A DNA stretch of 64,000 nucleotides from an uncultured Candidatus Saccharimonas sp. GTDB lineage: Bacteria; Patescibacteriota; Saccharimonadia; Saccharimonadales; AQU-01. Positions 1-64,000 of this stretch are shown piece after piece; positions within the stretch are counted from its first letter, which is position 1, and each line of letters opens with the position of its first letter. Under the pieces are notes generated by a model. That model saw only the letters and a list, made by a program, of their open reading frames with translations, ran no database searches and was not told the origin of the DNA. The stretch spans positions 6,169-70,168 of the forward strand of contig CALRGT010000003.1 in assembly GCA_943358095.1 (NCBI GenBank), read 5' to 3'. Made by a program: the position numbers and the translations under genes.

Positions 1-1133
1 GGGTAGTGCTGGCAAATGGCGAAGTAATAGAGACGAGACGATTAAGCAAACGAGAGCTCGACAAAAAGCTTGGCCTAACGACTCTAGAGGGCGAAATTTA
101 CCGTTCATTAGATACGCTTATCGAAGAAAATAGCCAACTAATAAAGAACTTTCGACTGGGAGTTAGCAAGAACTCTGCAGGATTTGATATTTTTGATGTG
201 AAGCACAAGGACGGCTCCTTTGACCTTTCCCCGCTTATAATTGGTTCACAGGGAACACTAGGAATCGTTACCGAGGCTGTATTGTCGACATCGCCACATA
301 ATCCAGACACAACTGTTATTGCTGCTTTGTTTGACGATATTCAGGTGGCCGAACAGGTTATACTTGAGCTTCGTAAATTGCCAGAATCACCTAGTGCTAT
401 CGAAATGGTGGACGAGGCATTGTTAAATTTTGTCGACCAGCAAAATCCTCATCAGCTGAAGGGTGTATTTACTAAGCCTTTTCCTAGAATTGTTTTGTTG
501 ATAGAGTTTGATAATTTGAACGCAAGACTACAGAGTAAAATGGTTAAAAAAGCGACAAAGATACTTAAGAATAATCAGGTTGTTTACAAAGTAGAATCTG
601 AGGACCTAGCCAAAGAAAAATTATGGAAAATCCGCAACTCATCGGCAATTTTATACAGTCATTCAGATGGAGGAGCAAAACCATTACCAATAATAGAAGA
701 CGGTATCGTACCTGTTGAGAAATTTAGTGAATTTCTAGCTGGTATATATTTGCTATTTGAGAAATATAAACTAGTACCATCAGTTTGGGGTCACGCCGGA
801 GATGCGAATTTGCATGTTCAGCCAATATTAGACCTATCATTAGTTGGTGACAGGCAGAAGATTTTTAAATTAATGGAAGAATACAGTGAGTTAGTCATAG
901 GTTTAGGCGGCAGCACTTCAGGTGAGCATGGTGACGGCAGACTAAGAGCCCCTTATCTTAAGAAGCTCTACGGTGATGAAATTTATGCTATCTTCCAGAA
1001 AATAAAACTGATATTTGATCCTTATAATACAATGAACCCAGGCGTTAAGGTGAATGTGTCGATTGACGAGATTAAGCCTTTGCTTAGGCAGGAGTTTACA
1101 ATTAATCATGCTCAGCATCTACCTCACAACTAA
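1..1133 (+). CDS. FAD-linked oxidase, GlcD/D-lactate dehydrogenase family (5' end outside window)
   Basis: Frame stays open to the window edge. C-terminal FAD-oxidase signature GEHGDGRLRAPYL and FDPYNTMNPG tail. Stop at 1131-1133. Confidence 0.8.
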   Translation, partial: VVLANGEVIETRRLSKRELDKKLGLTTLEGEIYRSLDTLIEENSQLIKNFRLGVSKNSAGFDIFDVKHKDGSFDLSPLIIGSQGTLGIVTEAVLSTSPHNPDTTVIAALFDDIQVAEQVILELRKLPESPSAIEMVDEALLNFVDQQNPHQLKGVFTKPFPRIVLLIEFDNLNARLQSKMVKKATKILKNNQVVYKVESEDLAKEKLWKIRNSSAILYSHSDGGAKPLPIIEDGIVPVEKFSEFLAGIYLLFEKYKLVPSVWGHAGDANLHVQPILDLSLVGDRQKIFKLMEEYSELVIGLGGSTSGEHGDGRLRAPYLKKLYGDEIYAIFQKIKLIFDPYNTMNPGVKVNVSIDEIKPLLRQEFTINHAQHLPHN

Positions 1134-1136
1134 TTT

Positions 1137-1400
1137 ATGAAGGCGTATGACTTAATAGGACTAATCGGCGCGATATTTCTTCTTTTTGGATTCTATAGAG
1201 TTACTATTGGTAAATGGACCAACAAATCACTGTGGTACGAGCTAGATAATGTGATAGGACCAGTGCTACTAATAATTTACCAGTTACACCTACGAGCGTA
1301 TATTAGCGTGGTCCTTAATGCGGTTTGGGCGATTGTCGCCTTTAAGGGCATAACTTCCTACGCTGAAAGATTTGTTACTGCTCGTAGGTCAAAGCAATAG
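1137..1400 (+). CDS. small membrane protein, unknown function
   Basis: 87-aa ORF 4 nt after the previous stop. Two or three hydrophobic helices. No family recognised. Confidence 0.5.
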   Translation: MKAYDLIGLIGAIFLLFGFYRVTIGKWTNKSLWYELDNVIGPVLLIIYQLHLRAYISVVLNAVWAIVAFKGITSYAERFVTARRSKQ

Positions 1401-1469
1401 AGCTTGAGTTTTTGTCTAAAAAATAGTAATATAACAGAGTTATTATGACTGTAGGCGGTTGCCGACTTA

Positions 1470-1553
1470 GCGCGAGTGGTGGAATGGTAGACACGCTTGT
1501 CTGAGGGGCAAGTGCCGCAAGGTGTGGAGGTTCAAGTCCTCTCTCGCGCACCA
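1470..1553 (+). tRNA. tRNA-Leu(GAG)
   Basis: Acceptor GCGCGAG/CTCGCGC. Anticodon stem CTTGT/GCAAG with loop CTGAGGG. Long variable arm, T-loop TTCAAGT, encoded ACCA. Confidence 0.9.
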
Positions 1554-1566
1554 TAGTAATAGATTA

Positions 1567-1643
1567 GGGCGCTTAGCTCAGTTGGCTAGAGCATCTCGTT
1601 TACACCGAGAGGGTCGGGGGTTCGAGTCCCTCAGCGCCCACCA
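1567..1643 (+). tRNA. tRNA-Val(TAC)
   Basis: Acceptor GGGCGCT/AGCGCCC. D-arm GCTCAGTTGGCTAGAGC. Anticodon stem TCTCG/CGAGA with loop TTTACAC. T-loop TTCGAGT, encoded ACCA. Confidence 0.95.
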
Positions 1644-1652
1644 AGAATAAAA

Positions 1653-1675
1653 CCGACCCTAAAGGTCGGTTTTTT
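1653..1675 (+). terminator. intrinsic terminator after tRNA-Val
   Basis: Hairpin CCGACC-ctaaa-GGTCGG followed by TTTTTT. The 5' arm CCGACCCT is antisense to tRNA-Val AGGGTCGG. Confidence 0.8.
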
Positions 1676-1716
1676 CATGGCTTGGCGATGAAGCAAATGA
1701 ACTGCTTCATTTGCGT

Positions 1717-1832
1717 GGGGCGAAGAACAGTCGGAGCCTTGTGCGCCGGTACTTGGCGCACGGCGAGACGGGGTCGACCGCAAAATGCAAGGCATTTTGA
1801 CGGGTGACTCGAAAGTCCCTCAGCGCCCACCA
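1717..1832 (+). pseudogene. degenerate tRNA-Val-derived copy (tRNA-like remnant)
   Basis: GGGCG...CGCCC acceptor-like pairing. A 7-bp hairpin has loop GGTACTT with TAC central. The last 19 nt, AGTCCCTCAGCGCCCACCA, are identical to the tRNA-Val 3' end. No intact D or T arm. Confidence 0.6.
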
Positions 1833-1840
1833 AAGAAAAA

Positions 1841-1871
1841 TGCCAGACTTTATGTCTGGCATTTTTCTTTT
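1841..1871 (+). terminator. second intrinsic terminator after the tRNA-Val-like remnant
   Basis: Hairpin TGCCAGAC-ttta-tGTCTGGCA followed by TTTTTCTTTTT. Confidence 0.8.
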
Positions 1872-1922
1872 TAGACTTACTTATTTAGAGGTAGTACAAT
1901 TAGGTCATAAATAAGGAGCAAT

Positions 1923-2687
1923 ATGGGTACATTAATAACAATTTTGGTAGTTGGATTATTTATTATTCTAGTAAATAGTGTAAGGATTATTAATCAGTAC
2001 GAGCGTGGTGTTGTTTTTCGCCTTGGTAAAGTTCAGGGTGATATTAAGCAGCCCGGCCTAAGATTAATTATCCCAATTATCGACCAAATGCGTAAAGTCC
2101 CACTACGTACAATTACTCTGCCGATCGAAACACAAAAAATTATCACAAAAGACAATGTTTCGATCGATGTTTCGGCTGTTGCTTATTACCAAGTAGCAGA
2201 TCCAATTAAATCAATTGTTGAGATCGAGAATGTTGTTTCGGCAACTTATCAGATCGCTCAGACTACCGTGCGTAATGTTGTTGGCCAGTCAACTATGGAT
2301 AATGTGTTGAGTGAAACTACGGAATTGAACGAAAAAGTTAAGTCTATTTTGGATATAGCTACCGAAAAATGGGGTATATATGTTAGCAATGTTGAGCTAA
2401 AGGACATCCAGCTACCTGAAAGCATGCAGCGAGCTATGGCCAAACAAGCTGAAGCAGAGCGTGAAAAACGTGCAAAAATTATTGCTGCTGAAGGTGAAGC
2501 CCTAAGTGCTGCCAAGTTAGGTGAAGCAGCTGATATCATCAGCGCTCACCCAATTGCATTGCAACTTCGTAATCTCCAGGTTCTTAGTGAAATTGCGGTC
2601 GAAAAGAACTCAACTATCATTTTCCCAAGTCAATTCATGGACACAGTCTCAAGCGTCAAAGAATTCATGGCCAAAGAGACTAAGTAA
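1923..2687 (+). CDS. SPFH/band-7 (stomatin-like, slipin) family protein
   Basis: N-terminal TM helix. Motifs [31 protein letters not shown] and a C-terminal [12 protein letters not shown] coiled region typical of the stomatin/HflK-C family. Confidence 0.9.
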
Positions 2688-2688
2688 A

Positions 2689-3015
2689 GTGTCAGATTCT
2701 AAAACATTAAAAGAATATCAAAAACAAGTCGACGACCAATTGCAGCCTTATTTAAAACCATATTGGGATCCGCTCAGTAACATGGCCAGGCTTACGGAAG
2801 AGGCGGGGGAAGTAGCAAGAATACTCAATCATCAATTTGGCGATAAGCCCAAGAAAGATAATGAAGAGCATGAGGATCTTGCTGACGAGCTCGCCGACAT
2901 TATCTATACGGTCATTTGTTTGGCTAATAGCCAGGGCATAGAACTTGACCCAGCACTAGAAAGGGCGATAGCAAAACTAGAGACAAGAGATGCTGGTAGA
3001 TTTGCTAAGAAGTAG
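2689..3015 (+). CDS. MazG-type nucleotide pyrophosphohydrolase domain protein
   Basis: GTG start 2 nt after the SPFH stop, in frame with ORF 2521-3015. EEAGEVARIL ... ELADIIYTVICLAN is the MazG EExxE/ExxD helix pair. Confidence 0.8.
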   Translation: MSDSKTLKEYQKQVDDQLQPYLKPYWDPLSNMARLTEEAGEVARILNHQFGDKPKKDNEEHEDLADELADIIYTVICLANSQGIELDPALERAIAKLETRDAGRFAKK

Positions 3016-3066
3016 TAAACTTGAAAAACCCCCTGTTTTCAAGTAGAATACTCTGGTTACTAGCGT

Positions 3067-3142
3067 GGCTCTTTAGCTCAGTTGGTAGAGCAGGGGCCTG
3101 AAGAGCCCTGTGTCCCCAGTTCGAGTCTGGGAGGAGCCACCA
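3067..3142 (+). tRNA. tRNA-Phe(GAA)
   Basis: Acceptor GGCTCTT/AGGAGCC. Anticodon stem GGGGC/GCCCT with loop CTGAAGA. T-loop TTCGAGT, encoded ACCA. Confidence 0.95.
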
Positions 3143-3152
3143 AAGTAAAAGT

Positions 3153-3180
3153 CTCAGCCGTAAGGCTGGGGCTTTTTCTT
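3153..3180 (+). terminator. intrinsic terminator after tRNA-Phe
   Basis: Hairpin CTCAGCC-gtaa-GGCTGGG followed by CTTTTTCTTT. Confidence 0.75.
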
Positions 3181-3322
3181 TGGCCTAGGCTTTGCCTAGG
3201 GACTCGAACTGCTACAGTTCGCTAATTCACTGAAAAGTAAGTTTCTTTTCAGTGAATTATATCCTGAGACCGAGTCGCATCGTGCGACGCGGCTCGAGGG
3301 AGTATTCTGGGAGGAGCCTCCA
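3181..3322 (+). repeat. tRNA-Phe-derived trailer (inverted + direct self-fragments)
   Basis: GACTCGAACTG (3201-3211) is the exact reverse complement of the tRNA-Phe T-loop region CAGTTCGAGTC, followed by a direct CAGTTCG. A 14-bp hairpin carries CTGAAAAG (compare anticodon loop CTGAAGAG). It ends with TCTGGGAGGAGCCtCCA versus tRNA TCTGGGAGGAGCCaCCA. Confidence 0.6.
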
Positions 3323-3331
3323 ATAAAAACA

Positions 3332-3613
3332 TTAGTCTAGATGCTTAAAATTACGCGTTAACAGCCAAAGCATACAAAGTCCAAGAAGTCCGGTGAGTAT
3401 ATCTGTTAAGTAAGAGGAATCAACCGGCAATAACCTATCTAAAATATTCCAGGACGCACGCCAAAATAACACTGTTGCTATTGCGATGCCGATATAATGC
3501 ACTTGTCCAAGTTTTCGCTTCTTCATCAACCCATCATAATCGTTTATGTCTTTTAAGTCTATTGCCTTAGTGTTTGTTTGTGCACTTGTCTCTGTAGTTA
3601 CATTTTGATACAA
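3332..3613 (-). CDS. small membrane protein, unknown function
   Basis: 93-aa ORF with two C-terminal hydrophobic helices. No family recognised. Confidence 0.5.
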   Translation of the reverse strand: MYQNVTTETSAQTNTKAIDLKDINDYDGLMKKRKLGQVHYIGIAIATVLFWRASWNILDRLLPVDSSYLTDILTGLLGLCMLWLLTRNFKHLD

Positions 3614-3629
3614 TCTCTTGAGTAAACAT

Positions 3630-3706
3630 GCGGGTGTAGCTCAGTTGTTTAGAGCGCGTCCTTGCCAAGGACGAGGCCAAGGGTTAGAGTCCCTTTACCC
3701 GCACCA
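3630..3706 (+). tRNA. tRNA-Gly(GCC)
   Basis: Acceptor GCGGGTG/TACCCGC. Anticodon stem CGTCC/GGACG with loop TTGCCAA. Unusual D-loop AGTTGTTTA and T-loop TTAGAGT. Encoded ACCA. Confidence 0.9.
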
Positions 3707-3715
3707 AAATTAGAG

Positions 3716-3741
3716 CCCCACGAAAGTGGGGTTTTAATTTT
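3716..3741 (+). terminator. intrinsic terminator after tRNA-Gly
   Basis: Hairpin CCCCAC-gaaa-GTGGGG followed by TTTTAATTTT. Confidence 0.75.
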
Positions 3742-3750
3742 GGTTTGAGA

Positions 3751-3843
3751 TTCTAACCCTTGGCCTCGTCAAAATCAAATAATAGGCCAAGTGTCTTCCT
3801 CGACCGCCTACGGTCGAGGCGTTAGAGTCCCTTTACCCCTAAC
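3751..3843 (+). repeat. tRNA-Gly-derived trailer (inverted + direct self-fragments)
   Basis: TTCTAACCCTTGGCCTCGTC (3751-3770) is the reverse complement of tRNA-Gly GACGAGGCCAAGGGTTAGAg (19/20). Then a direct AGGCCAAG, an inserted 8-bp hairpin CCTCGACC/GGTCGAGG, and GTTAGAGTCCCTTTACCC, 18/18 identical to the tRNA 3' part. Confidence 0.65.
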
Positions 3844-4017
3844 TAGAAATTTGATTTATCGCGTCGATGCTAGTATTTACGATGAGTCAAAAGTAGTCGT
3901 GCCTGGCTGTTTAACTCGCGACCTTATTGAGGGCTAGCTCTAGGTAACCCGTTGATTTATTAACAAGTGTAATTTATAATTACGCTAAAGGTAATTGGTT
4001 TTATAGGGTTTGAGGGG

Positions 4018-5703
4018 ATGAGGATAGCTTTAATGCAGAGATTTAGAACTATATTGTCTAAATTGGCGCTGTTAAGTGCGGCGTTGATAATAAGTGGTGC
4101 TCCTAGAGCATTTGCTTTGGTTGGCCCGCACTCATTTACCAATACCGAAACTGGCGATGTTTATTTGGGCGGCGACTACATAGAGCTTGGTATAAGTAAA
4201 CCTGGATCATTCGGAACTACTCTCGGTACAATTCCCACAGGTTTTTTTGGAACCTCTATAGTTAGTGTCGGCATGACTACTAATCCATCTGGATTGGGTG
4301 AGACTCCTAACTTGATTATGGATTACTTTTTACCAGGCTCGCCAGAAGAGCGTTGGGTAGTTGGATATAAAGAGAATGGAACGCCTGCAATTGGCTCTAA
4401 CAGCCTACTTATGAATAATTTATATAATAATAGCCTAGATATGCCAGACAACGTTGTGACTAATCAATCGACAGGAGATCTACTAAAGGCCACGAGTCTT
4501 GGTACGCTAAACAACAAACTACAGACAACGCAGGTTATATCTTTTAACCGTGCGGATAAGTATTTTAGAAATCAGGTAACCTTAAAGAATGTGGGTGTCG
4601 CATCCATAGACAGCGTACGTTTTATGCGTAATTTTGACCCTGATAATACTGTTTTTCAGGGCGGAAGTTACACTACTCACAATACAATACCGTTCACCCA
4701 AGAAGCCGGTGACGGTAAGGCAGTAGTTATTGCTGATACTAACCGACCAGGACTAGTCGACCCGGTTAAAGCAGTGAACGGCTCAGACTCACCAATAATG
4801 TTTTATAGTAGTGATTCCCGAGCAAGAGTTTCAATATACGGGTTTAGTAACAAGAATCCCTATCAGGCACAAGCATATGATGAGGCGCTACCGAAAGGAA
4901 CTGTTATTGTTGGTGACTTATCCGTTACTATAACTTTTGATGTCGGAACGTTGGCTCCAGGTGCATCCGAGACAGTAGTTTACTATACTAGCCTCGATAA
5001 CCGTGATTTCACAGAAGTTGTAGCCGCGATCGAGAGTAATGATAGCGACAACATCGAAAAAGCAGTAGAAGATGCAGCACCAAATAACGGTGATAGTAAC
5101 GGCGATGGCATAGCTGACAGTACGCAGGATAGCGTCGCAGCTTTTCCAAACAGCGTGGTTGGAGGCGGCGCCTACCAGACGCTCACTAGTAGCGGTGACT
5201 GTTCTACTGTCAAAGAGGTTAGCGGTGGTGCAGTAGAAACATTTGGCGTAGATAGCTCATACAAGTACCCGCTCGGCCTCGCTAGCTTTACTTTAGCTTG
5301 TGCTAATCCTGGTGGAACAGCACATATAAAAATATTTTATGACAAGGTATATGATACGACTGCCTGGAAGGCTAGAAAATTTGTCAAAGGTTCGTTTATC
5401 GACATTCCTGGGGCCGTTTTTGGAGCTGCTGACGTTGGCTCCACAAAGGTGACTACTTTGTCTTACGATGTCACTGATGGTGGGATCCTAGATTCAGATG
5501 GATTAACAGATGGCGTAATCATAGATCCAGCGGGTCCTGCGCAACTTAAATTAACCGCACCCAACACTGGTTTTTATAACGATCAATCTGGGCTAAAGGC
5601 TTTGATGACAGGACTATCTTTACTTACTGCTGGAGTCTTGAGTTTGTGGTTTATTGGTAGACAGCACGCTCGATTCCTCGGCGACAGCTCAGACATTAAA
5701 TAG
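4018..5703 (+). CDS. secreted cell-surface protein with LPXTG-like (APNTG) C-terminal sorting signal
   Basis: N-terminal signal peptide ending APRAFA. Acidic D/G-rich repeat (NNGDSNGDGIADS). C-terminus is APNTG + hydrophobic helix + RQHAR tail. Confidence 0.7.
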   Translation: MRIALMQRFRTILSKLALLSAALIISGAPRAFALVGPHSFTNTETGDVYLGGDYIELGISKPGSFGTTLGTIPTGFFGTSIVSVGMTTNPSGLGETPNLIMDYFLPGSPEERWVVGYKENGTPAIGSNSLLMNNLYNNSLDMPDNVVTNQSTGDLLKATSLGTLNNKLQTTQVISFNRADKYFRNQVTLKNVGVASIDSVRFMRNFDPDNTVFQGGSYTTHNTIPFTQEAGDGKAVVIADTNRPGLVDPVKAVNGSDSPIMFYSSDSRARVSIYGFSNKNPYQAQAYDEALPKGTVIVGDLSVTITFDVGTLAPGASETVVYYTSLDNRDFTEVVAAIESNDSDNIEKAVEDAAPNNGDSNGDGIADSTQDSVAAFPNSVVGGGAYQTLTSSGDCSTVKEVSGGAVETFGVDSSYKYPLGLASFTLACANPGGTAHIKIFYDKVYDTTAWKARKFVKGSFIDIPGAVFGAADVGSTKVTTLSYDVTDGGILDSDGLTDGVIIDPAGPAQLKLTAPNTGFYNDQSGLKALMTGLSLLTAGVLSLWFIGRQHARFLGDSSDIK

Positions 5704-5814
5704 TCATTCGCAACCAAAATATTTATTATCGTAAGTCGTTAATATTCGTGTGCAAAAACAGTAGAAGTCGGTGCCTATTTCGTAGTTTAGTTATAAGCAA
5801 TAGAGCTATGTATA

Positions 5815-6615
5815 ATGGTAGATATGAAAACACTCAACGAAATCATTGATCTATCCGGAAAGTCGGCAATTGTAACTGGTGGGGCAAAAGGTATTGGATA
5901 CGGCATAGCCTATAGGCTGGCAGAGGCAGGTGCAAAGGTGCTGATAGCAGATCTTGACGATGTAACAGCGCAGGAGGCCGCAAACGAGCTTACCGGTAAG
6001 GGCTGGACTGTTAAGGCGATAAGAACTGATGTATCTGACGAACAGGCCGTAAAAATGATGATAGACGCCTGTAAAGAGCTGTATGGCTCAGTTGATATTT
6101 TGGTGAATAACGCTGGCATTTATCCGTCTGAGCCGGTTTCTAGTATGACAGCCGAAGGATTCGACAAGGTCATGCATGTAAACCTCAGAAGTGTATTCCT
6201 AACTACTAAGTACGCGTCGGAAGTTATGAAAGAGCAGGGTGGTGGCAAAATTATTAATGTGTCATCAATTGACGCGCTACATCCATCAATGATTGGGCTC
6301 GCTCATTATGACGCCTCAAAGCACGGCGTATGGGGGTTCACCAAAAATTCAGCTCTTGAACTTGCCGAACATAAGATTTGGATTAACGCGATTGCACCAG
6401 GTGGCATAGCTACTCCTGGAGTCGTTGCCAGTAGTGGTGGTGCTAGCGGCGAGCAAATGGCAGAGGCGACAAAGGCTTTTCTTGGTAAGATCCCTATGCA
6501 TCGAATGGGCGAATCCGACGAGATTGGAAAGGTTGCATTATTCTTAGCAAGCGACATGTCTAGCTATATGACAGGTAGTCAAATAGTGGTCGACGGCGGA
6601 GTACTATTAAGCTAA
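5815..6615 (+). CDS. SDR family oxidoreductase (FabG/glucose dehydrogenase-like)
   Basis: TGGAKGIGYGIA cofactor motif, NNAG, and catalytic S...YxxxK (YDASKHG). Confidence 0.9.
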   Translation: MVDMKTLNEIIDLSGKSAIVTGGAKGIGYGIAYRLAEAGAKVLIADLDDVTAQEAANELTGKGWTVKAIRTDVSDEQAVKMMIDACKELYGSVDILVNNAGIYPSEPVSSMTAEGFDKVMHVNLRSVFLTTKYASEVMKEQGGGKIINVSSIDALHPSMIGLAHYDASKHGVWGFTKNSALELAEHKIWINAIAPGGIATPGVVASSGGASGEQMAEATKAFLGKIPMHRMGESDEIGKVALFLASDMSSYMTGSQIVVDGGVLLS

Positions 6616-6841
6616 ATTTCGTTAAAAAGCTTATGTCTATTGACATTATGGTGTAAAATCTAAATAGCTTCCTTAAAAAAGAAGTAGGTTTCCGCTAAAG
6701 CCAAAAGCTGGTTGTGGAAACAGAAAGTTTGAAGTCTAGGGGATACCCTGGGAATATTCAATACTACTAAAAAAGATATCGAGCAATATACTCGATTCAT
6801 CGGTTAGAGCTTTGATTGCTGCAGAAATCAAAACTCCGACT

Positions 6842-6883
6842 AAAAATTATAAACACCTCACAAAAGGGGTGTTTATAATTTTT
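6842..6883. terminator. bidirectional hairpin terminator in AT-rich spacer
   Basis: 16-bp perfect stem AAAAATTATAAACACC / GGTGTTTATAATTTTT with a 10-nt loop. A-run and T-run flanks. Confidence 0.6.
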
Positions 6884-7148
6884 AGGCCCAATAGTGACTA
6901 AGAACTATTTATGAATTTACCCTTTTATTGTATTTTTGACACCACTAACAATTATGACGATTGTGACACTAAAATATGTGCTTAAAATATTTTAACAGAT
7001 TGAGATTATGTCAAAATAATGACATTATAGTTTGTTCATAAATTAAAACTATTGCAAAAGCCAATTTTGAGGCATATAATTTGTCGGTAAATTACATTAG
7101 ATACGCTCTAATGAAAAATAATAAATTAATTATTACGTAGGAGTTTTT

Positions 7149-7472
7149 ATGGCTGTTAATGGTGAATATCTATCAATGCCCGAAGATAATGGTTTTGGTC
7201 TACAAGATGGTTGGTCATCTAGATTAAAGAGCGTGTTTTCATCACGAAAAGAAGAAGTTACTGCTGTAGAGCACGTTGAACATACTAGCCACCACACTTC
7301 TCCTATCCCAGAAGTAGCTCTAGGTGGTATCGTTATCAATCAAGGTGTTATTCCTGCCACTAAAAGAAACGGTCAGATAGACGAAAATCATCCTGGTTAC
7401 GAAATTAATATTTACAAGTCGTCATCATTGCTCTCAGCTGAAGGACAGTCAGCGGAAAGATTCATAGCTTAA
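7149..7472 (+). CDS. hypothetical protein
   Basis: 107-aa ORF with strong SD (AGGAG) 7 nt upstream of ATG. No family recognised. Confidence 0.5.
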   Translation: MAVNGEYLSMPEDNGFGLQDGWSSRLKSVFSSRKEEVTAVEHVEHTSHHTSPIPEVALGGIVINQGVIPATKRNGQIDENHPGYEINIYKSSSLLSAEGQSAERFIA

Positions 7473-7493
7473 CAGCTCTATTAGTGTCCTATT

Positions 7494-9104
7494 ATGCACG
7501 CAAAGAGTATAATAGGACACAGTTATATGGATCCGTCTACAAAAAAATCTGATATATTTATTTTGCTCCAAGAGCAGTTATTAAATGCGCGCGCGAACGA
7601 CCAGCTTATTCGCGCCGACAACACCAAAGGCAAGAAGATCACCGTGCCTAATACAGGCAAGGCTATATCGTCAGCCTACGAGCAGTTGCGCAATGCTGCC
7701 GAGTACGCAGAAGATCATTTAATTTTGCAGAGAGCGATTAGAAGATTTTTGAAGCGTAGTTTGTTTATCGGCAAGGTTGAGTTGGTTGATCTTGGTGAGG
7801 ATTTAATTATAGAACTCGTGCAAGCAGGTTATCTTAAGGAGACGGAGCTAGGCTCAAAAGTTGCCGGCTCTATTAGTCAGTTAGCAGCTAGCTACGAGGA
7901 TGTTTATCACCGGCTTCGGCAATCGCATGTTACTAAGGTACAGGCTCAAGATTGGGTGCTATCTATATTGTCGGTAGAGATTGAGTCGATCCTGAACCCT
8001 CAAAACCATCATTACGCACTATTATATGTTGCTCAGTATCATTTTATGGATATGCTGCCGCGCCGAAAACTTGTTGTTAATCAAACCGAAGATGATCAAT
8101 ACGAGATTTCATTATATGCGGCCGTACATCTTGCCTTGTTTAAGTCAGATATAGCAGTGGTTAGGCACGATATAATGCGCGTTTATCAGCAATCTCCAGA
8201 CGATTTGAAGGGTTTTATATCTATGAACCGACATATTGACGATTTGTATCTCGCCAAGCTAACTCATCGACTTAGGCGTAATGTCGGCAAGAACGGTGCT
8301 CCGTTTAGGATTCTTAAAAGTATGTGCGACGATTTCCCCAATACAGTAGACATGCTCAGTGATCGTCAGCAGTTTCTGCAGGCATACAGACGACAAATTG
8401 ATATCGAGTTCGAGAATGTACACAAAAGAGTGAACAAGGGAATTGTTAAGAGTATTTTCTTTATCCTTATTACAAAAGTTATTATCGGTGTTGGCATTGA
8501 GGTTCCCTATGATCTTGTAACTACTGGCGCAGTAGCTGGCGTTCCGTTGCTGGTGAATCTTGCCACGCCTCCACTTTATATGGCAAGTCTAAAGTTTAGT
8601 CTTAAATCGCCACAATCACTTAGCAAGCAGACTCTCATAGAATATATAAACACTATGATTTACACTGACGACAAGCCGCCTCTATTGATGGTTAGGCCGG
8701 TGTCTAGTAGTCGATATATGGTTAATTGGGTGTATTCTATTTTGTTCTTTGTGCCGTTCGCTTTGCTTGTTTATATTCTAAAATTGCTAGATTTTAATAT
8801 TCCACAGATGATCATATTCTTTACATTCTTATCTACTGCCAGCTTCCTAGGTTTCCGACTGAGCAGTAAGATTCGTGAAGTTGAATTCGGCGATCGTCAG
8901 TCATCCGGTTTTATGACGTCATTAAGAGATTTTTTCTATCTGCCGTTTATAGTTTTTGGGCAATGGATATCTGGTAAGTATTCTAAGATTAATTTAGTAA
9001 GTAATGTGCTGGATATTGTTATAGAGTTGCCGTTAAAGACAATACTTAAATTAGCGCGTCAGTGGGTTACTTTCCTAGATCAAAAACAAGAAGAAATATA
9101 CTAG
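7494..9104 (+). CDS. hypothetical membrane protein (soluble N-terminal ~320 aa, C-terminal multi-TM region)
   Basis: 536-aa ORF with 4-6 hydrophobic helices in the C-terminal third. No family confidently recognised. Confidence 0.6.
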   Translation: MHAKSIIGHSYMDPSTKKSDIFILLQEQLLNARANDQLIRADNTKGKKITVPNTGKAISSAYEQLRNAAEYAEDHLILQRAIRRFLKRSLFIGKVELVDLGEDLIIELVQAGYLKETELGSKVAGSISQLAASYEDVYHRLRQSHVTKVQAQDWVLSILSVEIESILNPQNHHYALLYVAQYHFMDMLPRRKLVVNQTEDDQYEISLYAAVHLALFKSDIAVVRHDIMRVYQQSPDDLKGFISMNRHIDDLYLAKLTHRLRRNVGKNGAPFRILKSMCDDFPNTVDMLSDRQQFLQAYRRQIDIEFENVHKRVNKGIVKSIFFILITKVIIGVGIEVPYDLVTTGAVAGVPLLVNLATPPLYMASLKFSLKSPQSLSKQTLIEYINTMIYTDDKPPLLMVRPVSSSRYMVNWVYSILFFVPFALLVYILKLLDFNIPQMIIFFTFLSTASFLGFRLSSKIREVEFGDRQSSGFMTSLRDFFYLPFIVFGQWISGKYSKINLVSNVLDIVIELPLKTILKLARQWVTFLDQKQEEIY

Positions 9105-9165
9105 ATTACTGATAGGTCACTTATTCCACTCCGCAACTCATTGTGTTGTTAGCCTATCTATTAAT

Positions 9166-9203
9166 AAATATACCGCTAGCCAATGACTAGCGGTATATTT
9201 GTT
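9166..9203. terminator. bidirectional terminator between convergent genes
   Basis: 13-bp stem AATATACCGCTAG / CTAGCGGTATATT, loop CCAATGA, T-rich 3' flank. Confidence 0.7.
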
Positions 9204-9222
9204 CTAGATCTATGTAAATCTT

Positions 9223-11154
9223 CTATTCGAAGGTTACTGGTACTAGTTCGGCGTTAAGCCTCGAGTCTTGGCCTAGTCCGTAGTAGTCATAGGCAGGACT
9301 TGAGTTGTTTGCAAGTGAGGTGTATAGAAGTGAACGTAGTTTCCTGATACCCTTGTGACGCTTAGGAATAAATCTTTCACGTGCTACGTAAATAATCCAG
9401 TCTTTCATGTCGTCGTTTGGTGTTAGTTTGTCATTTGCGGCAATGTCACGTATTACTTGTTCGACATCAGGCTGTTCCATGAAGCCAAAGTTAGCGCTAA
9501 TTGCAAGTAGACTAGTGCCTTTCTTGTGGTTGTTCTCGAACTCTTTAATCGTGTAACGATCGGCCTCGTCAACATATGGTCGCTTAATTTGTTTAATGTT
9601 AAGGCTAATAATATGGTTTGGTAGACTTTGGTAACGATTAATGAATAGCTCGAGCAGTGGTGGCGCCATGTCGGTAAGCTTATTGACGCTACGGTCAGAT
9701 AGTACTAATAGGCTACGTTCAAAGACGTGCTCTTGCTTGTGCTTAATTTTCAATATTTTGGCAATGGTAAGGGTCGAGTGACTGTTCAGGGTCTTAGACC
9801 AGTGGTGGCGACCCCATCCCCACGCACCCATAACCGCTGACAGCGTTAAGCCTATTGTGATCGGAACATAACCGCCCTGGAAGAACTTTAGACTATTTGC
9901 AGTCAGGAACATACTGTCAAGCGCTAAGATCGGCAAGAAAACAGCAAGACTTACAAGTTTTGACCATCTCCAAATTTTTTGGGAGATTAAAATCATACTT
10001 AAGGTAGTCACAAACATTACGCCCGAAACAGCCAGGCCGTAGGCACTGGCCAGATTGGTGCTACTGCCAAAGCCAATCACTAGAAGTACACAGCCAACAT
10101 ATAGGGCCCAGTTTACGAACGAGATATAGATCTGACCATGGTGGTGTTCGTGGGTATGGCTGATACGGAGACGCGGCAAGAGGCCTAGAGCGATACCCTG
10201 TGATGTTAGACTAAAAGCCCCAGAAATAAGGGCTTGGCTTGCGATTACCGTTGCCAGGCTGGCAAGAATTACCATTGGAACGAGAAGTGCAGACGGAACT
10301 AAGCTATAGAAAAGACTCCCACCTATTACTTCTCGGCCTTGGAGTAGAAAAGCACCTTGGCCCAAGTAATTTAATATCAGGCAGGGCATAACAACAACGA
10401 ACCAACTTATACGAATTGGTAGTGCCCCAAAATGTCCCATATCGGCATATAACGCTTCGCCTCCGGTTATGACCAGCACAACCGATCCAAGTAAAATAAA
10501 TAATTTTTCAATCGGGAATAGCGTAAACGCACGTACGGCAAATGCAGGGTTAAATGCTTCCAGAATAGAAGCATCACTAATAATTTCGCGGATACCGAGT
10601 GCAGCCAGTGATATGAACCATATCAATATAATTGGTCCAAATAACTTACCAATCTTATGTGTGCCATATGACTGGATCGCAAATAGGCCTGTTAGTATCA
10701 ATATAGTAATTGGGACAATATATGCGCTTAGTGTTGGGGTAATCACTCTAAGGCCTTCGACGGCAGACAGTACACTGATAGCAGGGGTGATCACACCTTC
10801 ACCAAATAAAAGTCCAGCTGACATCATGAGTAAGGCAAAAACTGGCAAAACAATTTTTTGCCTATATCGTTGAAGAAGCGCGAAAAGTGAAAAGACTCCA
10901 CCCTCTCCTTCGTTATCGGCTCTAAGTACCCAAAATATGTACTTAAAAGCAATGACAATAATAAGTGTCCAAATTATAAGGGATATTAGGCTAAGTATAT
11001 TTGTTCTGGACAGTTCTGGCCTAAAGTGCCCAAAGAACATTTCGTTTACTGAATACAGTGGACTGGTGCCGATATCGCCGTAGACTATACCGAGTGCACC
11101 AAATGATAATCCGAGCACTCCTAATTTGGAGCGCTTTGTAAGGTGATCTGACAT
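9223..11154 (-). CDS. kup: KUP/HAK/KT family potassium transporter
   Basis: 643 aa, 12 TM plus cytosolic C-domain. N-terminal GALGIVYGDIGTSPLY and ADNEGEGG motifs are diagnostic of Kup. Confidence 0.95.
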   Translation of the reverse strand: MSDHLTKRSKLGVLGLSFGALGIVYGDIGTSPLYSVNEMFFGHFRPELSRTNILSLISLIIWTLIIVIAFKYIFWVLRADNEGEGGVFSLFALLQRYRQKIVLPVFALLMMSAGLLFGEGVITPAISVLSAVEGLRVITPTLSAYIVPITILILTGLFAIQSYGTHKIGKLFGPIILIWFISLAALGIREIISDASILEAFNPAFAVRAFTLFPIEKLFILLGSVVLVITGGEALYADMGHFGALPIRISWFVVVMPCLILNYLGQGAFLLQGREVIGGSLFYSLVPSALLVPMVILASLATVIASQALISGAFSLTSQGIALGLLPRLRISHTHEHHHGQIYISFVNWALYVGCVLLVIGFGSSTNLASAYGLAVSGVMFVTTLSMILISQKIWRWSKLVSLAVFLPILALDSMFLTANSLKFFQGGYVPITIGLTLSAVMGAWGWGRHHWSKTLNSHSTLTIAKILKIKHKQEHVFERSLLVLSDRSVNKLTDMAPPLLELFINRYQSLPNHIISLNIKQIKRPYVDEADRYTIKEFENNHKKGTSLLAISANFGFMEQPDVEQVIRDIAANDKLTPNDDMKDWIIYVARERFIPKRHKGIRKLRSLLYTSLANNSSPAYDYYGLGQDSRLNAELVPVTFE

Positions 11155-11276
11155 TATTACCTCTTAATTGATTAATTATTGTAAAAGCTTGGAGAAGTTT
11201 TTGTTTGAATTTAAGTGCCTATAGTAACACATCTAAATACGCAAAAAAAGTCTTTTCAGATATAATTTATTTAGCT

Positions 11277-11666
11277 ATGAATACAGCACCAAACAATGAG
11301 CCAGAAAGAAGCGTCGAATCTGAAGAGATTCGCCTTGGTGTTCATAATATAGACCCGACAAGGGATATGAGTATATCTGCTAAAGATTCAGAAGGTAGGG
11401 CGGTAAGTCTTAGTGACTTCCGTACGGAAAATAACGGAGAAGATGACGACGAGCATGTTTTGGCCAGAGTAGGCTATACGACAAAAGATGGAGAGTTCCA
11501 AGCCGAAGAAGTTCGGATGAGCAAAAGAGTCGTTGCAGCCGGCAAAACAACAATGGAGGTTGTTCAGCGCAACAAGGGTAAGATTGCTGTTGTTGGGTCG
11601 GTTGTGGTCGCTATTGCAGCTGGAACTGGGTTGTTGATACGTCGCAATCATCGTAGTGGCGACTAA
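11277..11666 (+). CDS. hypothetical protein with C-terminal TM anchor
   Basis: In-frame ATG 10 nt after a TATAAT box (11261-11266). The TTG at 11205 in the ORF track is less likely. No family recognised. Confidence 0.5.
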   Translation: MNTAPNNEPERSVESEEIRLGVHNIDPTRDMSISAKDSEGRAVSLSDFRTENNGEDDDEHVLARVGYTTKDGEFQAEEVRMSKRVVAAGKTTMEVVQRNKGKIAVVGSVVVAIAAGTGLLIRRNHRSGD

Positions 11667-11742
11667 ATTATTCCGCATATTATTTACAGAGACGTTGAGT
11701 CTAGAGCTCTAATCCTATAGAATGAACTGGATAAGATATAAT

Positions 11743-11816
11743 GGCGCCTTGGCCGAGCAGTTAGGCAGAGGTCTGCAAAACCTCGTAGATGGGTGCGACT
11801 CCCATAGGTGCCTCCA
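11743..11816 (+). tRNA. tRNA-Cys(GCA)
   Basis: Acceptor GGCGCCT/AGGTGCC. Anticodon stem GAGGT/ACCTC with loop CTGCAAA. T-stem ATGGG/CCCAT with atypical T-loop TGCGACT. Discriminator T + CCA. TATAAT directly upstream. Confidence 0.8.
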
Positions 11817-11834
11817 ATGATATACTTATATTAT

Positions 11835-11922
11835 GGGCGAGTGGCGGAATTGGTATACGCGATAGACTTAAAATCTGTTGACTGAATAAGTCTTGTGGGT
11901 TCAAGTCCCACCTCGCCCACCA
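11835..11922 (+). tRNA. tRNA-Leu(TAA)
   Basis: Acceptor GGGCGAG/CTCGCCC. Anticodon stem ATAGA/TCTGT with loop CTTAAAA. Long variable arm, T-loop TTCAAGT, encoded ACCA. Confidence 0.9.
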
Positions 11923-11932
11923 TAATAAAATG

Positions 11933-11954
11933 CTCCCTTTTTAGGGAGTTTTTT
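11933..11954. terminator. terminator after tRNA-Cys/Leu pair
   Basis: Hairpin CTCCC-ttttta-GGGAG followed by TTTTTT, with an A-run on the other side. Confidence 0.7.
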
Positions 11955-11961
11955 ATTACTG

Positions 11962-12690
11962 CTAGTATTTCCACTGATCAGGTATTTTGTTGATGCACTC
12001 TGGAATTTTCTGTAATTCGTTTAGACCGGATCGGCCAATGCAGCGGATATTCTTCATGGCCTTATTAGTAAAGCTGCCTTGTTCTATTATCGAGCCATCG
12101 TCGGCAATGTAGCTGAAGGGGTCTGCAAAATAGTTGCCAAGGAATTTTGCCGATCCTTCCATGAATGTTTTTGCGCTTGCGGGAACGGAATTACCAAGCC
12201 TAAGCTGTTCGTTTGCCAGTAGGACGCTATTAAGCAAGAAGCTTTTTCGGGGTCCAGCTACATTGTGCAAATCTGATTCTACTACTAGTGTTGCTTCGTT
12301 GGTGGGCCTTGGTTGGCCGAGCTGTGTTGCTATAATCGCTATTTCAACTTTTTCGACATAGTCTTCGTCGTGGCCCATTTCTAATAAATTAGTTCTGGCA
12401 GTTGCTGCGGCCAGAGCCTCCTTGCTGACAAAGCCATTTTTTTGCGGGTCTAGTTGAAAGTCGGCGTCATGCCATAAAATTGCATCGTCAACTACGTCAG
12501 CATCTAGCGTTACTCCAAGCCGGCTCAGATTAGGAATCCGCTTGCTTGCATACTCTCTCATAGACGTCACATGATTCCAATTATGATAGTCAAGATTGTA
12601 GTAGTGAGTCTTTGCTAGCTCTTGGGAGTAGGCCCTAAGTTCGGGAGAAGATTTATCCATTGTTATTTCATTATAATAGAGTATTGTCAA
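11962..12690 (-). CDS. hypothetical protein, possible HD-domain phosphohydrolase
   Basis: H...HD pattern (NWNHVTS ... ILWHDADF). Weak assignment. Confidence 0.4.
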   Translation of the reverse strand: MTILYYNEITMDKSSPELRAYSQELAKTHYYNLDYHNWNHVTSMREYASKRIPNLSRLGVTLDADVVDDAILWHDADFQLDPQKNGFVSKEALAAATARTNLLEMGHDEDYVEKVEIAIIATQLGQPRPTNEATLVVESDLHNVAGPRKSFLLNSVLLANEQLRLGNSVPASAKTFMEGSAKFLGNYFADPFSYIADDGSIIEQGSFTNKAMKNIRCIGRSGLNELQKIPECINKIPDQWKY

Positions 12691-12753
12691 GTATGCAAGA
12701 TGTTGCGATTAGAGGTATAATACAAGTACATTTAAGTAAGAGGGATTTAAAAA

Positions 12754-13314
12754 ATGACTATATATTATATTATCGGCGCTATCCTATTGTTGGTTGCAAT
12801 TATTGCCTCAATGTACAACGGTTTAGTTAAGATAAACACAAGAGTAGACGAAGCTTGGAGCGATATTACTGTCCAACTCAAAAGACGCACAGATTTGATA
12901 CCAAATCTTATAAATACCGTTAAGGGCTATGCCAAGCACGAAAAAGAAGTGTTCGAGCAAGTTACCGAGGCTAGATCTGGTTTGATGAACGCTCAAGGCG
13001 TCGCAGAAACAGCTAAGGCCGAGAATGCCTTCCAACAAACCCTAAAGAGTTTATTTGCGGTTGCAGAAGCTTATCCAGACTTGAAGGCAAACGAAAGCTT
13101 TCAGCAATTACAGACTGAACTAGTTGATACTGAAGACAAGATTCAGGCCTCACGACGATTTTATAATGGTTCTGTACGCGACCTAAATGTTAAAGTAAAG
13201 GTTTTCCCAACCAATATTTTTGCAAACATGCTAGGTTTTAAGGTGCGCGAATTTTTTGAAGTTGCGGAGAGCGAGCAGGCAGAAATCCAGAAACCTGTCG
13301 AAGCTAAATTTTAA
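12754..13314 (+). CDS. lemA: LemA family protein
   Basis: N-terminal TM then [32 protein letters not shown] and [12 protein letters not shown], a typical LemA signature. Confidence 0.9.
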
Positions 13315-13391
13315 CAAAATCTACAAGTTGATGATTGATATGATCAATACCACGAAAGGAATGCTAGAAACTATTTGCTAGCGGATAACTT

Positions 13392-14273
13392 ATGTACTCT
13401 GAGATAGAAAGCAATAAGCGCAAAACATGGTTTCTGATGTTTAGTTTTGCTGTTTTTATAACTCTACTGGGCTATATTTTTAGTAAAGCTTATGGGCAGC
13501 CTTCTATAACTTTTGCAGTAGGTATAGGAGCGATTTTCTACACTGTTTTTCAATATTTTGTTGCAGACAAATTAGCTACGGCCGTGAACGGGGCCAAGCA
13601 AATTACAAAAGCAGATAATCCAAGGTACTGGCGAATTGTAGAAAATCTTGCAATAACAGATGGATTACCAATGCCGAAAGTCTATATCATAGAAGATCCT
13701 TCGCCTAACGCTTTTGCCTCTGGGCGAGATCCAAATCATGCCTTGGTATGTGCGACTACCGGTATTTTAGATATTATGACCGACAGCGAACTCCAGGGGG
13801 TATTTGCGCACGAGATGGGTCACATTAAGAACTATGACATTAGAGTTAGTATGATAGTTTTTGGATTAGTTAGCCTAGTGGCGATATTAAGCGATATATT
13901 TTTGCGCATGATGTTTTGGGGTAACAACGACAATGACAACAACAATAATAACGCTATTTTCATTGTGCTAGGAATTGCAGCGGCAATATTAGCGCCAGTA
14001 GCGGCCACTCTCATACAGTTATCCATCAGCAGGAATAGAGAATATTTGGCAGATGCAACCGGTGCATTAACGACCCGCTATCCACAAGCTTTGGCTAGCG
14101 CTTTACAGAAGATTGAACAATCCGGTAGCGTACTTCGTAAGCAGAATACATCTACAGCTCATTTGTTTTTTGCCAACCCACTAAAAAAGAAGAGTTTACT
14201 AAATATGTTCAGCACACATCCACCTATCGAGGAGAGAATTAAACGACTTCAAGGAATGGATTTGCACGCTTAA
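13392..14273 (+). CDS. htpX: M48 family zinc metalloprotease HtpX
   Basis: HEMGHIKNYD zinc motif, 4 TM, C-terminal STHPPIEERIKRL. Contains an Asn/Asp low-complexity insert. Confidence 0.9.
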   Translation: MYSEIESNKRKTWFLMFSFAVFITLLGYIFSKAYGQPSITFAVGIGAIFYTVFQYFVADKLATAVNGAKQITKADNPRYWRIVENLAITDGLPMPKVYIIEDPSPNAFASGRDPNHALVCATTGILDIMTDSELQGVFAHEMGHIKNYDIRVSMIVFGLVSLVAILSDIFLRMMFWGNNDNDNNNNNAIFIVLGIAAAILAPVAATLIQLSISRNREYLADATGALTTRYPQALASALQKIEQSGSVLRKQNTSTAHLFFANPLKKKSLLNMFSTHPPIEERIKRLQGMDLHA

Positions 14274-14274
14274 T

Positions 14275-15288
14275 ATGGCTACCAAAAAGAGTGCTCCCAA
14301 GCAAGAGTTCAAGATAATCAAAAAGACTAAAAAGTTATTTGTTAAAAAAACCGACATCAAGACAGCTACTGTTGGCTCGGCAAAGCGGCCGCGTAAAATC
14401 AAACAAGCCGAGCATAAATCTTTCAAACTAAGTAAGCGGATTAAGCACTATAATCGACCTATTGCCGGCCCGATAAAACTTACAAGGTATACATTTCGAC
14501 CGTTCATAAAGCACTGGCGTTTATACGCTGGTATCGTGCTAGTTTATTTAGTGCTAAATGTTATTTTTGTGCATGGTTTTGGTAGTGGAATTGATCTAGT
14601 GGCTCTAAAGGAATCTATTCAAAACAATAAAGCCGCAGATCAGGGTAATCTCGCGACAGCTACGACGCTTTTTAGCTATCTACTAACTTCTAATGGCGGT
14701 AGTTCGGCGGGTACTGGACTATTTCAAACACTGCTAGTACTTCTGGTGAGTCTGTCTATTATCTGGACTCTAAGGCAGATTACTGTTGAATCAAAAATTA
14801 GAATTCGCGACGCTTTTTATAAAAGTACCGGTCAATTAATACCGTTCATTCTTGTGTTAACTGTAGTCGCCTTGCAACTAATTCCGTTAATAGCCGCAAA
14901 CTGGTTGATCACAAACATTATTGGTGGCGGGGTAGCTTCTGCTGCTGTAGAGAGGTTTGTAACATATATAATTGCCGGACTGTTCACGTTGTTATCGTTG
15001 TACATGTTGAGCTCATCATTATTCGCATTATATATAGTAACCCTGCCAGACATGACGCCTTTTAAGGCGCTTAAGGGAGCCAGAAAACTTGTTATGCACC
15101 GACGCTGGACTATCATGCGTAAAATAATCTTCTTGCCATTCTTGCTGATAATTACAGGGGCTGCGATTATGTTGCCGATGCTATTATTGCTACCTTCTTT
15201 TGCGTCGTGGGTGTACTTCATATTGTCGCTACTGATACCGTTTGTTATTCATAGCTATATGTACAGTTTGTATCGGGAATTACTGTGA
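14275..15288 (+). CDS. hypothetical polytopic membrane protein with Lys-rich N-terminus
   Basis: 337-aa ORF starting 2 nt after the htpX stop. 5-6 TM helices. No family recognised. Confidence 0.6.
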   Translation: MATKKSAPKQEFKIIKKTKKLFVKKTDIKTATVGSAKRPRKIKQAEHKSFKLSKRIKHYNRPIAGPIKLTRYTFRPFIKHWRLYAGIVLVYLVLNVIFVHGFGSGIDLVALKESIQNNKAADQGNLATATTLFSYLLTSNGGSSAGTGLFQTLLVLLVSLSIIWTLRQITVESKIRIRDAFYKSTGQLIPFILVLTVVALQLIPLIAANWLITNIIGGGVASAAVERFVTYIIAGLFTLLSLYMLSSSLFALYIVTLPDMTPFKALKGARKLVMHRRWTIMRKIIFLPFLLIITGAAIMLPMLLLLPSFASWVYFILSLLIPFVIHSYMYSLYRELL

Positions 15289-17315
15289 ACAAGCCCGATG
15301 CAATAAATAGGCTAAGTAAATTAATTTCTCAGCTCTCGCAATATGCCTATGAGTATTATGTGCTCGACAAAACCACCGTTAGTGACGCTGTCTATGATGG
15401 TCTTATTCAAGAGGTAAAAAAGATCGAGGAGGAATATCCTGATCTTATTTCGCCCGAATCGCCGACGCAAAGAGTTGGGGCTGGTCCTGCGGATGACTTT
15501 CAGAAAGTTCCGCACTCTACCAGAATGCTTAGCTTGAACGACGTCTTTAGCAGAGAAGAAGTTGAAGCGTGGGTGTTAAGAATGGAGAAGTTGATACCAG
15601 GCAGTAAGCACGAATATTCTGCAGAGATAAAGATGGATGGTTTGGCTTGTTCTTTGATATATCAGGACGGTGTTCTTATAAGAGCTATTACTAGAGGCGA
15701 CGGTTTTGTGGGCGAAGATGTGACGACTAATGTCCGCACTATTAAAAGCGTGCCACTAAAATTACGACATAATGATGAGTCGTCATCGGCTAGTAAATTC
15801 TTAAGCGGTCGTACAGAAATCCGTGGCGAAATTATTATGCTAAAGAAAGATTTCGAAAAATTGAATGCCGCGCGTGAGCTAAATGGACTTCCGGTATTTG
15901 CTAATCCTCGCAACTTAGCTGCCGGCACTATTAGGCAGCTTGATCCTAGGTTGGTGGCAGAAAGGCCCTTGCAGTTTAGGGCCTATGATTTGATACGCGA
16001 CGATGCCAGTGAAGTTCCGACTTACGTGTTTGCATATGAGACTATTCGACGTCTTGGAATTATTGTGACTCCAGAAAACGACATGTTTAGTAATATTCAG
16101 GACGTGATGGATTTTGTTGAAAAATGGGATAAGAAAAGGCACGCTCTGTCATTTAATACTGACGGCCTAGTGATTAAAATTAACGATCGTAAATTATATG
16201 CTGAGCTTGGCGTCGTGGGCAAGAATCCGCGCGCAGCTGTAGCCTACAAATACGCCGCTGAAGAAGCCACTACAATTGTGCGCGACATAGTGATTAGTAT
16301 TGGTAGGACAGGTGCAGCAACTCCTGTAGCAGTATTTGACCCTGTAGTTGTCGCCGGAACAACTGTTCAGCATGCTAGTCTGCATAACGCCGACGAGATT
16401 GCCCGTAAAGATATACGAGTTGGCGATACGGTTGTTATATATAAAGCGGGCGATATTATACCTCAGGTTCAGTCTGTAATAGAGAGTTTGCGTCCAAAAA
16501 ATTCTAAGCGTTTTAATATGGAGGATGAGCTGGCTACGCAGTTTCCAGGGCTACAGTTTGAGCGTCCTGAAGACGAAGTCGTATACCGTATAAAAGGCGA
16601 CGCTGGGAATATTTTACTAAAAAAAGCGCTAGAGCATTTTGCCAGTCGGGGTGCTCTTGATATAGAGAGTCTGGGCGAAAAAAACGTTGAAGCTCTTATC
16701 GACGCACAGCTTGTTTATGATTTGGCAGATATATATAGACTCAAAAAAGAAGATGTCTTGACGGTTGATAGGTTTGCCGAGATTTCGGCCAGTAAATTGG
16801 TGTCAGCGATAGCCGAAAAGCGTAATCCGCCAATGGCAAAATTCGTCTATGCTCTAGGTATACGACATGTTGGTACGCAAACAGCTATAGACCTAGCTCA
16901 CGCCTTTAAATCACTTGATACATTAGGCACAGCTACCTATAAACAGTTAATGTCAGTTGATGGTATAGGCGAAATCGTAGCAGACTCGATATTGATGTGG
17001 TTCGAGGACGATGATAACCAGAAGTTACTAGCAAAATTCCGCAACTTGAGTGTCTGGCCGGAGGACGACTCTGCTATTAATGGTAAGTTGACGAATAAAA
17101 GTTTTGTCGTTACGGGTACTTTGGAGTCGATGAGTCGTGACCAAGCTGCTGACAAGATTCGTGCACTTGGTGGCACATTTCAAAGCTCAGTCGGCAAGGG
17201 TACAACATATCTAGTTATGGGTACCAATGCTGGTAAATCCAAAGCCGAAAAAGCCCGAAAAGTTGGAACAGAAGTTATTGACGAGCCCGAACTGATTAAA
17301 ATTTTAGAAACTTAG
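15285..17315 (+). CDS. ligA: NAD-dependent DNA ligase
   Basis: Adenylation motif KMDGLA, OB fold, Zn finger region, HhH and C-terminal BRCT (FVVTGTL...GGTFQSSV). GTG start overlaps the upstream stop by 4 nt. Confidence 0.95.
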   Translation: MNKPDAINRLSKLISQLSQYAYEYYVLDKTTVSDAVYDGLIQEVKKIEEEYPDLISPESPTQRVGAGPADDFQKVPHSTRMLSLNDVFSREEVEAWVLRMEKLIPGSKHEYSAEIKMDGLACSLIYQDGVLIRAITRGDGFVGEDVTTNVRTIKSVPLKLRHNDESSSASKFLSGRTEIRGEIIMLKKDFEKLNAARELNGLPVFANPRNLAAGTIRQLDPRLVAERPLQFRAYDLIRDDASEVPTYVFAYETIRRLGIIVTPENDMFSNIQDVMDFVEKWDKKRHALSFNTDGLVIKINDRKLYAELGVVGKNPRAAVAYKYAAEEATTIVRDIVISIGRTGAATPVAVFDPVVVAGTTVQHASLHNADEIARKDIRVGDTVVIYKAGDIIPQVQSVIESLRPKNSKRFNMEDELATQFPGLQFERPEDEVVYRIKGDAGNILLKKALEHFASRGALDIESLGEKNVEALIDAQLVYDLADIYRLKKEDVLTVDRFAEISASKLVSAIAEKRNPPMAKFVYALGIRHVGTQTAIDLAHAFKSLDTLGTATYKQLMSVDGIGEIVADSILMWFEDDDNQKLLAKFRNLSVWPEDDSAINGKLTNKSFVVTGTLESMSRDQAADKIRALGGTFQSSVGKGTTYLVMGTNAGKSKAEKARKVGTEVIDEPELIKILET

Positions 17316-17340
17316 TCAGAATAAGCATAAGTGTTATATT

Positions 17341-18045
17341 GTGACTATGAAATATTCCAGTAATAAATTTTATTGTTTTTCGCCACCAGTAATGCTGGCA
17401 ACTATTATTATCGAACTTAGCTTGGCGATTTATACATTAGTTCGCTACAAACTAAATCCAAAGAAAAGATTAGTTCTTGCAATTTTGCTGTTATTGGCCA
17501 CGTTCCAGCTAGCGGAATATAGCGTCTGTGGACGGTTTAATCTTAATGCAGAAGCATGGTCGAGGGTCGGTTTTGTTGCTATTACGATGTTGCCACCTCT
17601 AGGTATACATTTGATAAAAGTAATAGCCGGCAAGAGTGCAAAGCTCTTGTTGCTCGTCGCCTATCTGTCTGCCTTGGTATGGATAGTGGCGTTTACTTTT
17701 AGCAGTAATGTATTTGCAGGCCAGGTGTGCGCAGGTAATTATGTGATATTTCGTCTAACCAGTACCGCAAATCTAGGTTATTTTATTTACTATTACTCCT
17801 GGTTGTTTATTAGTATATTTTTGGCTCTACATTGGTCGAGAAACACCAAAAAACAGACATCAAGGGCGTTAATGCTATTAGTCTTGGGGTATCTAGTATT
17901 TTTGGTGCCTACTACTGTAACAAACAGTTTATATCCTAATTCAGGCAGGGGTATACCTAGTATTATGTGTGGCTTTGCCGTTTTCTATGCGATTATCTTG
18001 GTATTCGGCGTTATGCCTTTGTCGCTTGACAAACGTAAAGCTTAA
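17341..18045 (+). CDS. hypothetical 7-TM membrane protein
   Basis: 234-aa hydrophobic ORF. No family confidently recognised. Confidence 0.55.
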   Translation: MTMKYSSNKFYCFSPPVMLATIIIELSLAIYTLVRYKLNPKKRLVLAILLLLATFQLAEYSVCGRFNLNAEAWSRVGFVAITMLPPLGIHLIKVIAGKSAKLLLLVAYLSALVWIVAFTFSSNVFAGQVCAGNYVIFRLTSTANLGYFIYYYSWLFISIFLALHWSRNTKKQTSRALMLLVLGYLVFLVPTTVTNSLYPNSGRGIPSIMCGFAVFYAIILVFGVMPLSLDKRKA

Positions 18046-18142
18046 GCTTTAAATGAATAGTATCTCGTGCGCTCTGCGGCGCGTGAAATAAAAACAACCA
18101 AAACAAAAAAAACCACCCGCCGCGGGTGGGCGCGCACGAATT

Positions 18143-18173
18143 ATAAAAACCCTATCAAGTATAGGGTTTTTAT
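18143..18173. terminator. bidirectional hairpin terminator
   Basis: Stem AAAAACCCTAT / ATAGGGTTTTT, loop CAAGT. A second GC-rich hairpin CCACCCG/CGGGTGG (18113-18129) with an A-run lies just upstream. Confidence 0.7.
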
Positions 18174-18176
18174 AAT

Positions 18177-18270
18177 GATGGAGGCACAGAGACAGCCCAC
18201 TTCAATCCGAGCCCTAGCGCCAAGCTGAAGCTTGTCGCGGTCCAGGGCTCGAAGCTCAATAACTTGACCA
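18177..18270 (-). repeat. tRNA-Ala-derived trailer (inverted + direct self-fragments)
   Basis: In tRNA sense: CTTCGAGCCCTGGACC is antisense to tRNA GGTCCAGGGTTCGAG. It is followed by a direct AGGGCTCG and CTGTGCCTCCATCA (tRNA has CTGTAGCTCCACCA). Confidence 0.6.
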
Positions 18271-18298
18271 AAATAAAAACCCATCCTTATGGGATGGG
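18271..18298 (-). terminator. intrinsic terminator after tRNA-Ala
   Basis: On the minus strand, CCCATCC-cataa-GGATGGG followed by TTTTTATTTT. Confidence 0.75.
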
Positions 18299-18307
18299 AT
18301 CTTATTT

Positions 18308-18384
18308 TGGTGGAGCTACAGGGACTCGAACCCTGGACCTCTTCACTGCCAGCGAAGCGCTCTAGCCAACTGAGCTACAGCCCC
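18308..18384 (-). tRNA. tRNA-Ala(GGC)
   Basis: Reverse complement reads GGGGCTG...TAGCTCC-ACCA with G3:U70. Anticodon stem CTTCG/TGAAG with loop CTGGCAG. T-loop TTCGAGT. Confidence 0.95.
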
Positions 18385-18420
18385 AAAATAACGTTGAATT
18401 TGATTGTTAATATTATGGTG

Positions 18421-18429
18421 ATTATACCA
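18421..18429 (-). promoter_or_regulatory. extended -10 promoter element for tRNA-Ala
   Basis: Minus strand reads TGGTATAAT about 37 nt upstream of the tRNA 5' end. Confidence 0.5.
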
Positions 18430-18503
18430 GTTGGCCAGAGCGCTTAAGCGCATCTTTTATTTTTGCAACAAGTTGCCCCAACTGAGCTTCGTCCCCAAAA
18501 TAA
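18428..18503 (-). repeat. tRNA-Ala-derived leader (direct 5' fragment + inverted D-arm fragment)
   Basis: In tRNA sense: TTTTGGGGACGAAGCTCAGTTGG (tRNA has TTTTGGGGCTGTAGCTCAGTTGG). Then GCGCTCTGGCCAACTGG, antisense to the D-arm CTCAGTTGGCTAGAGCGC (15/18). Confidence 0.6.
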
Positions 18504-18664
18504 TCAAAATTAATTATACCATGATTTATAGATAGTAAGGCTGCATCAGAGTAGTTTAGCCTAGACGCAACTTAACAGTGCATTCTGATGTACTGTAGAT
18601 TCTACTAGAAGTCATATATACTTAAGTGGCTAGTTGATCGCCAAATTTACTGCTAGCAATATAT

Positions 18665-18700
18665 GGGGCGATGCATGGTTTACTCTGCAGAGCTCCACCA
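18665..18700 (+). other. tRNA-Ala acceptor-like minihelix sequence on the opposite strand
   Basis: GGGGCG-(20 nt)-AGCTCCACCA. 5' GGGGC can pair with GCTCC, keeping the G3:U70 geometry, and it ends in ACCA. Function unknown. Confidence 0.3.
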
Positions 18701-18745
18701 CATCTTAGAACTACAGGATAATTAACAGACCTGGCTTACAAAAAT

Positions 18746-20032
18746 ATGAAAGATCAATTCAAAAAAATTATAGTCTCATTGCTTGGTAGGCAAGTTATTC
18801 GGCTTAGGGCTCGGAGTGATTTTACAGTAGTTGCTGTTGGCGGAAGCGTCGGCAAGACTGGCACAAAATATGCTATTGCTACACTGTTAAATCAGAAACT
18901 TAGAGTGCAATATCAGCAGGGTAATTACAATGACATAGTAACTGTTCCATTGGTGTTTTTTGGAATTACAGAGCCTAGTTTGTATAATCCGTTCGCTTGG
19001 CTTTTGGCGCTGATAAAGACAGAAATACTACTTCACAAAGATTATCCTTTTGACGTTGTTGTGCTCGAGCTCGGTACTGATGGTCCGGGCCAGATATCGC
19101 GATTTTCCGAATATTTGAACATTGATCTAGCTGTAGTCACTGCTATAGCCGACGAGCACATGGAGTATTTTGGCTCACTTGACGCAGTTGCTCTAGAAGA
19201 GCTGGAACTGATAAATATATCCAAAAGGACTATTATTAATAGCGATTTATGCGACAGTAAATATCTACCAAATGATAAATCCTTTGATACATATGGTTTT
19301 GCTAAGGCTGATTATCAACTAACAGATTTAGTAACCGAAAACCAAAAGTTTGATTTTACTATTATGAAAGGCGAAAGTAAGTTATTAGCATCTTCATATG
19401 AAGGTATCGCTAAGTCACAGCTATATTCATTGCTTGCTGCCACGGCAGTCGCAGATATTTTGAGCGTACCAGTTGAAGAGATTAGTTTGGGTATAAAAAA
19501 GATTACAGCTGTTAATGGGCGCATGAACCTTTTGAACGGAATAAGTAACTCCACCATTATTGACGATAGCTATAACTCAAGTCCTTTGGCTGTAAAGAGC
19601 GCTCTAGATGCTTTGTCGGCATTTAAAGGCGATTATAAGATTGCTATTTTGGGTAACATGAACGAATTAGGTAATCTGTCTGCAGCTGCACATATTGAAA
19701 TTGGGGATTATTGTAATCCAAGATATATAGATTTATTGGCCACAATTGGTCCTGACGCAAACCAATACTTAGCTGCAGCTGCAGAAAAGAAGGGTTGTGT
19801 CGTGGAGCGATTTGACAGCCCATATAAAGCTGGCGAATGGGTTAAGCAGAGGATCAAAGATGGAACAATTGTATTGGTTAAGGGTTCACAAAATGGCGTT
19901 TTTGCCGAAGAATCAGTTAAACAATTATTGTCTGATAAGAACGACGTCAGCAAGCTAGTACGTCAGTCTAAGTACTGGCTTAAAATCAAGCAAAAACAGT
20001 TTACTCAAAGAGATAACGGGGTCAGGAAATGA
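18746..20032 (+). CDS. murF: UDP-N-acetylmuramoyl-tripeptide--D-alanyl-D-alanine ligase
   Basis: Mur ligase P-loop GGSVGKTGTK, central and C-terminal Mur ligase domains (DDSYNSSP). Overlaps ddl by 4 nt. Confidence 0.85.
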   Translation: MKDQFKKIIVSLLGRQVIRLRARSDFTVVAVGGSVGKTGTKYAIATLLNQKLRVQYQQGNYNDIVTVPLVFFGITEPSLYNPFAWLLALIKTEILLHKDYPFDVVVLELGTDGPGQISRFSEYLNIDLAVVTAIADEHMEYFGSLDAVALEELELINISKRTIINSDLCDSKYLPNDKSFDTYGFAKADYQLTDLVTENQKFDFTIMKGESKLLASSYEGIAKSQLYSLLAATAVADILSVPVEEISLGIKKITAVNGRMNLLNGISNSTIIDDSYNSSPLAVKSALDALSAFKGDYKIAILGNMNELGNLSAAAHIEIGDYCNPRYIDLLATIGPDANQYLAAAAEKKGCVVERFDSPYKAGEWVKQRIKDGTIVLVKGSQNGVFAEESVKQLLSDKNDVSKLVRQSKYWLKIKQKQFTQRDNGVRK

Positions 20033-20934
20033 AAGTTCTTGTACTTGGCGGAGGCGACTCACCAGAAAGAGACGTATCGCTCAGATCGGCCAAGTCAGTC
20101 GCTTTGGCATTGCGAGATGCAGGTCACGATGTGGTCGAAGCCGATCCAATAAATGGTGATGATATCTTTAATGGTATAGATCAATCGGTACTAGTTTTTC
20201 CTATTCTTCATGGAGCAGGTGGTGAGGACGGGATTATACAGAAAAAGTTAGAAGAAAGAGGGCTGCGTTATTTAGGATCAGACAGCACCGTTTCGAAAAT
20301 TTGTTTTGACAAAAACGCCACCAGAGTAAAATTGAATGACTCCGGCATAAAGGTCGCAGAAGGCGGCAGCGTGACAAAATCTGATTATTGGACCAACGAA
20401 CTAATCACTAGGCCTCATGTTTTAAAGGTGCAGCATGGTGGCTCAAGTATTGGCACCTATATTATCCGTGATCCTGGTCATATAAATAAAGAAGAGGTTG
20501 ATGCAGTATTTGAACTTGATGACCACGCGATTATAGAAGAATTGGTTGTTGGGATTGAGATAACTGTACCAATTTTGGACGATAAAGCCCTGCCAGTTAT
20601 TGAAATAGTGCCCCCGCAAAACGAAGATTTTAACTATGAAAATAAATATAACGGAAAGACTGGCGAGTTATGTCCGCCTCAATCAATAGATAGTGAAGTG
20701 CAGGCCAAGGCGCAAGAGCTAGCCGTTTTAGTGCACAAGAACCTCGGTTGCCGTGAACTATCGAGGATAGATATGATTGTGCGTCAAAATGGCGAAATAG
20801 TTGTATTAGAAGCGAATACGATGCCAGGCATGACGGATCAGAGTCTGTATCCTAAGGCCGCGCTTCAGTACGGGCTTACAATGCCTGATTTGATGAATAT
20901 TTTTGTTGATCTAGTTGATCGCCACAAAATATAA
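20029..20934 (+). CDS. ddl: D-alanine--D-alanine ligase
   Basis: ATP-grasp; ILHGAGGEDGIIQ and EANTMPGMT motifs. Confidence 0.95.
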   Translation: MKVLVLGGGDSPERDVSLRSAKSVALALRDAGHDVVEADPINGDDIFNGIDQSVLVFPILHGAGGEDGIIQKKLEERGLRYLGSDSTVSKICFDKNATRVKLNDSGIKVAEGGSVTKSDYWTNELITRPHVLKVQHGGSSIGTYIIRDPGHINKEEVDAVFELDDHAIIEELVVGIEITVPILDDKALPVIEIVPPQNEDFNYENKYNGKTGELCPPQSIDSEVQAKAQELAVLVHKNLGCRELSRIDMIVRQNGEIVVLEANTMPGMTDQSLYPKAALQYGLTMPDLMNIFVDLVDRHKI

Positions 20935-20996
20935 GACCAGTAAAAGTAAACAGAGGTGTGGTTATAGCTAAAAGTCCTATATAATAATATTTAACT

Positions 20997-23432
20997 ATGA
21001 AGAGATATAACCCAAAAGATATTGAAGTTAAGTGGCAAAAGTGGTGGGACGACAACAAGACCTACCAAGTAGATTTTGACAGCCCAAAAACTAAGTATGT
21101 CGGAATGGGTATGTTTAATTACCCAAGTGGCGCAGGTATTCATATTGGCCACGCTATGAGCTATACGGTAAGTGACGTTATGGCACGTTTTAAGCGCCAG
21201 CAAGGTTACGAAAGCTATAACCCGATTGGTTGGGACGCTTTTGGATTGCCAGCCGAAAATTATGCAATCAAGACTGGCGTGTCGCCTCAAGCCAATATGG
21301 CTACTATTATTCCGGGCTATCACAAGCAATATAAGGCTATGGGTTGGAGCAATGACTGGTCTAAAGAGATTTCTACTCACGAGCCAACGTACTACAAATG
21401 GACTCAATGGATATTCACGCAAATGTTTAAGCAGGGATTGGCTTATCAAGATGCGCGAATGCAGTGGTGGTGCGAAAAATGCCAAACAGTGTTGTCGAAC
21501 GAGCAAGTTATTGACAGTAAATGTTGGAGGCATGATAGTGCTGATGATGTAGAGGTCGCTAAGCGTGAAGTTAAGCAATGGTTTTTCAAGATTACTGATT
21601 ATGCCGATGAGTTGCTTGAGGCGATTGACGACTTAAACTGGACTGATACTGTTAAAACTGCACAGAAAAATTGGATTGGTAAAAGCAAAGGCGCGGAAGT
21701 GACTTTTGCAGTTGATGCTAGCGACGAAAAGCTCGTAGTATTTACTACTAGGCCGGACACATTATATGGTGCGACATTTATGGTGCTGGCGCCAGAGCAT
21801 GATCTAGTCGACAAGTTAACGACTGAACCTCAAAAAGCAGAAGTAAGTAACTACGTTAAACAGGCTACTAAAAAATCAGAAGTAGAACGCCAGGCCAGTA
21901 AAGATAAAACCGGTGTATTTACTGGAGCTTATGCCACTAATCCTATTAACCAAGCCAAGATTCCAATTTGGATTGCTGACTATGTTTTGGTTGGTTATGG
22001 CACTGGTGCGATTATGGCTGTGCCAGCCCACGACGAGCGAGACAAGGAATTTGCAGTCAAGTACAGTCTGCCAATAATTAAAGTTGTCGATACGCCTGAA
22101 GACGATATTAGTGTCGAGGCTAAAATGATTAATTCTGACACCTTTAATGGCTTAATGTCGAGCGATGCCCGCGAAAAAATTGTTGCAGATCTGCAGGTGA
22201 ATAATCTGGCAGAATCAAAAACTACCTTTAAAATTCGTGATTGGAGTGTGTCGCGTCAACGTTATTGGGGAGCGCCAATACCGATTATTAATTGTCAAAA
22301 ATGTGACCAAGTTTTGGTACCGGACGACCAATTACCGGTCGTACTTCCGGAACTGGAAGACTTTCAGCCAAGTGGCGATGGTCGTAGCGCGCTAGCTAGA
22401 GCCAGTGAATGGCTTAAAGTTAAGTGTCCAAATTGTGGCGGCGATGCCGAGCGCGAGACCGATACGCTAGATACTTATATTTGTAGTAGTTGGTATATGC
22501 TGCGCTATCTTGATCCGCATAATAGTGAGGCAATATTCAACAGCCAGCAAGTAAATAAATGGCTACCGATTGATTTTTATAATGGCGCTGATCATGCCAC
22601 TGCTCATATGATATATGCTCGTTTTATGACTAGATTCTTCCACAAGCTTGGTCTTATAGACAATCCTGAGCCATTCAAGAAGTTCTTGTTTAACGGTAAG
22701 GTCACCGCTGCTGACGGCCAGATGTTTAGCAAGAGTAAGGGTAATGGCGTTGATCCACTTGAGATTATAAATAGCGGATATGGAGCCGACGCCTTAAGGA
22801 CATATTTGATGTTTGCTGCGCCACTAGAATTGTCTGCAAAATGGGATGCTCAGGGCGTGCCTGGTACTTACAGGTTCCTGAATAGAGTATGGAATATTGT
22901 TCAAGAATATCTAGAATTACAGCCAAGTTCAGAAACTAATAACGATGCTCCACTGCGCATTATTCATCCAGCTATTAAGAAAGTTACTTCTGACATTGAA
23001 GAGCAAAAATACAATACGGCAATCGCTGCTATGATGCAGGCCTGTAATAGTCTGTATGACCTGAAGGCAATGAGCGGTTTTGATGATACGACTAGTTGGC
23101 GACAAGCTTTGGAGAGTTTAGTGATGTTGGTTACTCCGTTTGCTCCACATATGTCTGAGCAGCTATGGCATGATCTTGGTCACGAGGATAGTGTAAATAA
23201 GGGCCACTGGCCTGTATGGGATGACAAGTTCTTGGCTTCCGACACAATGACGATAGCAGTGCAGGTTAATGGTAAATTACGAGCCGAAATAGAGGTTCCG
23301 TCAGACGCCGATCAATCTGCTGTATTGGCGGCCGCTAAAGCAAATCTAAAAGTCGCTGGCTATTTGACCAGCGACCCTATTAAAACAATTTATGTGCCCG
23401 GCAGACTACTTAGTTTAGTCGTCCGCGCGTAA
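20997..23432 (+). CDS. leuS: leucine--tRNA ligase
   Basis: 811 aa; HIGH-type motif (GIHIGHAMSY), KMSKS variant (MFSKSKGN), CP1 editing domain. Confidence 0.97.
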   Translation: MKRYNPKDIEVKWQKWWDDNKTYQVDFDSPKTKYVGMGMFNYPSGAGIHIGHAMSYTVSDVMARFKRQQGYESYNPIGWDAFGLPAENYAIKTGVSPQANMATIIPGYHKQYKAMGWSNDWSKEISTHEPTYYKWTQWIFTQMFKQGLAYQDARMQWWCEKCQTVLSNEQVIDSKCWRHDSADDVEVAKREVKQWFFKITDYADELLEAIDDLNWTDTVKTAQKNWIGKSKGAEVTFAVDASDEKLVVFTTRPDTLYGATFMVLAPEHDLVDKLTTEPQKAEVSNYVKQATKKSEVERQASKDKTGVFTGAYATNPINQAKIPIWIADYVLVGYGTGAIMAVPAHDERDKEFAVKYSLPIIKVVDTPEDDISVEAKMINSDTFNGLMSSDAREKIVADLQVNNLAESKTTFKIRDWSVSRQRYWGAPIPIINCQKCDQVLVPDDQLPVVLPELEDFQPSGDGRSALARASEWLKVKCPNCGGDAERETDTLDTYICSSWYMLRYLDPHNSEAIFNSQQVNKWLPIDFYNGADHATAHMIYARFMTRFFHKLGLIDNPEPFKKFLFNGKVTAADGQMFSKSKGNGVDPLEIINSGYGADALRTYLMFAAPLELSAKWDAQGVPGTYRFLNRVWNIVQEYLELQPSSETNNDAPLRIIHPAIKKVTSDIEEQKYNTAIAAMMQACNSLYDLKAMSGFDDTTSWRQALESLVMLVTPFAPHMSEQLWHDLGHEDSVNKGHWPVWDDKFLASDTMTIAVQVNGKLRAEIEVPSDADQSAVLAAAKANLKVAGYLTSDPIKTIYVPGRLLSLVVRA

Positions 23433-23771
23433 AGGCGAACAAGCTGGCACGACAATAGGTGTACCTAAAGGAATTTCATCCATATTTTCACTTTGAATTG
23501 AGTCATTGTATTTGTCTACCCAGTCAATAAAGTCGTCTCGGTTCATACCGGGACATACCTTCGTCGACATATCCCACAGAGGTCTGTCTACTAATACAGT
23601 ATTAAGACTAGCCGGTAAATCTGGCTTACCTTCACAGGCAGATACAGTAACCATAGAGCTCATTGCTATTAGTGGGAGGGCGGCCTTAGCAATTGCTCGT
23701 TTTAATGGTCCGGTCTTGCGATCATTCGTGTTCGGTTCAAATGTACCTGGAATAATTTCAATAGTGTTCAT
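23415..23771 (-). CDS. putative lipoprotein, unknown function
   Basis: Internal Met gives a signal peptide with lipobox (MVTVSAC). The 3' end overlaps the leuS stop by 18 nt, convergently. Confidence 0.5.
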   Translation of the reverse strand: MNTIEIIPGTFEPNTNDRKTGPLKRAIAKAALPLIAMSSMVTVSACEGKPDLPASLNTVLVDRPLWDMSTKVCPGMNRDDFIDWVDKYNDSIQSENMDEIPLGTPIVVPACSPLRADD

Positions 23772-23888
23772 AAAAAGTATTATAACATAGTAGACTAACT
23801 TTAGCAATATATTTACGGTTGCGTAAAGGGGTGGTTAAGAGGTATAATATGTTCAAATAATATAAAATAACTAAAAGGACAGCTATTC

Positions 23889-24038
23889 ATGGGTAAACCA
23901 AAGAAACGAACCAGCCCCCGCAGAACCGGTACACGCCGTAGTCACTTAGCTTTGAAGTTAGCCCGAGCGGTTAACGCCAAATCTCCAGTTAAGGCCTACA
24001 CGACTCGTCGTGAATCTGGCAAAGCCGCAGTCAAATAA
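23889..24038 (+). CDS. rpmF: 50S ribosomal protein L32
   Basis: 49-aa ORF missing from the ORF track. MGKPKKRTSPRRTGTRRSH matches the L32 N-terminal signature (PKRRTSKSRxxxRRSH). Promoter TTGCGT-17-TATAAT upstream. Confidence 0.85.
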   Translation: MGKPKKRTSPRRTGTRRSHLALKLARAVNAKSPVKAYTTRRESGKAAVK

Positions 24039-24097
24039 GACTGCAAAAATCTTCGTAGTAACAGTTTTAGTCAAGGAAAGTAGCCACTTAACATTAT

Positions 24098-24577
24098 ATG
24101 AGCGCAAATCGCCACCTCGGTCGCATCGTAGCCCTACAGACTCTATATGAGCAGGATTTTCGACGTGAATGTGGCGATGAGCTATTTGACCTAAAAGAAG
24201 TACTTGACCGCAATATAGGCCGTTACCACAAGACTATTGAAGACCCTGAGTTCATTGTTTCGTTGGTTAATGGCGTGGCGTCGCGTGCAGAGGAGTTAGA
24301 TAGTGTTCTTCAACCTATAGCTCCAGAGTGGCCCATCGACCAAATTGCCCGCATGGATAGAGTTATATTACGCATGGGCCTTTATGAATTAACTCATCAA
24401 AAAGATGTTCCATCCAAGGTGGTTATAAACGAAGCTGTTGAATTAGCAAAATCATTTGGTGGCGACAATAGTTCAAAATTTGTTAATGGTGTGCTTGGTA
24501 CAGTATTACGACAGCATCAGGCCGAGGAAATTACTTTACCTGCAAAGGCTAAAGTCAAGAAAGTGGTGGCAAAATAA
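24098..24577 (+). CDS. nusB: transcription antitermination factor NusB
   Basis: RIVALQTLYE ... VVINEAVELAKSFGGDNSSKFVNGVLG, a canonical NusB C-terminal motif. Confidence 0.9.
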   Translation: MSANRHLGRIVALQTLYEQDFRRECGDELFDLKEVLDRNIGRYHKTIEDPEFIVSLVNGVASRAEELDSVLQPIAPEWPIDQIARMDRVILRMGLYELTHQKDVPSKVVINEAVELAKSFGGDNSSKFVNGVLGTVLRQHQAEEITLPAKAKVKKVVAK

Positions 24578-24579
24578 TT

Positions 24580-25080
24580 ATGAAAAGACCATTACCAATT
24601 GGTGGAATCAAGAAGCTGGTGGGTAGACGACGCCCAGCTATCAGTGAAGTGTTGAGCGAACCGACAGCTGGCGGTGTAGTTTATCGTCGCAATACGACTA
24701 CTAATGCCGTCGAAATATTATTGATCCAAGACGCCAAAAATCGTTGGACAATACCGAAGGGTCACATTGAAGAGGGTGAGTCAGCCAAAGAGACTGCCGC
24801 TCGAGAAATAGGCGAAGAAACAGGCCTAACTGACGTAACTGTCATGAACTGGCTCGGTAAGATTAACTTCCGCTATCGTCGTCAGCAGAGCCTAGTATTG
24901 ATGACTACAGAGATATTCCTGGTGAAGGCCAATGGAGATACTGATGCTTTGAAGCCCGAAGATTGGATGAACGGCATTCAGTGGTTTCCGACTAGTGAGG
25001 CTTTGGACAAGATAGAATACGAAGATATTAGTAAGATTATTTTAATTGGTTTAACTAAGTTACGACAGGCGGGGCTGTAA
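24580..25080 (+). CDS. NUDIX hydrolase
   Basis: Nudix box GHIEEGESAKETAAREIGEETGL. Confidence 0.85.
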   Translation: MKRPLPIGGIKKLVGRRRPAISEVLSEPTAGGVVYRRNTTTNAVEILLIQDAKNRWTIPKGHIEEGESAKETAAREIGEETGLTDVTVMNWLGKINFRYRRQQSLVLMTTEIFLVKANGDTDALKPEDWMNGIQWFPTSEALDKIEYEDISKIILIGLTKLRQAGL

Positions 25081-25088
25081 ATTATCCT

Positions 25089-25790
25089 ATGCAAGATTTT
25101 TCGACTTATAAGCAGTTCGCAACAGATAAACTAGCAGTAGAATTTAACGATTTAGGCATTCTAGTGACAGCATTTACTCATCGTTCGTACGTAAACGAAC
25201 ACCGTAAGACTGTCCAGACTCATAACGAGCGTCTCGAGTTTTTGGGTGATGCCGTATTAGAGCTAGTCGTAACCGAGTATTTATATGGTAGTTTTGATGA
25301 TCCAGAGGGTGTGCTTACAAACTGGCGCAGTGCACTTGTAAGAACAGAAAGTATTAGTGCAGCTGCTACTCGTCAAGAGTTAGAGCCGCTGCTTCGTCTA
25401 AGTCGTGGTGAGAAGCGTGGTACGGCTCGCGCTAGAGCTCAGATTCTAGCCAATTGTTACGAGGCTGTTATTGGTGCGTTGTATGTTGACCAAGGCTATG
25501 ATGCTGCTAAGAAATTTATTGAGAATAGTTTGCTTACTACTTTTAGTGAAATTCTAAAGACTGGTTCGTGGATGGATCCAAAATCACATTTACAAGAGTT
25601 AGTTCAGAGCCATGAAGGTCATACTCCTATCTATAGAGTGATTAGCGAGGAAGGTCCTGACCATGACAAGGTTTTTACTGTTGGTGTATTAGTTGATGGC
25701 GAGATTAAGGGGCAGGGGCAGGGGCCTAGTAAGCAGGCTGGGCAGCAGAAGGCGGCGGAGTCGGCATTAGAGGCTTATAAACAGGTTTAG
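25089..25790 (+). CDS. rnc: ribonuclease III
   Basis: RNase III signature NERLEFLGDAVL and a C-terminal dsRBD (GPDHDKVFTV...AEQQAAESAL-like). Confidence 0.95.
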   Translation: MQDFSTYKQFATDKLAVEFNDLGILVTAFTHRSYVNEHRKTVQTHNERLEFLGDAVLELVVTEYLYGSFDDPEGVLTNWRSALVRTESISAAATRQELEPLLRLSRGEKRGTARARAQILANCYEAVIGALYVDQGYDAAKKFIENSLLTTFSEILKTGSWMDPKSHLQELVQSHEGHTPIYRVISEEGPDHDKVFTVGVLVDGEIKGQGQGPSKQAGQQKAAESALEAYKQV

Positions 25791-25877
25791 GGTAGTCGAC
25801 ACGCATCTTTGGCACATTTTCGGCGAACTATTATTTGATGGAATCGTTTTTCCTAGTTCCCTAAAAGGGGCTATTTA

Positions 25878-26097
25878 GCCACTTTTGATTCGGCAAAAGT
25901 GGCGCAAAACCGAGGGGCGGTGGCCACAACTCGATATAGCTTCCTAACAAGGAGCACAACACAGCCTGCGGAACTAGCTGCTTCGCAGCGTCAGACAGTC
26001 CTCGGCAGGAAGTGTTGTTGTGCTCTTGTAGGAATCTATCTCGGGTTGCACCCAGGCCCCACATAAGCCCATGGATGCCCGCTGGAGGCGGGCTATT
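25878..26097 (+). ncRNA. candidate structured RNA / palindromic repeat element, copy 1 (unclassified)
   Basis: 10-bp hairpin GCCACTTTTG/CAAAAGTGGC, then a long imperfect rod helix. Ends in terminator GCCCGC-tggag-GCGGGC + TATT. Paralogous to complement(28400..28621) with paired substitutions. Confidence 0.45.
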
Positions 26098-26143
26098 GAT
26101 TGGTATATAGTTAGAGCAAATCAAGGTCTGCTATGATTAAATC

Positions 26144-26680
26144 ATGTCAGTAGATAAATCACGTAATTTTGAATTAGAAATAGATGAAAATCTAAAACTC
26201 CGTCAGTTAATTCCCGACGAAGCCAATTTAATATTTAGTATTGTGGATAGTGAAAGAGAGTATTTAGGTAAGTGGTTGCCGTGGGTCAAAACAACCCAAA
26301 CACCAGAAGATTCTAAAGATTTTATTGAAAGTATTATAGAAAAGCGACAAGAAGGCTCAGAATTTGGTTTTGGAATAATCGTCAATGACCAGCCAAAAGG
26401 CCATATAAGCTTAATGCATGTTAGTGATGGCAAAGGGCCAGAAATCGGTTATTGGATATCAAGCCAGGAATCAGGCAAGGGCATAACTAGTAAAGCGGCT
26501 AAAACGGTCACCGAATTTGGTTTTAAGACATTAGGTCTAGATAAAATAACAATTCGAGCCGACCACAGAAATATAGCTAGCAACAAAGTCGCCGAAAAGT
26601 TGGGCTATATCCTGACGGGTCAAGAGTATGCGGGCACGGAAACTGCAATGAATGTTTGGGAAAAGACTAAACCTATATAA
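26144..26680 (+). CDS. GNAT family N-acetyltransferase (RimJ/RimL-like)
   Basis: 178 aa; acetyl-CoA motif region GKGITSKAAKTVTEFGF and C-terminal N..A..VAEKLGY. Confidence 0.85.
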   Translation: MSVDKSRNFELEIDENLKLRQLIPDEANLIFSIVDSEREYLGKWLPWVKTTQTPEDSKDFIESIIEKRQEGSEFGFGIIVNDQPKGHISLMHVSDGKGPEIGYWISSQESGKGITSKAAKTVTEFGFKTLGLDKITIRADHRNIASNKVAEKLGYILTGQEYAGTETAMNVWEKTKPI

Positions 26681-26690
26681 GACCATGGAT

Positions 26691-26713
26691 GCCCGCTGGA
26701 GGCGGGCTATTTT
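26691..26713 (+). terminator. intrinsic terminator after GNAT gene (third copy of the repeat's terminator module)
   Basis: GCCCGC-tggag-GCGGGC + TATTTT. The ~35 nt AAGACCATGGATGCCCGCTGGAGGCGGGCTATT are shared with 26063-26097 and complement(28400-28436). Confidence 0.8.
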
Positions 26714-26730
26714 GATGAGTGAGGATGGGG

Positions 26731-27510
26731 TTAGTTTTTGGAGCTGAGTGTACCTAGGACTATTATCCAGGCCAATAACGATTTAGCGATTAGGCTGAGC
26801 CAAACATAGGCGCGCTCGCCGTATGCATAGTCCTTCCATTTGCCGATCTTTTTGTACTGTAACCACATGTTGACAGCAAAAGTATTGAACAGTAAGAACG
26901 TTAACAAAAAGCCGAGCTTGGCGTACCACGGTATAGAATCGGCTATATTGCTAGTACTTGCCCAGAAGTATATGCCACCGATTATCCAAGGTACGATGCC
27001 AGCAATAATACCTATATTAAACGGGAACCATGATGTTTTCTTGGTTAGTTGATTGTAACGTTCCATTTCTAGACCCCAGATGTTCATAAGGAAATTAAGA
27101 GTAAAAACAAAAACTACGCTCGGCAACTCGTTTAATCCACCCATCATAAGTAGGACGGTAATCATCAGTGATGAACTGATGGAGTATTCCAGCCAGCGCA
27201 TAGGGTTTATGCCTTTTTTGATATTGGCTTCATAGCGGCGATAGTACATTGGTGAGGCTACGAAAAGATGAAAAAAGGCTGCAACTAGCAGAAATAGTGG
27301 ACCAACAACTGCTATAGGTATATCAACAAGTATCTTGGTCGCAAAAGTGAAGTCACCATCAGGAGCCACATCAAAAAAGCGAGTAATAATAGGTATCTTG
27401 AGCGAATAGTTCAAAATTATGAGCATTATCGTCGCCTGCAAAAGATGCACGGAACCCATAATAATATTAAATCGTCGAAGTTTTTTGGTCTGGTTGTTTT
27501 TAAATATCAT
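26731..27510 (-). CDS. heliorhodopsin
   Basis: 7 TM. Recalled heliorhodopsin 48C12 motifs are all present: FNxxxGxVHLLQ, MRWLEYSISSSLMI, GIIAGIVPWI, GERAYVWLSLIAKSLLAW (Schiff-base Lys). Confidence 0.9.
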   Translation of the reverse strand: MIFKNNQTKKLRRFNIIMGSVHLLQATIMLIILNYSLKIPIITRFFDVAPDGDFTFATKILVDIPIAVVGPLFLLVAAFFHLFVASPMYYRRYEANIKKGINPMRWLEYSISSSLMITVLLMMGGLNELPSVVFVFTLNFLMNIWGLEMERYNQLTKKTSWFPFNIGIIAGIVPWIIGGIYFWASTSNIADSIPWYAKLGFLLTFLLFNTFAVNMWLQYKKIGKWKDYAYGERAYVWLSLIAKSLLAWIIVLGTLSSKN

Positions 27511-27518
27511 ATAAATAA

Positions 27519-27546
27519 ATTATAGCATAAGCACAATGCCGTCAAA
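27519..27546 (-). promoter_or_regulatory. sigma70-type promoter of heliorhodopsin, near-leaderless
   Basis: Minus strand has TTTGAC(G), a 16-nt spacer, then TATAAT. Only 8 nt lie between the -10 box and the ATG. Confidence 0.6.
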
Positions 27547-27554
27547 CCCTTCCT

Positions 27555-27580
27555 GCCACTTTTGCCGAATCAAAAGTGGC
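27555..27580. repeat. third copy of the 26-nt hairpin GCCACTTTTG-6 nt-CAAAAGTGGC
   Basis: Same hairpin as at 25878-25903 and 28596-28621. Here it sits immediately upstream of the heliorhodopsin -35 box. Confidence 0.8.
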
Positions 27581-27674
27581 ATAATCACGATAAGCTTATC
27601 AGGAAAAGGCGCTTGTCATATTAAGCAGAAGTATTCTAGCCTTTTGCCCGTAATGAATGCTCTATTATTTCTAA

Positions 27675-27959
27675 ATGAGCGATATTAACTTCTGCCCACA
27701 TTGCGGTCACGACTTAGCGATGTATCAAAATAACGATTACTCTACTGCAGACAACACAGAGGATGAAAATCTTTTAATAGCTGTAAAATGCGTAATAGAG
27801 GCCAATAAAGCGTCGACATCACTGCTTCAAAGAAAGATGAGGATCGGTTACGGTATGGCAGCGCGTTTGATAGAGACGATGGAAGAACGGGGCTATATAG
27901 GGCCTGCTATTGACTCTAAACCACGAGATGTACTAATAGATAGTATTGATCGAATGTAA
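27675..27959 (+). CDS. zinc-ribbon + stand-alone FtsK gamma (winged-helix) domain protein
   Basis: N-terminal CPHCGH. The C-terminal [32 protein letters not shown] matches the FtsK/SpoIIIE gamma domain. Confidence 0.8.
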
Positions 27960-27963
27960 TGGT

Positions 27964-28401
27964 ATGAATATTTACCTAGATATTGACGGAGTGATAGTCG
28001 CGAATGATAATAACGCAGCTAATTATGCTGCGGAGTTTATTGAGTACGTATTAAATAAGTTCCCAGACACAACCTACTGGCTGACTACTCATTGTCAAGG
28101 TGACGCAAGTCAACCGATTAAGGACATTGGTCATTTGTTTGATGCCAAAACCATTGATTATATGAAGATGATTAAACCGACAACTTGGTTAGACTCACCA
28201 AATAAAACATCGGCTATAGATTTTAGCCAACCCTTTTTATGGTTTGACGACGACTGTTTTGACGGCGAGAGGCAAGAGTTAATCAAGAACAATGCACTAG
28301 ATAATTGGATAGAAGTTGACTTAAGTAAAGATCCAGACCAACTGCTAAAATTCATAACCAGTTTTCCGATTGCTTCTGAAATGGCACAAGAAGGCTCATA
28401 A
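27964..28401 (+). CDS. hypothetical protein, HAD-like N-terminal motif
   Basis: MNIYLDIDGVIV resembles HAD motif I (DxDGV). The rest is unrecognised. The ORF track's start at 27946 overlaps the upstream gene. Confidence 0.5.
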   Translation: MNIYLDIDGVIVANDNNAANYAAEFIEYVLNKFPDTTYWLTTHCQGDASQPIKDIGHLFDAKTIDYMKMIKPTTWLDSPNKTSAIDFSQPFLWFDDDCFDGERQELIKNNALDNWIEVDLSKDPDQLLKFITSFPIASEMAQEGS

Positions 28402-28621
28402 AAAATAGCCCGCCTCCAGCGGGCATCCATGGTCTTATGTGGGGCCTGGACGCGACCCGAAATAGATTCCTACAAAAAGACAACAAACTACTCCCCGAGG
28501 ACTGTTTGAAGTCCGATAGGACAAGTTCCGGAGGGCGTGTTGTCCTTTTTGTTAGGAAGCTATATCGAGTTGTGGCCACTGCCCCTCGGTTTTGCGCCAC
28601 TTTTGCCGAATCAAAAGTGGC
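28400..28621 (-). ncRNA. candidate structured RNA / palindromic repeat element, copy 2 (unclassified)
   Basis: The reverse complement aligns over its full length with 25878-26097: the first 73 nt have 1 difference, the last 72 nt about 5, and the central 75 nt are diverged but still fold. Minus-strand terminator + TTTTTT at 28400-28424. Confidence 0.45.
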
Positions 28622-28750
28622 ATAAATAAACTCCGCATCTGCGGAGTAAAAATAACTATATATAAGAAAAAAACGTTAGAAAATATCATAGACTGTAAGA
28701 AACGTGGCATAATCCGCAAAAAGCGCAATTGCGAGCCAGCAAGCCAGCAG

Positions 28751-28779
28751 TTGACTTATCTGTTATTCCCCTGTAAAAT
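28751..28779 (+). promoter_or_regulatory. sigma70-type promoter upstream of rpsP
   Basis: TTGACT, 17-nt spacer, TAAAAT, about 45 nt upstream of the rpsP ATG. Confidence 0.6.
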
Positions 28780-28825
28780 ATTCTTTATATATTCATAAAG
28801 TTAAGACCGGGAGTGATATTAATAA

Positions 28826-29209
28826 ATGTTAGCAATTCGTATGCAACGCACAGGCCGAAAAGGACACGCTAGTTTCAGAGTTGTCGTTCAGGATTCTTCA
28901 CAGACACCAACTAGTGGTAAGGTCGTTGTTCAAATTGGTAGCTATGATCCTCACACCAAGGCTGCAATTATTTCTAAAGACAAAGCTGAGTTCTATCTAG
29001 AGCACGGTGCACAGCCATCTGAAAGAGTAGCTTATCTTCTTAAAAAAGAAGGTGTTAAAATGCCTACTTGGGTAGAAAAAGCGACTAAAAAATCTGCTAC
29101 TACTCGTCACCCTGAAAAACTACGCCGAAACCGACCACCAGAGCCAAAAGCTGAAGCTCCAGTCGAAGAAGAAACTGCCGACGTTGTCGAAGCAGTACCT
29201 GCCGAATAA
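28826..29209 (+). CDS. rpsP: 30S ribosomal protein S16 (with C-terminal extension)
   Basis: MLAIRMQRTGRKGHASFRVVV is a canonical S16 N-terminus. Basic/Pro-Glu-rich tail. Confidence 0.95.
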   Translation: MLAIRMQRTGRKGHASFRVVVQDSSQTPTSGKVVVQIGSYDPHTKAAIISKDKAEFYLEHGAQPSERVAYLLKKEGVKMPTWVEKATKKSATTRHPEKLRRNRPPEPKAEAPVEEETADVVEAVPAE

Positions 29210-29304
29210 ACTACAACAATTCAACGTGCTTTTAGTCGACCAGCAAGAGATTTGGTCTGCTATAATAGTACGTATCACTACCGCTTAAAAGGAGATTACC
29301 AAAC

Positions 29305-29787
29305 ATGAGTAGCATTGACGAACAATTTGTCGAATTTATAGTAAAATCACTAGTCGGCAACCCCGACGCTGTTAAAATCGAGCGACGCATTGATGAAAAG
29401 GGCGTATTGCTAGAGTTGACTGTTGATCCAGAAGATTTGGGCCGTGTTATTGGCAAAAGAGGCGCTACAGCTCAGAGTCTACGAACTCTACTTCGTGCAT
29501 TGGGTACCAAGAATGATGCAAGATACAATCTAAAGATCGTTGACAATGGCGAACCTCGTCCGCGACGCGAAGACGATCAGTCTAGCTACGGCGACTCAGT
29601 TCATCAAGATTCTGCTCCAGCTACACAATCAAGCGAAGTAAGCGAAACTAACTCCTGGAACACTCCTGTTGCTGACAACAAAGAAGACGACGACTTGTTT
29701 CCGTCTAAAACTGATGACAGTAGTTCATCTAGTCGTGCAGAACAAACTCGCAAAGAGCTTGAAGACCTAGACGACCTAGACCTGTAA
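29305..29787 (+). CDS. KH domain RNA-binding protein (YlqC-like) with long acidic C-terminal tail
   Basis: GRVIGKRGATAQSLRTLL KH motif in the first ~80 aa, followed by ~80 aa of D/E/S-rich tail. Confidence 0.85.
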   Translation: MSSIDEQFVEFIVKSLVGNPDAVKIERRIDEKGVLLELTVDPEDLGRVIGKRGATAQSLRTLLRALGTKNDARYNLKIVDNGEPRPRREDDQSSYGDSVHQDSAPATQSSEVSETNSWNTPVADNKEDDDLFPSKTDDSSSSSRAEQTRKELEDLDDLDL

Positions 29788-29788
29788 A

Positions 29789-30364
29789 TTACTTACTTGT
29801 TGGAAAAGTAGGTTCCAAGTAACCCGGACTATTCGGGGTTATTATATCTGGTGATAATTTGTGAATAAAGGCTGAACGAAAAATAATTCTAGAATCAGGC
29901 CATTCTGGGGTATTGTTTGGCCTGGCGGCGTGCAAGTCGTGATCTGGGTCAAAAACAGAGACAAAACCGTCTGGTGCTGTTACAAAGTTTGCTTCGATAA
30001 ACTTTTTGTCTAATTCGCCGGTTCTCTCTCGTTCTAAAGATTCATCACGCGTAAACAGTGTGCTGGCGTTCTCTCCATTAGCTGTCAGGGCTAGGGTGAC
30101 AAATGTCGCTTCACCAGGTCGTAGACTGTCTCTGTGTACGTCTGTTGAACGATTGCTACAGATAAGGCTTAGGTCACTGCGTTCATTTATCTTTAGAGTT
30201 CGTTCGGGGTTATGATCATTAAATTCGGGCATAAGTATTCGGCCTACCCATTTTGCAAAAATCTCACCACGATGCTTGATTTGGTTGGTACGGCCATATG
30301 AATCGAATTGATCAAAAGGACTAAAAAATTCTTCGCCTAACTCTTTCGCGTCTGCATAAAACAT
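29789..30364 (-). CDS. hypothetical protein, possible 2OG-Fe(II) oxygenase-like fold
   Basis: 191-aa ORF antisense to the rpsP-trmD operon direction. HxD (VHRD) ... H (DLHAA) ... RxxFRS spacing is suggestive only. Confidence 0.35.
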   Translation of the reverse strand: MFYADAKELGEEFFSPFDQFDSYGRTNQIKHRGEIFAKWVGRILMPEFNDHNPERTLKINERSDLSLICSNRSTDVHRDSLRPGEATFVTLALTANGENASTLFTRDESLERERTGELDKKFIEANFVTAPDGFVSVFDPDHDLHAARPNNTPEWPDSRIIFRSAFIHKLSPDIITPNSPGYLEPTFPTSK

Positions 30365-30386
30365 GGTATAATAATAACATTAATCT

Positions 30387-31046
30387 ATGAAAATTCAAAT
30401 CATCACACTATTTCCAGACATGTTCCCAGGTGTATTCAACGCAAGTATGCTGTGGAAGGCGCAAGACCGAAAGCTAGTAGAAATAAGCTATATTGACTTA
30501 AGGCAATTTGGTCATGGTCCTCGAAAGCAGGTTGATGATACGCCTTATGGCGGTGGTGACGGTATGTTACTAAAAGTCGACCCACTCGTAGAGGCGATTG
30601 AGCTAGCCAAGAAGAACGATCCGACGGCTGTAGTTATTCTTCCTACGCCGAGAGGCAAAACTTATAAGCAGTCTGACTCTAAGCGATTAGCAGCCGCTCA
30701 AAACGGCCTAATATTTGTCTGCGGACGCTACGAGGGATACGACGAGCGTGTAACTAATTGGGTGGATGAACAGTTTAGCATTGGTAATTATGTTTTGACT
30801 GGAGGCGAGCTGCCTACTATGGTTATCGCCGACAGTGTTATAAGGCTAATTCCAGGAGTTCTTGGTGGCGAAAATAGTGTTGAGTTTGAGTCCTTCCAGC
30901 AAGATGACAATAATATAGAATTTCCTCAGTACACGCGCCCAGAAGAATTCAGAGGATTAAAAGTACCGGATGTTTTGCTAAGCGGGCATCACGCCGAAAT
31001 CGAAAAATGGCGCATACAAGAATCTTCTAAAATGAGCGAGAAATAA
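30387..31046 (+). CDS. trmD: tRNA (guanine37-N1)-methyltransferase
   Basis: MKIQIITLFPDMF, YGGGDGML, CGRYEGYDERV and SIGNYVLTGGELP motifs. Confidence 0.95.
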   Translation: MKIQIITLFPDMFPGVFNASMLWKAQDRKLVEISYIDLRQFGHGPRKQVDDTPYGGGDGMLLKVDPLVEAIELAKKNDPTAVVILPTPRGKTYKQSDSKRLAAAQNGLIFVCGRYEGYDERVTNWVDEQFSIGNYVLTGGELPTMVIADSVIRLIPGVLGGENSVEFESFQQDDNNIEFPQYTRPEEFRGLKVPDVLLSGHHAEIEKWRIQESSKMSEK

Positions 31047-31047
31047 C

Positions 31048-31986
31048 ATGGTAAATAAAGAAATGCTAAGTTGGTCCGTGGAGGTTCCTGCCAGTGATTA
31101 TGGGGACTATGATCCGTTTATTATTACACGAGCTCAGGCACGTGACTCTGTGGCTCGGGCAAAACAACAAACCATAGGTTCTACTTCTGACCTATATAAA
31201 CTTGACGGCGATACTACTGAAGCTATGTGGCAAAGAGTTATGCAGTCGGCCATTATCATGACGCCGAGCACAAGAGAAGTAATTGCTAGTAATAATATTG
31301 TTATAGATAATGTGGTTCCATCTGGAGTTGCTCTAGGCGGACTTAGGCTTGTCGCGGAATCTGCCAATACCGCCACCGTAGAACCTGAAGCACCTAACAT
31401 AAGATTAGTTATCCCGGCAATTGGCGGAGAGTACAGAAGACTCAAAAAAACTGTTGAAAGATACGTTGGTGTTACAAAAGACAATCCAGACGCTATAAGT
31501 GGAGGTGGATCGGATAGAATACAAGAATTAATCGAAACGCCAAAATTAATGGAAAATGTCGCAATAGAACTGGCCGCCTCACGTAGAATCCTTAAATACG
31601 GCTTACTGCCAGACGAGGCTTTGCCTGAAGGTATGCGAGAACATGGCTTTGAATCTTGGCGAAAAGTAGTAAATAACAACGTAAGCGCTGCAGATCGCAA
31701 GAAACAAAACAGTCAAACACTTAGAGGGCTATATGTCGAAAATGACCAGGCGATGAAAAATTTGCGCGGAAATGTTTGGCCAATAATATCTAGTCGAATA
31801 ATTGGTATCGACCCAACAAAAGATGTGATGTTTAACGTCGTGCACGGCAGTGTAAGTAATGAATCTCCAGATAGTTATTTGATATCCTTTAGGAACAAAT
31901 TGACCAGCGAAGTGTCTCCTGTTGAAGGAAAAGAAATGATAACTTCTATTTATAGCCCAAGAAGGACGATAAGACGAGTCAAGTAA
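31048..31986 (+). CDS. hypothetical protein (occupies the position normally held by rplS)
   Basis: 312-aa ORF whose ATG lies 2 nt after the trmD stop. No family recognised. Confidence 0.55.
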   Translation: MVNKEMLSWSVEVPASDYGDYDPFIITRAQARDSVARAKQQTIGSTSDLYKLDGDTTEAMWQRVMQSAIIMTPSTREVIASNNIVIDNVVPSGVALGGLRLVAESANTATVEPEAPNIRLVIPAIGGEYRRLKKTVERYVGVTKDNPDAISGGGSDRIQELIETPKLMENVAIELAASRRILKYGLLPDEALPEGMREHGFESWRKVVNNNVSAADRKKQNSQTLRGLYVENDQAMKNLRGNVWPIISSRIIGIDPTKDVMFNVVHGSVSNESPDSYLISFRNKLTSEVSPVEGKEMITSIYSPRRTIRRVK

Positions 31987-32041
31987 ATAATTAATCATCA
32001 CTTACTGTTATAATTAGACAGTAAAGAAAGTGAGGGTAATT

Positions 32042-32422
32042 ATGAAGTTTATTAAGCCAGTTTATGCACATTGTGATTTGCCTTGTGGGGTTTACGATCC
32101 TGCTCAAGCTCGAATCGAAGCAGAGTCTTGCCATATGATAATGACAAAATATGCAGATTTGCACAGCGAAGAAGACAAATGGCGAGCAGTATTTATCAAA
32201 GAAGAGCGTGCCGACATGGTCAAGAACCATCTATGGGTGTTGTGGACCGATTATTTTAAGCCTGAACATCTAGCTAAGTTTCCTGATTTGCACGATTTAT
32301 TTTGGCGAGCTACAAAGCAAGCTGGCAGCGTCAAGAAGTCTGTCGACCCGGCCGAAGGTCAAAAGTTGCTAGACCTAATTGCTGAGATTACTGATATTTT
32401 TCAACAACCCAAAAAAGCTTAA
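32042..32422 (+). CDS. sodN: nickel-dependent superoxide dismutase precursor
   Basis: Leader MKFIKPVYA followed by the Ni-hook HCDLPCGVYDP. SD GAGGG upstream of ATG 32042. Confidence 0.9.
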   Translation: MKFIKPVYAHCDLPCGVYDPAQARIEAESCHMIMTKYADLHSEEDKWRAVFIKEERADMVKNHLWVLWTDYFKPEHLAKFPDLHDLFWRATKQAGSVKKSVDPAEGQKLLDLIAEITDIFQQPKKA

Positions 32423-32428
32423 TTTTTA

Positions 32429-32728
32429 ATGAATTTACCGCTAATGATACGACAAGTGCGTGGTGCTAGCATGGAGCCGTCACTTCCTGCTGGTAAGTAT
32501 GTGTTTGCTATAAGGCGAGTTCGCCCAAAAAGTGGGCAAATAGTAATTGTGCTACACAATAACGTAGAGAAGATTAAGCGAATCAACGAAGTTGACGGCG
32601 CTCATGTGTTTTTGCTGGGAGACAATCCAGCAGAGAGTAATGACAGTCGGGATTTTGGACTTGTGCTATCTAATACAATTATCGCTACTGTAATTTGGCC
32701 TAGACGTAATCTGGCGAGTTCTCTGTAG
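32429..32728 (+). CDS. sodX: S26-family NiSOD maturation peptidase
   Basis: GASMEPSLPAG serine motif, GDNPAESNDSRDFG box. Immediately downstream of sodN. Confidence 0.8.
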   Translation: MNLPLMIRQVRGASMEPSLPAGKYVFAIRRVRPKSGQIVIVLHNNVEKIKRINEVDGAHVFLLGDNPAESNDSRDFGLVLSNTIIATVIWPRRNLASSL

Positions 32729-33620
32729 TGCTTAATTGCTCTGTTTCTTTTAATTGAATTATTTTGGATTTTAAGGCAAAGATAAATTCGATTATATAAA
32801 ATGCTGAAAAGGCAAAGATAACACCAATTATGACATCAAAAACATAATGCTCTCCTTGATAGACGACACCAAAGTACATAAGTATTGGATAGATGCTGGA
32901 TAAAGCACCCCATTTCTTGCCAAAAAGTTTAAATATAATAACCGCGAACAAAGTGGCATATGCACAGTGGAGCGAAGGAACGGCAGCGACAGGATTGGGT
33001 GCGATTTTATTGTACAGTGAAGGGAAGTCGTTAACTCCAAGTGCTGCCCAAACATGGCTAGAGACTCTTGTTATTGGCTCAATAATCTTCTTGTCGCTCG
33101 CCATCCAAGGAGGTGCGGCCGGATATATAAAGTAAGTAACGAATCCTGCAAAAGACAGTACCACGTAGCTGTACATAAAACGCCAGTAGTAGCTATCTCG
33201 CATCTTCCATATAATTATCGCTAAGGCTAAAGGCATAACAAAGTGGAGCATGTAGTTTATATATAAGACAAAATCATACCACTGCACACTACCGTGCCAT
33301 AACTGCCGTTGCAGTGCGGCGGTTGGTAGTGAGCCAAATAGTCGTTCGTCAAACTTTGCCATAAAAGTGTAGTTAACATGATTATTAATTGAGTGAGCAA
33401 GGCCGCGAAACGACTCATATACTATAAGCAAAGCAACAAAAGGCAGCAGTCTTTTGAGCAGTTCCTTGGCCTGGCTAAGTGACAATCCAGCAAAAGTTAA
33501 GAATACTAATAATTTATCTGGAGTAGGAAAGCTGGGTTTGTTAATAAATATCAAGACACAGGCTACTGTTCCAATTATTCCGACGATTCTTAAAGCTTTA
33601 CGATAATTTAAGTTTTTCAA
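32700..33620 (-). CDS. PAP2 superfamily membrane phosphatase/phosphotransferase-like protein
   Basis: 6-7 TM. PSLHCAYA and downstream H/D motifs are typical of PAP2_3/IPC-synthase-like proteins. Confidence 0.7.
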   Translation of the reverse strand: MKNLNYRKALRIVGIIGTVACVLIFINKPSFPTPDKLLVFLTFAGLSLSQAKELLKRLLPFVALLIVYESFRGLAHSINNHVNYTFMAKFDERLFGSLPTAALQRQLWHGSVQWYDFVLYINYMLHFVMPLALAIIIWKMRDSYYWRFMYSYVVLSFAGFVTYFIYPAAPPWMASDKKIIEPITRVSSHVWAALGVNDFPSLYNKIAPNPVAAVPSLHCAYATLFAVIIFKLFGKKWGALSSIYPILMYFGVVYQGEHYVFDVIIGVIFAFSAFYIIEFIFALKSKIIQLKETEQLSTTENSPDYV

Positions 33621-33633
33621 TTTAACACCAAAT

Positions 33634-34053
33634 TTAAGATTTTTCTAATGAATTTATGCGGTCATGATCAAGTCCGTAAAAGTGAGCTACCTCGTGCCAT
33701 ACCGTATGTCGAACACGTTCGCGTAGTTCGTCTATCGAGTTGCTGGCCATCTCTAACGGGTTTTTAAAAATAGTGATTTTGTCTGGCAGTACTAGGTTAT
33801 AATTTGAGCCTCGGCGGGTTAGTGGAATACCTTCATATAGCCCAAATAGTGATTGGTCGTGGCGTAACTTTAGCTTGTAGATTTGTTCTGCCGAAGGGGT
33901 GTCTTCAGTCACAAACACTATATTATTAAGATGCTCGATGTATTTTGGTGAAATAGCGTCCATGCCGGCGCCCACCATTGCTGCAAATTCTTCCTCACTG
34001 ACAGATATCATTACTATATAATAGCAAACTTGAGCCGGCTTTGTATTAGCCAT
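33634..34053 (-). CDS. zincin-like metallopeptidase family protein (DUF1025-type)
   Basis: C-terminal HEVAHFYGLDHD. The likely true start is the internal MISVSEEEF (34011). Confidence 0.7.
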   Translation of the reverse strand: MANTKPAQVCYYIVMISVSEEEFAAMVGAGMDAISPKYIEHLNNIVFVTEDTPSAEQIYKLKLRHDQSLFGLYEGIPLTRRGSNYNLVLPDKITIFKNPLEMASNSIDELRERVRHTVWHEVAHFYGLDHDRINSLEKS

Positions 34054-34099
34054 AATGGTGCAAAATTAGTGTAATATAGTAGTAGGCATAAGGAGATAT

Positions 34100-34777
34100 A
34101 TGGCAGGAACTAGAGAATTTATAAAAATCAGCTCAATTGATCCAGTTGTCGACTATTTATCAGATGCGATATCTACTGCATTAGCCCAAGACAAGAAAGT
34201 TTTATGGCTTGTCCCTGGCGGATCTTCTATAAAGATCGCAGCAGAAGTTAGTAAGCGATTGGCGGGCTCGTCACTTAAAAATTTGTATGTTAGTTTGACG
34301 GACGAAAGATACGGAGACGTTGGACATGCTGACTCTAACTGGCTACAACTTGTGCAAGCCGGATTCAATCTACCTGAAGCAAATTTGCGTCCTGTGCTTA
34401 TTGGCCAAGATTTTGACAAGACAGTAGAGGAATACGGCAAAGAAGTTGACAAGGATATGCAGGCTGCAGACTTTCGTATTGGGTTTTTTGGAATTGGTCC
34501 GGACGGTCATACGGCAGGTATTTTGCCAGGTAGTCCTGCTGTGAGCGATAAGGGGCTTACTAGCGGATATGATGCAGGAGTATTTAAGCGCATAACTATC
34601 ACAGGTAACGCTATAGATAGGTTAGATGAGGCAGTAGTTTATGCAGTTGGTGAAGACAAGTGGCCAGTGATCGACCAACTAGATACCGACCTGTCAGTTA
34701 ATCAACAGCCAGCCCAAATGCTCAAGGCCGTACCGAGACTTATAATATTTAATGACCACAAGTCTAGCCAGCTTTGA
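34100..34777 (+). CDS. pgl: 6-phosphogluconolactonase
   Basis: NagB/RpiA/DevB-type fold. LVPGGSS, DERY, GIGPDGHTAGILPG motifs. Adjacent to zwf. Confidence 0.85.
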   Translation: MAGTREFIKISSIDPVVDYLSDAISTALAQDKKVLWLVPGGSSIKIAAEVSKRLAGSSLKNLYVSLTDERYGDVGHADSNWLQLVQAGFNLPEANLRPVLIGQDFDKTVEEYGKEVDKDMQAADFRIGFFGIGPDGHTAGILPGSPAVSDKGLTSGYDAGVFKRITITGNAIDRLDEAVVYAVGEDKWPVIDQLDTDLSVNQQPAQMLKAVPRLIIFNDHKSSQL

Positions 34778-34854
34778 TAAATTCAACTGGCGCGATTAGC
34801 TAAAAGTGTACATACTATATTAAGAGGGACAATTAAAAAGAAAAGCTTACAACT

Positions 34855-36207
34855 ATGAACTCAAGACTAACAAATCCGACCATTCTTATCATAATAGGTA
34901 TATCAGGTGATTTAGCTAGGCGTAAATTGTTGCCTGCAATCCGCAAGATACATGATGCTGCGGTATTACCAGAAAACTTCCGTATCATAGGCATTTCTAG
35001 AAGAGATATTAGCGTTGAAGATGTTTTGCCTATTGGAGGCGATCAAGAGTATCTACGCAGTAGCATAGAGATCAGGCAGATGGACCTAGGTAACGAAAAT
35101 GATTATCGAGCATTAGGGGAATACCTAACAACCATTGAGCAGGAGTTTGGTGCTGAAACTCAACGAATATTTTATTTGTCAGTTCCGCCACTTGCATCAC
35201 AGCCAGATATTGAGCTAATGGGATTGTCCGGTCTTTCAAAAGCGCCTCGCACAAAACTTTTGATCGAAAAGCCTTTTGGTACCGACCTGGAAACAGCTGA
35301 AGAGTTAGTAGAAAACATAAAGCTTCATTTTGCAGAAGACCAAGTGTATCGAATTGACCATTATTTAGCCAAGGAGATGACTCAGAACCTTGTAGTATTC
35401 CGCAGCAGCAATGCTTTGTTTAGGAACACCTGGAACAAGGATAATATAGAATCGATAGACATCACCGCTAGTCAGCACATTGGCATAGAAGGTAGGGCGG
35501 CATTTTATGAGCAAACAGGGGCACTGCGCGACATCGTGCAGAGCCATCTACTCCAGCTAGCTGCGCTGACGCTAATGGATTTACCGAATGGTGATGACTG
35601 GCAAGCAATTCCCGTTAGTCGCCTGCACGCACTCGAAAAGCTCAGTCTCAGCGGCTCAGCAAATGACACCGTCACCAGAGGTCAGTATAGAAGTTATCGC
35701 CAAGAAGTCGACAACGAAACTAGCAATGTGGAGACTTTTGTTTCACTTAAATTAGCATCGTCCGATCCAACGTGGCAAGGCGTGCCGATAACTTTAACTG
35801 CCGGCAAGGGACTGAACGACACCCTTACAGAAATCACTATTACTTATAAAAAAATTGGCACAGAAGAGCCTAATGTTCTGATTTTACGTATTCAGCCAAA
35901 TGAGGGTGTTGAGTTATATCTATGGACCAAAGAACCCGGTTATGACCGTAAGTTGCGTCAAGTACCGCTTAGCTTCTCTTATAGCGAGCAATTTGAAGGA
36001 TTGCCAGAGGCCTATGAACGCGTATTTGTTGATGCCATGAAGGGCGACCGAAGTTTGTTTACGAGCAGTGACGAGGTGCTAGCATCTTGGAAAATTCTAA
36101 AACCTGTGCAGGATAATTGGAAGTCAATAGGCGACCAAGGACTTATTATTTATGAGTCTGGAAGTAAGCCGGGCGACGTTGTTGGCACGATACCCGCTAA
36201 AGATTAA
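34855..36207 (+). CDS. zwf: glucose-6-phosphate dehydrogenase
   Basis: GISGDLARRKLLPA dinucleotide motif, RIDHYLAKE active-site nonapeptide, DIVQSHLLQL. Confidence 0.95.
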   Translation: MNSRLTNPTILIIIGISGDLARRKLLPAIRKIHDAAVLPENFRIIGISRRDISVEDVLPIGGDQEYLRSSIEIRQMDLGNENDYRALGEYLTTIEQEFGAETQRIFYLSVPPLASQPDIELMGLSGLSKAPRTKLLIEKPFGTDLETAEELVENIKLHFAEDQVYRIDHYLAKEMTQNLVVFRSSNALFRNTWNKDNIESIDITASQHIGIEGRAAFYEQTGALRDIVQSHLLQLAALTLMDLPNGDDWQAIPVSRLHALEKLSLSGSANDTVTRGQYRSYRQEVDNETSNVETFVSLKLASSDPTWQGVPITLTAGKGLNDTLTEITITYKKIGTEEPNVLILRIQPNEGVELYLWTKEPGYDRKLRQVPLSFSYSEQFEGLPEAYERVFVDAMKGDRSLFTSSDEVLASWKILKPVQDNWKSIGDQGLIIYESGSKPGDVVGTIPAKD

Positions 36208-36257
36208 GACATTGTGGCTCTGGATAAGTAAAACAGAAAAGGCTATACTTAAGCGTA

Positions 36258-36887
36258 ATGGATAAAATGGATGAACTCGACGAAATGATAAGTGCAAATG
36301 AGCCCGCTCCCGAGCAGGTCCATCAACCTTATTTCGAGACAAGTCAGCCTCAACCCACTGCATCTCGAATTAAACTGCCGTTTAAAGGAGTCAGGAGATC
36401 GGTTAGGCTATTGATTGCAGGGGCGATTATTACGATAATGTTCTTTATTCTGAATGTATTTATACCTAAACCAAAGGTTGTTAACGTCAAGGTATTGGCA
36501 GCCGATAAAGCAGCTATGGTTTTACTAATAGATAAGCAATGTCAGGATGGAGCTAAGATCTATGGTTTGACCTCAGGCGTTACGGGCTTTATCGTTTCAG
36601 ACGAAATTGCATCTAGGGGTCTTGCGGCCAACTCAGCTGTAATTAATTTTAAGCAAATAGAGTCAGCTGGCGTGGCTACGATTAGTTGCGCTAACGGTCA
36701 ATCACCATTAGATGTGTACTCTGATGCTTTATTTTTAAAGACTAATAATATATGGAAAATTGCTGGCACTAAGATTACTATCCCAGGAAGTGGGTTCCTG
36801 TGTTCCACGCTTTCTAACAATAAAGTACCCAAGGATTTTATTAGTACATGCTCGGACAAAGACGGTGCTGCTAGTCACGCCCGCTAA
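36258..36887 (+). CDS. hypothetical membrane-anchored protein
   Basis: 209-aa ORF with a single TM near residue 55-75. No family recognised. Confidence 0.5.
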   Translation: MDKMDELDEMISANEPAPEQVHQPYFETSQPQPTASRIKLPFKGVRRSVRLLIAGAIITIMFFILNVFIPKPKVVNVKVLAADKAAMVLLIDKQCQDGAKIYGLTSGVTGFIVSDEIASRGLAANSAVINFKQIESAGVATISCANGQSPLDVYSDALFLKTNNIWKIAGTKITIPGSGFLCSTLSNNKVPKDFISTCSDKDGAASHAR

Positions 36888-36906
36888 GCCTTATTGGTAT
36901 TTTTAT

Positions 36907-39528
36907 TTAATTTGATGTGTATTGTCTGTGCAGATAGGTGCCGTATGTTTTGTCGCCTCTACATAGTTTTACTGTTTTACATACAGCGCCGTCGTACTTA
37001 GAGTAGGTTAAGAAGGTAGAGAACTTACTGCCTAGTTCTGCGCCAGTTACATTCTCAGCCATCTCTCTTATAGGATATCCAATGTAGTGCTTGAGAGGTA
37101 TCTTGAGAATGTTGGCATAGTGCTGGTTCATATAAGCTTCGTAGCTTCTATCTACAAATTTTGAAGTGTAAATGTGATCGCTGTGATCGGGTATTATTGT
37201 GCCATTATAATCACTCAAAGTATTTATAAATGATGGGTGATAAGTGGCCATTATCTCCAGCAAGGAATCAGTCAAATTTTGAGTGCTATAAGTTGAGTCG
37301 CCATACAAAGCTTTAATGCTTGGTATTGAATCATTATAAAGCTTCTCTATACTTTCATTATTTGTGATTTTAAATCCGCCTCCTCTCAAATTACCATCAG
37401 GTAAGTGCATGTAAAGTAAAAGTATTTTATCGTTCCCTACAGGATTAGATGCAGTTATATAATGCCCGTTATCAAGCTCTACAGTACGATCAACCCAGAA
37501 ATTGTCTATTCCAGCCATTTTGGAATATGCGGCCTCTGAGCCTCTCTCTCTTCTTAGCCAATAGAAACTATTATTACCACCATCACCTGTTGTTAGGTAT
37601 ACAGTACGTACACACAATCCAGCAGTGATATATTTTTGGATATCAGGGTTCATAAATAATATATCATCATCTTGGTGAGCGACTATATTTAGAACGCTCG
37701 CTTTAGTACAAGAAGTATTGGTGAGATTTTTCATCTTTGTTGGTACGACAGCCAAAGTAGTTTGCTTACTTATATTATTAGCTATCGCTCTGTCGCGGTC
37801 TGAGTAGTCGTAGAACAATAAGAGTTCTTTTGGATTTTTGACGGTACCCGAAACTACAATGCTGCTGTTTGGTTCGCCGTATTTTGATATGACGGTGTTG
37901 ATGCTACATCCAGGAAAGTCAGTTTGACCCTTTTCTACAGAAAGCAGGTATGCAAAACTGCTGGTTTTTAAGTCCATCTGCCATTCGCTACTTGTTAGTA
38001 CGTTTTTATAGGTTGTACAGTCGCTAAGTGGCAGCACCCTTACTTTGCCTTTAGAGACTTGTTTGATCGGTAATACTCGCCAATAATCCCCTATCAATAC
38101 GCTAACTGGCTGAGCATTAAGAATTTGTGATATGACTGAATTACGAAATGTGAATTCGTCGTTAGATGACGACTCTAGTCGATTGTAGTTGTAGATAGCA
38201 GGCATGCTTATAAAACTGAGCAATGCAATAGAATAGCCGGCTATAACTAACTTTTCTGAAGATATATTAAATTTGCGTAAATATGTGGTGCCGGCTATGA
38301 AAATTGTAAATAATGCGATGCTAAGATATCTCGCGTCGCCAGCGTAATAATGATTAGTCACTACGAATGCTCCTAATGCCGCAACAGTAGACCAGATCAT
38401 TGCTACAGACAATGTATTGTTGATGTCGGCGCCAAAATCTCCATGCTTTCTTAGACTATTTTTGATAATCATAAACACCGCCACAATACCCACAATAAAT
38501 AACGCGAAGTTTATTAATAATGCAGGTCCAGAGTATGAAAGTATATTTGCTAAAGCGTGTTTAGGAAATTGGCTTAAAATATTTGTGTCGTAGGCAAAGT
38601 TAGCTCCAAAGTTCACTAGAAGGCCACTAACTCCATATGCGATGCCGAGAATTAATTGATGTAGGCTTGACGCTAGATTGTACGTATTAGTTGATTGTGA
38701 CGAAAAATTTACTACACCAATAGTACTAACTAATCCTAGTATTGAGTATGATCCTGCTGCTCCTGCTAATACCCCAAGCACCCATCTGGCTGATGTCGTT
38801 ACTAGATTCCACCTTCGACTAAGCGCGTATACGAATAGCGCTATCAGTGCGCCGCCTAAAGATATATTAAAGAACAATGCGTCAGATGCTATGAGTACGC
38901 TCAGGCCAATTACTCCTACCAGGAAGAGCCTATGCTTGATTTTTGGAGAACGTAGCAGCGCCAAGATACTGGCTATATATAAGACATATTCTATATTTCT
39001 GGTAGTGGCCATGCCCATATTGACTGGCAATAAAGCTCCAGCATAGGGCTGAGCAGGTATTTGTAGAAGTACTGAAGCTAGAGCTAAAAAAATAGTTCCA
39101 ATTACTAAAGGTCGCTTTTCGATTTTGTAGAGTATTTTGCAAAAAAACAAAACGGTTGCTAGGGCCAGTATGATTGTTGCGACCTGATAACTTCTGGCTG
39201 TGTCGCCAAAAAGATGAATTACATAAAATACTGGCCATTTCAAAAACTGAGAATGTTGTCCAGGTAGTGTTGAGTTTCCGAAGCTCGTAGAAGATTCGTA
39301 TAGGTATGGGTTTACTAATTGGTCGGCGTTGTTGCTATGCACTCTTGCGCTAAGGCCTGCCCAAATGACTGTGCTTATTATAAGAAATATGACCGACCCT
39401 ATAAGATAATTTCTCTGATATTTTTTGTCGTTAACCATCTTCTCAAAGATGTTTACACGTGATTGCTTGTGATTATTGATGATAGTACGTTTGTTGTTTT
39501 TGTTAGGTTTACTCATAGATTCAATCAT
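36907..39528 (-). CDS. fusion protein: polytopic membrane domain (GT-C/ArnT-like topology) + C-terminal PIG-L/LmbE family deacetylase
   Basis: 873 aa. About 13 hydrophobic helices in the N-terminal 450 aa. The C-terminal domain has VAHQDDDILFMNPD (the AHPDDE-type PIG-L motif). Confidence 0.7.
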   Translation of the reverse strand: MIESMSKPNKNNKRTIINNHKQSRVNIFEKMVNDKKYQRNYLIGSVIFLIISTVIWAGLSARVHSNNADQLVNPYLYESSTSFGNSTLPGQHSQFLKWPVFYVIHLFGDTARSYQVATIILALATVLFFCKILYKIEKRPLVIGTIFLALASVLLQIPAQPYAGALLPVNMGMATTRNIEYVLYIASILALLRSPKIKHRLFLVGVIGLSVLIASDALFFNISLGGALIALFVYALSRRWNLVTTSARWVLGVLAGAAGSYSILGLVSTIGVVNFSSQSTNTYNLASSLHQLILGIAYGVSGLLVNFGANFAYDTNILSQFPKHALANILSYSGPALLINFALFIVGIVAVFMIIKNSLRKHGDFGADINNTLSVAMIWSTVAALGAFVVTNHYYAGDARYLSIALFTIFIAGTTYLRKFNISSEKLVIAGYSIALLSFISMPAIYNYNRLESSSNDEFTFRNSVISQILNAQPVSVLIGDYWRVLPIKQVSKGKVRVLPLSDCTTYKNVLTSSEWQMDLKTSSFAYLLSVEKGQTDFPGCSINTVISKYGEPNSSIVVSGTVKNPKELLLFYDYSDRDRAIANNISKQTTLAVVPTKMKNLTNTSCTKASVLNIVAHQDDDILFMNPDIQKYITAGLCVRTVYLTTGDGGNNSFYWLRRERGSEAAYSKMAGIDNFWVDRTVELDNGHYITASNPVGNDKILLLYMHLPDGNLRGGGFKITNNESIEKLYNDSIPSIKALYGDSTYSTQNLTDSLLEIMATYHPSFINTLSDYNGTIIPDHSDHIYTSKFVDRSYEAYMNQHYANILKIPLKHYIGYPIREMAENVTGAELGSKFSTFLTYSKYDGAVCKTVKLCRGDKTYGTYLHRQYTSN

Positions 39529-39564
39529 TACAGTATGACTTAAAATTGCGTTTCTTAAAAGAGG

Positions 39565-39984
39565 TTATTCGATAGGTGGAAAGTTGTTATCGCCAAAAAT
39601 ACGGGTTTTGTATAGATAAAAGTTCCAAATAGTAGTCGCACCAAGCGCGATGGTTCTACTTATTGGTGCCGGCACTCTATCGCCTAATGTTTTTGCTAAC
39701 ATAATAGTGAAGTAGAAATTGAATAGTACTAAAGCTGATGCATAAAAGACTTGCTTAAAAAGTACTTTTTTGTGCATACGTTTGTCTCTGAATGTTAATA
39801 GTTTCTGTGCCCAGAATGACACCACAAAACCTGTCCAATAACTTATGCCAACCGCTAATATAGTGTTTGCTCCGAATTTTTGGGCAATTACTATAATTAT
39901 TAGCTCCAGTAAATATATTGACACCCCTACTACTAAATAGCGACCAGTGTTTGTCTTAAGGAATTTGCTATATTTACTGCGCAT
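39565..39984 (-). CDS. GtrA family membrane protein
   Basis: 139 aa, 4 TM. RYLVVGV...E N-terminal motif and WNFYLYK C-terminal motif. Confidence 0.8.
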   Translation of the reverse strand: MRSKYSKFLKTNTGRYLVVGVSIYLLELIIIVIAQKFGANTILAVGISYWTGFVVSFWAQKLLTFRDKRMHKKVLFKQVFYASALVLFNFYFTIMLAKTLGDRVPAPISRTIALGATTIWNFYLYKTRIFGDNNFPPIE

Positions 39985-40952
39985 TAATTTTTGCCAGAAT
40001 GAATCGACTTACTCCTGTCGATAACATATAAAGGTCTTCGTTTGCTAAGTGTGTGAATATGTGAGACGTAAAGCGATAGTAGCCCGAGCGACAACAGAAC
40101 TATCCCTACGAGAAAAACAATTAAAATGCCAAGCATGGCATTACCTGTAAATTTCCAGCTTAGAGGGTCGTTCATTATTAGTTGTTCAATTATGACTGCC
40201 AACCCTAGAAGTAAGGAGCAGGAAGTTATAAATATTCCTACCCAGCCAAACATATAAAGAGGGCGTGGTGATGAAGATATGAAGCTATCCGTAGCGAGTT
40301 TAAATAGCATATTTCTAGTATATGATGGGCTACCTCCGTCTCTATCGTTGGCGTTAAACTCAATATATTCACGGTCAAAACCTAGCCAGTCAATAAGACT
40401 GCGAGTTACCCGGTTATTTTCTGGAAGTTCTAGGAATGCCGATTGAACGCTTCGGTCAATTAGACGAAAGTCGCTCGAGCCAATGTTTACGGCTTGGCCT
40501 GTTATGGCTTTAAAAAGCTTGTTGAATATCTTGGGTCCACTGTTCTTTAGTAGGCCTTTTCCGCTAGGATTGACTCGTATGCCTATTACAACTTGGGCAC
40601 CAGACTGCCATTTGGCTATAAACTCTGGTATTAGATCTACTGGGTGTTGACTGTCAGCGTCCATTGTTATTATTGCGTCACCTTTAGCTTCTGCGATTCC
40701 GGCAGTTAGTGCTGCCTCTTTGCCAAAGTTGCGAGATAGTCGGACGTAGTTAATGTTGCTGTAATCTTTCTGAAGGGATTTTATAATTTTGGGGGTGTCG
40801 TCGACGCTGCCATCATCGCAATAGATTATTTCAAAAGTCAGATTAGTATTTTTAAGAACATCGTAAAGTTTTATATGAAAAGCTGGTAGAGCCTCGGCTT
40901 CGTTGTAGGCCGGTATGACCATTGAAATATTGGGACTATTAGAATTTTTCAT
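39984..40952 (-). CDS. family 2 glycosyltransferase (polyprenyl-phosphate sugar synthase type, 2 C-terminal TM)
   Basis: SMVIPAYNEAE, DDGSVDDT, DADSQHP (DXD) motifs plus two C-terminal TM helices, as in DPM1/ArnC/GtrB-like enzymes. Confidence 0.9.
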   Translation of the reverse strand: MKNSNSPNISMVIPAYNEAEALPAFHIKLYDVLKNTNLTFEIIYCDDGSVDDTPKIIKSLQKDYSNINYVRLSRNFGKEAALTAGIAEAKGDAIITMDADSQHPVDLIPEFIAKWQSGAQVVIGIRVNPSGKGLLKNSGPKIFNKLFKAITGQAVNIGSSDFRLIDRSVQSAFLELPENNRVTRSLIDWLGFDREYIEFNANDRDGGSPSYTRNMLFKLATDSFISSSPRPLYMFGWVGIFITSCSLLLGLAVIIEQLIMNDPLSWKFTGNAMLGILIVFLVGIVLLSLGLLSLYVSHIHTLSKRRPLYVIDRSKSIHSGKN

Positions 40953-41120
40953 GTATTGGCTAGATTATACCAAATATCAAGCCTTGCTGTCGCATCTAGT
41001 TGTGTGATTGGTTTATTGCAGTTCTTTGCTGGCTATATATACAATCGAAAAACTATAAGAATAATATGGTATTTCATGGGATTAGTGGTGTATTATGGTT
41101 ATGGTAGGAGGGGACAATTT

Positions 41121-41708
41121 GTGAGGGTTACTGTTTTCGGTGAAACCAATCGCGCTAAACACTTTATATTAAATAGAGCTCTTTCTGCAGGTTATTCTGT
41201 TAATGTGATCGAAAATGGCAAAAAAAAACATCCCAAGCGAAAGAATCTCAAGGTATTTAGTGGCAGGCCTCAAGACGTAAAAAGCATTAATCGAGCAACC
41301 AAAAACACTGACGCGGTATTATGTTTATTGCAAGACGCTCTGAGCGATAAATCTGAAGCTTTTATCTATAATCTTGTTTCTGTAATGGAGAGCAAGTCTA
41401 TTCGCAGGCTAGTAATTTATTCTTGCACTCAAGAGCAAAATGCTGGTGCAAGTATGGAGACCAGTAGGCTGGTTGCATTATTCAAATTTAAGAAATCCCC
41501 AAGCCATAGCGACATAAAAGAGATTCTTAAAAAATCAAATATAGACTGGACAATCGTTGGGCACCCTCCAGTTACAAGAACACTCAGCAGCGATATTACT
41601 AAAAGCCAGGAATACCCTGAAAGCTTCGGAGCGGATTTAGCTAAACGATTAGTCTCTCAGATAACAGACTCATCATCAATTCGTGAAACACTACTACTCT
41701 CGGCGTAA
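41121..41708 (+). CDS. NAD(P)-binding (NmrA/SDR-a5-like) domain protein, degenerate Gly motif
   Basis: GTG start with an AGGAGG SD 8 nt upstream. VTVFGETNRAKHFILNRALSAGYSV resembles a Rossmann N-terminus with GxxGxxG degraded. Confidence 0.5.
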   Translation: MRVTVFGETNRAKHFILNRALSAGYSVNVIENGKKKHPKRKNLKVFSGRPQDVKSINRATKNTDAVLCLLQDALSDKSEAFIYNLVSVMESKSIRRLVIYSCTQEQNAGASMETSRLVALFKFKKSPSHSDIKEILKKSNIDWTIVGHPPVTRTLSSDITKSQEYPESFGADLAKRLVSQITDSSSIRETLLLSA

Positions 41709-41711
41709 AGA

Positions 41712-43115
41712 CTAATTAACTGTGTAGTTAGAGGCGCTTAGCTCATTTTGAGTTTGATTCCATCTTAGACGTTCTAGAATCATATTATATGTTCGTTGGT
41801 TTGATGGCTTGGTTGTTTTGTTGGATGTTTGGACGCCTATTACACTAAATTTAAACTTGAAGGGTAATAGCCCAAGATTGCTTGTTTTAATTTGATCAAA
41901 ACAATCATCGTGAAAGGAAGCACATCTTTCTCCCAAGCTAACCCATGACTGTAGCATAGTTTCTGTTTCCGGGCTTTGATCAATACTCATTGTTAAGCTT
42001 ATAGCTGCTGAACGAGTTACTTCCTCGCTGAACTGCTGGTCAAATATAAAGTTACCCATAGAGTAGGCGATTAATTTTCCTTTATACACTTCTGTTGGCT
42101 GCACCCAATGTGGATGATTGCCGAGCACTATATCTGCACCATAATCTATCATCTTATGGTACAGAGCCTGTCTCTCTGCGTCTACAACAGAACTGTATTC
42201 AACACCCATATGAGGCATGACAATAACTGGCATATATTTTGCATATAATTTGATAGGCTCTAGGTCCTTGTCTTTTATTTTGTAATTCACGCCAGCAAAA
42301 CCACACATTGCTACTGGGATTTTTACTTCCTTCTGTGTGTCATCCAGGCGCACCCTAGCAGGAATCGCTATGACCTCGCAAGCATCGGTGCTTATACTCG
42401 GATCAAAATGTCCAAAATATTGAATTGCGTAATCGTCCAGTGCTTTTCTAGTTGCGAGTAGTCCTTCTTCGTCTTTGTAGTTATTGGTGTGGTTGTTAGC
42501 GAGCGAGAACACATTGAACCATTTAGATGCCTCTGAAAGATACGATACAGGGCAGTTAAATATCAATTTCTCTTTCTCATCTTTAATTGATGCTTGCACT
42601 CCTGGAACTGAAGGACATTCAAGGTTAGCTACCCACGCATCGTAGCTGTCTTTTTTGAACTCGCCTAAATGTCTAAAGGGGTAGGCTTCTTTTAATGAGG
42701 TTTCTTGCGCCCACTTGTTTAGATTCCGTCCCCAGTAAACGTCGCCCGCAAATAGAACTCTACTTTCTAGAATTGTTGATTCCGGAAGTTTGGTCGAGTA
42801 GTCCTCCATCCGAATGGCATGACTACGTAGAGAAATGTTTACAGCAAGTCCAAGGCCAATCATGGCCAGCACCACCATACAGAGTATATTTTTGCGTTCA
42901 TCTTCTGTATATCGTTTATTGTAGCGTGCTCTACTTTTCTTTGCTTTGAACTTCAATAGAATAATTTTATTTCGCTTAATCTTATTAGCATTACGAATTA
43001 CTTTACGAATTCGATTAATGCGAAACTTCAATACCTTTAATCTTCTCTTAATAAGTCTTCGAGATTTTTTCGTAAGAAGTGCCATATTAATTACTTTCCT
43101 TTTCAGGATGCCCAA
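41712..43115 (-). CDS. capA: CapA/PgsA family poly-gamma-glutamate synthesis protein (metallophosphatase fold) with highly basic N-terminal extension
   Basis: VANLECP, SLANNHTN, LGNHPHW and YSMGNFIFDQ motifs. About 70 aa Lys/Arg-rich N-terminus, then a TM. Confidence 0.85.
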   Translation of the reverse strand: MGILKRKVINMALLTKKSRRLIKRRLKVLKFRINRIRKVIRNANKIKRNKIILLKFKAKKSRARYNKRYTEDERKNILCMVVLAMIGLGLAVNISLRSHAIRMEDYSTKLPESTILESRVLFAGDVYWGRNLNKWAQETSLKEAYPFRHLGEFKKDSYDAWVANLECPSVPGVQASIKDEKEKLIFNCPVSYLSEASKWFNVFSLANNHTNNYKDEEGLLATRKALDDYAIQYFGHFDPSISTDACEVIAIPARVRLDDTQKEVKIPVAMCGFAGVNYKIKDKDLEPIKLYAKYMPVIVMPHMGVEYSSVVDAERQALYHKMIDYGADIVLGNHPHWVQPTEVYKGKLIAYSMGNFIFDQQFSEEVTRSAAISLTMSIDQSPETETMLQSWVSLGERCASFHDDCFDQIKTSNLGLLPFKFKFSVIGVQTSNKTTKPSNQRTYNMILERLRWNQTQNELSASNYTVN

Positions 43116-43770
43116 AACCTAGAAATCCGTAATTCTGTACAAATGAAAAATTCCGGTATTTCACTCCACCATTCAAATTGCCGCCAATCATACCGGCTCT
43201 TCCGATTTCATCGCCAACGTCTACGACAATATCTACGTGCCCAAGATTATCTTCATAATCGCCGCGCCAGAATATAACAAAATCACCAATTTCTGGCTGA
43301 AGTCCTTTCTGTGTTATCTCTGCGCTGTCGTGCCACGTACCATGTTCCTTTAGATATTCTGTGAACTTACGAGAATTTGTTATTCGCCAATTTTGAGTTA
43401 AATTATCTGCTACTGGCGATCCTGCCTTCATAGTAACCCAGCTCGCAAACATGGTGCACCATTGTGAATGATAACCCTGCGTGTACATGTCGACCTGGGG
43501 TCCGCTATTAGATCCCATAGGAGATTCAAGGACGTTTTTTCTGAACTCCTGCATAGCAATATCAGCCCGTTTTATGCCATAAAATTCTTTTGGTTTTACT
43601 TCAGCCTTGGCTGTCTCTAATAATTGTTTTTGGATTTTTATTTCTGGCTGCGCTGCGACGTCAAAAAATAGGTCCTTGTAGCCAAAGTATGTATAGAACG
43701 TAACTGTAAACAAGACTAATCCAATTCGCACAAAGACTCTTTTATTAATGAAATTAAATTTAATGCGCAT
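43087..43770 (-). CDS. CHAP domain amidase/peptidase
   Basis: N-terminal TM. Catalytic Cys context QWCTMFASWV and His context LGHVDIVV. Confidence 0.7.
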   Translation of the reverse strand: MRIKFNFINKRVFVRIGLVLFTVTFYTYFGYKDLFFDVAAQPEIKIQKQLLETAKAEVKPKEFYGIKRADIAMQEFRKNVLESPMGSNSGPQVDMYTQGYHSQWCTMFASWVTMKAGSPVADNLTQNWRITNSRKFTEYLKEHGTWHDSAEITQKGLQPEIGDFVIFWRGDYEDNLGHVDIVVDVGDEIGRAGMIGGNLNGGVKYRNFSFVQNYGFLGFGHPEKESN

Positions 43771-44977
43771 GATTTTTCTCTAAGAATTTTAATAGCGCTT
43801 GAGATTGCTTGGTGTGGATATTAACAGACCCTAATAGCAAAAACTCGTCCTCTACAATAGCTTTTGATATAACTTTAAGAAGCTTTGTTCCTGCTAGTTC
43901 TGAGTGCATGCTCTCGTTCCCCATACTTACAACCACGACATTCTTGTTTTTACGTTTGCGAGTTAATTTTGCAACTTCCTTAATGACATTTTTTTCATAA
44001 TCACCGAATGCGAAGATATAGTCAGCGCCAATTGATTTGACTGCAATATTCGCAAATTGTGATACTCGATCAGGTCTATCGTGCCTATTGTTTAGAATTA
44101 CGGCTCTGATAGTCTTGTCGCCTACTTTAGTGCGCAAGGCTTTAGACGTCATTATGAAACTTTCTGAATCGTTAATAGCAAAAAGATTTGCCCAATGTAT
44201 AGTCTTTTTGTGTTTAATTATTTTCTTTAGCGCAAAGGCACCAGGATCAGGTTGTGCTTTATGCATGCCATTTAGAGCCGTGCTTCGCTTTATGCCAGTT
44301 AGTTGCGCTACTTTTATTGCTATAGCGACATTCGACTTATACTCAAAGTGATCAAACATAGACATTTGTTTATCGCCAATTCTCATACTCCCTACGGCAT
44401 GAAATTTTGTATTACGTCTCTTGCACTCTTTACGAAGAATCGTAAGAAGTTTAGGGTTTGTTTCCGCTGTAATTAAATGGCCATTTTTGGGTATAGTTGC
44501 ACATAGACTTCTGGCAATTTCCGGCAAGGTTTGCCCAAGCATATCCATATGATCTTCTCTAATATTCGTAATGACACCAATAGTTGAGTGCATGATTTTT
44601 TCTTCAAGATACTTCTGGTATATCGGGTTAATTGCCATGCATTCAAAAACAATAGCTCTGTATCCTTGGCCTTTGTACATGTCTATAATTTGTTTTTGTT
44701 CTGCAATATCTGCTTCTGTTCTCGGTATTTCCATATCTTTGCGATGTCCTATTACTAGGCGGGCAGCTGAGCCAGTAGTTTTACCAAGAGTATTGATTCC
44801 ACCCTCTCTTAGCGAGGCTGCAATTAATCGGGTAACCGTAGACTTACCGCGAATGCCGTTAACGTGAATTCGATGTTCAAACTCTTTTAAAACTAAGTGC
44901 GAATGCTTACGCTCTATTAGAACGCTGTTCGTAATATATATTGCAAATAATATGGCAATTACAATCGGAATATACAT
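43760..44977 (-). CDS. capB: poly-gamma-glutamate synthase CapB/PgsB (Mur ligase family)
   Basis: HVNGIRGKSTVTRLIAA, ECMAINP, NIREDHMDMLG, PDPGAF and NNRHDRPDRVSQFA closely follow recalled B. subtilis PgsB. Confidence 0.9.
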   Translation of the reverse strand: MYIPIVIAILFAIYITNSVLIERKHSHLVLKEFEHRIHVNGIRGKSTVTRLIAASLREGGINTLGKTTGSAARLVIGHRKDMEIPRTEADIAEQKQIIDMYKGQGYRAIVFECMAINPIYQKYLEEKIMHSTIGVITNIREDHMDMLGQTLPEIARSLCATIPKNGHLITAETNPKLLTILRKECKRRNTKFHAVGSMRIGDKQMSMFDHFEYKSNVAIAIKVAQLTGIKRSTALNGMHKAQPDPGAFALKKIIKHKKTIHWANLFAINDSESFIMTSKALRTKVGDKTIRAVILNNRHDRPDRVSQFANIAVKSIGADYIFAFGDYEKNVIKEVAKLTRKRKNKNVVVVSMGNESMHSELAGTKLLKVISKAIVEDEFLLLGSVNIHTKQSQALLKFLEKNHAH

Positions 44978-44979
44978 GA

Positions 44980-45942
44980 CTACACCGCCAATCTTGCTAT
45001 GTATGCTAATAGAAGGGAAGGAAACACGCCTTTAATCAGAGATTCACGGACAGGCTGCAAACAAAGCTCGTTCGTTAATACGGCGACAGCAATAATGGCA
45101 ATAGTCGGTGATGGATGATATTTATTCATGTGTACAGCTAGAGCGGTATAATCTAGTATAGAAATCGTCAGATAGCCCATAACTAGACTGGCTACAAACC
45201 TTTCCAGCCCAATAATCAGCGTGTATTTTTGGATAAGTTTCATAGCCCAGAAACTAATTACTACGGCTATGGATATGCACATCGCTTGCAGTGGCGCGAT
45301 AAATATTAGAAGAGCAAGAAATGGACCGATCACATATCCACCACCACGAATACCGAAGCGATAATAGATCAAGGCTGCAGTAATTAAACTTATAGGTATC
45401 ACAATAAATGGAGCAGTCAATGTTAGCGGTGTGTATTGAGCCAATTGAACGTTTAATGAGGTGAGGTCATGTTTTGGAATCACAGACGCCAATATCACAC
45501 CTGCCGACCCAGTTAGCGCAGTAACAAGTAATGTTGAAGTAATAATTCGCGACTTGCCATATTTATGAGCGCTAATAGTAATAAGTCCTGGTATGACAAG
45601 ACTAACGATTGAAGATTCTATATAAGCATTTCCGTAAGTTCTAAAAACGTACATCGTGATAAGTCCAAGAAGTGTAGATATGGACATGCAGATAATGGTA
45701 ATCCAACGACTACTAAGTGCGTGCTTGGACACAAATATGCGATAAATAGTCCAGCATATAACAGTAGAAATAAGTAAAACAATAAAGGATTTAAAGCTGA
45801 CGAATAACGTTCCTGCCAAGATTCCAGGTACGATAATACCGCCTGGTGTTACCCCATACTTTTTTTTATAAAGTATTGAGATAATTGCTCCCAGTAGAAA
45901 TAGAATGCGAATAAGTTCGATCGAACTGTCTAATATCTCCAC
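44980..45942 (-). CDS. capC: CapC/PgsC-like membrane protein, apparently duplicated (about twice the usual length)
   Basis: 320 aa. GVTPGGIIVPGILAG and SLVIPGLIT resemble PgsC GIVPAGLVVPGYLA / GIIVPGLIAN. Its stop lies 2 nt before the capB start. Confidence 0.7.
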   Translation of the reverse strand: MEILDSSIELIRILFLLGAIISILYKKKYGVTPGGIIVPGILAGTLFVSFKSFIVLLISTVICWTIYRIFVSKHALSSRWITIICMSISTLLGLITMYVFRTYGNAYIESSIVSLVIPGLITISAHKYGKSRIITSTLLVTALTGSAGVILASVIPKHDLTSLNVQLAQYTPLTLTAPFIVIPISLITAALIYYRFGIRGGGYVIGPFLALLIFIAPLQAMCISIAVVISFWAMKLIQKYTLIIGLERFVASLVMGYLTISILDYTALAVHMNKYHPSPTIAIIAVAVLTNELCLQPVRESLIKGVFPSLLLAYIARLAV

Positions 45943-46185
45943 GATACCTTGCCCACAATAAGTTAACAGGGGTAGTATAACATATAAGTTGACTTTTTGT
46001 CAATGCTGTAGCGTTATATTTTCAATAATGTAAGATAGATTATGCTTACCAAGATCTGTCACTAGTTTGTCTTTTATAGAAAATTGTAAGCAGATCATTT
46101 AGATCGTGCTTGTGCCTTTAAATTTTTCACTATATATTTAATATGTATAGATAATCATACGATTAAAAAAGATAGGATTCGCATT

Positions 46186-46734
46186 ATGTCCAAAAAAGCA
46201 GATAGAAGAACACTAGATGTCACTTTCACTTTATTAGGTCTTGCAGTCACCGTAATATTATTTGTTGCTGGCTGTATAGGGATGTATGCCTATAATTTTG
46301 CAACTTCTACAGTTAGAAGTGAATTGGTTCAGCAGAAAATCTTTTTTCCACCAGCAGGTAGTCCAGGCTTAAGTGCTAGTGAGTTTCCTGATCTTCAGAA
46401 ATATGGTGGCCAGCAGGTAGACGATGGCATTAAAGCGAAGGCTTATGCAAACGGATTCATCGGAAGGCATCTAGATAAAGTCGCTAATGGAAAAACATAT
46501 TCAGAAGTAAGCGCCGAGTCAAAACTTGATCCAACCAACGCAAAACTAACGGCACAAAAAGCAACTCTATTCCAGGGCGAAACATTACGAGGAATTTTAC
46601 TTGGTGATGGCTATGCCTATTGGACATTTGGTTTGATCGCTTATTATGCATCCATACTCGCACTTACCGGTTCGGCTGTAATGTTATTGCTAGTAATCCT
46701 AGGCTACCGACACATTCGTCATAATAAGAATTAA
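46186..46734 (+). CDS. hypothetical membrane protein (N- and C-terminal TM)
   Basis: 182-aa ORF. No family recognised. Confidence 0.55.
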   Translation: MSKKADRRTLDVTFTLLGLAVTVILFVAGCIGMYAYNFATSTVRSELVQQKIFFPPAGSPGLSASEFPDLQKYGGQQVDDGIKAKAYANGFIGRHLDKVANGKTYSEVSAESKLDPTNAKLTAQKATLFQGETLRGILLGDGYAYWTFGLIAYYASILALTGSAVMLLLVILGYRHIRHNKN

Positions 46735-46759
46735 AAACGAAAAAATTATTTTATTAGGC

Positions 46760-46915
46760 GTGACGCTAGTTATTGTATTGGCTGGAGCGTATTTTGTGGT
46801 TAATCGTAGTTCAAGTACACAAACCTACACTAGTCCATCAAGTGCTGTCATTACAACAAGCTCAACAACTTGCACTTCTCAAATTATTATGATGCCGCCA
46901 ATGAACCGCCAATAA
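46760..46915 (+). CDS. possible small Ser/Thr-rich membrane-anchored peptide
   Basis: 51-codon ORF from GTG (or from in-frame ATT codons at 46745/46748, which add KIILLG). Hydrophobic N-terminus. Below the ORF-track cutoff. Weak. Confidence 0.25.
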   Translation: MTLVIVLAGAYFVVNRSSSTQTYTSPSSAVITTSSTTCTSQIIMMPPMNRQ

Positions 46916-46963
46916 AAATAGCCGACAAATGTCGACTATAGTTATTTGCTAAACGTTGAGCTT

Positions 46964-47155
46964 TTAGTAAGCTTTTGTTGCGCCTTCTTCTAATGCTTTT
47001 TCGGCATTAACTTTAGACATCATCGCACAAACGGTAGTTCCACACGTTGCGTGCTTTCCCTTGGCCATGTAGCCGCCCTTTGATGTTTGATGAATCTCTG
47101 GTGCTGACAATTCAACGCCCTTTTCTTTGCACTTAACGCAGTATCCTGTAACCAT
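46964..47155 (-). CDS. DUF5679-type small zinc-ribbon protein
   Basis: 63 aa; CVKC ... CGTTVC cysteine pairs. Confidence 0.6.
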   Translation of the reverse strand: MVTGYCVKCKEKGVELSAPEIHQTSKGGYMAKGKHATCGTTVCAMMSKVNAEKALEEGATKAY

Positions 47156-47436
47156 TTCTATGTACTCCTTATATTATTGCTTTATCAGTAGGCATTATAG
47201 CCCTAATCAGTATTTTCTCTAAGTAAAAGTAAAAATTACAAAGGTATTATATTCGGTAAAATATTGAAGCCTAGTCCGTAGAAATATCAAAATTGTTTTA
47301 TATAATTGTAAATGCGCAATCATAATAAGATTTCAGCCGCATGATTTTACGCACATCCCGTATTTAGTACTCGAACTACTTCTACTCTTGCCTCATAGAA
47401 TAGGCTTAAGAGTGTCGTAGGGTGTAATATTAGTAC

Positions 47437-48003
47437 ATGGCAATTGAAACACCGAAGTATAAAGTTTTAGAAAAAAATGGGCATATTGAGCTAAGAAAAT
47501 ATGACGGCTATATAACAGCAAATGTAGAAATTAAAGCCGATAGCTATAAATCTGCCGGCAGTATGGCATTTAGAGTTTTGGCCGATTATATATTTGGGAA
47601 TAATACGAAAAATACAAAGATAGCTATGACTGCTCCTGTAATTAGCCAAAAACCTGCTACTTCAGAAAAGATAGCAATGACTGCTCCTGTAACTACGGCT
47701 AAACTTGACGATCAAAAGTACGTTATTTCATTTACAATGCCAGCAAGTTTTACGTTAAAGGATTTACCTAAGCCCAATAATGACAATGTAATTATTAAAA
47801 GTTTGCCTGCGCACGAAGTAGTTGCTATTGAATTTTCGGGGTACACATCAGAAGGTGATATTGAGAAGAAGTCCGCTGAACTCAGGGAGTGGGCTAATAA
47901 AAAACAAATTAAGCTAGCCAATCAGCCGTCTGTACTAAGATATGATCCACCATGGAAGCCAGGATTTATACGACGAAACGAAGTCTGTTTTAGTGTCGTC
48001 TAG
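47437..48003 (+). CDS. SOUL heme-binding family protein
   Basis: IETPKYKVLEK...IELRKY N-terminus, repeated IAMTAPV motif, C-terminal YDPPW....RRNEV. Confidence 0.85.
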   Translation: MAIETPKYKVLEKNGHIELRKYDGYITANVEIKADSYKSAGSMAFRVLADYIFGNNTKNTKIAMTAPVISQKPATSEKIAMTAPVTTAKLDDQKYVISFTMPASFTLKDLPKPNNDNVIIKSLPAHEVVAIEFSGYTSEGDIEKKSAELREWANKKQIKLANQPSVLRYDPPWKPGFIRRNEVCFSVV

Positions 48004-48028
48004 ATTAGTATGCCGCTGTGCTCGTGGA

Positions 48029-48433
48029 TTATCTATTTAAATAAGTAATCCCAAGCTGCACGGTGGTCGCGAATGCGCCCCAAACAAGATAAGGGATATT
48101 TGCATAGCTGACCCATCTGAGTTCGGGAGCTTTTAGCCAAACTGCTAAGAGTGCCCATATAAGTGTGGCTACTATGAGTAATATATCTATAGACGCAAGT
48201 AAATTATTCGCCAAACCGAATTGTATGTATGTAAAGGCAAAGTTGAAAATAAGATTAAGAGCAAAGGGCAAAGCAACCACCCTCGGAATTAGCTTTTTAT
48301 ATGCACTGTAAAAAACCACACTATAGGAAACTGCAATTATCACATACAAAAACGGCCATACGAGACCGATTACCCACGACGGTGGTGTCCATGACGGCTT
48401 AATGTACTGTGAGTATAGTGCTCTTCCATCCAT
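48029..48433 (-). CDS. tspO: TspO/MBR tryptophan-rich sensory protein
   Basis: 134 aa, 5 TM. KPSWTPPSWVIGLVWPFLY and the aromatic-rich C-terminus are typical of TspO. Confidence 0.85.
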   Translation of the reverse strand: MDGRALYSQYIKPSWTPPSWVIGLVWPFLYVIIAVSYSVVFYSAYKKLIPRVVALPFALNLIFNFAFTYIQFGLANNLLASIDILLIVATLIWALLAVWLKAPELRWVSYANIPYLVWGAFATTVQLGITYLNR

Positions 48434-48524
48434 TAGTTCCTGCGATTCTGTATAACATAATTATTAGTTTAATAACTTAATTGTATCAAAAAAAGACCAA
48501 TTTGGTCTTTAAACTCAAGCATTT

Positions 48525-48598
48525 TGGCTGGGGATGAGGGATTCGAACCCCCGATCGTGGAACCAGAATCCACTGCCTTACCACTTGGCCAATCCCCA
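48525..48598 (-). tRNA. tRNA-Gln(CTG)
   Basis: Reverse complement reads TGGGGAT...ATCCCCA-GCCA with U1:A72. Anticodon stem GTGGA/TCCAC with loop TTCTGGT. T-loop TTCGAAT. Confidence 0.9.
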
Positions 48599-48690
48599 AT
48601 AGCAAACGTAGCGTGGTTATTATAACAATTCGTATCTGTTTAGGCTAGTTGTTATGTGTAGATCGTCGACAAAGTAGTATACTTAAAATA

Positions 48691-49350
48691 ATGAAATTAG
48701 CTCACGTTCATCACAGGGTAAAATTAGAGCCGGTTTGGCACGTCCAGTTTGCCGTATTCATGGCCATAGTTCTGCAGGTCGTTTTAAGTAATAGTCTTAC
48801 GTTCGGCCCCAAGTACTTAATTGCTATTATCGAGTTTATTCTGCTTGCTGCGTTAATTGTTATGCCTCGCGACGGTAACTTGTCCTGGAGAATTAAAAGA
48901 AGTGCAGCCCTAATTTTAATAGGCGTTATATCTTTAGCTAACATAATCTCACTATTCCTTGTGACTCATTCTCTACTCATAACAAACACTGTTACGGGTA
49001 GGCAGTTAATCGGCTCGGGTGTGGCGATATTTCTGACAAATATTATTGTTTTTGGACTTTGGTATTGGGAGCTTGATAGTAACGGGATTCAAGGACAGTC
49101 TACGAAAGTTCGCCCAGTAGATTTCTTGTTCCCACAAATGACGCCAGGTGAGCACGTAGTTGAGCGTGGACTTTGGGTCCCAACATTTTTTGATTATCTA
49201 TATATATCAATAACTAATGCCACAGCTTTTAGCCCAACCGATAGCCAGCCTTTGTCGCATAGAGCAAAATTATTGATGGCCTCACAGTCTCTAATATCTT
49301 TGATTACCGTTGCACTAGTTGCCGCTAGAGCTGTATCTATATTGTCTTAG
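48691..49350 (+). CDS. DUF1345-type membrane protein
   Basis: Start taken at MKLAHVHH. 5-6 TM. The C-terminal FFDYLYISITNATAFSPTD resembles DUF1345. Confidence 0.55.
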   Translation: MKLAHVHHRVKLEPVWHVQFAVFMAIVLQVVLSNSLTFGPKYLIAIIEFILLAALIVMPRDGNLSWRIKRSAALILIGVISLANIISLFLVTHSLLITNTVTGRQLIGSGVAIFLTNIIVFGLWYWELDSNGIQGQSTKVRPVDFLFPQMTPGEHVVERGLWVPTFFDYLYISITNATAFSPTDSQPLSHRAKLLMASQSLISLITVALVAARAVSILS

Positions 49351-49402
49351 TTTTTAAAGTAAATCTTCTGGTGTGCTAAACTATAAGAGCTTTAACAATT
49401 TA

Positions 49403-49494
49403 AAAATATAAAGAGTGTAGCGAGGGTTCTAGCCCAATGACCTACCGGCAACCTACTAATTAATAGCAAGGTGCTCCATCTAGTCCGTAGTTAT
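49403..49494 (+). promoter_or_regulatory. SAM-I-type riboswitch aptamer upstream of metK
   Basis: The conserved core is readable: AAGAG-tgtagc-GAGGG-ttct-AGCCC-aatGA-cctaCCGGCAACC-...-GGTGCT. The P4 region looks short. Confidence 0.75.
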
Positions 49495-49495
49495 T

Positions 49496-50668
49496 ATGGA
49501 AACGATATTTTGCCAAAACATATCCTTTCCATATATTCACGGGGAAGGATATTTTATTTCAAACTCTACAAAAACAACACTATTTACTAGTGAATCAGTT
49601 GCCGCAGGGCATCCAGACAAAATCTGTGACGCCATAAGTGATGCAATTCTTGACGCAGCCTTAGCGCAAGATCCAAAAACGAGAGCCGGTATTGAGGCGG
49701 TTGCTGGCGCAAATCAGATCAGCCTATTTGGTGAAATTACCACTACCGCCAAACTAGACTATGAGGCGATTGTTCGAGAAGTTATTAAATCTCAAGGTTA
49801 CATTGAGCCAAAGTGGGGCTTTTCTGAAGAGTCAAAGTTCACAAGTTATTTACATCAACAATCGCCAGAGATATCGCAGGGCGTTGACCAAGATGGGGCT
49901 GGCGATCAAGGAATGATGTTTGGTTATGCCTGTAACGAAACCCCAGAACTTATGCCGATGCCGATTACTTTGGCACATGCTTTAGCGCGTAGAATCGACG
50001 AAGTCCGTCAGAAAAAAATACTCGATTATATCCGACCCGACGGCAAGGCGCAGGTTACTGTCGTCTACGAAGATGGCATACCTACTGCTATAGCTAACGC
50101 CGTTATTGCAGTAGCACATTCCGAGCAAGTTAGCGCCGATCAAGTTCGTGCTGGAGTTATTGCTGAGATTATTACCCCAGTTTTAGCTAAATATGGCTTC
50201 ACAGTGAGCGACGAAAATATAACTGTAAATGGCACAGGCTTATGGCATATACCAGGTCCAGAATCAGACGCAGGATTAACTGGTAGAAAAATTGTAGTAG
50301 ATACATATGGTGGTTACGCTCGTGTTGGAGGAGGCGCCTTTAGCGGTAAAGATCCGAGCAAGGTGGACCGTTCTGGCGCTTATGCGGCACGATATATTGC
50401 TAAAAATATTGTTGCTGCCGGTCTAGCGGATAAATGTGAGGTTGGTCTGGCATATGTAATTGGTAAGCCGAATCCTTTAATGCAAACAATTGAAACATTT
50501 GGAACTAGTAAAGTTTCTGACAAAGAACTTTACGACTTCAAAGATAAATTGATAGATACTTCGGTACGAGGAATAGTCGAAAAATTGCAGCTACTTAGGC
50601 CGATTTATTCTGCGACAAGCGCATATGGACATTTTGGTAAGCCAGAATTGCCGTGGGAGCAGGGGTAG
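49496..50668 (+). CDS. metK: S-adenosylmethionine synthetase
   Basis: LFTSESVAAGHPDKICD, GAGDQGMMFGYA and GGGAFSGKDPSKVDRS motifs. The ORF-track ATG 49496 lies inside the riboswitch platform. The conserved N-terminus is better served by ATT at 49556 (see findings). Confidence 0.95.
   Translation: METIFCQNISFPYIHGEGYFISNSTKTTLFTSESVAAGHPDKICDAISDAILDAALAQDPKTRAGIEAVAGANQISLFGEITTTAKLDYEAIVREVIKSQGYIEPKWGFSEESKFTSYLHQQSPEISQGVDQDGAGDQGMMFGYACNETPELMPMPITLAHALARRIDEVRQKKILDYIRPDGKAQVTVVYEDGIPTAIANAVIAVAHSEQVSADQVRAGVIAEIITPVLAKYGFTVSDENITVNGTGLWHIPGPESDAGLTGRKIVVDTYGGYARVGGGAFSGKDPSKVDRSGAYAARYIAKNIVAAGLADKCEVGLAYVIGKPNPLMQTIETFGTSKVSDKELYDFKDKLIDTSVRGIVEKLQLLRPIYSATSAYGHFGKPELPWEQG
49520..49559 (+). 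terminator. riboswitch expression-platform hairpin (terminator/SD sequestrator)
   Basis: 11-bp stem ATATCCTTTCC / GGGAAGGATAT followed by TTTTATTT. The 3' arm contains the GGAAGGA Shine-Dalgarno. Confidence 0.7.
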
Positions 50669-50675
50669 TTAAATT

Positions 50676-51431
50676 TTAAGTATTTGGCCGGACTATGTCG
50701 GAGGCTAATCGAAGCATGCCAGCTGTCGCTACGCCATGAGTCAGAATGCTCATATGGCCCAGATTGGGTCCAGATATCCTTTCGATTCCGTCGTTAGCAT
50801 CTTCTGATTCTTGGCTCCAAGGGACAAACAGGACTCTTCGTGCTCCGGCGTAGTCGGGTAGGGCGCTAGAGGAGGTAACGAACTTGCTAGAAGTTGCAGT
50901 CATGGTGAGTTTTGGATGATTATCGGACTTTTGCGCTTCTTCTGCTAATCTGGCGGTCTCGTCGCTAAATTCCTCGCTGTTTATCAGTCGTCTCATCAGT
51001 AGTTCCGTCATTCCACCGATCGGTCCAGAGAACTTCCCACGGTGAGGTGAGTCGACTGTTATACCCCCAGCAATTCTTGAATCTTCAGTGTTCTGACATA
51101 ATCTCGCTACAGATAGCCCGCCAAGCGAGTGACCAACTAGTACGGCTTGGACGCTGTCTGGATATTTGTCTAGTTTGCGTTCTACTAGATCAGAAATATT
51201 TTTGTGAGTTTTTTCTATGGGCTGTATTCCAAGCCTAGGAAGTACGAGTGGTTCTTCGAAATCCCAACTCCCCTCACTCTTGAATGTCTTGCTTAGTTCG
51301 TTGAAATGGACGGTTGCAGTAGAGACGACATTTGCCCAAGGTAAGTGCGGCGTCTGGAGCTTCATGTTAATGGCTCCGGCTATCGGTATAACAACTTTAT
51401 CATGAGATTGGCCTAGCTTTTCAGCGGACAT
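50676..51431 (-). CDS. alpha/beta hydrolase (lipase/esterase-like)
   Basis: Nucleophile elbow GHSLGG. No signal peptide seen. Confidence 0.7.
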   Translation of the reverse strand: MSAEKLGQSHDKVVIPIAGAINMKLQTPHLPWANVVSTATVHFNELSKTFKSEGSWDFEEPLVLPRLGIQPIEKTHKNISDLVERKLDKYPDSVQAVLVGHSLGGLSVARLCQNTEDSRIAGGITVDSPHRGKFSGPIGGMTELLMRRLINSEEFSDETARLAEEAQKSDNHPKLTMTATSSKFVTSSSALPDYAGARRVLFVPWSQESEDANDGIERISGPNLGHMSILTHGVATAGMLRLASDIVRPNT

Positions 51432-51562
51432 TTTGGTCTCTTGCTTAGTTGAATATATTTATACGCCTAAATTTTTAATAAAGCTAGTGATTAAAATAGA
51501 GGTGTATTTGTAAAATTAGAGAAATAGTATAAGGTTGGTCGTTATCAGATTATTCGGTTATA

Positions 51563-52492
51563 ATGACATGGATGCTAAACGTTTATTTTAATACTACAAA
51601 AACCCCAAAGGTACGCAGTTATACGGTGCCACGAGCCGGCGCGTGGGTTAATATTGAGGCCCCAACAACAGTAGAGCTAGAATATATCGCCAAGAAATTA
51701 AAGCTTGATATAGACTTACTGAACGACGGAATTGACCCAAATGAATCGCCTCGTATTGAGAGGGACGTAAACAGTATTTATATTTATACGCGTTATTGCT
51801 TGCCTGAAAGCGAGAAGCAGACTACAAGCCCGCTGCTACTAATACTTACTCCAAATAACCTAGTGACCATAGCGCGAAGGCCATACAATGACCACAAACC
51901 AATAATTAAAAAGGCGGGGTCTACACAAAATCAGGCACAGCTGGCTCTCGAAATACTTACTCAAATTAACAATGGTTACAGTAAGAGAATTAATAATGTT
52001 AGTAAGCGAATTTGGCAGATTCGCAGCCAACTGGATAAGTCGCATATTGATAACAAGGATTTTATTTCCTTTATTGATCTTGAAGAAGATTTGAGTGACT
52101 TTTTGTTGGCGCTAGAGCCTATGAATACAAGTTTGAACACTCTATTATCAGCAAAATATTTCCGAGCCTACGAAGAAGACAGGGATGATTTCGAAGATCT
52201 TGAACTGACCACCAAGGAGCTTATTGGCTTAGCAAATTCACGACTAAAAACAATTCAGAATATACGCGAAGCCTATAGTACTATTACGGCCAATAACTTA
52301 AATAAAGTTTTTAAGTTGATGACTAGTATCACCATTCTTATGAGTATTTTTACTATTATTACTGGTGTTTATAGTATGAATATCGCACTGCCACTTGCTC
52401 ACGAAGGTTATGTGTTCTGGGTGTTGCTAGGATTCTCAGCGCTTATTATTGGTGTATTGGCGACAATCTTCCGCCGCAAAAAATGGCTTTAG
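51563..52492 (+). CDS. corA: CorA family divalent-cation transporter (SMN variant of the GMN motif)
   Basis: 309 aa; cytosolic N-domain and two C-terminal TM helices with GVYSMNIALP at the position of YGMN. Confidence 0.8.
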   Translation: MTWMLNVYFNTTKTPKVRSYTVPRAGAWVNIEAPTTVELEYIAKKLKLDIDLLNDGIDPNESPRIERDVNSIYIYTRYCLPESEKQTTSPLLLILTPNNLVTIARRPYNDHKPIIKKAGSTQNQAQLALEILTQINNGYSKRINNVSKRIWQIRSQLDKSHIDNKDFISFIDLEEDLSDFLLALEPMNTSLNTLLSAKYFRAYEEDRDDFEDLELTTKELIGLANSRLKTIQNIREAYSTITANNLNKVFKLMTSITILMSIFTIITGVYSMNIALPLAHEGYVFWVLLGFSALIIGVLATIFRRKKWL

Positions 52493-52705
52493 TTATTTGT
52501 TAATAATTTGACCTTTTGCGACTAAATGCGATTGTCCAACCACGTCTTTTAGGCTCTCTGGACGCAACTTTTCGGCTTAGGAATGTTATCCATATAACTA
52601 GTATAGCGCGTATTGCCAAAGAAGTACTTGCTTAAAAATCCCGCTTATGCCATAATATAAGTAATAGTTTTACAAGCGCTAATCAAGATAAGGAGCGCCT
52701 TTTTT

Positions 52706-54526
52706 ATGCAAGACCCAAACAAGATACGAAACATCGCAATTATTGCCCACGTTGACCATGGCAAAACAACATTAGTCGACGGACTATTAAAGCAGTCACA
52801 GACTTTCCGCGACAACCAAGCTGAAATGTCACAAGACTTGATTATGGATAGTGGCGACCAAGAACGCGAACGCGGAATCACCATTACGGCAAAAGTTACA
52901 GCTGTTCAGCACGGTGACTACCGCATTAATATTATCGACACACCTGGTCACGCCGACTTTAGTGGTGAGGTTGAGCGTATTTTGAATATGGCCGATGGTT
53001 GTCTTCTAATCGTAGATGCCCAAGAAGGCCCAATGCCTCAGACTAAGTTTGTGTTATCAAAAGCACTAGCTCAAGGCTTGAAGCCAATTGTAATTATCAA
53101 CAAAATCGACAAATTCGGTAGCCGTTTGGGTGAAGTAGAAGACGAACTAGCAGATTTGTTCCTAGAACTTGCCGTTCACGAAGATCAGTTACATTACCCA
53201 GTTTATTATGCAATTGGTCGTGCTGGTAAGGCTTGGCAGAATCCTCCAACAAACCCAGACGAAGACGCTAATCTTGATGTAATTTTCGACGCAATCATCA
53301 GCGACATTCCAGCTCCAGTAGTGGAAGCAGACAAGCCTTTCCAGATGCTTGTTACTGCATTGGCTTGGGATAACTTTAAGGGTAAATTTGCTGTTGGCCG
53401 AATATCTCGTGGTTCTATTAAAGCTGGTGAAGCTGTTACTCTTTGTCGCAAGGACGGAACATTATTAAAGTCAAAGGTTGACCTCGTATTCATGAGTCAT
53501 GGTGTTAGTCGTTTTGAAGTTCCTGGTGGTGTTGCTGGTGATATTGTCCAGTTGACAGGTATTGGTGAGGCTCAAATCGGTGAAACTCTAGCTGATGCTG
53601 TTAATCCTGAGGCTTTGCCGGTACTAGAGGTAGAAGCTCCAACCCTAAAAATCTATCTAGGTCCAAACACTAGTCCTTTTAAGGGCACAGAAGGTGAATT
53701 TACGACTAGTCGTCAGATTGGTGATCGCTTAAAGAAAGAACTTGAGATTAATGTTGGTCTACGTGTAGAAGAAGAGTCAATCGGCTTCTTGGTTTCTGGA
53801 CGTGGCGAACTTCACCTTAGCGTACTTATAGAAACTATGCGACGTGAAGGTTTTGAATTCGAAGTTGGTCGTCCACAAGTTGTTACCCACGAAGAAAAAG
53901 GTAAGACAATGGAGCCACTTGAAGAAGTTATCATCGAAATCCCTGCAGAGCATGTTGGTGCTGTCCAAATGGAACTTGGAACAAGACGAGCAGCATTGAA
54001 AGAGCAATTTACTAGCAATAAAGGTGTGACCAAGCTAGTTTACGAAATGCCTACCCGCACACTACTAGGTATGCGAAATATTCTTTTGACTAACACTAAG
54101 GGCACTATAATCATGAACACTTTGCCGCTTGGTTTCCAAGAGCTTGGGTCTAGTTTGCAACAGTTGCGAAACGGCGTCTTGATCGCTTTTGAAACAGGTG
54201 TTACTACTCCATACGCATTGCAGAACGTAGAAGAACGCGGTGTTTGTTTTATCGGGCCAGCAATTCGTGTTTATGCCGGTCAAATTATTGGACTTAACAC
54301 TCGTGGTGAAGATATGGAAATTAACGTTTGTCGCGCTAAGCAACTTACGAACATGCGAAGTAAGTCTAGTGACGGAACTGTACAGTTGACCCCTCCAATT
54401 AACTTCAGTCTTGAAGAGTGCTTAGATTTCCTAGAAAAAGATGAACTACTAGAAGTTACACCTAAGTCTCTTCGTTTACGCAAACGCGAACTTGATCCTA
54501 ACAAGCGAAAACGCGCTCCAAAGTAG
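52706..54526 (+). CDS. typA: translational GTPase TypA/BipA
   Basis: IRNIAIIAHVDHGKTTL, DTPGHADF and NKID G-motifs; 606 aa with the BipA C-terminal domain. Confidence 0.95.
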   Translation: MQDPNKIRNIAIIAHVDHGKTTLVDGLLKQSQTFRDNQAEMSQDLIMDSGDQERERGITITAKVTAVQHGDYRINIIDTPGHADFSGEVERILNMADGCLLIVDAQEGPMPQTKFVLSKALAQGLKPIVIINKIDKFGSRLGEVEDELADLFLELAVHEDQLHYPVYYAIGRAGKAWQNPPTNPDEDANLDVIFDAIISDIPAPVVEADKPFQMLVTALAWDNFKGKFAVGRISRGSIKAGEAVTLCRKDGTLLKSKVDLVFMSHGVSRFEVPGGVAGDIVQLTGIGEAQIGETLADAVNPEALPVLEVEAPTLKIYLGPNTSPFKGTEGEFTTSRQIGDRLKKELEINVGLRVEEESIGFLVSGRGELHLSVLIETMRREGFEFEVGRPQVVTHEEKGKTMEPLEEVIIEIPAEHVGAVQMELGTRRAALKEQFTSNKGVTKLVYEMPTRTLLGMRNILLTNTKGTIIMNTLPLGFQELGSSLQQLRNGVLIAFETGVTTPYALQNVEERGVCFIGPAIRVYAGQIIGLNTRGEDMEINVCRAKQLTNMRSKSSDGTVQLTPPINFSLEECLDFLEKDELLEVTPKSLRLRKRELDPNKRKRAPK

Positions 54527-54539
54527 ATAGTAGATAATT

Positions 54540-54690
54540 GATACATTTGTCATTGATACATTGATGCATTAATTTTGCATTTGGGCATTTAACATTGCAC
54601 ATTTATTTGGGCATTTGGCCTCCGTAGCTTCAATGACAAATGTGAAATGATAAATTAATGAGTCAATGACAAATGCATCAATGGTCAATT
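54540..54690. repeat. cluster of short direct and inverted repeats in convergent intergenic region
   Basis: CATTTGTCATTGA (54544-54556) is complementary to TCAATGACAAATG at 54630-54642 and 54663-54675. ATTTGGGCATTT is repeated at 54579-54590 and 54605-54616. Confidence 0.7.
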
Positions 54691-54702
54691 GTCTTCACGC
54701 CC

Positions 54703-55338
54703 TTATTCATTATCCAATGACTTCCAAATATACCAGCAGGCAACTGACTCGTAAGGATGCCAATTATTGATATCAGAAATTCTTAATATGTCGCTTGCAG
54801 TTGGTTTGCCGGGTAAATTGTACAGTGTCTTAACACCGTTTTTGACTCCAAGGTCTCCAGTTGGAAGTACATCAAGTCTACCAATCGAAAATATCAAAAA
54901 CATATGTGCAGTCCATTCGCCAATGCCTTTGACGGCAATTAATTCTTCAATAACCGATTCGTTGGGTAAGTTAATTAGATGATAAAGCTTTAGTCTGCCG
55001 TCAATTATATGCTCGGCGAGATCGCGTATATAATTAATTTTAGATGTACTTAGTCCAGCGCTTCGAATGTCTTCTGGTGACTTTTTTAGTATGTCTTCAG
55101 GCGTTGGAAAAACGTTGCTATCGCCAAAAAGATTTACGAATCTTGTTTGAATGGTGTAAGCCGCCTTTACGCTAAGTTGTTGTGAAATAATACTATTAAC
55201 AAGTTCTTTGTAATAATTTTGATGTGGCTTAATATCGAATGGGCCGAATCGTTTTATAAGAAACGCTAGTACTGGATCGTTTTTTGACAGATGAGACATT
55301 GCCGCGCGAGTACTTTTAGAGATAATGGGCATAGTCAA
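54703..55338 (-). CDS. HhH-GPD family DNA glycosylase (AlkA / 3-methyladenine glycosylase II-like)
   Basis: HhH motif LIAVKGIGEWTAHMFLIF followed by DVLPTGDLGV with the catalytic Asp. Confidence 0.85.
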   Translation of the reverse strand: MTMPIISKSTRAAMSHLSKNDPVLAFLIKRFGPFDIKPHQNYYKELVNSIISQQLSVKAAYTIQTRFVNLFGDSNVFPTPEDILKKSPEDIRSAGLSTSKINYIRDLAEHIIDGRLKLYHLINLPNESVIEELIAVKGIGEWTAHMFLIFSIGRLDVLPTGDLGVKNGVKTLYNLPGKPTASDILRISDINNWHPYESVACWYIWKSLDNE

Positions 55339-55436
55339 ATTGTATACCTAAACTGCAAATAAGTATCGTAGTGGCTTATTTGTACTAATATAATTAACTT
55401 GCAAACATCGCAGTAATCATTTAAAACTATTCTATT

Positions 55437-56021
55437 ATGATCGAACTTCGACCGAAAAGATTTATGATGGACAAAGACAAAGATGTTGCAGAACGACTAC
55501 GCGACGGCGACAATGACGATTTTTTTGCAAATATCAGACATGGCAACCAAGATATGCCGTGGGGCGGAACTATCGAAAAGGCTGGCGAATTATTTGTTGC
55601 AAAAGGCAATAGTCCTAGACTACCTAGAATCCGAGATGCTTTTAGTGCGGGGGTATCGGTAGCGGTTGAAAGTTTTTTTGAATCTGAAGTTCCTGTATCG
55701 TTAAGGCCAGCAGTACTTGATGTTTTTAGCGAGACTCCATTGCCACGCAAATTACGAAATGGTTCTTCTAGTGCGATATTGGATAATTTTATCGAACTTG
55801 CATATATCGGCTACAATCTTCATCCAGAACTAAATGAAGTCGCCATAAGAACCCGAGATTATTACATTCAAATAGACGAAGAAGCGAAATTGGGTCACCC
55901 CGCATTCTTGGGTATTGGTTTAGGTGCATATTTAATAGATGATGCTTACGAGAGCGCACTTGATAATAAGGTGAACGCTGTGATGAAGGCCGAAAATTGG
56001 CCAATTGACTTGATAGGCTAA
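55437..56021 (+). CDS. hypothetical protein, paralog 1 of a three-gene tandem family
   Basis: Shares VAVESFFESEVPV, GYNLHPE and AYLIDDAYE blocks with the next ORF. Confidence 0.6.
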   Translation: MIELRPKRFMMDKDKDVAERLRDGDNDDFFANIRHGNQDMPWGGTIEKAGELFVAKGNSPRLPRIRDAFSAGVSVAVESFFESEVPVSLRPAVLDVFSETPLPRKLRNGSSSAILDNFIELAYIGYNLHPELNEVAIRTRDYYIQIDEEAKLGHPAFLGIGLGAYLIDDAYESALDNKVNAVMKAENWPIDLIG

Positions 56022-56090
56022 ACGTCGCGACGATCTAAAAACAAAAATAGTGTTGCTTATTAGTTGGTTTGAGCTTAAAAATAGGTATAA

Positions 56091-56708
56091 ATGGAATCAC
56101 ATCTACCAGAAAAATTTAAGTTAGATAGTAACGGCAGAGTGTTGGATTATCTTAGGCATAAAGACCACAATAGCGGCCTAGATATGATGAGACAGCGCTA
56201 CGCAGGGTTGCCATTAATGGCTCCGGCGGTTGCTGCTAGTCGTAATTACGCACCGGTTAATGAAAGAATAAGTTCGGCATTTTTAAGACATGGTTTTGTT
56301 ACTGGAGCTTCTGTAGCGATTGAGTCTTTTTATCAATCCGATGTTCCGGTAGATATAAAAATTTCTCTAGCGGAAGAACTTATAAAAAGTAAGGTAGCTA
56401 ACGATTCCAAAAGTAGGCGGTCTAATGATGTGCTGCGAAATTTTTATGACTTAGCATCAAAAGGAATAAACTTACACCCAGAAGCCGTAGAATTAGTCGA
56501 TTTAACCGAGAGGCACTTTGAGGATCGCGGTCCCGTGGAAGAAATGGGCACTGCCGCTTTCTGTGGAGCCGGTATGACTATTTTGTGGGTCGATGAGGCC
56601 TACGACAGGGTTATTGATGGTCAATTTGATGCAATAAAGCCTGAGATTGATTGGGATTCTAAGTCCTGGGGTCCTGGTTGGAATACTCCATATCCTCCAA
56701 AAGCCTAA
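56091..56708 (+). CDS. hypothetical protein, paralog 2 of a three-gene tandem family
   Basis: VAIESFYQSDVPV, GINLHPE, ILWVDEAYD, C-terminal IDWD. Confidence 0.6.
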   Translation: MESHLPEKFKLDSNGRVLDYLRHKDHNSGLDMMRQRYAGLPLMAPAVAASRNYAPVNERISSAFLRHGFVTGASVAIESFYQSDVPVDIKISLAEELIKSKVANDSKSRRSNDVLRNFYDLASKGINLHPEAVELVDLTERHFEDRGPVEEMGTAAFCGAGMTILWVDEAYDRVIDGQFDAIKPEIDWDSKSWGPGWNTPYPPKA

Positions 56709-56774
56709 AAGCATATCTATATAATATTAAGTTAAAGCTTGCAAATTATCTGTTTTTCGCTTAAGGTATATGAT

Positions 56775-57407
56775 ATGTACGAATATAACGCACCTATATT
56801 GCGGCTAGATAGCACTGAAGAAATAGCAGCACGAATTCAAGAAGATGTTTTATTGGCGACGTGGGATTTCCATAATACCTATATTCCAAGAAGCCAAGGT
56901 AAGCATATTGTTGAAGTTGCAAATTCTCTGTTTATAGACCGACGCTCAGATTTAGACTTATATCGTGGCCAAGCTTTCTGTACGGGGGCTGCGGTAATGT
57001 TGGCGGCATTAGACTCGACAGTTATTGATCCTGAAATACATATCGAAACAATGAATCAGTTTACCTCACAACCTATGCCATACAGAAAAGATACTAGGCA
57101 TCAAAAGAAGATTGATTTAGTCGATAAGATGGCTGGGCTGGGGCACGTTCTTCACCCTGAAATGACGGTAGCAACAGAAGCAGTAGCTCAAGATTTTCTA
57201 AACAAAACTATGGAAATGTCAGTTGAAGATGCTGTGCGAAGCGGTACTGGCTACACTCTTTGGAGAGCTCATCGTTCATGGCAAGAGGCTCGTAGAATTA
57301 TTGCGGCAAAAAATGGCACTACACACGAAAACGAGGAAGCTCAGTTAAGTTCAGAAGTTGCCAGGTTAACCGTAGATCTCGATTGGGATGATTTGTTAAA
57401 AGGCTAA
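56775..57407 (+). CDS. hypothetical protein, divergent paralog 3 of the tandem family
   Basis: In-frame ATG with SD AAGG. GHVLHPE block, GTGYTLWRAH and C-terminal LDWDD align with paralogs 1-2. Confidence 0.55.
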   Translation: MYEYNAPILRLDSTEEIAARIQEDVLLATWDFHNTYIPRSQGKHIVEVANSLFIDRRSDLDLYRGQAFCTGAAVMLAALDSTVIDPEIHIETMNQFTSQPMPYRKDTRHQKKIDLVDKMAGLGHVLHPEMTVATEAVAQDFLNKTMEMSVEDAVRSGTGYTLWRAHRSWQEARRIIAAKNGTTHENEEAQLSSEVARLTVDLDWDDLLKG

Positions 57408-57459
57408 AATGCCCCCTAGTGCGGTTTGTTAAATAGTCGTCGTATTGTATATTTAGGTT

Positions 57460-57882
57460 ATTACAAAACACATTGCCCAAGCCGTCGTATACAGAAGAAA
57501 TCTAAATGGATTAGAGTTTCTTGTTATGAAGCGTGTTCCTAAAGATGGTGGATTTTGGCAGGCAATAACAGGTACCGTTGAGCCCGGTGAAGAAATATTA
57601 GACACGGTTAAACGAGAACTTGTCGAAGAGGCGGGTATTAGCGAACCAATGTATATAAGCGCCAAGCTAGCTGAATACGAATGGTTTAACAGCAAGGGCG
57701 GTTACGGTGGTCGCGACACAATATTTGCAGTAGAGGTCAGCCCGATCGCAGAGGTTGTGATTAGTATAGATGAACATAGCGAGTATAAGTGGCTGCAGAT
57801 AGAAGACGCCTTAGCTCTACTTAAATTTGATGGTAATAAAAAATCAATGCAGCTAGTTTTGGAGCACGCAAATAGTCGTTAA
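57460..57882 (+). CDS. NUDIX hydrolase (NudB-like context), start codon uncertain
   Basis: Nudix box GTVEPGEEILDTVKRELVEEAGI. The ORF-track ATG (57526) leaves only 15 aa before the box. The frame is open back to a TAG at 57454-57456, with ATT at 57460. Confidence 0.75.
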   Translation: MTKHIAQAVVYRRNLNGLEFLVMKRVPKDGGFWQAITGTVEPGEEILDTVKRELVEEAGISEPMYISAKLAEYEWFNSKGGYGGRDTIFAVEVSPIAEVVISIDEHSEYKWLQIEDALALLKFDGNKKSMQLVLEHANSR

Positions 57883-57883
57883 G

Positions 57884-58231
57884 CTAGGATTCTTTATCAA
57901 ATCTTATATAGTCCAGCTCTCTTGGAGTTAGTCCACCCCAGATTCCATCTTGTTGAACTGTGTCGATTGCGTAATTTTTGCAATCTATTCGTACATCACA
58001 TTGGTTGCAAATATATTTGGCGGCTCTTTCTCGGGTAATTCTTTGAGAGTTAGTCTCTACTTTTATTATTAACGGTTTGGAAGTTTGTGGCGTTTCATTT
58101 TCTGGAATGGAAAGTTCTGTGTAGGCGACTTTTGAATAAAATAATTCTGTTTGTCCCTTACAACTGGCGTACTTAACCCAAGACCTACCAGGCCCTTCGC
58201 GGTAATAATCAAGTATCGAGTCCTCTCTCAT
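57884..58231 (-). CDS. WhiB-like (Wbl) iron-sulfur transcription factor
   Basis: Cys pattern C-x(n)-CNQC-x5-C followed by GIWGGLTPRE. Start taken at MRED (a GTG at 58255 is also possible). Confidence 0.75.
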   Translation of the reverse strand: MREDSILDYYREGPGRSWVKYASCKGQTELFYSKVAYTELSIPENETPQTSKPLIIKVETNSQRITRERAAKYICNQCDVRIDCKNYAIDTVQQDGIWGGLTPRELDYIRFDKES

Positions 58232-58279
58232 CCAATAGATGGTATCACTAATCACCAGATTCTAGTATGGATAGATTTG

Positions 58280-58579
58280 CTATCTAATTCTTATTCGACC
58301 TTTGACTGGTGAGGGGAAGCCCCTGCGTAGTCGTTCGAGTTCATTAAGTCCAGCCCAGATGCCGTATTCTTCGTTCTTTGATGACTGTTCTAGGCATTGC
58401 TCTATTACAGGACAGCTGGCGCACATATTCCTTGCGATAGTCTCGCGGCGTTCTCTCGCTTTTGAGCTTTCGTTGTAAGGTGAATAAAACTTATCAGTCA
58501 TACCACGACAAGCTGCCTGGCCTATCCAGCCTTGCACAGCATCAGGATTATTTAGTTTTTCTTCAATTTTCTCTCTCAT
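58280..58579 (-). CDS. WhiB-like (Wbl) iron-sulfur transcription factor
   Basis: AACRG...CASCPVIEQC...GIWAGLNELER. Start at MREK (58579) is supported by a TTGCAC-17-TATAAT promoter 9 nt upstream. Confidence 0.8.
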   Translation of the reverse strand: MREKIEEKLNNPDAVQGWIGQAACRGMTDKFYSPYNESSKARERRETIARNMCASCPVIEQCLEQSSKNEEYGIWAGLNELERLRRGFPSPVKGRIRIR

Positions 58580-58588
58580 CGGATAATA

Positions 58589-58624
58589 ATTATAAAACAA
58601 TAAAGTAATTCGTGCAATATTGCA
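58589..58624 (-). promoter_or_regulatory. near-consensus promoter with overlapping 12-bp palindrome upstream of the WhiB-like pair
   Basis: Minus strand has TTGCAC, a 17-nt spacer, then TATAAT. The perfect palindrome TGCAATATTGCA (58613-58624) overlaps the -35 box. The ATG lies 9 nt after the -10 box. Confidence 0.6.
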
Positions 58625-58687
58625 TGGCACGGCCCATAAACAACAGAGGGCTACTAATTTACAAGTAAACATGGTATAATAGTATTA

Positions 58688-59173
58688 ATGAATGATTTTT
58701 CTAAATTCGAACGTGATTTGGCTTTTGATGCCGATAGTTATGCTGAGTCATACGACATGCAACGGCAGGCTACGCGTGAGCACCTCTCTAGTCTTATGGT
58801 GCAGGGTTATTTAAGTACTAATGTTATTCCTAGCGGATCTTTAGTGGAGGTAGAGCTAGCATCTAGAAGCGTAGCTTATGATCCAGATGAGAAATTGCGG
58901 AGAATAATTGGAACTATGGCTGGTGACGGTAGCTTGAAAGTGATCGGTGATAGTTCTGATGGTAGACAGCTCATAGGGCAGAGAATAGTCATGGGGAACT
59001 GGAAGATAGCAGACGAGGCAAATAACGATATAGTTTATACTCCAGGTACTGTTAATCCTGATGCAAACCTAGGCTATCATAATTATTGGGACGGCGAAGT
59101 TAGCGCGACAGATCTAGGTAGTCCGCCTGCTTCATTTACGGTTGATGGCATCCCTTTTATCTTTGAAAAGTAG
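58688..59173 (+). CDS. hypothetical protein
   Basis: 161-aa ORF divergent from the WhiB-like genes. No family recognised. Confidence 0.5.
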   Translation: MNDFSKFERDLAFDADSYAESYDMQRQATREHLSSLMVQGYLSTNVIPSGSLVEVELASRSVAYDPDEKLRRIIGTMAGDGSLKVIGDSSDGRQLIGQRIVMGNWKIADEANNDIVYTPGTVNPDANLGYHNYWDGEVSATDLGSPPASFTVDGIPFIFEK

Positions 59174-59243
59174 TATTCCTCTACTTCAGATTAATCTCAG
59201 GAAGTAGTATATAATTAGTAGCACCAGTAATAAGGAGTTTTTT

Positions 59244-59501
59244 ATGAGGAATTACGGTCAGTTCGAAAGAGTAGTTACTCAGCAACCTATGCACGATCCG
59301 CGTCAAGGTACGTGTTTATTGATGCTCGCAGTCTTCCTGCTAGTTGCAACGCTTGCTATGTATCTTGTTTATAGAATATTTTCAGAGTCAAAGTGGGCTT
59401 ATCGTTTCCAGGATCCGATTGATATTGCTGAAGCTAGATTCGCTAATGGCGACATAACTAAAGCGCAACTTTCAGATATTCGTAAAGAACTAGAACAGTA
59501 A
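59244..59501 (+). CDS. small membrane protein with C-terminal SHOCT-like domain
   Basis: One TM, then IAEARFANGDITKAQLSDIRKELEQ, resembling the SHOCT motif. Confidence 0.6.
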   Translation: MRNYGQFERVVTQQPMHDPRQGTCLLMLAVFLLVATLAMYLVYRIFSESKWAYRFQDPIDIAEARFANGDITKAQLSDIRKELEQ

Positions 59502-59547
59502 ACTATTGGTTTGCTCATATAAAATTATTTAATCGCTATGATTGCAA

Positions 59548-60375
59548 TTAATGCAGTTGTAGCGATTTTATAATTTCAATAGCTAGTTTGTAGGCATTAC
59601 TTTTAATAATATAATCGACTGGAACTGTATTAATTGCCATATCGTCTTTTAGTTCCTTTGATGAGTAGCCGCCCGATACAATAAAGGTTTCTGGTTCTTT
59701 GCCGTAATCTGGTCCAAGTGTATCACCAACTTTTAGTTGAAAGTTGCCAGCGACGAAAAAATAAGCAAAATTGTCGGCAGTATCGAGTCCAAAATTTGTT
59801 ACTAGTGTATCGGCTCTTTGCCCAACAGCAGGTTTTTTGTAAATTGTTTTAATGGATTCCTGAATCGCCACTCCTCGACCAATATATTTCCTGTCAGCAG
59901 CTCTAGCTCCCTTTCTGATATATATTCTAAAGTTACCGCTTACTGGATCACCATCTAAATTTTTATAATTAAATACTGGCGATTCTATCCTAGTGCCGTT
60001 GTCAGAAGTTTCTGTCGCAGTCCAGTCTGACGGATATGTTAGGGTTAGACCCATAGGTCCGTTTTCGTATTCTTTAGTTGTTGTAGTGTTAGGTAGGTCA
60101 GCAACTTCAACTTTTTGTTCCGATTTTTTCTCTATATTTGTAGTAGTTTTGGCGGCCGGATTTTTATGTGTAAAAAGCTTCACAGCGCCAATTATTAGAC
60201 CGGCGAAAATGCCCAGTGCAAGCAGTAACATAATTAGTTTTTTAGATTTTTTGGATTTTCGTGATCCGTTACGACGCACGGCCTTATTGTTTTCTTCGTC
60301 GATTTCGACGGACTGATTATACGGATCATTAATCTGCATATAGATTATTATGCTACTAAACTCGTATATATTCAA
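59548..60375 (-). CDS. hypothetical membrane-anchored extracytoplasmic protein
   Basis: Basic stretch + single TM + ~200-aa soluble domain. No family recognised. Confidence 0.55.
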   Translation of the reverse strand: MNIYEFSSIIIYMQINDPYNQSVEIDEENNKAVRRNGSRKSKKSKKLIMLLLALGIFAGLIIGAVKLFTHKNPAAKTTTNIEKKSEQKVEVADLPNTTTTKEYENGPMGLTLTYPSDWTATETSDNGTRIESPVFNYKNLDGDPVSGNFRIYIRKGARAADRKYIGRGVAIQESIKTIYKKPAVGQRADTLVTNFGLDTADNFAYFFVAGNFQLKVGDTLGPDYGKEPETFIVSGGYSSKELKDDMAINTVPVDYIIKSNAYKLAIEIIKSLQLH

Positions 60376-60406
60376 ATGCTGCCCGGCATAATGCCTGCTC
60401 TAGTAA

Positions 60407-61195
60407 CTAACGAATGAAGTAAACAACAGAAACAGAATACTGTAGTTTATTTTCGCCTGGCTGCACAACAAGGCTGTTGGTTGCATCTCTAGCCATGCTA
60501 TTGCTTACAGACGAATCTAAAGCAATAGGGTATGGTTGGTACATATTTCCAAACCCAGCGCCATCTGTCACCGACTTTACGTTAGATACTTTAAACCCAA
60601 GATTTTTTGCTGACTGATCGGCTTTGGCACGAGCTTCCTTGGTGGCTTTGTCGCGTGCCTGGCTTTCAAGCTCTTTGCGTTTTGCGTCGCTAAAACTTGC
60701 TTGAGGAGACACCTCTCCTAACGGTGAAGTTGTCGTTATGTAGTCTTGGATTTTTTGAGATAGTTCTGTTTTAGAAACTTTGATGGTGTACATGAGAGTA
60801 TAGGTTGCTTGCTTGGCGCTGTCGTCATAAAAATAATTGTAGTCGTATCCACTAGAGTTTGTTTTTATGTCTTTATCGACGACTCCTAGACCTTTTAGTT
60901 TTTCCGTTATCTCATTACTCTTTTTTGTTAAATTGGCTAGAGCTATAGTTTTGTCGGTATTCTTAAATGTATAACTAGGAGTAAAGACGTATTCGTCGGG
61001 CGTTGCAGTAACTGATGCCTCGCCAGTAACAGAAACGGTGCGGTCATTATTAGATTTTGTCGTCCATGGTTTCCAAATAAATACTATCGCAATAATTATA
61101 ATCAAAAGCACGAGACTGATTATTCGATAGTCGATGATAAGTTTTGTCTTATTTTTTTGTGGTTCTGAATGATTGGAGCTTGCCGGGTCGTTCAT
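60407..61195 (-). CDS. SIMPL (DUF541) domain protein
   Basis: Start at MNDPASS with an AAGGAG SD. TM, then RTVSVTGEASVTATPDEYVF, typical of SIMPL/26-kDa periplasmic antigen family. Confidence 0.7.
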   Translation of the reverse strand: MNDPASSNHSEPQKNKTKLIIDYRIISLVLLIIIIAIVFIWKPWTTKSNNDRTVSVTGEASVTATPDEYVFTPSYTFKNTDKTIALANLTKKSNEITEKLKGLGVVDKDIKTNSSGYDYNYFYDDSAKQATYTLMYTIKVSKTELSQKIQDYITTTSPLGEVSPQASFSDAKRKELESQARDKATKEARAKADQSAKNLGFKVSNVKSVTDGAGFGNMYQPYPIALDSSVSNSMARDATNSLVVQPGENKLQYSVSVVYFIR

Positions 61196-61385
61196 ATAAT
61201 TTAAAATCTCCTTAATTTGATTGCGATAAGCATAAGTATAATATTTATTCAATTATTTTTAAAGCTGATAAGCCTGAATCGCAGTTGAGTTTTTGGCAAA
61301 AACTCCAATCTGTATTGCAATTGAATTTTACTAACCATAGACTATGAGTAACAGTACGTAATAAATAAACAGGAAGTATTAATAT

Positions 61386-61715
61386 ATGGACGATCAAACA
61401 AACACACCAGTAGATATGAGTAGTGCAGAGCCTGCTCCAATAGTGATCGATCAATCAGCCGCTGCAGACGCGCCGTTTCCAGTTCTTCCGTCGCTAAATC
61501 AAAACGACGAAATAATGCCCAACGAAGCTGACTTGCCTCCATTGCCAAGCTTTGACGTTGCTACCCCAAGTTACTTGCCAAATGACAGCACCTCAAGCTT
61601 TCCCGCCAACGGAGGCCCTGTTGTTGGAGTAGAACACGATCCAAGTACTGATGCTATAGGCGCAGTCGAACCTGAATCAACAGGAGCGGCGACGACTATT
61701 CCGACGTCTCTGTAG
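61386..61715 (+). CDS. hypothetical Pro/Asp-rich protein
   Basis: 109-aa low-complexity ORF. Coding status uncertain. Confidence 0.35.
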   Translation: MDDQTNTPVDMSSAEPAPIVIDQSAAADAPFPVLPSLNQNDEIMPNEADLPPLPSFDVATPSYLPNDSTSSFPANGGPVVGVEHDPSTDAIGAVEPESTGAATTIPTSL

Positions 61716-61719
61716 TCGG

Positions 61720-61983
61720 GTGATGCTTAACAAGATTTTTCGAGACAAACAGGGGAAGGTAGTTATTATCCAATTCCCAAACATCCCTCTATCTGTATGG
61801 ATAGTTGGTTTGTTGTTAGCCAAGGTCTTGCCCTCGGGCGACTTTTCTAATTTCTGCAAACATATATCCACTCTTGGGTTGGTTGTTTGGGGGATAATAG
61901 AAATTCTGTATGGCGTTAATTATTTTCGTAGAATATTGGGAGCAGTCATTACTATTTCTACAATTTACGGATTAACTAGATAA
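61720..61983 (+). CDS. small membrane protein, unknown function
   Basis: 87 aa, 2-3 TM, starting 5 nt after the previous stop. Confidence 0.45.
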   Translation: MMLNKIFRDKQGKVVIIQFPNIPLSVWIVGLLLAKVLPSGDFSNFCKHISTLGLVVWGIIEILYGVNYFRRILGAVITISTIYGLTR

Positions 61984-62087
61984 AACCATAAATTAGTGAG
62001 TTAGATCATAGTCAGCACTATTAAAGTTGGGATAAAATAAAGGTGGAAGTGAGATACTTCCAACGAGTCCCGACTAGTTCGGGACTC

Positions 62088-62513
62088 TTATGTTGAAGAA
62101 GCGCAATCTTGACAGAGTCCTCTGATTTCCAGTTGATGGTCTGTCATAGTTAGGCCCTGGCTCTTAGCGAGTAAGGATATGCTAGCTTCAAGGTCGGAAT
62201 TGTCCTGCAGAGTTATGATTAGCCCGCATTTCATACAGCTAAAGTGGTGGTGATGGTGTGTGAAGGCGTCGCTTAGCTCTATCTTATATTTCCAACCTAA
62301 AGCTAGTCGCTGTGTAATGCCAAGGCTTTCGAATAGTCCTACCGTACGATAGACGCTGGCACGGTCTACAGATTTACCAAGCAAGTTTATTAACTCGTTC
62401 ATGGTTTGTGGTTTGTGACTACTAAGCACTTCAAAGACTAATTTTCGTGGGTTAGTAAGGCTTTGGCCCTTATTTTTAAGCACTTCTGATAATTTTTTGA
62501 GTTCAGGATTCAT
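62088..62513 (-). CDS. Fur family metalloregulator (Zur-like)
   Basis: Winged-helix N-domain (RASVYRTVGLFESLGI), HHHHF and CxxC...CxxC motifs. Divergent from a ZIP transporter. Confidence 0.85.
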   Translation of the reverse strand: MNPELKKLSEVLKNKGQSLTNPRKLVFEVLSSHKPQTMNELINLLGKSVDRASVYRTVGLFESLGITQRLALGWKYKIELSDAFTHHHHHFSCMKCGLIITLQDNSDLEASISLLAKSQGLTMTDHQLEIRGLCQDCASST

Positions 62514-62514
62514 A

Positions 62515-62537
62515 TCGCAACAATAGCATTATTGCGA
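62515..62537. promoter_or_regulatory. candidate Zur/Fur operator (imperfect 23-bp palindrome)
   Basis: TCGCAACAATAGCATTATTGCGA in the 74-bp divergent intergenic region. The arms TCGCAA / TTGCGA are perfect. Confidence 0.5.
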
Positions 62538-62587
62538 CATAATTGCAATAACTGGTTGTTTCCTCTAAGATATCTACTAAGCAACTA

Positions 62588-63370
62588 ATGAAAGGTAACT
62601 ATATGGCTACATATTGGCACGTAATATTTTATTCGATGATCGGTGGTGTTTTTTCTTTACTGGGTGGCATATTACTTCTTAGCAGACAAAAAAGTGCCGA
62701 AGTTTTAGCAAGATACGCTACTCCATTTGCGGCTGGAGCTCTCTTGTCAGCAGTATTTCTTGATCTATTAACTGACGGGCTCGAAGTTTCAAGCCCAGAA
62801 TCAGTCATGTGGTCGGTACTTGTAGGTATCTCTATTTTCTTCTTCCTAGAAAGATTTTTAAGATGGTTTCATCATCATCATGCCCACGCAGGTGATGTAA
62901 TAAGCCACAGAGTAGGAATGATAGTAATCGGCGACACGCTGCATAATGCCCTAGACGGTGTCGCCATTGCCGCAAGCTTCCTAATAAGCGTGCCAACCGG
63001 TATCGTTACAACTATTGCGGTTGCCGCTCATGAAATACCCCAGGAAGTTGGTGATTTTGGTTTGTTACTTGCAAGAGGCATGAGTCGCAGAGCCGTTTTG
63101 ATTGTGAATTTCTTTAGCGCACTGGCCACGGTACTTCTTGCCGTTATTACATTTGCGCTTGGAAGTGAGCAGAGATTACCAATCGGGATACTAATTGGAC
63201 TAAGCGCTGGATTCTTACTATATATTGCAATGAGCGACCTAATACCTGGTATACATGAGAGTTCGCCTAAAAAGAAATTGTTTGACTGGCGTCCAGTAAT
63301 GTTCGTCTTGGGCATTGTTACTGTCGCGGTCTCAATACAGATAGCTCATAGACTTACGCTCGTCGGTTAA
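62588..63370 (+). CDS. ZIP family zinc transporter (ZupT-like)
   Basis: 8 TM. His-rich loop WFHHHHAH and HNALDGVAIA / HEIPQEVGDF signature helices. Confidence 0.9.
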   Translation: MKGNYMATYWHVIFYSMIGGVFSLLGGILLLSRQKSAEVLARYATPFAAGALLSAVFLDLLTDGLEVSSPESVMWSVLVGISIFFFLERFLRWFHHHHAHAGDVISHRVGMIVIGDTLHNALDGVAIAASFLISVPTGIVTTIAVAAHEIPQEVGDFGLLLARGMSRRAVLIVNFFSALATVLLAVITFALGSEQRLPIGILIGLSAGFLLYIAMSDLIPGIHESSPKKKLFDWRPVMFVLGIVTVAVSIQIAHRLTLVG

Positions 63371-63395
63371 GTTTAAATTAATGTACAATATAGGT

Positions 63396-64000
63396 ATGCA
63401 AGAAATTATATTATTATTTTTGGTAGTCAATGCCGGCTTAGTAATATTTTTAATTCGATCCAAGAAACCTAGTCAAGACAGTCAGTCGCAATTAATGCTC
63501 AAGGCCGACATACAAGCTATGAGCGCTCAAGTTGAGAAGTTGCAAGAGAAGCTTAGCGGGCAGCTCGACACCAAACTAGACAAGAATCAAGAAAGTATGT
63601 CGCGTCAGCTAGCGTCAAGCGCCAAACTAGTAGCCGAAGTGACAGAGCGTTTGACTCGGCTTGATGAGACAAATAAGAGAGTTGTTGATGTTGCTGACGA
63701 GCTAAAGCAATTACAAAATGTTTTGCAGAATCCAAAACAGCGCGGAGTTTTGGGTGAGTTTTACTTAGAGCAAATACTTCAGAATTTATTGCCGCCAGGA
63801 TCATATGAACTTCAATATAAATTAACTGATGGATTTATAGTTGACGCCGTAATTATGCTAGACGGTAAAATGTTGCCGATTGACAGTAAGTTTAGTTTAG
63901 AGAACTATAACCGTTTGATAGATGCAAAAGGCGCAGAACGCAAATTATTGGAACGAGCCTTTAAGGATGATCTCAAAAAGCGCATCGACGAAACAGCAAA
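63396..64000 (+). CDS. rmuC: DNA recombination protein RmuC (3' end outside window)
   Basis: N-terminal TM, coiled coil, then NPKQRGVLGEFYLEQIL ... DAVIMLDGKMLPIDSKF, typical of RmuC. Open to the window end. Confidence 0.85.
   Translation, partial: MQEIILLFLVVNAGLVIFLIRSKKPSQDSQSQLMLKADIQAMSAQVEKLQEKLSGQLDTKLDKNQESMSRQLASSAKLVAEVTERLTRLDETNKRVVDVADELKQLQNVLQNPKQRGVLGEFYLEQILQNLLPPGSYELQYKLTDGFIVDAVIMLDGKMLPIDSKFSLENYNRLIDAKGAERKLLERAFKDDLKKRIDETA

Follow-up and report, generated by a model that had tools for sequence, protein, structure and literature searches.

The tRNA-Val(TAC) gene of the window (the whole 64-kb stretch of DNA analysed here) is intact, and two predicted terminators, T1 and T2, follow it on the same strand, separated by sequence in which the end of the gene is found a second time (Table 1). 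The final ~20-24 nt of the gene are one copy of a direct repeat whose other copy, AGTCCCTCAGCGCCCACCA at 1814-1832, matches tRNA-Val positions 59-77 at 19 of 19 nucleotides; its local score is 38, where 200 shuffles reach 25 at most, and E is 1.4e-5 by blastn-short against the whole window. This exact copy had been picked out in an earlier note on this DNA, as had the two hairpins read as terminators, and all three are borne out: T1 pairs CCGACC with GGTCGG at 1653-1669, and the sequence as well as the MFE fold gives T1 and T2 alike a hairpin flanked by A- and T-runs. T1 is the predicted terminator now serving tRNA-Val. It is also the centre of an imperfect palindrome that extends back into the 3' end of the gene, insert positions 6-48 matching the tRNA-Val end in inverted orientation in a self-comparison. 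(A pattern scan lists T1 in the minus orientation only, because its T-run pairs with the A-run and is absorbed into the stem.) The T1 arms, CCGACCCT and GGTCGG, correspond to the antisense and the sense of tRNA positions 44-51; taken alone, the 8-nt antisense match on which the earlier note had remarked is at chance level (the null 95th percentile is 10 matched nucleotides). No kinship between T1 and T2 is detectable at this locus (left arms 9/15, not significant). Shuffled versions of the whole trailer fold much less well than the trailer itself (z = -9.8).

Table 1. Coordinates of the tRNA-Val gene, its trailer and the related trailers in the window
Feature	Coordinates	Strand	Basis and remarks
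Intact tRNA-Val(TAC)	1567..1643	+	ARAGORN; Rfam tRNA model 69.1 bits; 100% identity across close strains
T1 hairpin, CCGACC-CTAAA-GGTCGG, A-run before, T-run after	1649..1675	+	Sequence; MFE fold
Short diverged inverted copy of tRNA-Val 3' terminus	1678..1687	+	TGGCTTGGCG vs TGGTGGGCG; by itself without significance
Extra hairpin GATGAAGCA/TGCTTCAT	1687..1710	+	MFE fold
R1 element, three hairpins, diverged	1706..1808	+	Covariance model R1, 33.5 bits, E = 4.6e-6
Displaced original tRNA-Val 3' end	1809..1832	+	T-loop remainder TCGAA, then exact 19-nt copy of 59-77 including CCA
T2, ancestral predicted terminator of tRNA-Val	1833..1871	+	Directly 3' of the tRNA in L082, L100, L102
tRNA-Phe trailer	3143..3322	+	Same architecture as Val trailer
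tRNA-Gly trailer	3707..3838	+	Same architecture as Val trailer
tRNA-Ala trailer, degraded form of the layout	18143..18307	-	Single matches near chance threshold
Upstream scars at tRNA-Ala	18428..18496	-	5' fragment GGGGACGAAGCTCAGTTGG (18478-18496); antisense D-arm copy (18428-18445)

Positions 1644-1832 are a ~190-bp, ORF-less, strain-variable cassette inside the 3' end of the tRNA-Val gene. Comparison of orthologous loci turns up the empty sites that establish this: in L082, L100 and L102 tRNA-Val runs directly into T2, the segment 1809-1832 is the plain end of the gene, and L082:912-968 matches 1814-1870 of the window at 98%. In the window, the original end of the gene and T2 have moved downstream, and the working gene closes with a duplicate of that end. 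The ~190-bp cassette is the sole difference between filled and empty alleles, and both alleles recur in independent assemblies (ENA, NCBI, Logan). Across strains the locus is seen with a cassette A only, a cassette B only, A and B together, or neither. Such presence and absence can come from deletion between the 19-nt repeats alone. The cassette of L084, L093 and L098 has 98.8% identity (2 mismatches in 170 nt) and the flanking genes 90-96%, a difference that could reflect function rather than spread. In ~40 loci, no strain holds anything larger than this between the repeats; a second tRNA-Val gene is absent from the locus in every relative, and the more distant Saccharibacteria L002-L009 are without the cassette. 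An ORF of 559-584 aa that follows the cassettes in some strains lies outside the repeats and has no Pfam match.

Little of the cassette derives from the neighbouring tRNA: only 1809-1832 and the short inverted piece at 1678-1687, which corresponds to the antisense segment of ~tRNA 42-77 in canonical loci of the family described below. The Rfam tRNA model RF00005, which gives genuine tRNAs 50-69 bits, has no match in 1644-1900 at E<=10. The earlier note had taken 1717-1832 for a wrecked tRNA-Val; that description holds for 1809-1832 and fails for the rest (no Rfam tRNA match in 1717-1832 at E<=10), which belongs to a 103-nt structured element that we call R1. The two hairpins described there exist, as parts of R1 and not as an anticodon arm and a T-arm: H2 is GTGCGCC/GGCGCAC at 1741-1761, and H3 contains AAAATGC/GCATTTT at 1783-1798. 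The TAC loop read as an anticodon and the GGGCG read as an acceptor strand lie inside this unrelated conserved element. In a search of the 64-kb window with filters off, this is the only R1 match with E < 0.4; a matching hit is present in strains L084, L093, L098 and L104. The element begins 63 nt after tRNA-Val, on the same strand and at the place of the former T-loop, terminates in GTGAC (1804-1808), and is followed by TCGAA and then tRNA positions 59-77. It is a diverged copy, scoring 33.5 bits against ~100 for canonical copies, with a short hairpin 1 and with motifs, AGTCGGA and GAGACGGGGTCG, that fit a second subfamily. The canonical order of an inverted ~42-77 segment, a direct ~43-54 segment and the element is reduced here to the 10-nt diverged inverted copy and the T1 arms, the direct 43-54 segment being absent; the pattern of inverted and direct segments is complete in the tRNA-Gly trailer.

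The R1 family is defined here by a covariance model comprising three hairpins, the junctions ..GGYCGGA.. and GAGRCGGGGTCG, and a 3' GTGAC. A pattern scan of metagenomes yields at least 120 loci with at least 112 distinct cores, on contigs of Patescibacteria type (a taxonomic assignment is missing for most of them), and over 509 kb the model makes 74 hits, with as many as 5 in ~14 kb. The joining segments are near-invariant. The metagenome sample was chosen by a pattern fixing three motifs, whose conservation is therefore by construction. Of the 35 pairs, 27 have compensatory changes, and 96.8% of the cells of the alignment are paired, as opposed to 27-47% with slid partners, values that none of 500 shuffles matches. 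R1 is clearly under structural constraint. The 49 variable G.U cells and one invariant G.U pair, set against 8 A.C cells, establish that it is the tRNA-sense strand that folds. Searches of Rfam with the window copy and with a canonical copy return no match at E<=10, and the window, four related loci and the canonical copy together give, at gathering thresholds and at E<=10, only genuine tRNAs and a SAM riboswitch. The canonical copy has no blastn match in annotated phages and plasmids, and a search of the literature, motif strings included, found no description of R1, which is apparently a large family without earlier description. A looser DNA pattern gave 28 hits on viral contigs, all of them chance matches in GC-rich coding DNA.

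Copies of R1 occupy one of the loops (T, D, anticodon or variable) of a tRNA-gene copy that is truncated, and the intact copy of that tRNA is 25-95 nt away. Among the matches listed (122 copies), 93 have an intact tRNA no more than 400 nt away in the same orientation and 8 in the opposite one (a sense:antisense ratio of 93:8), at least 14 tRNA identities are represented, and a G comes directly before the element in 86 of 112 copies. The ends read GTGAG... and ...GTGAC, there is no terminal inverted repeat (TIR), and the site lacks two nucleotides of the tRNA. The interval between intact and truncated copies holds an inverted tRNA fragment together with a terminator, when the truncated copy is downstream, or a promoter, when it is upstream. 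Downstream-type loci have an antisense segment of ~tRNA 42-77, then direct 43-54, the element, and direct 57-77, and the element starts 63-95 nt after the intact tRNA; more than 90 independent loci have this spacing and element in common. At upstream-type loci a TATAAT and no terminator lies between element and intact tRNA, so that the element would be co-transcribed as a tRNA leader. The truncated side always stops 10-40 nt past the element: the rearrangement junction tracks the element. Some copies (L150, L161) are antisense to the tRNA and others lie inside ORF-like sequence, which argues for insertion at the level of DNA. Homology between T1 and T2 is seen in 6 of the 18 loci that allow the test, with ~1 expected. 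Copy number and host tRNA differ between genomes. Within a single locus, identity between copies is no higher than 70-93%, and neither an excision product nor a circle nor a recent identical copy turned up, so that the current mobility of R1 is putative.

The layout of the Val trailer had been reported at three further tRNAs of the window, and it is strong at tRNA-Gly, clear at tRNA-Phe and weak at tRNA-Ala. Behind tRNA-Gly come T1, an inverted copy of tRNA 41-62 (3749-3770; 22 nt with 1 mismatch), direct 45-55, a 29-nt T-arm hairpin and direct 54-71 (3821-3838; 18 nt exact). L099, L100 and L109 lack this trailer, their tRNA-Gly being followed by an ancestral terminator that is also found in the distant L006, and L113 has a different cassette ahead of the ancestral terminator. 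The Phe trailer consists of T1, a hairpin, antisense 51-61 (3201-3211; 11 nt), direct 51-57 (3215-3221), an 84-nt T-loop insert (3222-3305) and the displaced 3' end TCTGGGAGGAGCCTCCA (3306-3322; 16/17). The insert, which does not match the R1 model, occurs in variants of 49, 56 and 84 nt with the ends CTAAT...AGTAT common to all, and the cassette is tandemly repeated in L092. The Ala trailer has T1, an inverted copy of 46-59 (18239-18252; 13/14), the degenerate 3'-end copy GTCTCTGTGCCTCCATCA (18176-18193; 14/18) and a second terminator; these self-matches are weak, and their order and spacing are consistent with the family layout. The upstream scars of the same gene, the antisense D-arm copy directly preceding a TATAAT, resemble the upstream-type layout of L084, L114 and L173. 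The Cys/Leu-TAA and Gln tRNAs have plain terminators. That no sequence is shared among the trailers, as had been proposed, is correct within the window, where R1 matches only the Val trailer; it does not hold beyond it, the Val insert family being present at many tRNAs elsewhere.

The earlier note's statement that the window has no integrase is upheld: Pfam detects no recombinase, transposase or reverse transcriptase (RT) domain in 49 window ORFs, and no recombinase in the 574-aa ORF of L082. All-against-all clustering of 741 ORFs from 120 listed metagenome loci brings out no transposase-, integrase- or RT-like neighbour that recurs, and the largest cluster of ORFs near R1 copies is pilin-like. 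The only genuine integrative element seen in the lineage is a serine-recombinase element at tRNA-Gly in L109, and it left no tRNA repeat behind.

These facts are best read as making the tRNA-Val trailer neither an integrase att scar, nor a decaying second gene, nor a conserved tRNA mimic. We lean instead, with a confidence only somewhat better than even, toward a small non-autonomous mobile element combined with a fold-back duplication by which an intact tRNA gene is preserved. The element would be single-stranded, RNA or ssDNA, when it enters the hairpin loops of tRNA genes; its entry, or an adjacent break, may then be resolved by strand-switching at the terminator hairpin, which would generate a direct-inverted-direct triplication of the neighbouring gene segment. 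With such a triplication, an intact tRNA gene would be left next to the interrupted one. Direct, inverted and direct copies of the 3' third of the tRNA-Val gene are indeed present, and fold-back is supported by the position of T1 at the centre of the palindrome and by the T1-T2 homology in some loci; for the Val locus itself, where that kinship is undetected, fold-back at T2 is only putative. Strains would later lose or exchange cassettes when the 19-nt repeats or flanking homology recombine, and the Phe, Gly and Ala trailers are probably scars of the same type with other or degraded inserts. Two variants of the mechanism were discarded: self-primed reverse transcription of pre-tRNA leaves the inverted copy of the downstream spacer unexplained, and under a hairpin-opening (P-nucleotide-like) model the sense and antisense pieces would come in another order than they do.

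In a competing proposal, R1 might be a host-functional, tRNA-linked small RNA (a processing or chaperone cofactor, a nuclease decoy or an antisense regulator) kept by selection, with the tRNA pieces serving as tRNA-like ends or pairing partners. The strong strand-specific covariation and near-invariant joining segments, a cassette more conserved than its neighbour genes, the presumptive co-transcription of upstream-type elements with the intact tRNA, and the capacity of the inverted fragment to pair with the tRNA 3' third all point that way. We nevertheless consider it unlikely: near-identical strains dispense with the Val cassette and others with the Gly cassette, L002-L009 have none, genomes differ in copy number and in host tRNA, the window copy sits behind a predicted terminator, some copies are antisense or in ORF-like DNA, and at the same position the Gly and Ala trailers hold only remnants. 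The earlier suggestion that the whole trailer acts as a functional tRNA mimic or anti-tRNA finds no support, given its absence from near-identical strains and more distant relatives alike.

In another proposal the trailer would be a classical att scar: a tRNA-targeting phage, integrative and conjugative element or island with a tyrosine or serine integrase would have entered at the T-loop, supplied a replacement 3' end and terminator, and shrunk to less than 200 bp, R1 being what remains of an attP arm. Many integrase sites have just such a repeat from T-loop to CCA (the tRNA sublocation classes), and part of this suggestion, already made in the earlier note, stands: the repeat runs from T-loop to CCA and bounds the insert, the original tRNA-Val end and its terminator are displaced, L082, L100 and L102 are empty, tandem cassette arrays are bounded by tRNA 3' ends, and a sister strain does carry the serine-recombinase element at tRNA-Gly. 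Successive integrations at tRNA genes are documented sources of tandem arrays (10.1101/2020.12.28.424599; 10.1101/2022.07.05.498093). Other facts speak against a scar. What lies between the repeats is an ORF-less ~190 bp, which is all that the alleles differ by, with nothing larger in ~40 loci; random deletion would not give more than 90 loci a common 63-95-nt spacing and element. Use of at least 14 tRNA identities, of D, anticodon and variable loops, of the 5' side of genes and of the antisense orientation is foreign to this account, and compensatory changes indicate a single-stranded fold, not a duplex site for protein binding. Add to this that there is no integrase in the window, that phage and plasmid collections return no match, and that the element of L109 is without a tRNA repeat, and an att scar becomes improbable.

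The duplication may instead have come first. Fold-back or tandem duplications of 3' or 5' portions of tRNAs would arise spontaneously at terminator or promoter hairpins, and unrelated small hairpin elements would land in the redundant copy later, being confined to it because insertion into the intact gene is lethal. T1-T2 homology in some loci is compatible with this, as are the four different inserts at the same place in the four window trailers, and the use of the T-loop alone in downstream-type copies, which offer no other loop. A truncation that falls 10-40 nt past the element, be it in a D, an anticodon or a T loop, would be unexpected had duplication preceded insertion, and no insert-free partial duplicate was noticed in an unsystematic view of the loci; we give this order of events a low probability, below that of the att scar. 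Decay of a local duplication, another of the earlier suggestions, accounts for the direct, inverted and direct copies of the 3' third and not for a foreign element in the middle. A decaying second tRNA-Val gene, or a chance or assembly artefact, can very nearly be dismissed, the intact 3' 19 nt and the acceptor-like GGGGCG/CGCCC pairing of the MFE fold weighing little against the lack of a second tRNA-Val here in any relative, the failure of the Rfam tRNA model to find anything at E<=10, the foreign family occupying the middle of the region, the recurrence of both alleles in independent ENA, NCBI and Logan assemblies, and a repeat shorter than the assembly k-mer.

R1 resembles several known systems and differs from each of them. 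With prophages, integrative and conjugative elements (ICEs), genomic islands and tycheposons it shares the 3'-end repeat, the displaced original end and the tandem arrays. The tRNA-targeting integrative elements, though, are 9-23 kb or 10-20 kb in length and code for an integrase (10.1101/2022.07.05.498093; 10.1101/2020.12.28.424599), whereas the Val cassette has ~190 bp and no ORF; Val and other R1 loci have an inverted tRNA segment between the repeats and a folded element in the loop of the partial copy, and R1 uses many tRNAs, four loops and either side of the gene.

Rickettsia palindromic elements (RPE), REP/BIME sequences, IS200/IS605-derived PATEs and MITEs are small, hairpin-rich, non-autonomous repeats of reduced or compact genomes. 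As these are generally described, R1 is similar in its ~100-125 nt, multiple copies, internal hairpins, lack of an ORF and precise ends (GTGA...GTGAC), and in the presence of some copies in ORF-like sequence with the frame open. Its strand bias resembles that of single-strand transposition, and the strand-specific fold, the preceding G (86 of 112) and the 93:8 bias among the listed matches might fit an IS200/IS605-type element; no transposase is found in the window or near copies. R1 departs from MITEs and IS-derived miniatures in having no TIR and no target-site duplication, two tRNA nucleotides being missing instead, and from all of these repeats in that conservation falls on internal junctions and paired stems rather than on the ends, tRNA loops are the target, a partial gene duplication goes with every copy, and no transposase was identified.

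Patescibacteria are rich in tRNA introns (PMC13011429), and R1 is like group I and archaeal bulge-helix-bulge introns in being structured, located in tRNA loops and mostly on the tRNA-sense strand. A group I intron would be larger than its ~100 nt, and neither the window nor the canonical copy has an Rfam match to a group I or group II intron or a known small ribozyme at E<=10. The interrupted copies, moreover, are truncated and lie beside an intact copy, some are antisense, and no choice of splice sites gives back a 7-nt T-loop.

Inverted triplications made by template switching at short inverted repeats are known as fold-back or ODIRA-type events and as DUP-TRP/INV-DUP rearrangements. R1 loci have the same direct-inverted-direct order, here of the tRNA 3' third, with one junction centred on the T1 hairpin. 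The differences are of scale, tens of nucleotides rather than kilobases, and of constancy, the third copy always carrying an insert; also, T1 and T2 have no detectable kinship at Val.

A more ambitious reading, which we put forward tentatively and think less likely than not, is that R1, and probably the unrelated Phe, Gly and Ala inserts with it, form a new class of structured, selfish nucleic acid that specifically invades the loops of tRNA and tRNA-like genes and survives by forcing, or exploiting, the fold-back by which an intact gene is restored. The active part would be the three-hairpin core, as a ribozyme, a single-strand recombination substrate or a guide-RNA scaffold, and the resulting tRNA-anchored rearrangements would scramble the gene order of Saccharibacteria. 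In the guide-RNA variant, the tRNA-derived flanks would steer a nuclease or recombinase encoded in trans to tRNA genes. The covarying core, which belongs to no Rfam family, is a candidate new ribozyme, guide-RNA scaffold or single-strand recombination site. Genes for tRNAs are the classic landing pads of large integrative elements; the signature of a landing pad is made here by a folded element of ~100 nt without a protein gene, in bacteria whose genomes are among the smallest known. If R1 is mobile, it has a new way of parasitising an essential single-copy gene that is not lethal to the host. Rearrangements and inversions are known to terminate at tRNAs (10.1101/2022.07.05.498093; 10.1101/2020.12.28.424599). 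The synteny breaks at tRNAs of these lineages are probably driven by R1, which is also a source of misannotated tRNA fragments. Among the copies in ORF-like sequence, the site shared by L164 and L243 was for a time taken to be a Walker B motif (DEAHR), an assignment dropped when both ORFs proved to stop 30-40 aa later and their right flanks to be alike; at both loci the reading frame stays open through the element.

Eight tRNAs are called in the window by ARAGORN and Rfam. The hairpins, the 19-nt copy and the second terminator that the earlier note described after tRNA-Val are all present (see table). The repeat is far above chance: its local score of 38 compares with at most 25 among 200 shuffles, and its E value against the entire window is 1.4e-5. 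As RNA, the trailer has a fold z of -9.8. That note had also read 1717-1832 as a wrecked tRNA-Val; the Rfam tRNA model detects no tRNA-like remains there at E<=10, and the 8-nt antisense match in the arm of T1, the first hairpin terminator, is by itself without significance.

Features at tRNA-Val and tRNA-Ala (window coordinates)
Feature	Position	Source
tRNA-Val(TAC)	1567-1643	ARAGORN, Rfam
Hairpin CCGACC/GGTCGG (T1), flanked by A-run and T-run	1649-1675	sequence
Hairpin GTGCGCC/GGCGCAC	1741-1761	sequence
Hairpin AAAATGC/GCATTTT	1783-1798	sequence
Exact 19-nt duplicate of tRNA-Val positions 59-77	1814-1832	sequence
Second hairpin terminator (T2)	1833-1871	sequence
Upstream-type scars at tRNA-Ala: 19-nt 5' fragment; 18-nt antisense D-arm copy immediately before TATAAT box	18428-18496 (-)	

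An SPFH gene lies at 1923-2687, and because of it the window is assigned to Candidatus Saccharibacteria. In relatives at ~70% nucleotide identity the same tRNAs occur but none has a trailer, the Phe-Gly tRNA spacing is 1-70 nt, and the Leu-Val pair is inverted; in two of the loci compared (loci and strains carry L-numbers), L005:3478-3672 and L008:3683-3844, tRNA-Leu/Val lie on the opposite strand relative to SPFH when set against window 1470-1643. The decisive comparison is with strains at 97-99% identity in the SPFH protein. In L082, L100 and L102 the window's T2 is directly 3' of tRNA-Val, L082:912-968 being a 98% match to window 1814-1870. Comparison of empty with filled strains therefore identifies T2 as the ancestral terminator of tRNA-Val, 1809-1832 as the original end of the gene, and 1644-1808 plus one copy of the repeat as an insertion that has displaced that end. 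The 170-nt insert has 2 mismatches in L084, L093 and L098, where the flanking genes differ by 4-10%. The cassettes are polymorphic among strains: a second one (B), unrelated to the first (A), follows T2 in some strains and terminates in a further GTCCCTCAGCGCCCACCA copy, and A alone, B alone, both and neither all occur. At tRNA-Gly, L099, L100 and L109 have no trailer, the terminator found there also being present in the distant L006, and in L113 the ancestral terminator comes after a different cassette.

A ~105-nt sequence is common to the Val trailer and to inserts beside other tRNAs in relatives (the 5' pseudo-Phe and Gly trailer of L114/L116; the 5' pseudo-Leu of L084). A metagenome scan with a pattern of its invariant motifs yields at least 120 loci with at least 122 copies and at least 112 distinct cores, a sample picked by fixing three motifs and consisting of contigs mostly without taxonomic assignment. 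The alignment of 48 diverse copies resolves into three hairpins with strong covariation: compensatory changes occur in 27 of the 35 pairs, paired cells amount to 96.8% (27-47% with partners slid), and none of 500 shuffles reaches the observed values. G.U pairs (49 variable cells and one invariant pair) stand far above A.C (8), and the folding strand is therefore the tRNA-sense strand; the fold is conserved and strand-specific. The covariance model R1 of this element, run with filters off, has a sole significant match in the 64-kb window, at 1706-1808 (33.5 bits, E = 4.6e-6, E-values being rough because calibration was short), and cassette-bearing strains show the same match. What had been taken for an anticodon hairpin corresponds to the element's hairpin 2, with the TAC of its loop a coincidence, and the supposedly interrupting hairpin to hairpin 3; most of the "wrecked tRNA" is thus accounted for by a conserved element of foreign origin. 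The window copy is diverged and resembles a second subfamily (AGTCGGA, GAGACGGGGTCG). Across the 509 kb of metagenome loci listed, R1 matches 74 copies, with as many as five in ~14 kb. Searches of Rfam 15 at E<=10 with the window copy and with a canonical copy gave no matching family, annotated phage and plasmid collections contain no match to the element, and no description of it was found in the literature searched. An R1-like match at window 12460-12533 (-) is non-significant (12.1 bits, E = 0.45) and probably due to chance.

Intact tRNAs of at least 14 amino-acid identities adjoin the listed copies, 93 of 122 lying within 400 nt of one on the same strand and 8 on the opposite strand. In the downstream type, the intact tRNA is followed by T1, an inverted copy of tRNA positions ~77 to 42, a direct copy of ~43-54, the element, a direct copy of 57-77 including CCA, and the second terminator; T1 is the midpoint of a long imperfect palindrome, and 63-95 nt separate tRNA and element. 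In the upstream type, a promoter and the 5' part of the tRNA come first. The element follows, lodged in a D, anticodon, variable or T loop, and after it lie a further 10-40 nt of tRNA, in many cases turned back as an antisense stretch, then a TATAAT box and the intact tRNA. The element is tightly coupled to this direct-inverted-direct arrangement of the adjacent gene segment. Among the matches listed, two tRNA nucleotides are absent at every element site, the base before the element is usually G, and the truncated side always ends shortly past the element, whichever loop holds it; the rearrangement junction therefore tracks the element. Among 18 testable loci, T1 is recognisable as a T2 copy in 6 (~1 expected); at the window's Val locus the two are unrelated. 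Identity between element copies of the same locus is 70-93%, and the copies are in part mosaics. Copies antisense to the tRNA fragment (L150, L161) and a GC-rich subfamily in ORF-like DNA speak for DNA-level insertion and against a spliced intron.

Members of the GC-rich subfamily measure 125-126 nt (L164:2710-2835, L243:7262-7387, L227:1347-1472). The reading frame is open across the element in L164 and L243, its boundary there being tentative because the right flanks of both are alike; in L227 removal of 125 nt restores an opposite-strand ORF. L084:342-567, upstream of tRNA-Leu-GAG, runs from a native-like promoter through a 39-nt tRNA 5' fragment, a canonical R1 copy (82 bits), fragments of tRNA-Leu and TATAAT to the intact gene; the DNA to its left shares only ~66% identity with the window, hence a recombination breakpoint. 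The copies at L230:1750-1851 and L172:~717-818 adjoin a sequence starting ggggcggaccgg, a possible tmRNA or other tRNA-like gene.

The earlier note's claim that the layout recurs at other tRNAs of the window is borne out at tRNA-Gly (a 22-nt antisense piece with one mismatch and an exact 18-nt direct piece) and tRNA-Phe (direct match 16/17, antisense match 11 nt), and weakly at tRNA-Ala. Order and spacing in these three trailers are as at Val, and the T-arm inserts differ: 84 nt at Phe (49- and 56-nt variants in relatives, with common ends CTAAT...AGTAT), a 29-nt hairpin at Gly and a remnant of ~14 nt at Ala. R1 has no match in any of the three in the window. The remaining terminal tRNAs, Leu-TAA and Gln, have plain terminators. 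The tRNA-Phe cassette stands twice in tandem at L092:2713-3231, in copies ~88% identical, each with an internal partial repeat (AGTTCG..insert..TCTGGGAGG) and terminating in a full 3'-end copy.

On balance, we favour a joint reading in which a non-autonomous mobile element, in the form of single-stranded nucleic acid, would invade tRNA genes at their hairpin loops, strand-switching at the hairpin of the terminator or at a promoter-proximal one would restore an intact gene beside the interrupted one, and recombination at the repeats would subsequently remove or exchange cassettes. The 49 ORFs of the window include no recombinase, the metagenome loci listed have no recurrent enzyme gene near element copies, and neither an excision product nor identical recent copies of the element were seen. 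A tRNA-linked RNA with a host function would account for the conservation; its presence and absence in near-identical strains does not fit, and we regard it as unlikely, if worth weighing. Partial beside complete tRNA genes are a well-known footprint of 9-23 kb integrative elements (10.1101/2022.07.05.498093), and tycheposons, which accumulate at tRNAs, leave the same one (10.1101/2020.12.28.424599). The Val cassette shares it; that a shrunken integrase island left the Val trailer is nonetheless improbable: uniform size and spacing, the many targets and loops, and the base-pair covariation all contradict it. Unlike these elements, the Val cassette is without an ORF, has an inverted middle copy, and carries a ~100-nt folded element inside the loop of the partial tRNA copy. 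With the footprint shared and the agent different, it is therefore classed among tRNA-anchored mobile-element scars, and a new class for the element itself is a real possibility. Duplication first and insertion afterwards is very improbable, since it leaves unexplained why the truncation point tracks the element. That the trailer is a second gene in decay, or an artefact, is scarcely credible.

A mobile element of another kind occupies L109:1780-9881 in a sister strain (on the same contig as L099). It encodes a 540-aa large serine recombinase as well as a DnaD/RepO-like protein and a DNA methylase, and adjoins tRNA-Gly and the ancestral terminator without a tRNA repeat. The motif cttgattg..ggtttcaacct beside it, found also twice in L113:6096-6200 and in L006, may be its att site. 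Neighbours of the SPFH gene vary by lineage, with breakpoints always at tRNAs (e.g., tRNA-Ala or Ddl in L002 and L114). A 559-584-aa ORF without Pfam matches separates the tRNA-Val cassettes from SPFH in close strains (L082:1156-2880 (-), also L084, L098, L102 and others); the window lacks it and has 21 nt of unique sequence at the corresponding 1872-1892. The MazG-family gene between SPFH and tRNA-Phe (window 2689-3015) is replaced by ~24 nt in L082-L087. Elsewhere, the window contains a heliorhodopsin gene (26731-27510 (-)) and a SAM riboswitch (49403-49511 (+)) upstream of an S-adenosylmethionine synthetase ORF (49496-50668), whose listed start it slightly overlaps. An RmuC-family gene begins at the window end (63381-63998 (+)); RmuC is tied to inversions at short inverted repeats.

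Follow-up and report, generated by a model that had tools for sequence, protein, structure and literature searches.

Directly behind the tRNA-Phe gene of a Saccharimonadales genome lies a short trailer in which pieces of the tRNA recur, in both orientations, amongst strong hairpins. How such a sequence arose, and what it represents, is the question raised by this locus. The first-pass annotation regarded it as tRNA loops converted into stems by local inverted duplication, a pattern which a simple att duplication would not predict. The DNA considered here is a window of 64 kb, a term used for the whole stretch analysed, which database matches of the flanking proteins place in Candidatus Saccharibacteria/Saccharimonadales. 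Positions 3143–3322 are probably a cargo-less, integrase-less, att-flanked mini-island, resembling a cis-mobilizable element (CIME), situated in the T-loop/3' end of tRNA-Phe.

Composition of the tRNA-Phe trailer

The tRNA-Phe(GAA) gene is intact and occupies 3067–3142 on the plus strand (ARAGORN; Rfam tRNA score 65 bits). Re-reading of the sequence and a repeat search located all of the trailer pieces listed in the first-pass annotation. GACTCGAACTG at 3201–3211 is the reverse complement, at 11 of 11 positions, of CAGTTCGAGTC at 3117–3127; behind it come CTA and CAGTTCG (3215–3221), giving the expected hairpin, of 7 bp with a CTA loop. A perfect 14-bp hairpin has its arms at 3224–3237 and 3245–3258, and a 10-bp stem (3270–3279/3283–3292) contains GTCGCA/TGCGAC. 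Finally, the supposed one-mismatch copy of the tRNA 3' end, TCTGGGAGGAGCCtCCAA at 3306–3323, does match 3126–3143 at 17 of 18 positions with a spacing of 180 nt, and in sister strain L087 the match is 18/18. The parts are listed below, alpha and beta being two module types found in sister strains.

3126–3143, plus strand: core copy 1 (attL), TCTGGGAGGAGCCACCAA, the 3' part of the tRNA-Phe gene from T-loop position 60 on, made up of the T-loop end, T-stem 3' strand, acceptor 3' strand, ACCA and then A (direct repeat D1)
3140–3183, unstranded: term alpha, a palindromic terminator-like hairpin (CCAAAG...CTTTGG) (inverted repeat I2; folds)
3184–3200, unstranded: hairpin CCTAGGC-TTT-GCCTAGG, in the alpha-type left arm only
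3198–3211, plus strand: inverted T-arm copy, AGGGACTCGAACTG, the reverse complement of tRNA positions 51–61 and, when extended, of the Val/Ala T-loops (inverted repeat I5; shuffle test; cross-tRNA table)
3212–3226, plus strand: loop CTA, CAGTTCG (direct copy of tRNA positions 51–57) and CTAAT
3224–3258, unstranded: hp1, a perfect 14-bp stem, beta-type right arm (inverted repeat I1)
3264–3300, unstranded: hp2, CCGAGTCGCA-TCG-TGCGACGCGG with outer pairs, beta-type right arm (inverted repeat I10; fold)
3301–3323, plus strand: AGTAT followed by core copy 2 (attR), the displaced tRNA 3' end
3332–3526, minus strand: two-helix membrane ORF, 64 aa from an internal ATG of a 93-aa ORF (ORF93)

The stem of term alpha begins at the CCA of tRNA-Phe and forms the left arm of the module; the hairpin was absent from the listing of a simple terminator scan of both strands. 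Core copy 1 is the joining point for all module combinations. ORF93 has no convincing Pfam family and no homologue among loci L001–L086, and the membrane ORF within it is missing in other species and mostly deleted in some sister strains.

The presence of tRNA-derived sequence in both orientations was upheld by shuffle tests. When the trailer was compared with 2000 dinucleotide shuffles, its longest direct match to tRNA-Phe, an exact run of 13 nt, was equalled in none, and its longest inverted match, of 11 nt, had a p value of 0.003. The inverted piece is not exclusive to its cognate tRNA: the extended form, AGGGACTCGAAC, gives a 12-nt match to the T-loops of tRNA-Val and tRNA-Ala. The 14-bp hairpin had been linked to the anticodon loop, and this link is lost, since CTGAAAAG and CTGAAGAG match at 7 of 8 positions where chance alone predicts approximately 4–5 matches of this kind per orientation (our own arithmetic: 69 x 173 positions x 25/65536). 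Judged on sequence, the resemblance is at chance level, and the two large hairpins, hp1 and hp2, are not tRNA-derived.

The trailer folds far more stably than its shuffles, both as RNA (z = -7.9) and as single-stranded DNA (z = -9.5), and modules of this kind have a GC content of 48–57% versus 41% for the window. An Rfam scan of positions 1–12500 at E <= 1 gave no match in the trailers, including 3143–3322, and blastn of 3100–3340 against phage and plasmid collections gave none.

Modules, cassettes and unoccupied sites

Orthologous loci of other species were retrieved via the Band_7 protein. The 556-aa downstream protein was usable as a synteny anchor only in close strains, because its distant matches are non-syntenic, with no tRNA-Gly or tRNA-Phe alongside. 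In five other Saccharimonadales species the gap between tRNA-Phe and tRNA-Gly is 1, 9, 67 or 74 nt, or holds an unrelated 1195-nt gene-bearing insert, and no direct or inverted tRNA copies lie between Phe and Gly in these five. The unoccupied site, with its gap of 1–74 nt, is seen in L007–L010. Since the two genes lie so close together in other species, window positions 3143–3629 are lineage-specific inserted DNA. The trailer is thus conserved only within a species-level clade, whereas its tRNA matches outdo shuffled controls; these were the two points on which the first-pass annotation had staked its interpretation. Related arrangements occur elsewhere. Another species (L012) has a different mini-unit of ~95 nt with a 17-nt direct T-arm copy, and a Paceibacterota locus (L023) has a palindrome, an inverted T-arm copy and a direct copy behind tRNA-Arg.

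Variation within the clade was followed in more than 30 contigs, 88–100% identical, which were gathered by a DNA pattern scan and through near-identical MazG or Band_7 proteins; an earlier metagenome pattern consisting of attR and flank had given no match. The sequence between the core copies is a discrete module, of which there are two types as well as hybrids between them; copies stand alone or in tandem. Alpha consists of terminator A, the CCTAGG hairpin, a central hairpin, a GC hairpin (hp2') and a segment ending in AGTAT. Beta consists of terminator B, a hairpin ACTGAC-TTTT-GTCAGT in place of the CCTAGGC hairpin, the same central hairpin, hp1, hp2 and again a segment ending in AGTAT. The central hairpin common to both is formed by the inverted T-arm copy, kept in both types, and the CAGTTCG stretch (in general form, inverted copy, CYA, MAGTTCG, CTAAT). 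The module in the window is a hybrid, alpha on the left and beta on the right, joined inside this shared hairpin. Beta alone is present in 14 complete contigs and the hybrid in five; alpha alone was also found, as were the tandems beta-alpha (L102) and alpha-beta (L098).

In L087 and L089, hp1 is swapped for an unrelated hairpin, CCCCCGTCGC...GGGCGG, and in L101, L102, L113 and L114 its stem is broken by substitutions. The idea that the hairpins are palindromised tRNA loops therefore fails, since hp1 and hp2 are module-specific and are exchanged or disrupted between strains. In five contigs (L101, L114, L120, L133 and L134) the core is truncated and accompanied by a 16-nt filler. Filler DNA, truncated cores and stem-breaking hp1 substitutions are signatures of decay.

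At least ten distinct complete array architectures were recognised. When every core in 19 contigs was tabulated, four left-arm types and six right-arm types were found in 11 combinations, all joined at the core. The modules alternate with gene cassettes of 1–3 kb, again joined precisely at the core. A cassette with an ABC ATPase and an FtsX permease is present in L099, L101 and L133; in L133 it measures 3 kb, has a core at both ends and, like the module, ends in AGTAT plus core, while in the window the core is followed directly by the flank. In L100 an APH-family kinase gene lies between two near-identical alpha copies, and the cassette of L098 has a 281-codon open frame (265 aa from the first ATG) with no Pfam match. 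One hybrid core, TCTGGGAGGGTCCACCA in L102, is at odds with a single fixed crossover point.

The arrangement is not confined to tRNA-Phe. A comparison of the eight window tRNAs with the window by k-mers, together with direct reading, revealed modules behind four of the eight genes in the 64 kb (Phe, Val, Gly and Ala), whilst the k-mer comparison gave no such copies for the two tRNA-Leu genes, tRNA-Cys or tRNA-Gln.

1567–1643, plus strand: tRNA-Val(TAC)
1644–1813, plus strand: module V1 (170 nt)
1814–1833, plus strand: 20-nt core copy behind V1
1830–1870, plus strand: second palindromic terminator
3630–3706, plus strand: tRNA-Gly(GCC), with a 132-nt module reaching to 3838
3704–3743: palindromic terminator of the Gly module
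3752–3770: inverted copy of tRNA-Gly positions 41–59 (19 nt)
3784–3791: direct copy, first part (positions 44–51)
3798–3819: 22-nt hairpin
3821–3838: direct copy, second part (positions 54–71)
18308–18384, minus strand: tRNA-Ala(GGC), with a degraded module from 18143
18268–18310, minus strand: palindromic terminator of the Ala module
18237–18252, minus strand: inverted T-arm copy (shuffle p = 0.02)
18206–18216, minus strand: direct partial copy
18176–18191, minus strand: degenerate 3'-end copy
18143–18173, minus strand: second terminator

Compared by BLAST with the window and with one another, the four trailers have only tRNA-derived pieces in common, and this rules them out as copies of one repeat family or MITE. 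What recurs is a layout: a terminator, an inverted T-arm copy and a split direct copy are found at tRNA-Gly, at tRNA-Ala and in both Phe module types. A CCAA...TTGG palindrome opens every module variant at the four tRNAs, with a stem that starts from the CCA of the tRNA and differs in sequence.

At tRNA-Val, L103 and L115 have no V1, and L102 and L105 have V1 with a second module, V2, behind it. The presence or absence of V1 is exact at the 20-nt repeat between strains with an identical Band_7 protein. In strains with V1 and V2, these are followed by a gene for a 560–580-aa membrane protein, which the window does not have. At tRNA-Gly, the inverted copy of the L102 module is separated from the direct copy by a gene for a protein of 429 aa, which has no Pfam match and whose N-terminus, in our own reading, appears pilin-like. 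As TCAAA microhomology is found at both junctions of the segment deleted in the window, the window's 132-nt Gly module would be a microhomology-deletion derivative of a cargo-bearing element. L003, a contig of 97% identity that belongs to a metagenome-assembled genome at NCBI, starts with the right end of the Gly module, GCACCA and the left end, as in a tandem copy or a circle.

Origin of the modules

Several findings support the mini-island explanation. Direct repeats of the tRNA 3' segment flank the insert, with the intact tRNA at one end, and unoccupied sites exist for the Phe–Gly interval (L007–L010), for V1 (L103 and L115) and for the ABC cassette, which is absent in the window. The module has att sequences on both sides, has no recombination or transfer genes, and shares its site with other elements arranged in tandem, as a CIME would. 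The dismissal of an att duplication by the first-pass annotation was thus right in that the inverted copy is not predicted by one, but the core copies do bound a discrete insertion, absent elsewhere, whose junctions are always at the core.

The arrangement shows that incoming DNA brought a new tRNA 3' end together with the palindromic terminator-like hairpin, and that the old tRNA-Phe 3' end was pushed 180 bp downstream, leaving the 17–18-bp direct repeat (attL/attR). The core is also the junction for the stacking, exchange and loss of modules and small gene cassettes in the population. Insertion and accretion may have been catalysed in trans by the site-specific recombinase of an autonomous element, one candidate enzyme type being the 540-aa large serine recombinase behind the tRNA-Gly of a sister strain. 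The 140–200-bp modules could be deletion-resistant att arms of formerly larger elements, the Gly module of one strain still having its gene. The inverted T-arm copy would be part of the att-proximal arm, making the att region, with the direct copies, a large imperfect palindrome; it may bind a recombinase or accessory protein, provide a folded-strand substrate, or have no role.

The tRNA-Phe module is gene-less and has no integrase or recombinase inside it, and neither the 64-kb window nor the arrays yielded a gene for an Xer-like tyrosine or a large serine recombinase; the probe used for Xer, an approximate sequence, did pick up recombinases at four unrelated loci (L058, L059, L093 and L094). 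In L114, the large serine recombinase lies on the reverse strand directly behind tRNA-Gly and has Resolvase, Recombinase and Zn_ribbon_recom domains; the next genes are DnaD/RepO-like and a DNA methylase. A viral contig (L096) bears the tRNA-Phe 3' half, which runs from anticodon loop to CCA, and its own terminator, whilst the tRNA-Gly core has no match in viral contigs. The L114 element and the viral contig show that autonomous tRNA-targeting elements exist in the lineage.

Several points tell against the mini-island explanation. No recombinase could be tied to the modules, and the junction in L003 could be that of a tandem copy rather than of a circle. Repeat-mediated deletion and homologous exchange between strains could give all of the presence/absence patterns with no ongoing site-specific activity. 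As the modules at different tRNAs have no common sequence, a single recombinase must read structure, or only CACCAA and the palindrome. The hybrid core of L102 and the inverted T-arm copy, which the ABC and APH cassettes do not have, also count against it. A structured RNA, too, would account for the elevated GC of the modules and the great stability of their folds.

The inverted T-arm copy is real, is explained only in part and goes beyond standard att models. It recurs in Phe alpha, Phe beta, Gly, Ala and the Paceibacterota locus. In junction (attP) order, the inverted and split direct copies enclose core and terminator to form one long imperfect palindrome, and extra hairpins sit exactly at the interruptions of the direct copy, so that three-way junctions are predicted; single-stranded DNA of the Gly module is predicted to fold in this way in both the integrated order (z = -6.2) and the junction order (z = -7.9). 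Integron attC sites and the attP of CTX phage are folded single-strand substrates, and by the hypothesis considered here the inverted copy might serve recombination in a similar manner. The idea is weakened by ABC and APH cassettes that have no inverted copy, by stem-breaking substitutions and by the want of a recombinase linked to the modules, and the three-way-junction fold is an automatic consequence of the presence of both kinds of copy.

An integron-like cassette platform anchored on tRNA genes takes this idea furthest. The modules would be active structured recombination sites in which a single strand folds, the inverted copy pairing with the split direct copy so as to mimic the T-arm duplex of the tRNA gene while the extra hairpins bulge out, and a host or trans-acting recombinase would insert and shuffle promoter-bearing micro-cassettes at several tRNAs. 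Such a platform would account for a contiguous inverted copy facing a direct copy broken exactly at self-folding hairpins, the pieces meeting only in the folded strand, and for the predicted three-way junctions (z = -6.2 to -9.5). The combinatorial shuffling of arms exact at the core, the alternation of units with and without cargo, the same layout at the distant Patescibacteria locus (L023), and the opening palindrome, in which structure is kept where sequence is not, agree with it as well. It is nonetheless unlikely. There is no adjoining recombinase (for an integron intI, no tyrosine recombinase was found, and the genes upstream of tRNA-Phe are Band_7 and MazG), and mutations that break stems build up in the hairpins. 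Moreover, two kinds of cassette do without the inverted copy, and the Gly cargo of L102, unlike that of integron cassettes, lies between the inverted and direct copies. The broader proposal, that in Saccharibacteria, and maybe in further Patescibacteria, tRNA 3' ends serve as integron-like docking platforms where recombinase-less micro-cassettes of 0.14–3 kb are inserted and shuffled at the core, with a trans-acting enzyme reading a folded att module that imitates the T-arm duplex, is speculative and would similarly be unlikely.

A local origin without any mobile element, through the repair of breaks or template-switching during replication at a tRNA gene that is highly transcribed, with filler hairpins added, would place tRNA pieces in both orientations inside 200 nt. 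Two further details favour it: the repeat of the beta module reaches 10 nt past the tRNA into the local flank, 27 nt in total (L103 and L113), and three contigs (L101, L114 and L133) have the 16-nt filler. Local events would leave unexplained the foreign gene cassettes bounded by the same core, the same module both beside the tRNA and between cassettes, the layout shared by four tRNAs, and the unique GC-rich interiors of 100–150 nt, for which there is no local template. A purely local origin is thus improbable.

Least likely, and by some way improbable, is a functional RNA, in which the inverted copy of read-through precursors would pair with the T-arm and so control folding or 3' processing of tRNA-Phe, or which would yield a tRNA-like RNA of ~150 nt ending in the CCA-bearing 3' half. 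In favour of such a role, the predicted RNA minimum-free-energy fold of 3067–3330 has a helix between T-arm and inverted copy in place of the T-arm (z = -8.6); module GC is raised, and the first 84 nt of the trailer are identical in three strains. This identity is no evidence of selection, since in L089 it belongs to an identical tract, due to recombination, that also spans the 3' end of MazG. An RNA role is unlikely because a terminator-like hairpin and T-run intervene between tRNA and inverted copy, because the trailer is missing in other species and because the interiors are swapped or deleted freely between strains. Variation within the clade is mostly by module swaps and unpaired substitutions, which is not the pattern of an Rfam-type RNA family, and no Rfam family matched at E <= 1.

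Other candidates were set aside by inspection: a retroelement primer-binding site (the Gly copy has no CCA end), a casposon or transposon target duplication (the unit ends have no terminal inverted repeats), aberrant joining by a serine recombinase at a palindromic CG dinucleotide (the half-sites meet at the wrong ends), a site of dif/Xer type (no likeness was seen) and a minus-strand pseudo-tRNA (no T-stem).

Bacteria of the Candidate Phyla Radiation have tiny genomes and are usually described as poor in mobile DNA. At the tRNA sites described here, sister strains carry an ABC transporter, an APH-family kinase, a protein with a pilin-like N-terminus and a membrane protein. With four of eight tRNA genes modular and the accessory genes so varied, tRNA 3' ends appear to be the chief hot spots of gene exchange in this population, and apparently a cause of assembly breaks as well. 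For annotators, trailers built of tRNA pieces should be considered as att footprints first and as candidate RNAs second, whilst the recurring inverted T-arm copy and CCA-anchored palindromes offer a lead on site recognition.

Comparison with known systems

CIMEs are att-flanked, without integrase or transfer genes, occur in tandem at one site and are thought to be deletion products of larger elements; those described are kilobases long and lie beside an autonomous element. The modules here share the att flanks, the want of integrase and transfer genes and the tandem position with other elements, but they measure 140–200 bp and have no autonomous partner in the array. Integron attC sites are palindromic, with structure conserved rather than sequence. 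The likeness of the modules to attC is topological only (an inverted copy pairing with a direct copy, with bulged hairpins), and by eye neither an attC core consensus nor a dif/Xer site was seen in the modules. Unlike integrons, the system here has no IntI gene, is anchored on a tRNA gene, and has a repeat that restores the tRNA 3' end.

With integron gene cassettes and the pdif modules of Acinetobacter plasmids (PMC6449649) the units here share their small size, the want of a recombinase of their own and the shuffling at short, specific sites. When an element integrates into the 3' part of a tRNA gene, the gene is made whole again and its former 3' end is displaced (PMC9897764). The data fit this classical picture, with tandem accretion and deletion to follow. 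The cases of tRNA gene fragments at attR cited there (Reiter 1989; Williams 2002; PMC9897764) span ~9–121 kb of element DNA. As in those cases, a partial 3' copy lies behind an intact gene at tRNA-Phe, with a block of identity from T-loop to CCA; by contrast, the repeats here are 138–190 bp apart and are accompanied by an inverted copy.

The closest known parallel, as far as the parts of the account drawn upon here go, is provided by the tandem islands of Dehalococcoides (McMurdie et al. 2011, PMC3146451). These lie downstream of ssrA, each with a 20-bp repeat and inserted in the T-loop; a serine integrase of 540 residues adjoins attL on the reverse strand, and 15 islands without an integration module are proposed to be cis-mobilizable elements, the term CIME appearing in the portions of both that paper and PMC5704250 used here. 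In these respects the resemblance is close, extending to a small, streamlined genome, stacking behind one tRNA-like gene, 3'-end repeats of ~20 bp, T-loop insertion and many integrase-less units, whilst the 540-aa large serine recombinase on the reverse strand in L114 recalls the autonomous islands. The units here are far smaller (0.14–3 kb) than those of Dehalococcoides, occupy four different tRNA genes within 20 kb and have no recombinase in the arrays examined; the same parts of PMC3146451 make no mention of an inverted T-arm copy or CCA-anchored palindromes. The tRNA-Phe trailer is thus a known kind of mobile-DNA footprint, set apart from the Dehalococcoides case by the unusually miniature units, the four neighbouring tRNAs, the CCA-anchored palindromes and the inverted T-arm copy.

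Interiors of the tRNA-Val modules

The gene-less modules V1 and V2 behind tRNA-Val have interiors that differ in base composition from their surroundings, with a GC content of 57% as against 41% for the window.

Window 1680-1813; L103 (a sister-strain contig) 5971-6114: the two module interiors

Both are predicted to adopt multi-hairpin folds, and in one predicted fold of V1 the 5' end would pair with the copied acceptor strand. No match in Rfam emerged, the scan of the window covering positions 1-12500 at E <= 1.

Surroundings of tRNA-Phe and tRNA-Gly

The neighbourhood of tRNA-Phe varies among sister strains. One sub-lineage (L103-L110; positions 8765-8835 of L103) is missing the MazG gene; there, tRNA-Phe lies directly 3' of Band_7 with a different leader, and other genes take the place of the 556-aa downstream gene. 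Four contigs (L123-L126), which come from different samples and measure 20-144 kb, break off some 0.3-1.2 kb past the Band_7 gene, either at MazG or at the tRNA-Phe/Gly arrays; these assemblies thus stop at or just before the arrays.

Window 3332-3613, minus strand: small two-helix membrane ORF between the Phe array and tRNA-Gly
L114 1845-8932: large serine recombinase (540 aa, reverse strand), then DnaD/RepO-like and DNA-methylase genes

The membrane ORF, which was passed over by the gene caller, retains 83% identity in some strains and is mostly deleted in others. The ORF may be an old cassette in its own right.

The adjacent tRNA-Gly(GCC) (window 3630-3706; also L007-L013, Saccharimonadales) has the T-loop TTAGAGT, in which A replaces the usual C56, and the D-loop AGTTGTTTA, which lacks the GG pair. 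These changes may represent a covarying 19:56 tertiary pair. The strain represented by L114 has no Gly module, and its recombinase gene lies immediately past the CCA of tRNA-Gly. The L114 segment is a candidate autonomous element.

Copied tRNA pieces at other tRNAs

Window 18472-18496, minus strand: 5' end of tRNA-Ala copied in direct orientation, GGGGACGAAGCTCAGTTGGGGCAAC, upstream of the gene
Window 18427-18445, minus strand: inverted D-arm copy, upstream of tRNA-Ala
L006 1-1207: tRNA-Gln, terminator, 12-nt direct T-arm copy and OLD-family nuclease gene, in that order
L023 7781-8200 (Paceibacterota): tRNA-Arg(GCG), whose gene does not encode the CCA, and downstream pieces

Promoter-like TATAAT boxes adjoin both tRNA-Ala-derived copies (window 18427-18496, minus strand). 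The region resembles the product of a mirror-image insertion 5' of tRNA-Ala, one which would have supplied a new promoter. The L006 nuclease, with AAA_15/AAA_21 and OLD-like TOPRIM domains, appears to be a defence gene docked at tRNA-Gln. In L023, tRNA-Arg(GCG) has behind it a perfect palindrome of 25 bp, then an inverted copy of the T-arm (12 nt), GC-rich hairpins and a direct copy of 14 nt. This trailer has the layout of the window's tRNA modules, in a distant lineage of Patescibacteria.

Follow-up and report, generated by a model that had tools for sequence, protein, structure and literature searches.

Integron attC sites and the attP(+) hairpin of CTXphi take part in recombination in the form of folded single strands, and CIMEs, which occur at streptococcal ICE sites, are cis-mobilisable, att-flanked remnants without recombination genes, kilobase-sized products of decay that have no palindromic arm. 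Tandem inversion duplications and quasi-palindrome template-switch mutations are known from Salmonella and E. coli, and RNAs from the 3′ external transcribed spacers of tRNAs can regulate, as does the 3′ETS-leuZ sponge of E. coli. To our knowledge, elements that integrate into tRNA genes usually lack an inverted copy of their own attachment site. A regenerated tRNA gene accompanied by a displaced fragment is an accepted mark of island integration (PMC4383910; PMC9897764).

The window, that is, the whole stretch of 64,000 nucleotides analysed here, belongs to a Saccharibacterium (TM7), and the trailer of its tRNA-Gly gene is probably a footprint left by a small integrative unit (~140 bp) that is non-coding and whose attachment region is palindromic. 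Several tRNA genes of these Saccharibacteria show the same pattern, which does not look like a device that regulates the tRNA. It resembles the tRNA-gene integrations of genomic islands and prophages in the Islander/TIGER catalogues in that the tRNA gene is intact and its 3′ part is repeated downstream, that the repeat begins in the T loop, a classical crossover sublocation, that both empty and occupied alleles as well as tandem units occur, and that relatives harbor larger, recombinase-bearing islands at the same tRNA. Unlike those islands, the units, all 138 to 205 bp in size, are gene-less and therefore have no integrase, contain the attachment region a second time, inverted and behind a terminator of their own, and have structured hairpin inserts at the crossover. 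A precedent for such an inverted copy was looked for among tRNA-integrating elements and none was found, and since known elements usually lack one, the antisense-arm part of the model given below has no direct precedent. With CIMEs the units share a non-autonomous segment, att-like repeats, a site occupied also by autonomous elements and accretion beside larger islands, whereas they differ in their small size and in their palindromic arm.

Parts of the tRNA-Gly trailer

The tRNA-Gly(GCC) gene (3630–3706, forward strand, as are all parts of this unit given below unless stated) is intact with an encoded CCA (ARAGORN; Rfam tRNA, 67.8 bits), and its sequence is identical across 33 Saccharibacteria species loci. 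The first copy of the direct repeat, comprising the T loop, the 3′ strand of the T stem and the 3′ strand of the acceptor, lies within the functional tRNA at 3683–3700. Terminator 1 (ACCAAAATTAGAGCCCCAC/GTGGGGTTTTAATTTTGGT, 3703–3744, no strand assigned) is a 19-bp imperfect palindrome with a T run that takes in the ACCA of the tRNA. It is followed by the antisense arm GATTCTAACCCTTGGCCTCGTC (S′/a′, 3749–3770), 22 nt in length, which is the reverse complement of tRNA positions 3670–3691 at 21/22 (95%) and covers the 3′ strand of the anticodon stem, the variable loop, the 5′ strand of the T stem and the T loop. An earlier note on this DNA had described a 20-mer at 3751–3770 complementary to the tRNA at 19/20, which is correct, the full match being 22 nt; it had also placed the resumption of the direct sequence 13 nt further on, and this agrees with a 13-nt spacer, AAAATCAAATAAT (segment R, 3771–3783), followed by AGGCCAAG (a-left, 3784–3791). 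The latter is identical to tRNA 3674–3681 (variable loop and T-stem 5′ strand) and pairs with 3759–3766 of the antisense arm. The interrupting hairpin of the earlier note, P3 (CCTCGACCG/CGGTCGAGG, 3798–3819, loop CCTA), is present at exactly the T-stem/T-loop boundary of the displaced copy, but its stem has 9 bp instead of 8, and its 3′ strand together with the following bases (CGGTCGAGGCGTTAGAG) resembles GAGGCCAAGGGTTAGAG of the tRNA. The second direct copy (b-right), GTTAGAGTCCCTTTACCC at 3821–3838, is identical to 3683–3700 at 18/18 positions, just as the note had it.

Terminator 1 is the tip of a long imperfect palindrome of ~100 nt, centred on the terminator loop with arms at 3670–3721 and 3726–3770, and the antisense arm is the outer part of this palindrome, a relation that the earlier note had missed. 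The stem sequence of terminator 1 varies among relatives with compensatory changes, and a near-full antisense copy, GGGCTAAAGGGACTCTAAC...CGCCCTTGG, is found in units of the L030/L090 type.

In no dinucleotide shuffle of the window did the 18-mer match twice or the 20-mer match at all (≤3 mismatches in both), and none of 1000 shuffled trailers scored as high as the antisense or the direct copy observed (p < 0.001), so that a chance origin of the copies is ruled out. Since the identical structure occurs in independent ENA, JGI and NCBI assemblies, it is not an assembly artefact.

Several other identities were tried and rejected. Searches against Rfam 15 with the trailers of the window (gathering, E ≤ 10) and of six relatives (E ≤ 1) returned tRNA matches only, and for the trailers there was nothing at E < 0.05 or at the gathering score. 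ARAGORN detected no second tRNA, tmRNA or split tRNA on either strand, the minus-strand reading having no acceptor stem. A minus-strand promoter-like site, TTGATT-17-TAGAAT (3778–3750), created by the single mismatch of the antisense arm, was treated as chance because its −10 element is absent in L012 and L020. A phage or plasmid origin was rejected as four scans of viral contigs with unit sequences gave 0 or 12 chance matches, none with extension, and no excised or circular form or viral-contig copy was found. An explanation of the antisense arm as a serine-recombinase half-site was rejected, given that the arms in the window lie 57 bp apart around the terminator, more than a simple site of 40–50 bp; the island of L020 has an 11-nt inverted repeat exactly at the tRNA end. 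A Y1 transposase gene adjoins the L020 unit, but no homologue occurs in the window or the other loci, so its adjacency was taken as coincidence and an IS200/IS605 or REP-type element was dismissed. The hammerhead core CTGATGAG of L020 lacks the other core elements.

Empty sites, displaced 3′ ends and cargo in relatives

At the empty sites L005 and L018, tRNA-Gly is directly followed by AGCATAAGCATTATGACCTC and a hairpin, which is terminator 2. The occupied loci L057 and L051, assigned to the species of the window because their Band_7 protein is 100% identical, align with the same tRNA, a 146-bp unit, the displaced 3′ end and then terminator 2 of the empty sites. As the tRNA of the empty-site species runs directly into the second terminator, the ~140-bp unit is a clean insertion, and as terminator 1 is unrelated to terminator 2, it is foreign DNA and not a local duplication. 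Presence and absence with precise boundaries at the repeats were observed for tRNA-Gly (L005/L018 versus L057) and for tRNA-Val (L002 versus L012). The displaced fragment with the original 3′ end and the original flank is found in relatives, where the direct copy extends to ...TACCCGCACCA and has its own terminator, while the copy in the window ends after TACCC. It reaches ...TTTACCCGCACCA (GCACCA) in L020, L030, L036–L038, L051, L057 and L090, with GCAACA in L051/L057, and the second terminator stands behind it in L020, L030, L036, L051 and L057. Among the 33 species loci that share the identical tRNA, only about one in four have the unit adjoining it; such an occurrence, patchy from species to species and polymorphic inside one of them, is typical of accessory DNA.

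The antisense segment is conserved at 19/19 nt in L003, L012, L020, L051 and L059, loci that were retrieved without using it as the reference, and likewise in L035–L038, thus bearing out the conservation, one of the two points on which the earlier note had made its reading depend. It shows zero changes across lineages with differing terminators, with a single A-to-G in L052/L057 that retains a G.T/G.U pair. Changes in the stem on the tRNA strand are mostly compatible with G.U/G.T pairing (8 wobble versus 1 A.C). In P3, L036 has a compensatory change from C-G to A-T and L037 has three C-to-T changes giving G.U pairs, as read by eye, MAFFT shifting the P3 stem of L036/L020 by one column.

In L037/L034 a 1.34-kb pilin-like gene lies between the antisense arm and AGGCCAAG, with ATCAAA on each side, and the same 1.3-kb gene adjoins AGGCCAAG, P3 and the 3′ end in L090–L093, where its left neighbour is different; the spacer is thus a position for cargo and the point of an insertion or deletion. 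In L020, L035, L038 and L051 the tRNA and the unit are separated by islands, with a distance of 2.5–4.4 kb in L020/L051. Genes for large serine recombinases abut tRNA-Gly in L019, L020 and L026 and tRNA-Leu in L080–L085, and partial (C-terminal) matches to serine recombinases lie at contig ends in L011 and L021; the tRNA-Gly locus is an integration hot spot. In the window, L003 and L037, the genes that follow the unit encode secreted or pilin-like proteins. The downstream ORF is 561 aa long in the window and 556 aa in public records.

These genes also raise the question of whether the arms (3749–3770 versus 3784–3791 plus 3821–3829) are paired sites of a resident system by which a host recombinase inverts or exchanges the intervening segment, for example to swap pilin-like genes. 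Though the pilin-like gene of L037/L034 is flanked by inverted repeats and secreted or pilin-like products are encoded downstream, the segment is inverted in no locus, the left neighbour of the same gene differs in L090–L093, only 3–17 nt separate the arms in most units, and no invertase was found nearby (tblastn; the 10 ORFs of the window), so that we regard such a system as very improbable.

Folding of the trailer and sister units at other tRNA genes

Both pairings proposed in the earlier note form in silico. The antisense and direct copies are predicted to pair as a three-way junction at −36.4 kcal/mol (z = −5.6), and the predicted fold of a hypothetical read-through RNA has the antisense arm invading the tRNA, with an MFE of −102.9 kcal/mol, against −85.6 kcal/mol for the alternative of cloverleaf, terminator and junction. 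The trailer might on this basis be a functional RNA, in which read-through of terminator 1 would yield a structured trailer that acts on tRNA-Gly output, as a switch or for quality control, the antisense arm either pairing with the tRNA-Gly precursor, so as to divert its maturation or mark it for a double-strand-specific RNase, or being held by the direct copy. The z-score of the junction, the ~17 kcal/mol by which invasion is favoured in the full read-through RNA, the constancy of the arm wherever it is present, the maintenance of the P3 stem by compensatory change together with G.U pairs on the tRNA strand only, four covarying pairs in related insert elements, and the second terminator after the unit in relatives are all in line with this. 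The location in a tRNA trailer and the base-pairing potential also recall 3′ETS-leuZ.

We nevertheless consider a functional RNA unlikely. Most species with the identical tRNA lack the unit, empty sites exist, and one species is itself polymorphic for the unit. A 1.3-kb gene can occupy the loop and the unit is 2.5–4.4 kb from the tRNA in L020/L051, so pairing in cis with the precursor is not conserved. The arm is placed behind a predicted strong intrinsic-terminator-like hairpin with its T run, no promoter is evident between terminator 1 and the arm, there is no Rfam match, and conservation is confined to the parts with tRNA-identical sequence, which gene conversion could maintain. In contrast to 3′ETS-leuZ, the unit is situated past a terminator, is complementary to the tRNA that it follows, and is accessory and polymorphic. 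There is thus no indication of the regulatory role suggested by the earlier note: the displaced 3′ end with its own terminator, the empty sites, the gene in the loop, the patchy and polymorphic occurrence and the upstream hairpin leave it unsupported, and the data from relatives account for the pieces at the level of DNA, by insertion into a tRNA gene.

The same layout, missed by the earlier note, was found behind three further tRNA genes of the window, namely Val, Phe and Ala, so that together with Gly four tRNAs have significant antisense and/or direct copies, while the Leu, Cys and Gln tRNAs of the window have none. The unit behind tRNA-Val (1567–1643) occupies 1644–1870 on the forward strand and consists of terminator 1 (1649–1673), a structured body, a direct copy of the tRNA 3′ end with CCA (1814–1832) and terminator 2 (1832–1870). 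Behind tRNA-Phe (3067–3142), the unit at 3143–3322 (forward strand) contains a terminator (3147–3177), an antisense arm (3188–3211), CAGTTCG (3215–3221), an 84-nt insert with two hairpins (3222–3305) and a direct copy, TCTGGGAGGAGCC(TCCA), from 3306. The unit of tRNA-Ala (18308–18384, reverse strand) lies at 18140–18307 on the reverse strand, with its terminator at 18267–18308, antisense arm at 18239–18254, a hairpin at 18217–18238, AGGGCTCG at 18208–18215, a degenerate copy of the 3′ end at 18176–18192 and terminator 2 at 18140–18176. Variants of the Val locus stack differently: L002 has tRNA-term2-V2-3′end-term3, L012 has tRNA-term1-V1-3′end-term2-V2..., and the window has tRNA-term1-V1-3′end-term2. 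At tRNA-Phe, terminator/antisense types A and B are combined with insert 1, insert 2 or both in tandem. The same layout is found in another genus (L067, L069, L073), where it consists of the tRNA-Gly and tRNA-Phe sequences of that genus, which differ from those of the window.

These arrangements bear on a purely local origin, in which a snap-back at the terminator hairpin would have led to reverse copying of the tRNA 3′ half and a switch back to the forward direction, giving sense-antisense-sense copies with no mobile DNA, as in a tandem inversion duplication or quasi-palindrome extension. The three copies do stand in that order, the first junction falls exactly at a natural palindrome, that of the terminator, which runs into ACCA/TGGT of the tRNA, and the event is repeated at four tRNAs, each with its own sequence. 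However, the third copy should then precede a copy of terminator 1, whereas the downstream flank in relatives is the unrelated terminator 2 of the empty sites; the unit contains foreign sequence and may hold cargo genes, and units that differ in their bodies are found both in tandem and shuffled. Such a replication error is quite unlikely as an explanation of the whole trailer, though it may account for the origin of the antisense arm within the unit.

A model of insertion and its implications

On the reading that we favour, an integration footprint, the unit would have been inserted into the tRNA-Gly gene by site-specific recombination at the T-stem/T-loop boundary. The incoming unit would have supplied a replacement for the tRNA 3′ part from the T loop to CCA (a-right, from 3683 onward) and brought its own terminator, the antisense arm, a short spacer and a copy of the crossover-left sequence (AGGCCAAG), and the original 3′ part would have been pushed downstream as the direct copy. 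The resulting chromosomal order, tRNA 5′ part / T loop to CCA, terminator tip, antisense arm, spacer, AGGCCAAG / displaced T loop to 3′ end, would be expected if a circle with a long palindromic attachment region had opened within one arm and joined the tRNA gene; the excised circle would have the junction AGGCCAAG-(P3)-GTTAGAGTCCCTTTACCCGCACCA-terminator 1. P3, which sits at the putative crossover, may be a small insertion of later date or the remainder of an older, collapsed unit, and in the window a further event would have truncated the displaced copy. The element need do nothing for the tRNA today.

As to the enzyme, the unit is 138 bp without an ORF and harbors no recombinase, a Pfam scan of 10 ORFs of the window (275–340 aa) revealed none, including tyrosine recombinases of the IntI/Xer type, and tblastn of the window with the serine recombinase and the Y1 transposase of relatives gave no match; serine recombinases were found only in other, larger islands of relatives. 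These negative results speak against a footprint, as do the failure to find an excised or circular form and the lack of a direct precedent for the inverted copy. Further, the unchanged antisense arm and the wobble-compatible stem changes hint at selection on folding, unlike a dead scar, and uniformly small units are odd for random decay of larger islands.

The antisense arm probably spans the crossover point, and the arms 3749–3770 versus 3784–3791 plus 3821–3829 form a foldable, imperfect inverted repeat across it. As with attC and CTXphi, folding of the arms of an imperfect inverted repeat rebuilds a duplex target across the crossover, stretches of the stem are unpaired, structure is kept while the insert sequence varies, the cassettes are small, in tandem and in some cases equipped with a single gene, and the Gly and Phe units have AAC...GTT triplets opposite one another. 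Set against the attC consensus RYYYAAC/GTTRRRY, the Gly unit has TTCTAAC and GTTAGAG (6/7 and 6/7 by eye) and the Phe unit has the core CGAAC/GTTCG, while the Ala unit has GCTCG without GTT and does not fit. Other differences are that the target is a tRNA gene and that no enzyme of the IntI/Xer type is linked to the units. A tRNA-targeted family of mini-cassettes in Saccharibacteria, with a folded hairpin (single-stranded DNA as in attC/CTXphi, or RNA) as attachment site and with capture of genes, is conceivable but doubtful. Its antisense arm would rebuild a duplex copy of the T arm across the crossover point, its members would form tandem stacks behind tRNA-Gly, -Phe, -Val and -Ala with an occasional pilin-like gene (L037/L090), and they would be host to conserved structured inserts (P3, 'TGAGA' and 'Phe-ins') with covariation and without an entry in any RNA family database.

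If the trailer is indeed an integration footprint, it would be a well-preserved case of tRNA genes in very small genomes accumulating layers of inserted DNA, and tRNA-like fragments and hairpins behind the tRNA genes of these bacteria would have to be annotated as recombination products and not as regulators. What goes beyond ordinary island integration is that the units are tiny and gene-less, that each includes its own attachment region as an inverted copy, and that the same layout occurs at four tRNAs and in two genera, built each time from the tRNA's own sequence. These features point to a defined insertion mechanism in a phylum whose mobile elements are poorly known. If the arms work as a folded site, hairpin-based recombination, so far a matter of integrons and a few phages, would be extended to tRNA targets.

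Parts of the tRNA-Gly trailer and comparable trailers

The tRNA-Gly(GCC) gene (3630-3706, plus strand; ARAGORN; Rfam 67.8 bits) is followed by a 19-bp imperfect palindrome (terminator 1, 3703-3744), which takes in the ACCA of the tRNA at its start, closes with a T-rich run and looks like a two-way intrinsic terminator. Downstream are an antisense copy (the antisense arm, 3749-3770), complementary at 21 of its 22 nt to tRNA 3670-3691, an A/T-rich spacer of 13 nt, AGGCCAAG (3784-3791, identical to 3674-3681), a perfect hairpin of 9 bp (P3, 3798-3819) and the direct copy GTTAGAGTCCCTTTACCC (3821-3838), 18/18 identical to 3683-3700. Shuffled controls never attained the antisense and direct matches, so the earlier note's account of this trailer was correct in all essentials, the antisense copy and hairpin being slightly longer than the 20 nt and 8 pairs it gave. 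It had missed that the antisense copy is the outer portion of an imperfect palindrome of ~100 nt (arms 3670-3721 and 3726-3770, terminator loop central), and that the layout is not confined to tRNA-Gly. The three-way junction that it proposed between the antisense and direct copies forms in the predicted fold of RNA 3745-3845 (-36.4 kcal/mol, z = -5.6). Its alternative, pairing of the arm with the tRNA, is possible on paper and would be favoured in a hypothetical full read-through transcript, with a predicted -102.9 kcal/mol when the arm pairs with the tRNA 3' half and -85.6 kcal/mol for cloverleaf, terminator and junction.

Trailers containing parts of the same unit (T loop-to-CCA segment, terminator 1, antisense arm, spacer and AGGCCAAG at tRNA-Gly), each built from its own tRNA, follow tRNA-Val (1567-1643; trailer 1644-1870), tRNA-Phe (3067-3142; trailer 3143-3322) and tRNA-Ala (18308-18384, minus strand; trailer 18140-18307). 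All three carry a terminator whose palindrome reaches into the CCA and at least one hairpin. The antisense copy of the T-arm region is present in Phe and Ala and weak in Val, and the 5' side of the T stem is repeated as a short direct copy in Phe and Ala. The direct 3' end copy is 19 nt long in Val, where it includes CCA and is followed by a second terminator, and 13-17 nt in Phe; in Ala it is degenerate, again with a second terminator. With 1000 shuffles per trailer, the antisense copy was significant in Gly (p < 0.001), Phe (p = 0.001) and Ala (p = 0.002) and not in Val, while the direct copy was significant in Gly, Phe and Val (p < 0.001 each) and not in Ala; the Leu, Cys and Gln trailers of the window showed neither copy in this test. 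Eight of the 17 perfect hairpins of at least 8 bp in the 64 kb lie within the Gly, Val, Phe and Ala trailers.

The elbow of the window's tRNA-Gly has a non-canonical U19-A56 in place of G19-C56 (T19 in the D loop AGTTGTTTA, A56 in the T loop TTAGAGT), and the remaining seven window tRNAs have the usual GG / TTC. The tRNA-Gly of another genus (L069 and L073; L numbers denote relatives' loci compared with the window) has A19 (AGTTGATA) and T56 (TTTGAGT), a covariation. Elsewhere in the window, a palindrome, (T)GCCACTTTTG-CCGAAT/ATTCGG-CAAAAGTGGC(A), occurs in three copies (25878-25903, 27554-27581 and 28596-28621) and could serve as an operator or form a small repeat family, and an ordinary SAM riboswitch (49403-49511, 57.9 bits) lies upstream of ORF 49496-50668. 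The mechanical ORF starts were too long for the MazG-like gene (within 2521-3015; 108 aa in public gene calls) and the secreted-protein gene (within 4018-5703; 556 aa in public gene calls).

Displaced 3' ends, empty sites and stacked units

A one-genome-per-species scan with the variable-loop/T-arm of the window's tRNA-Gly yielded 33 loci, all from Saccharibacteria (TM7, Patescibacteria) genome bins and all with an identical tRNA-Gly. Further loci came from scanning metagenomes for the antisense arm together with the spacer (L034-L038), from contigs encoding homologues of the Band_7 gene located between the Val and Phe genes (L051-L089) and through homologues of a cargo gene (L090-L095). The downstream copy continues past TACCC to GCACCA in L036, L037, L038, L020, L030 and L090 and to GCAACA in L051/L057, and a second terminator, which bears no relation to terminator 1, comes after it in L020, L030, L036, L051 and L057; the direct copy is thus a complete tRNA 3' end that has been displaced. 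In L005 and L018 the tRNA-Gly is followed directly by AGCATAAGCATTATGACCTC and a hairpin, an empty site. L057 and L051, whose Band_7 protein is 100% identical to that of the window, carry in order the tRNA, a 146-bp unit, the displaced 3' end and the same terminator as the empty sites, so the unit is cleanly inserted, with a repeat of 24 nt from the tRNA 3' part at its boundaries. In the window, as in L035, a later event put CTAACTAGAAATTTG... and downstream genes in place of GCACCA and terminator 2.

Since the two terminators are unrelated, local duplication is excluded. A pure replication error, in which template switching in situ would have generated the trailer, is decidedly unlikely given this difference and the foreign sequence contained in the units.

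At tRNA-Val, the order is tRNA-term1-V1-3'end-term2 in the window, tRNA-term2-V2-3'end-term3 in L002 and tRNA-term1-V1-3'end-term2-V2... in L012 (V1 and V2, unit bodies). At tRNA-Phe, terminator/antisense types A and B are combined with inserts 1 and 2: A+1 in the window, A+2 in L012, B+1 in L003 and B+1+2, with the inserts in tandem, in L002. These arrangements are what repeated insertion at a single site leaves, the newest unit beside the tRNA, together with exchange between strains.

Possible constraint, cargo and neighbouring recombinases

The antisense arm straddles the point from which the tRNA and the displaced copy are identical, being complementary to AGGCCAAG on the left and GTTAGA on the right. 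In the L030/L090-type unit it is almost the full antisense of the 3' half (GGGCTAAAGGGACTCTAAC ... CGCCCTTGG), and the window-type arm has a decayed middle, with TTGAGAT instead of the antisense of CCTTTACCCGC. The spacer is a site for cargo: AAAATCAAA and TCAAATAAT are separated in L037 and L034 by a 1.34-kb segment, with ATCAAA at each junction, that carries a 429-aa gene with a prepilin-type N-terminus (L037 12329-13618; L090-L093 1501-2790). In L090-L093 the same gene precedes TCAAATAAT-AGGCCAAG-P3-3'end, with an L030-type unit as left neighbour, and more distant homologues occur in ordinary contexts (L094, L095). The protein has 12 relatives in 5.8 billion proteins and occurs in two different arrangements between tRNA-Gly-derived repeats.

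The arm shows no change in 19 nt in L003, L012, L020, L051 and L059, all found without using the arm, and is unchanged among relatives with four different terminator 1 stems; a single A-to-G change in L052/L057 keeps a G.T/G.U pair. The P3 stem is preserved in L036, where a C-G pair has become A-T by a double change, and in L037, where three C-to-T changes yield G.U pairs; in L020 it is kept in a shorter form. At the same position, L001, L015, L017, L025, L031, L069 and L073 have a conserved TGAGA element, the first helix of which shows four covarying pairs, with wobble pairs on the tRNA strand only. Pooled, eight stem changes are wobble-compatible and one gives A.C. This count hints, without proving it, at folding of the tRNA strand, whether in RNA or in single-stranded DNA, and at a role for that folding; the tRNA-identical parts could instead be maintained by gene conversion with the tRNA.

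The TGAGA element (~75-105 nt, UGAGA-hairpin-UYGCAAGG-hairpin-CGGGG-hairpin) has no match in Rfam and always lies inside tRNA pseudo-copies, in the T loop or after position 25 (L001 3906-4000; L015 ~4080-4170; L017 1712-1800 and 4012-4100; L025 ~138-240; L031 790-940; the L069/L073 Gly trailers). A second conserved insert family, Phe-ins (...GTCGGTGAAGCGA...CTGAGCA...GCGATG), is located in the T loop of tRNA-Phe pseudo-copies, upstream (L006 1291-1440, L020 309-470, L021 6558-6720) or downstream (L017, L031, L067, L073). In L006, L020 and L021 the 5' part is complete in the pseudo-copy (positions 1-57), which is located ~130 nt upstream of the genuine tRNA-Phe.

The idea of a functional trailer RNA regulating tRNA-Gly is weakened and, in our view, unlikely: only roughly one in four of the 33 species loci has the unit, empty sites exist, the unit is polymorphic within one species, the proposed 'loop' holds a cargo gene in some strains, and kilobases separate the unit from the tRNA in L020 and L051.

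In L020 this separation is a 4.4-kb island encoding a 519-aa large serine recombinase (736-2295, minus strand), whose final codons overlap the tRNA 3' end; at the island's right junction, ...CGCACCA leads into terminator 1, then the antisense arm and the remainder. Homologues adjoin tRNA-Gly in L019 and L026, C-terminal fragments are present where the contigs of L011 and L021 end, and a related arrangement was observed at tRNA-Leu in L080-L085 (in L080, recombinase 1094-2671, plus strand; tRNA-Leu 2650-2736, minus strand). The last ~22 nt of these 519-525 aa genes overlap the opposite-strand tRNA 3' end in L020 and L080, and such genes appear to mark the main autonomous tRNA-integrating elements of these genomes. 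Islands between tRNA and unit also occur in L035, L038 and L051 (2.5 kb in L051, with copper- and iron-related genes), and the tRNA-Gly locus is a hot spot of integration. Many assemblies break exactly at this locus; several independent ones (L052-L054) end within ~1 kb past the Band_7/MazG genes, in the tRNA-Phe/Gly region (window 3000-3900), consistent with strain-level heterogeneity. An IS200-like, RAYT-like Y1 transposase of 204 aa (L020 5303-5917, minus strand), lies ~40 nt past terminator 2 of the Gly unit, and neither the window nor the other loci contain a homologue. No recombinase was found among the subset of window ORFs tested; that a resident system of inversion or exchange shaped the trailer is highly improbable.

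Proposed origin of the units

We consider the trailer to be probably the footprint of an insertion at a tRNA gene, a reading consistent with all comparative data. A circular DNA would carry a contiguous AGGCCAAG-GTTAGAG...CCA-terminator-antisense arm-cargo, be cut between AGGCCAAG and GTTAGAG and be joined there to the corresponding point of the tRNA gene. The product would run from the tRNA up to its T stem, through the incoming T loop to CCA, terminator tip, antisense arm, spacer or cargo and AGGCCAAG, to the displaced T loop to CCA and terminator 2. The chromosomal order of parts is exactly that expected from such opening and joining, and from this order and the empty site we infer site-specific recombination and the crossover position.

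It is standard for tRNA-targeted islands to show a regenerated tRNA with a displaced fragment, to form tandem arrays and to leave non-autonomous remnants (PMC4383910; PMC9897764). The units differ in size, in lacking any gene, in having a palindromic attachment region and structured inserts where the crossover lies, and in sharing one design at four tRNAs.

One possibility is that the inverted arm lets the site fold to a duplex in single-stranded form, by analogy with integron attC sites and the CTX phage site, which fold in this way. A literature search gave no precedent for the inverted arm or for a folded single-stranded attachment site at tRNA genes. A hairpin-site cassette, as a special case of the insertion footprint, is rather doubtful. 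The arm may also have arisen by template switching at the terminator hairpin, or may be a second recombinase binding site.

The layout recurs in L067, L069 and L073, which have a different tRNA-Gly (T arm GAGAG TTTGAGT CTCTT) and tRNA-Phe (T loop TTCGACC). Their Gly trailers have the same order made from their own sequences, with antisense AACTCTCGACCTC, GAGGGAGAGAG and a structured insert, followed by TGAGTCTCTTAAC(A/T)CGCACTA (AACACG in L073, AATCCG in L069) and a second terminator, and the antisense at Phe is GGGTCGAACTGG. With the layout built from another genus's own tRNAs, the process making the units is therefore general in the phylum and no single accident.
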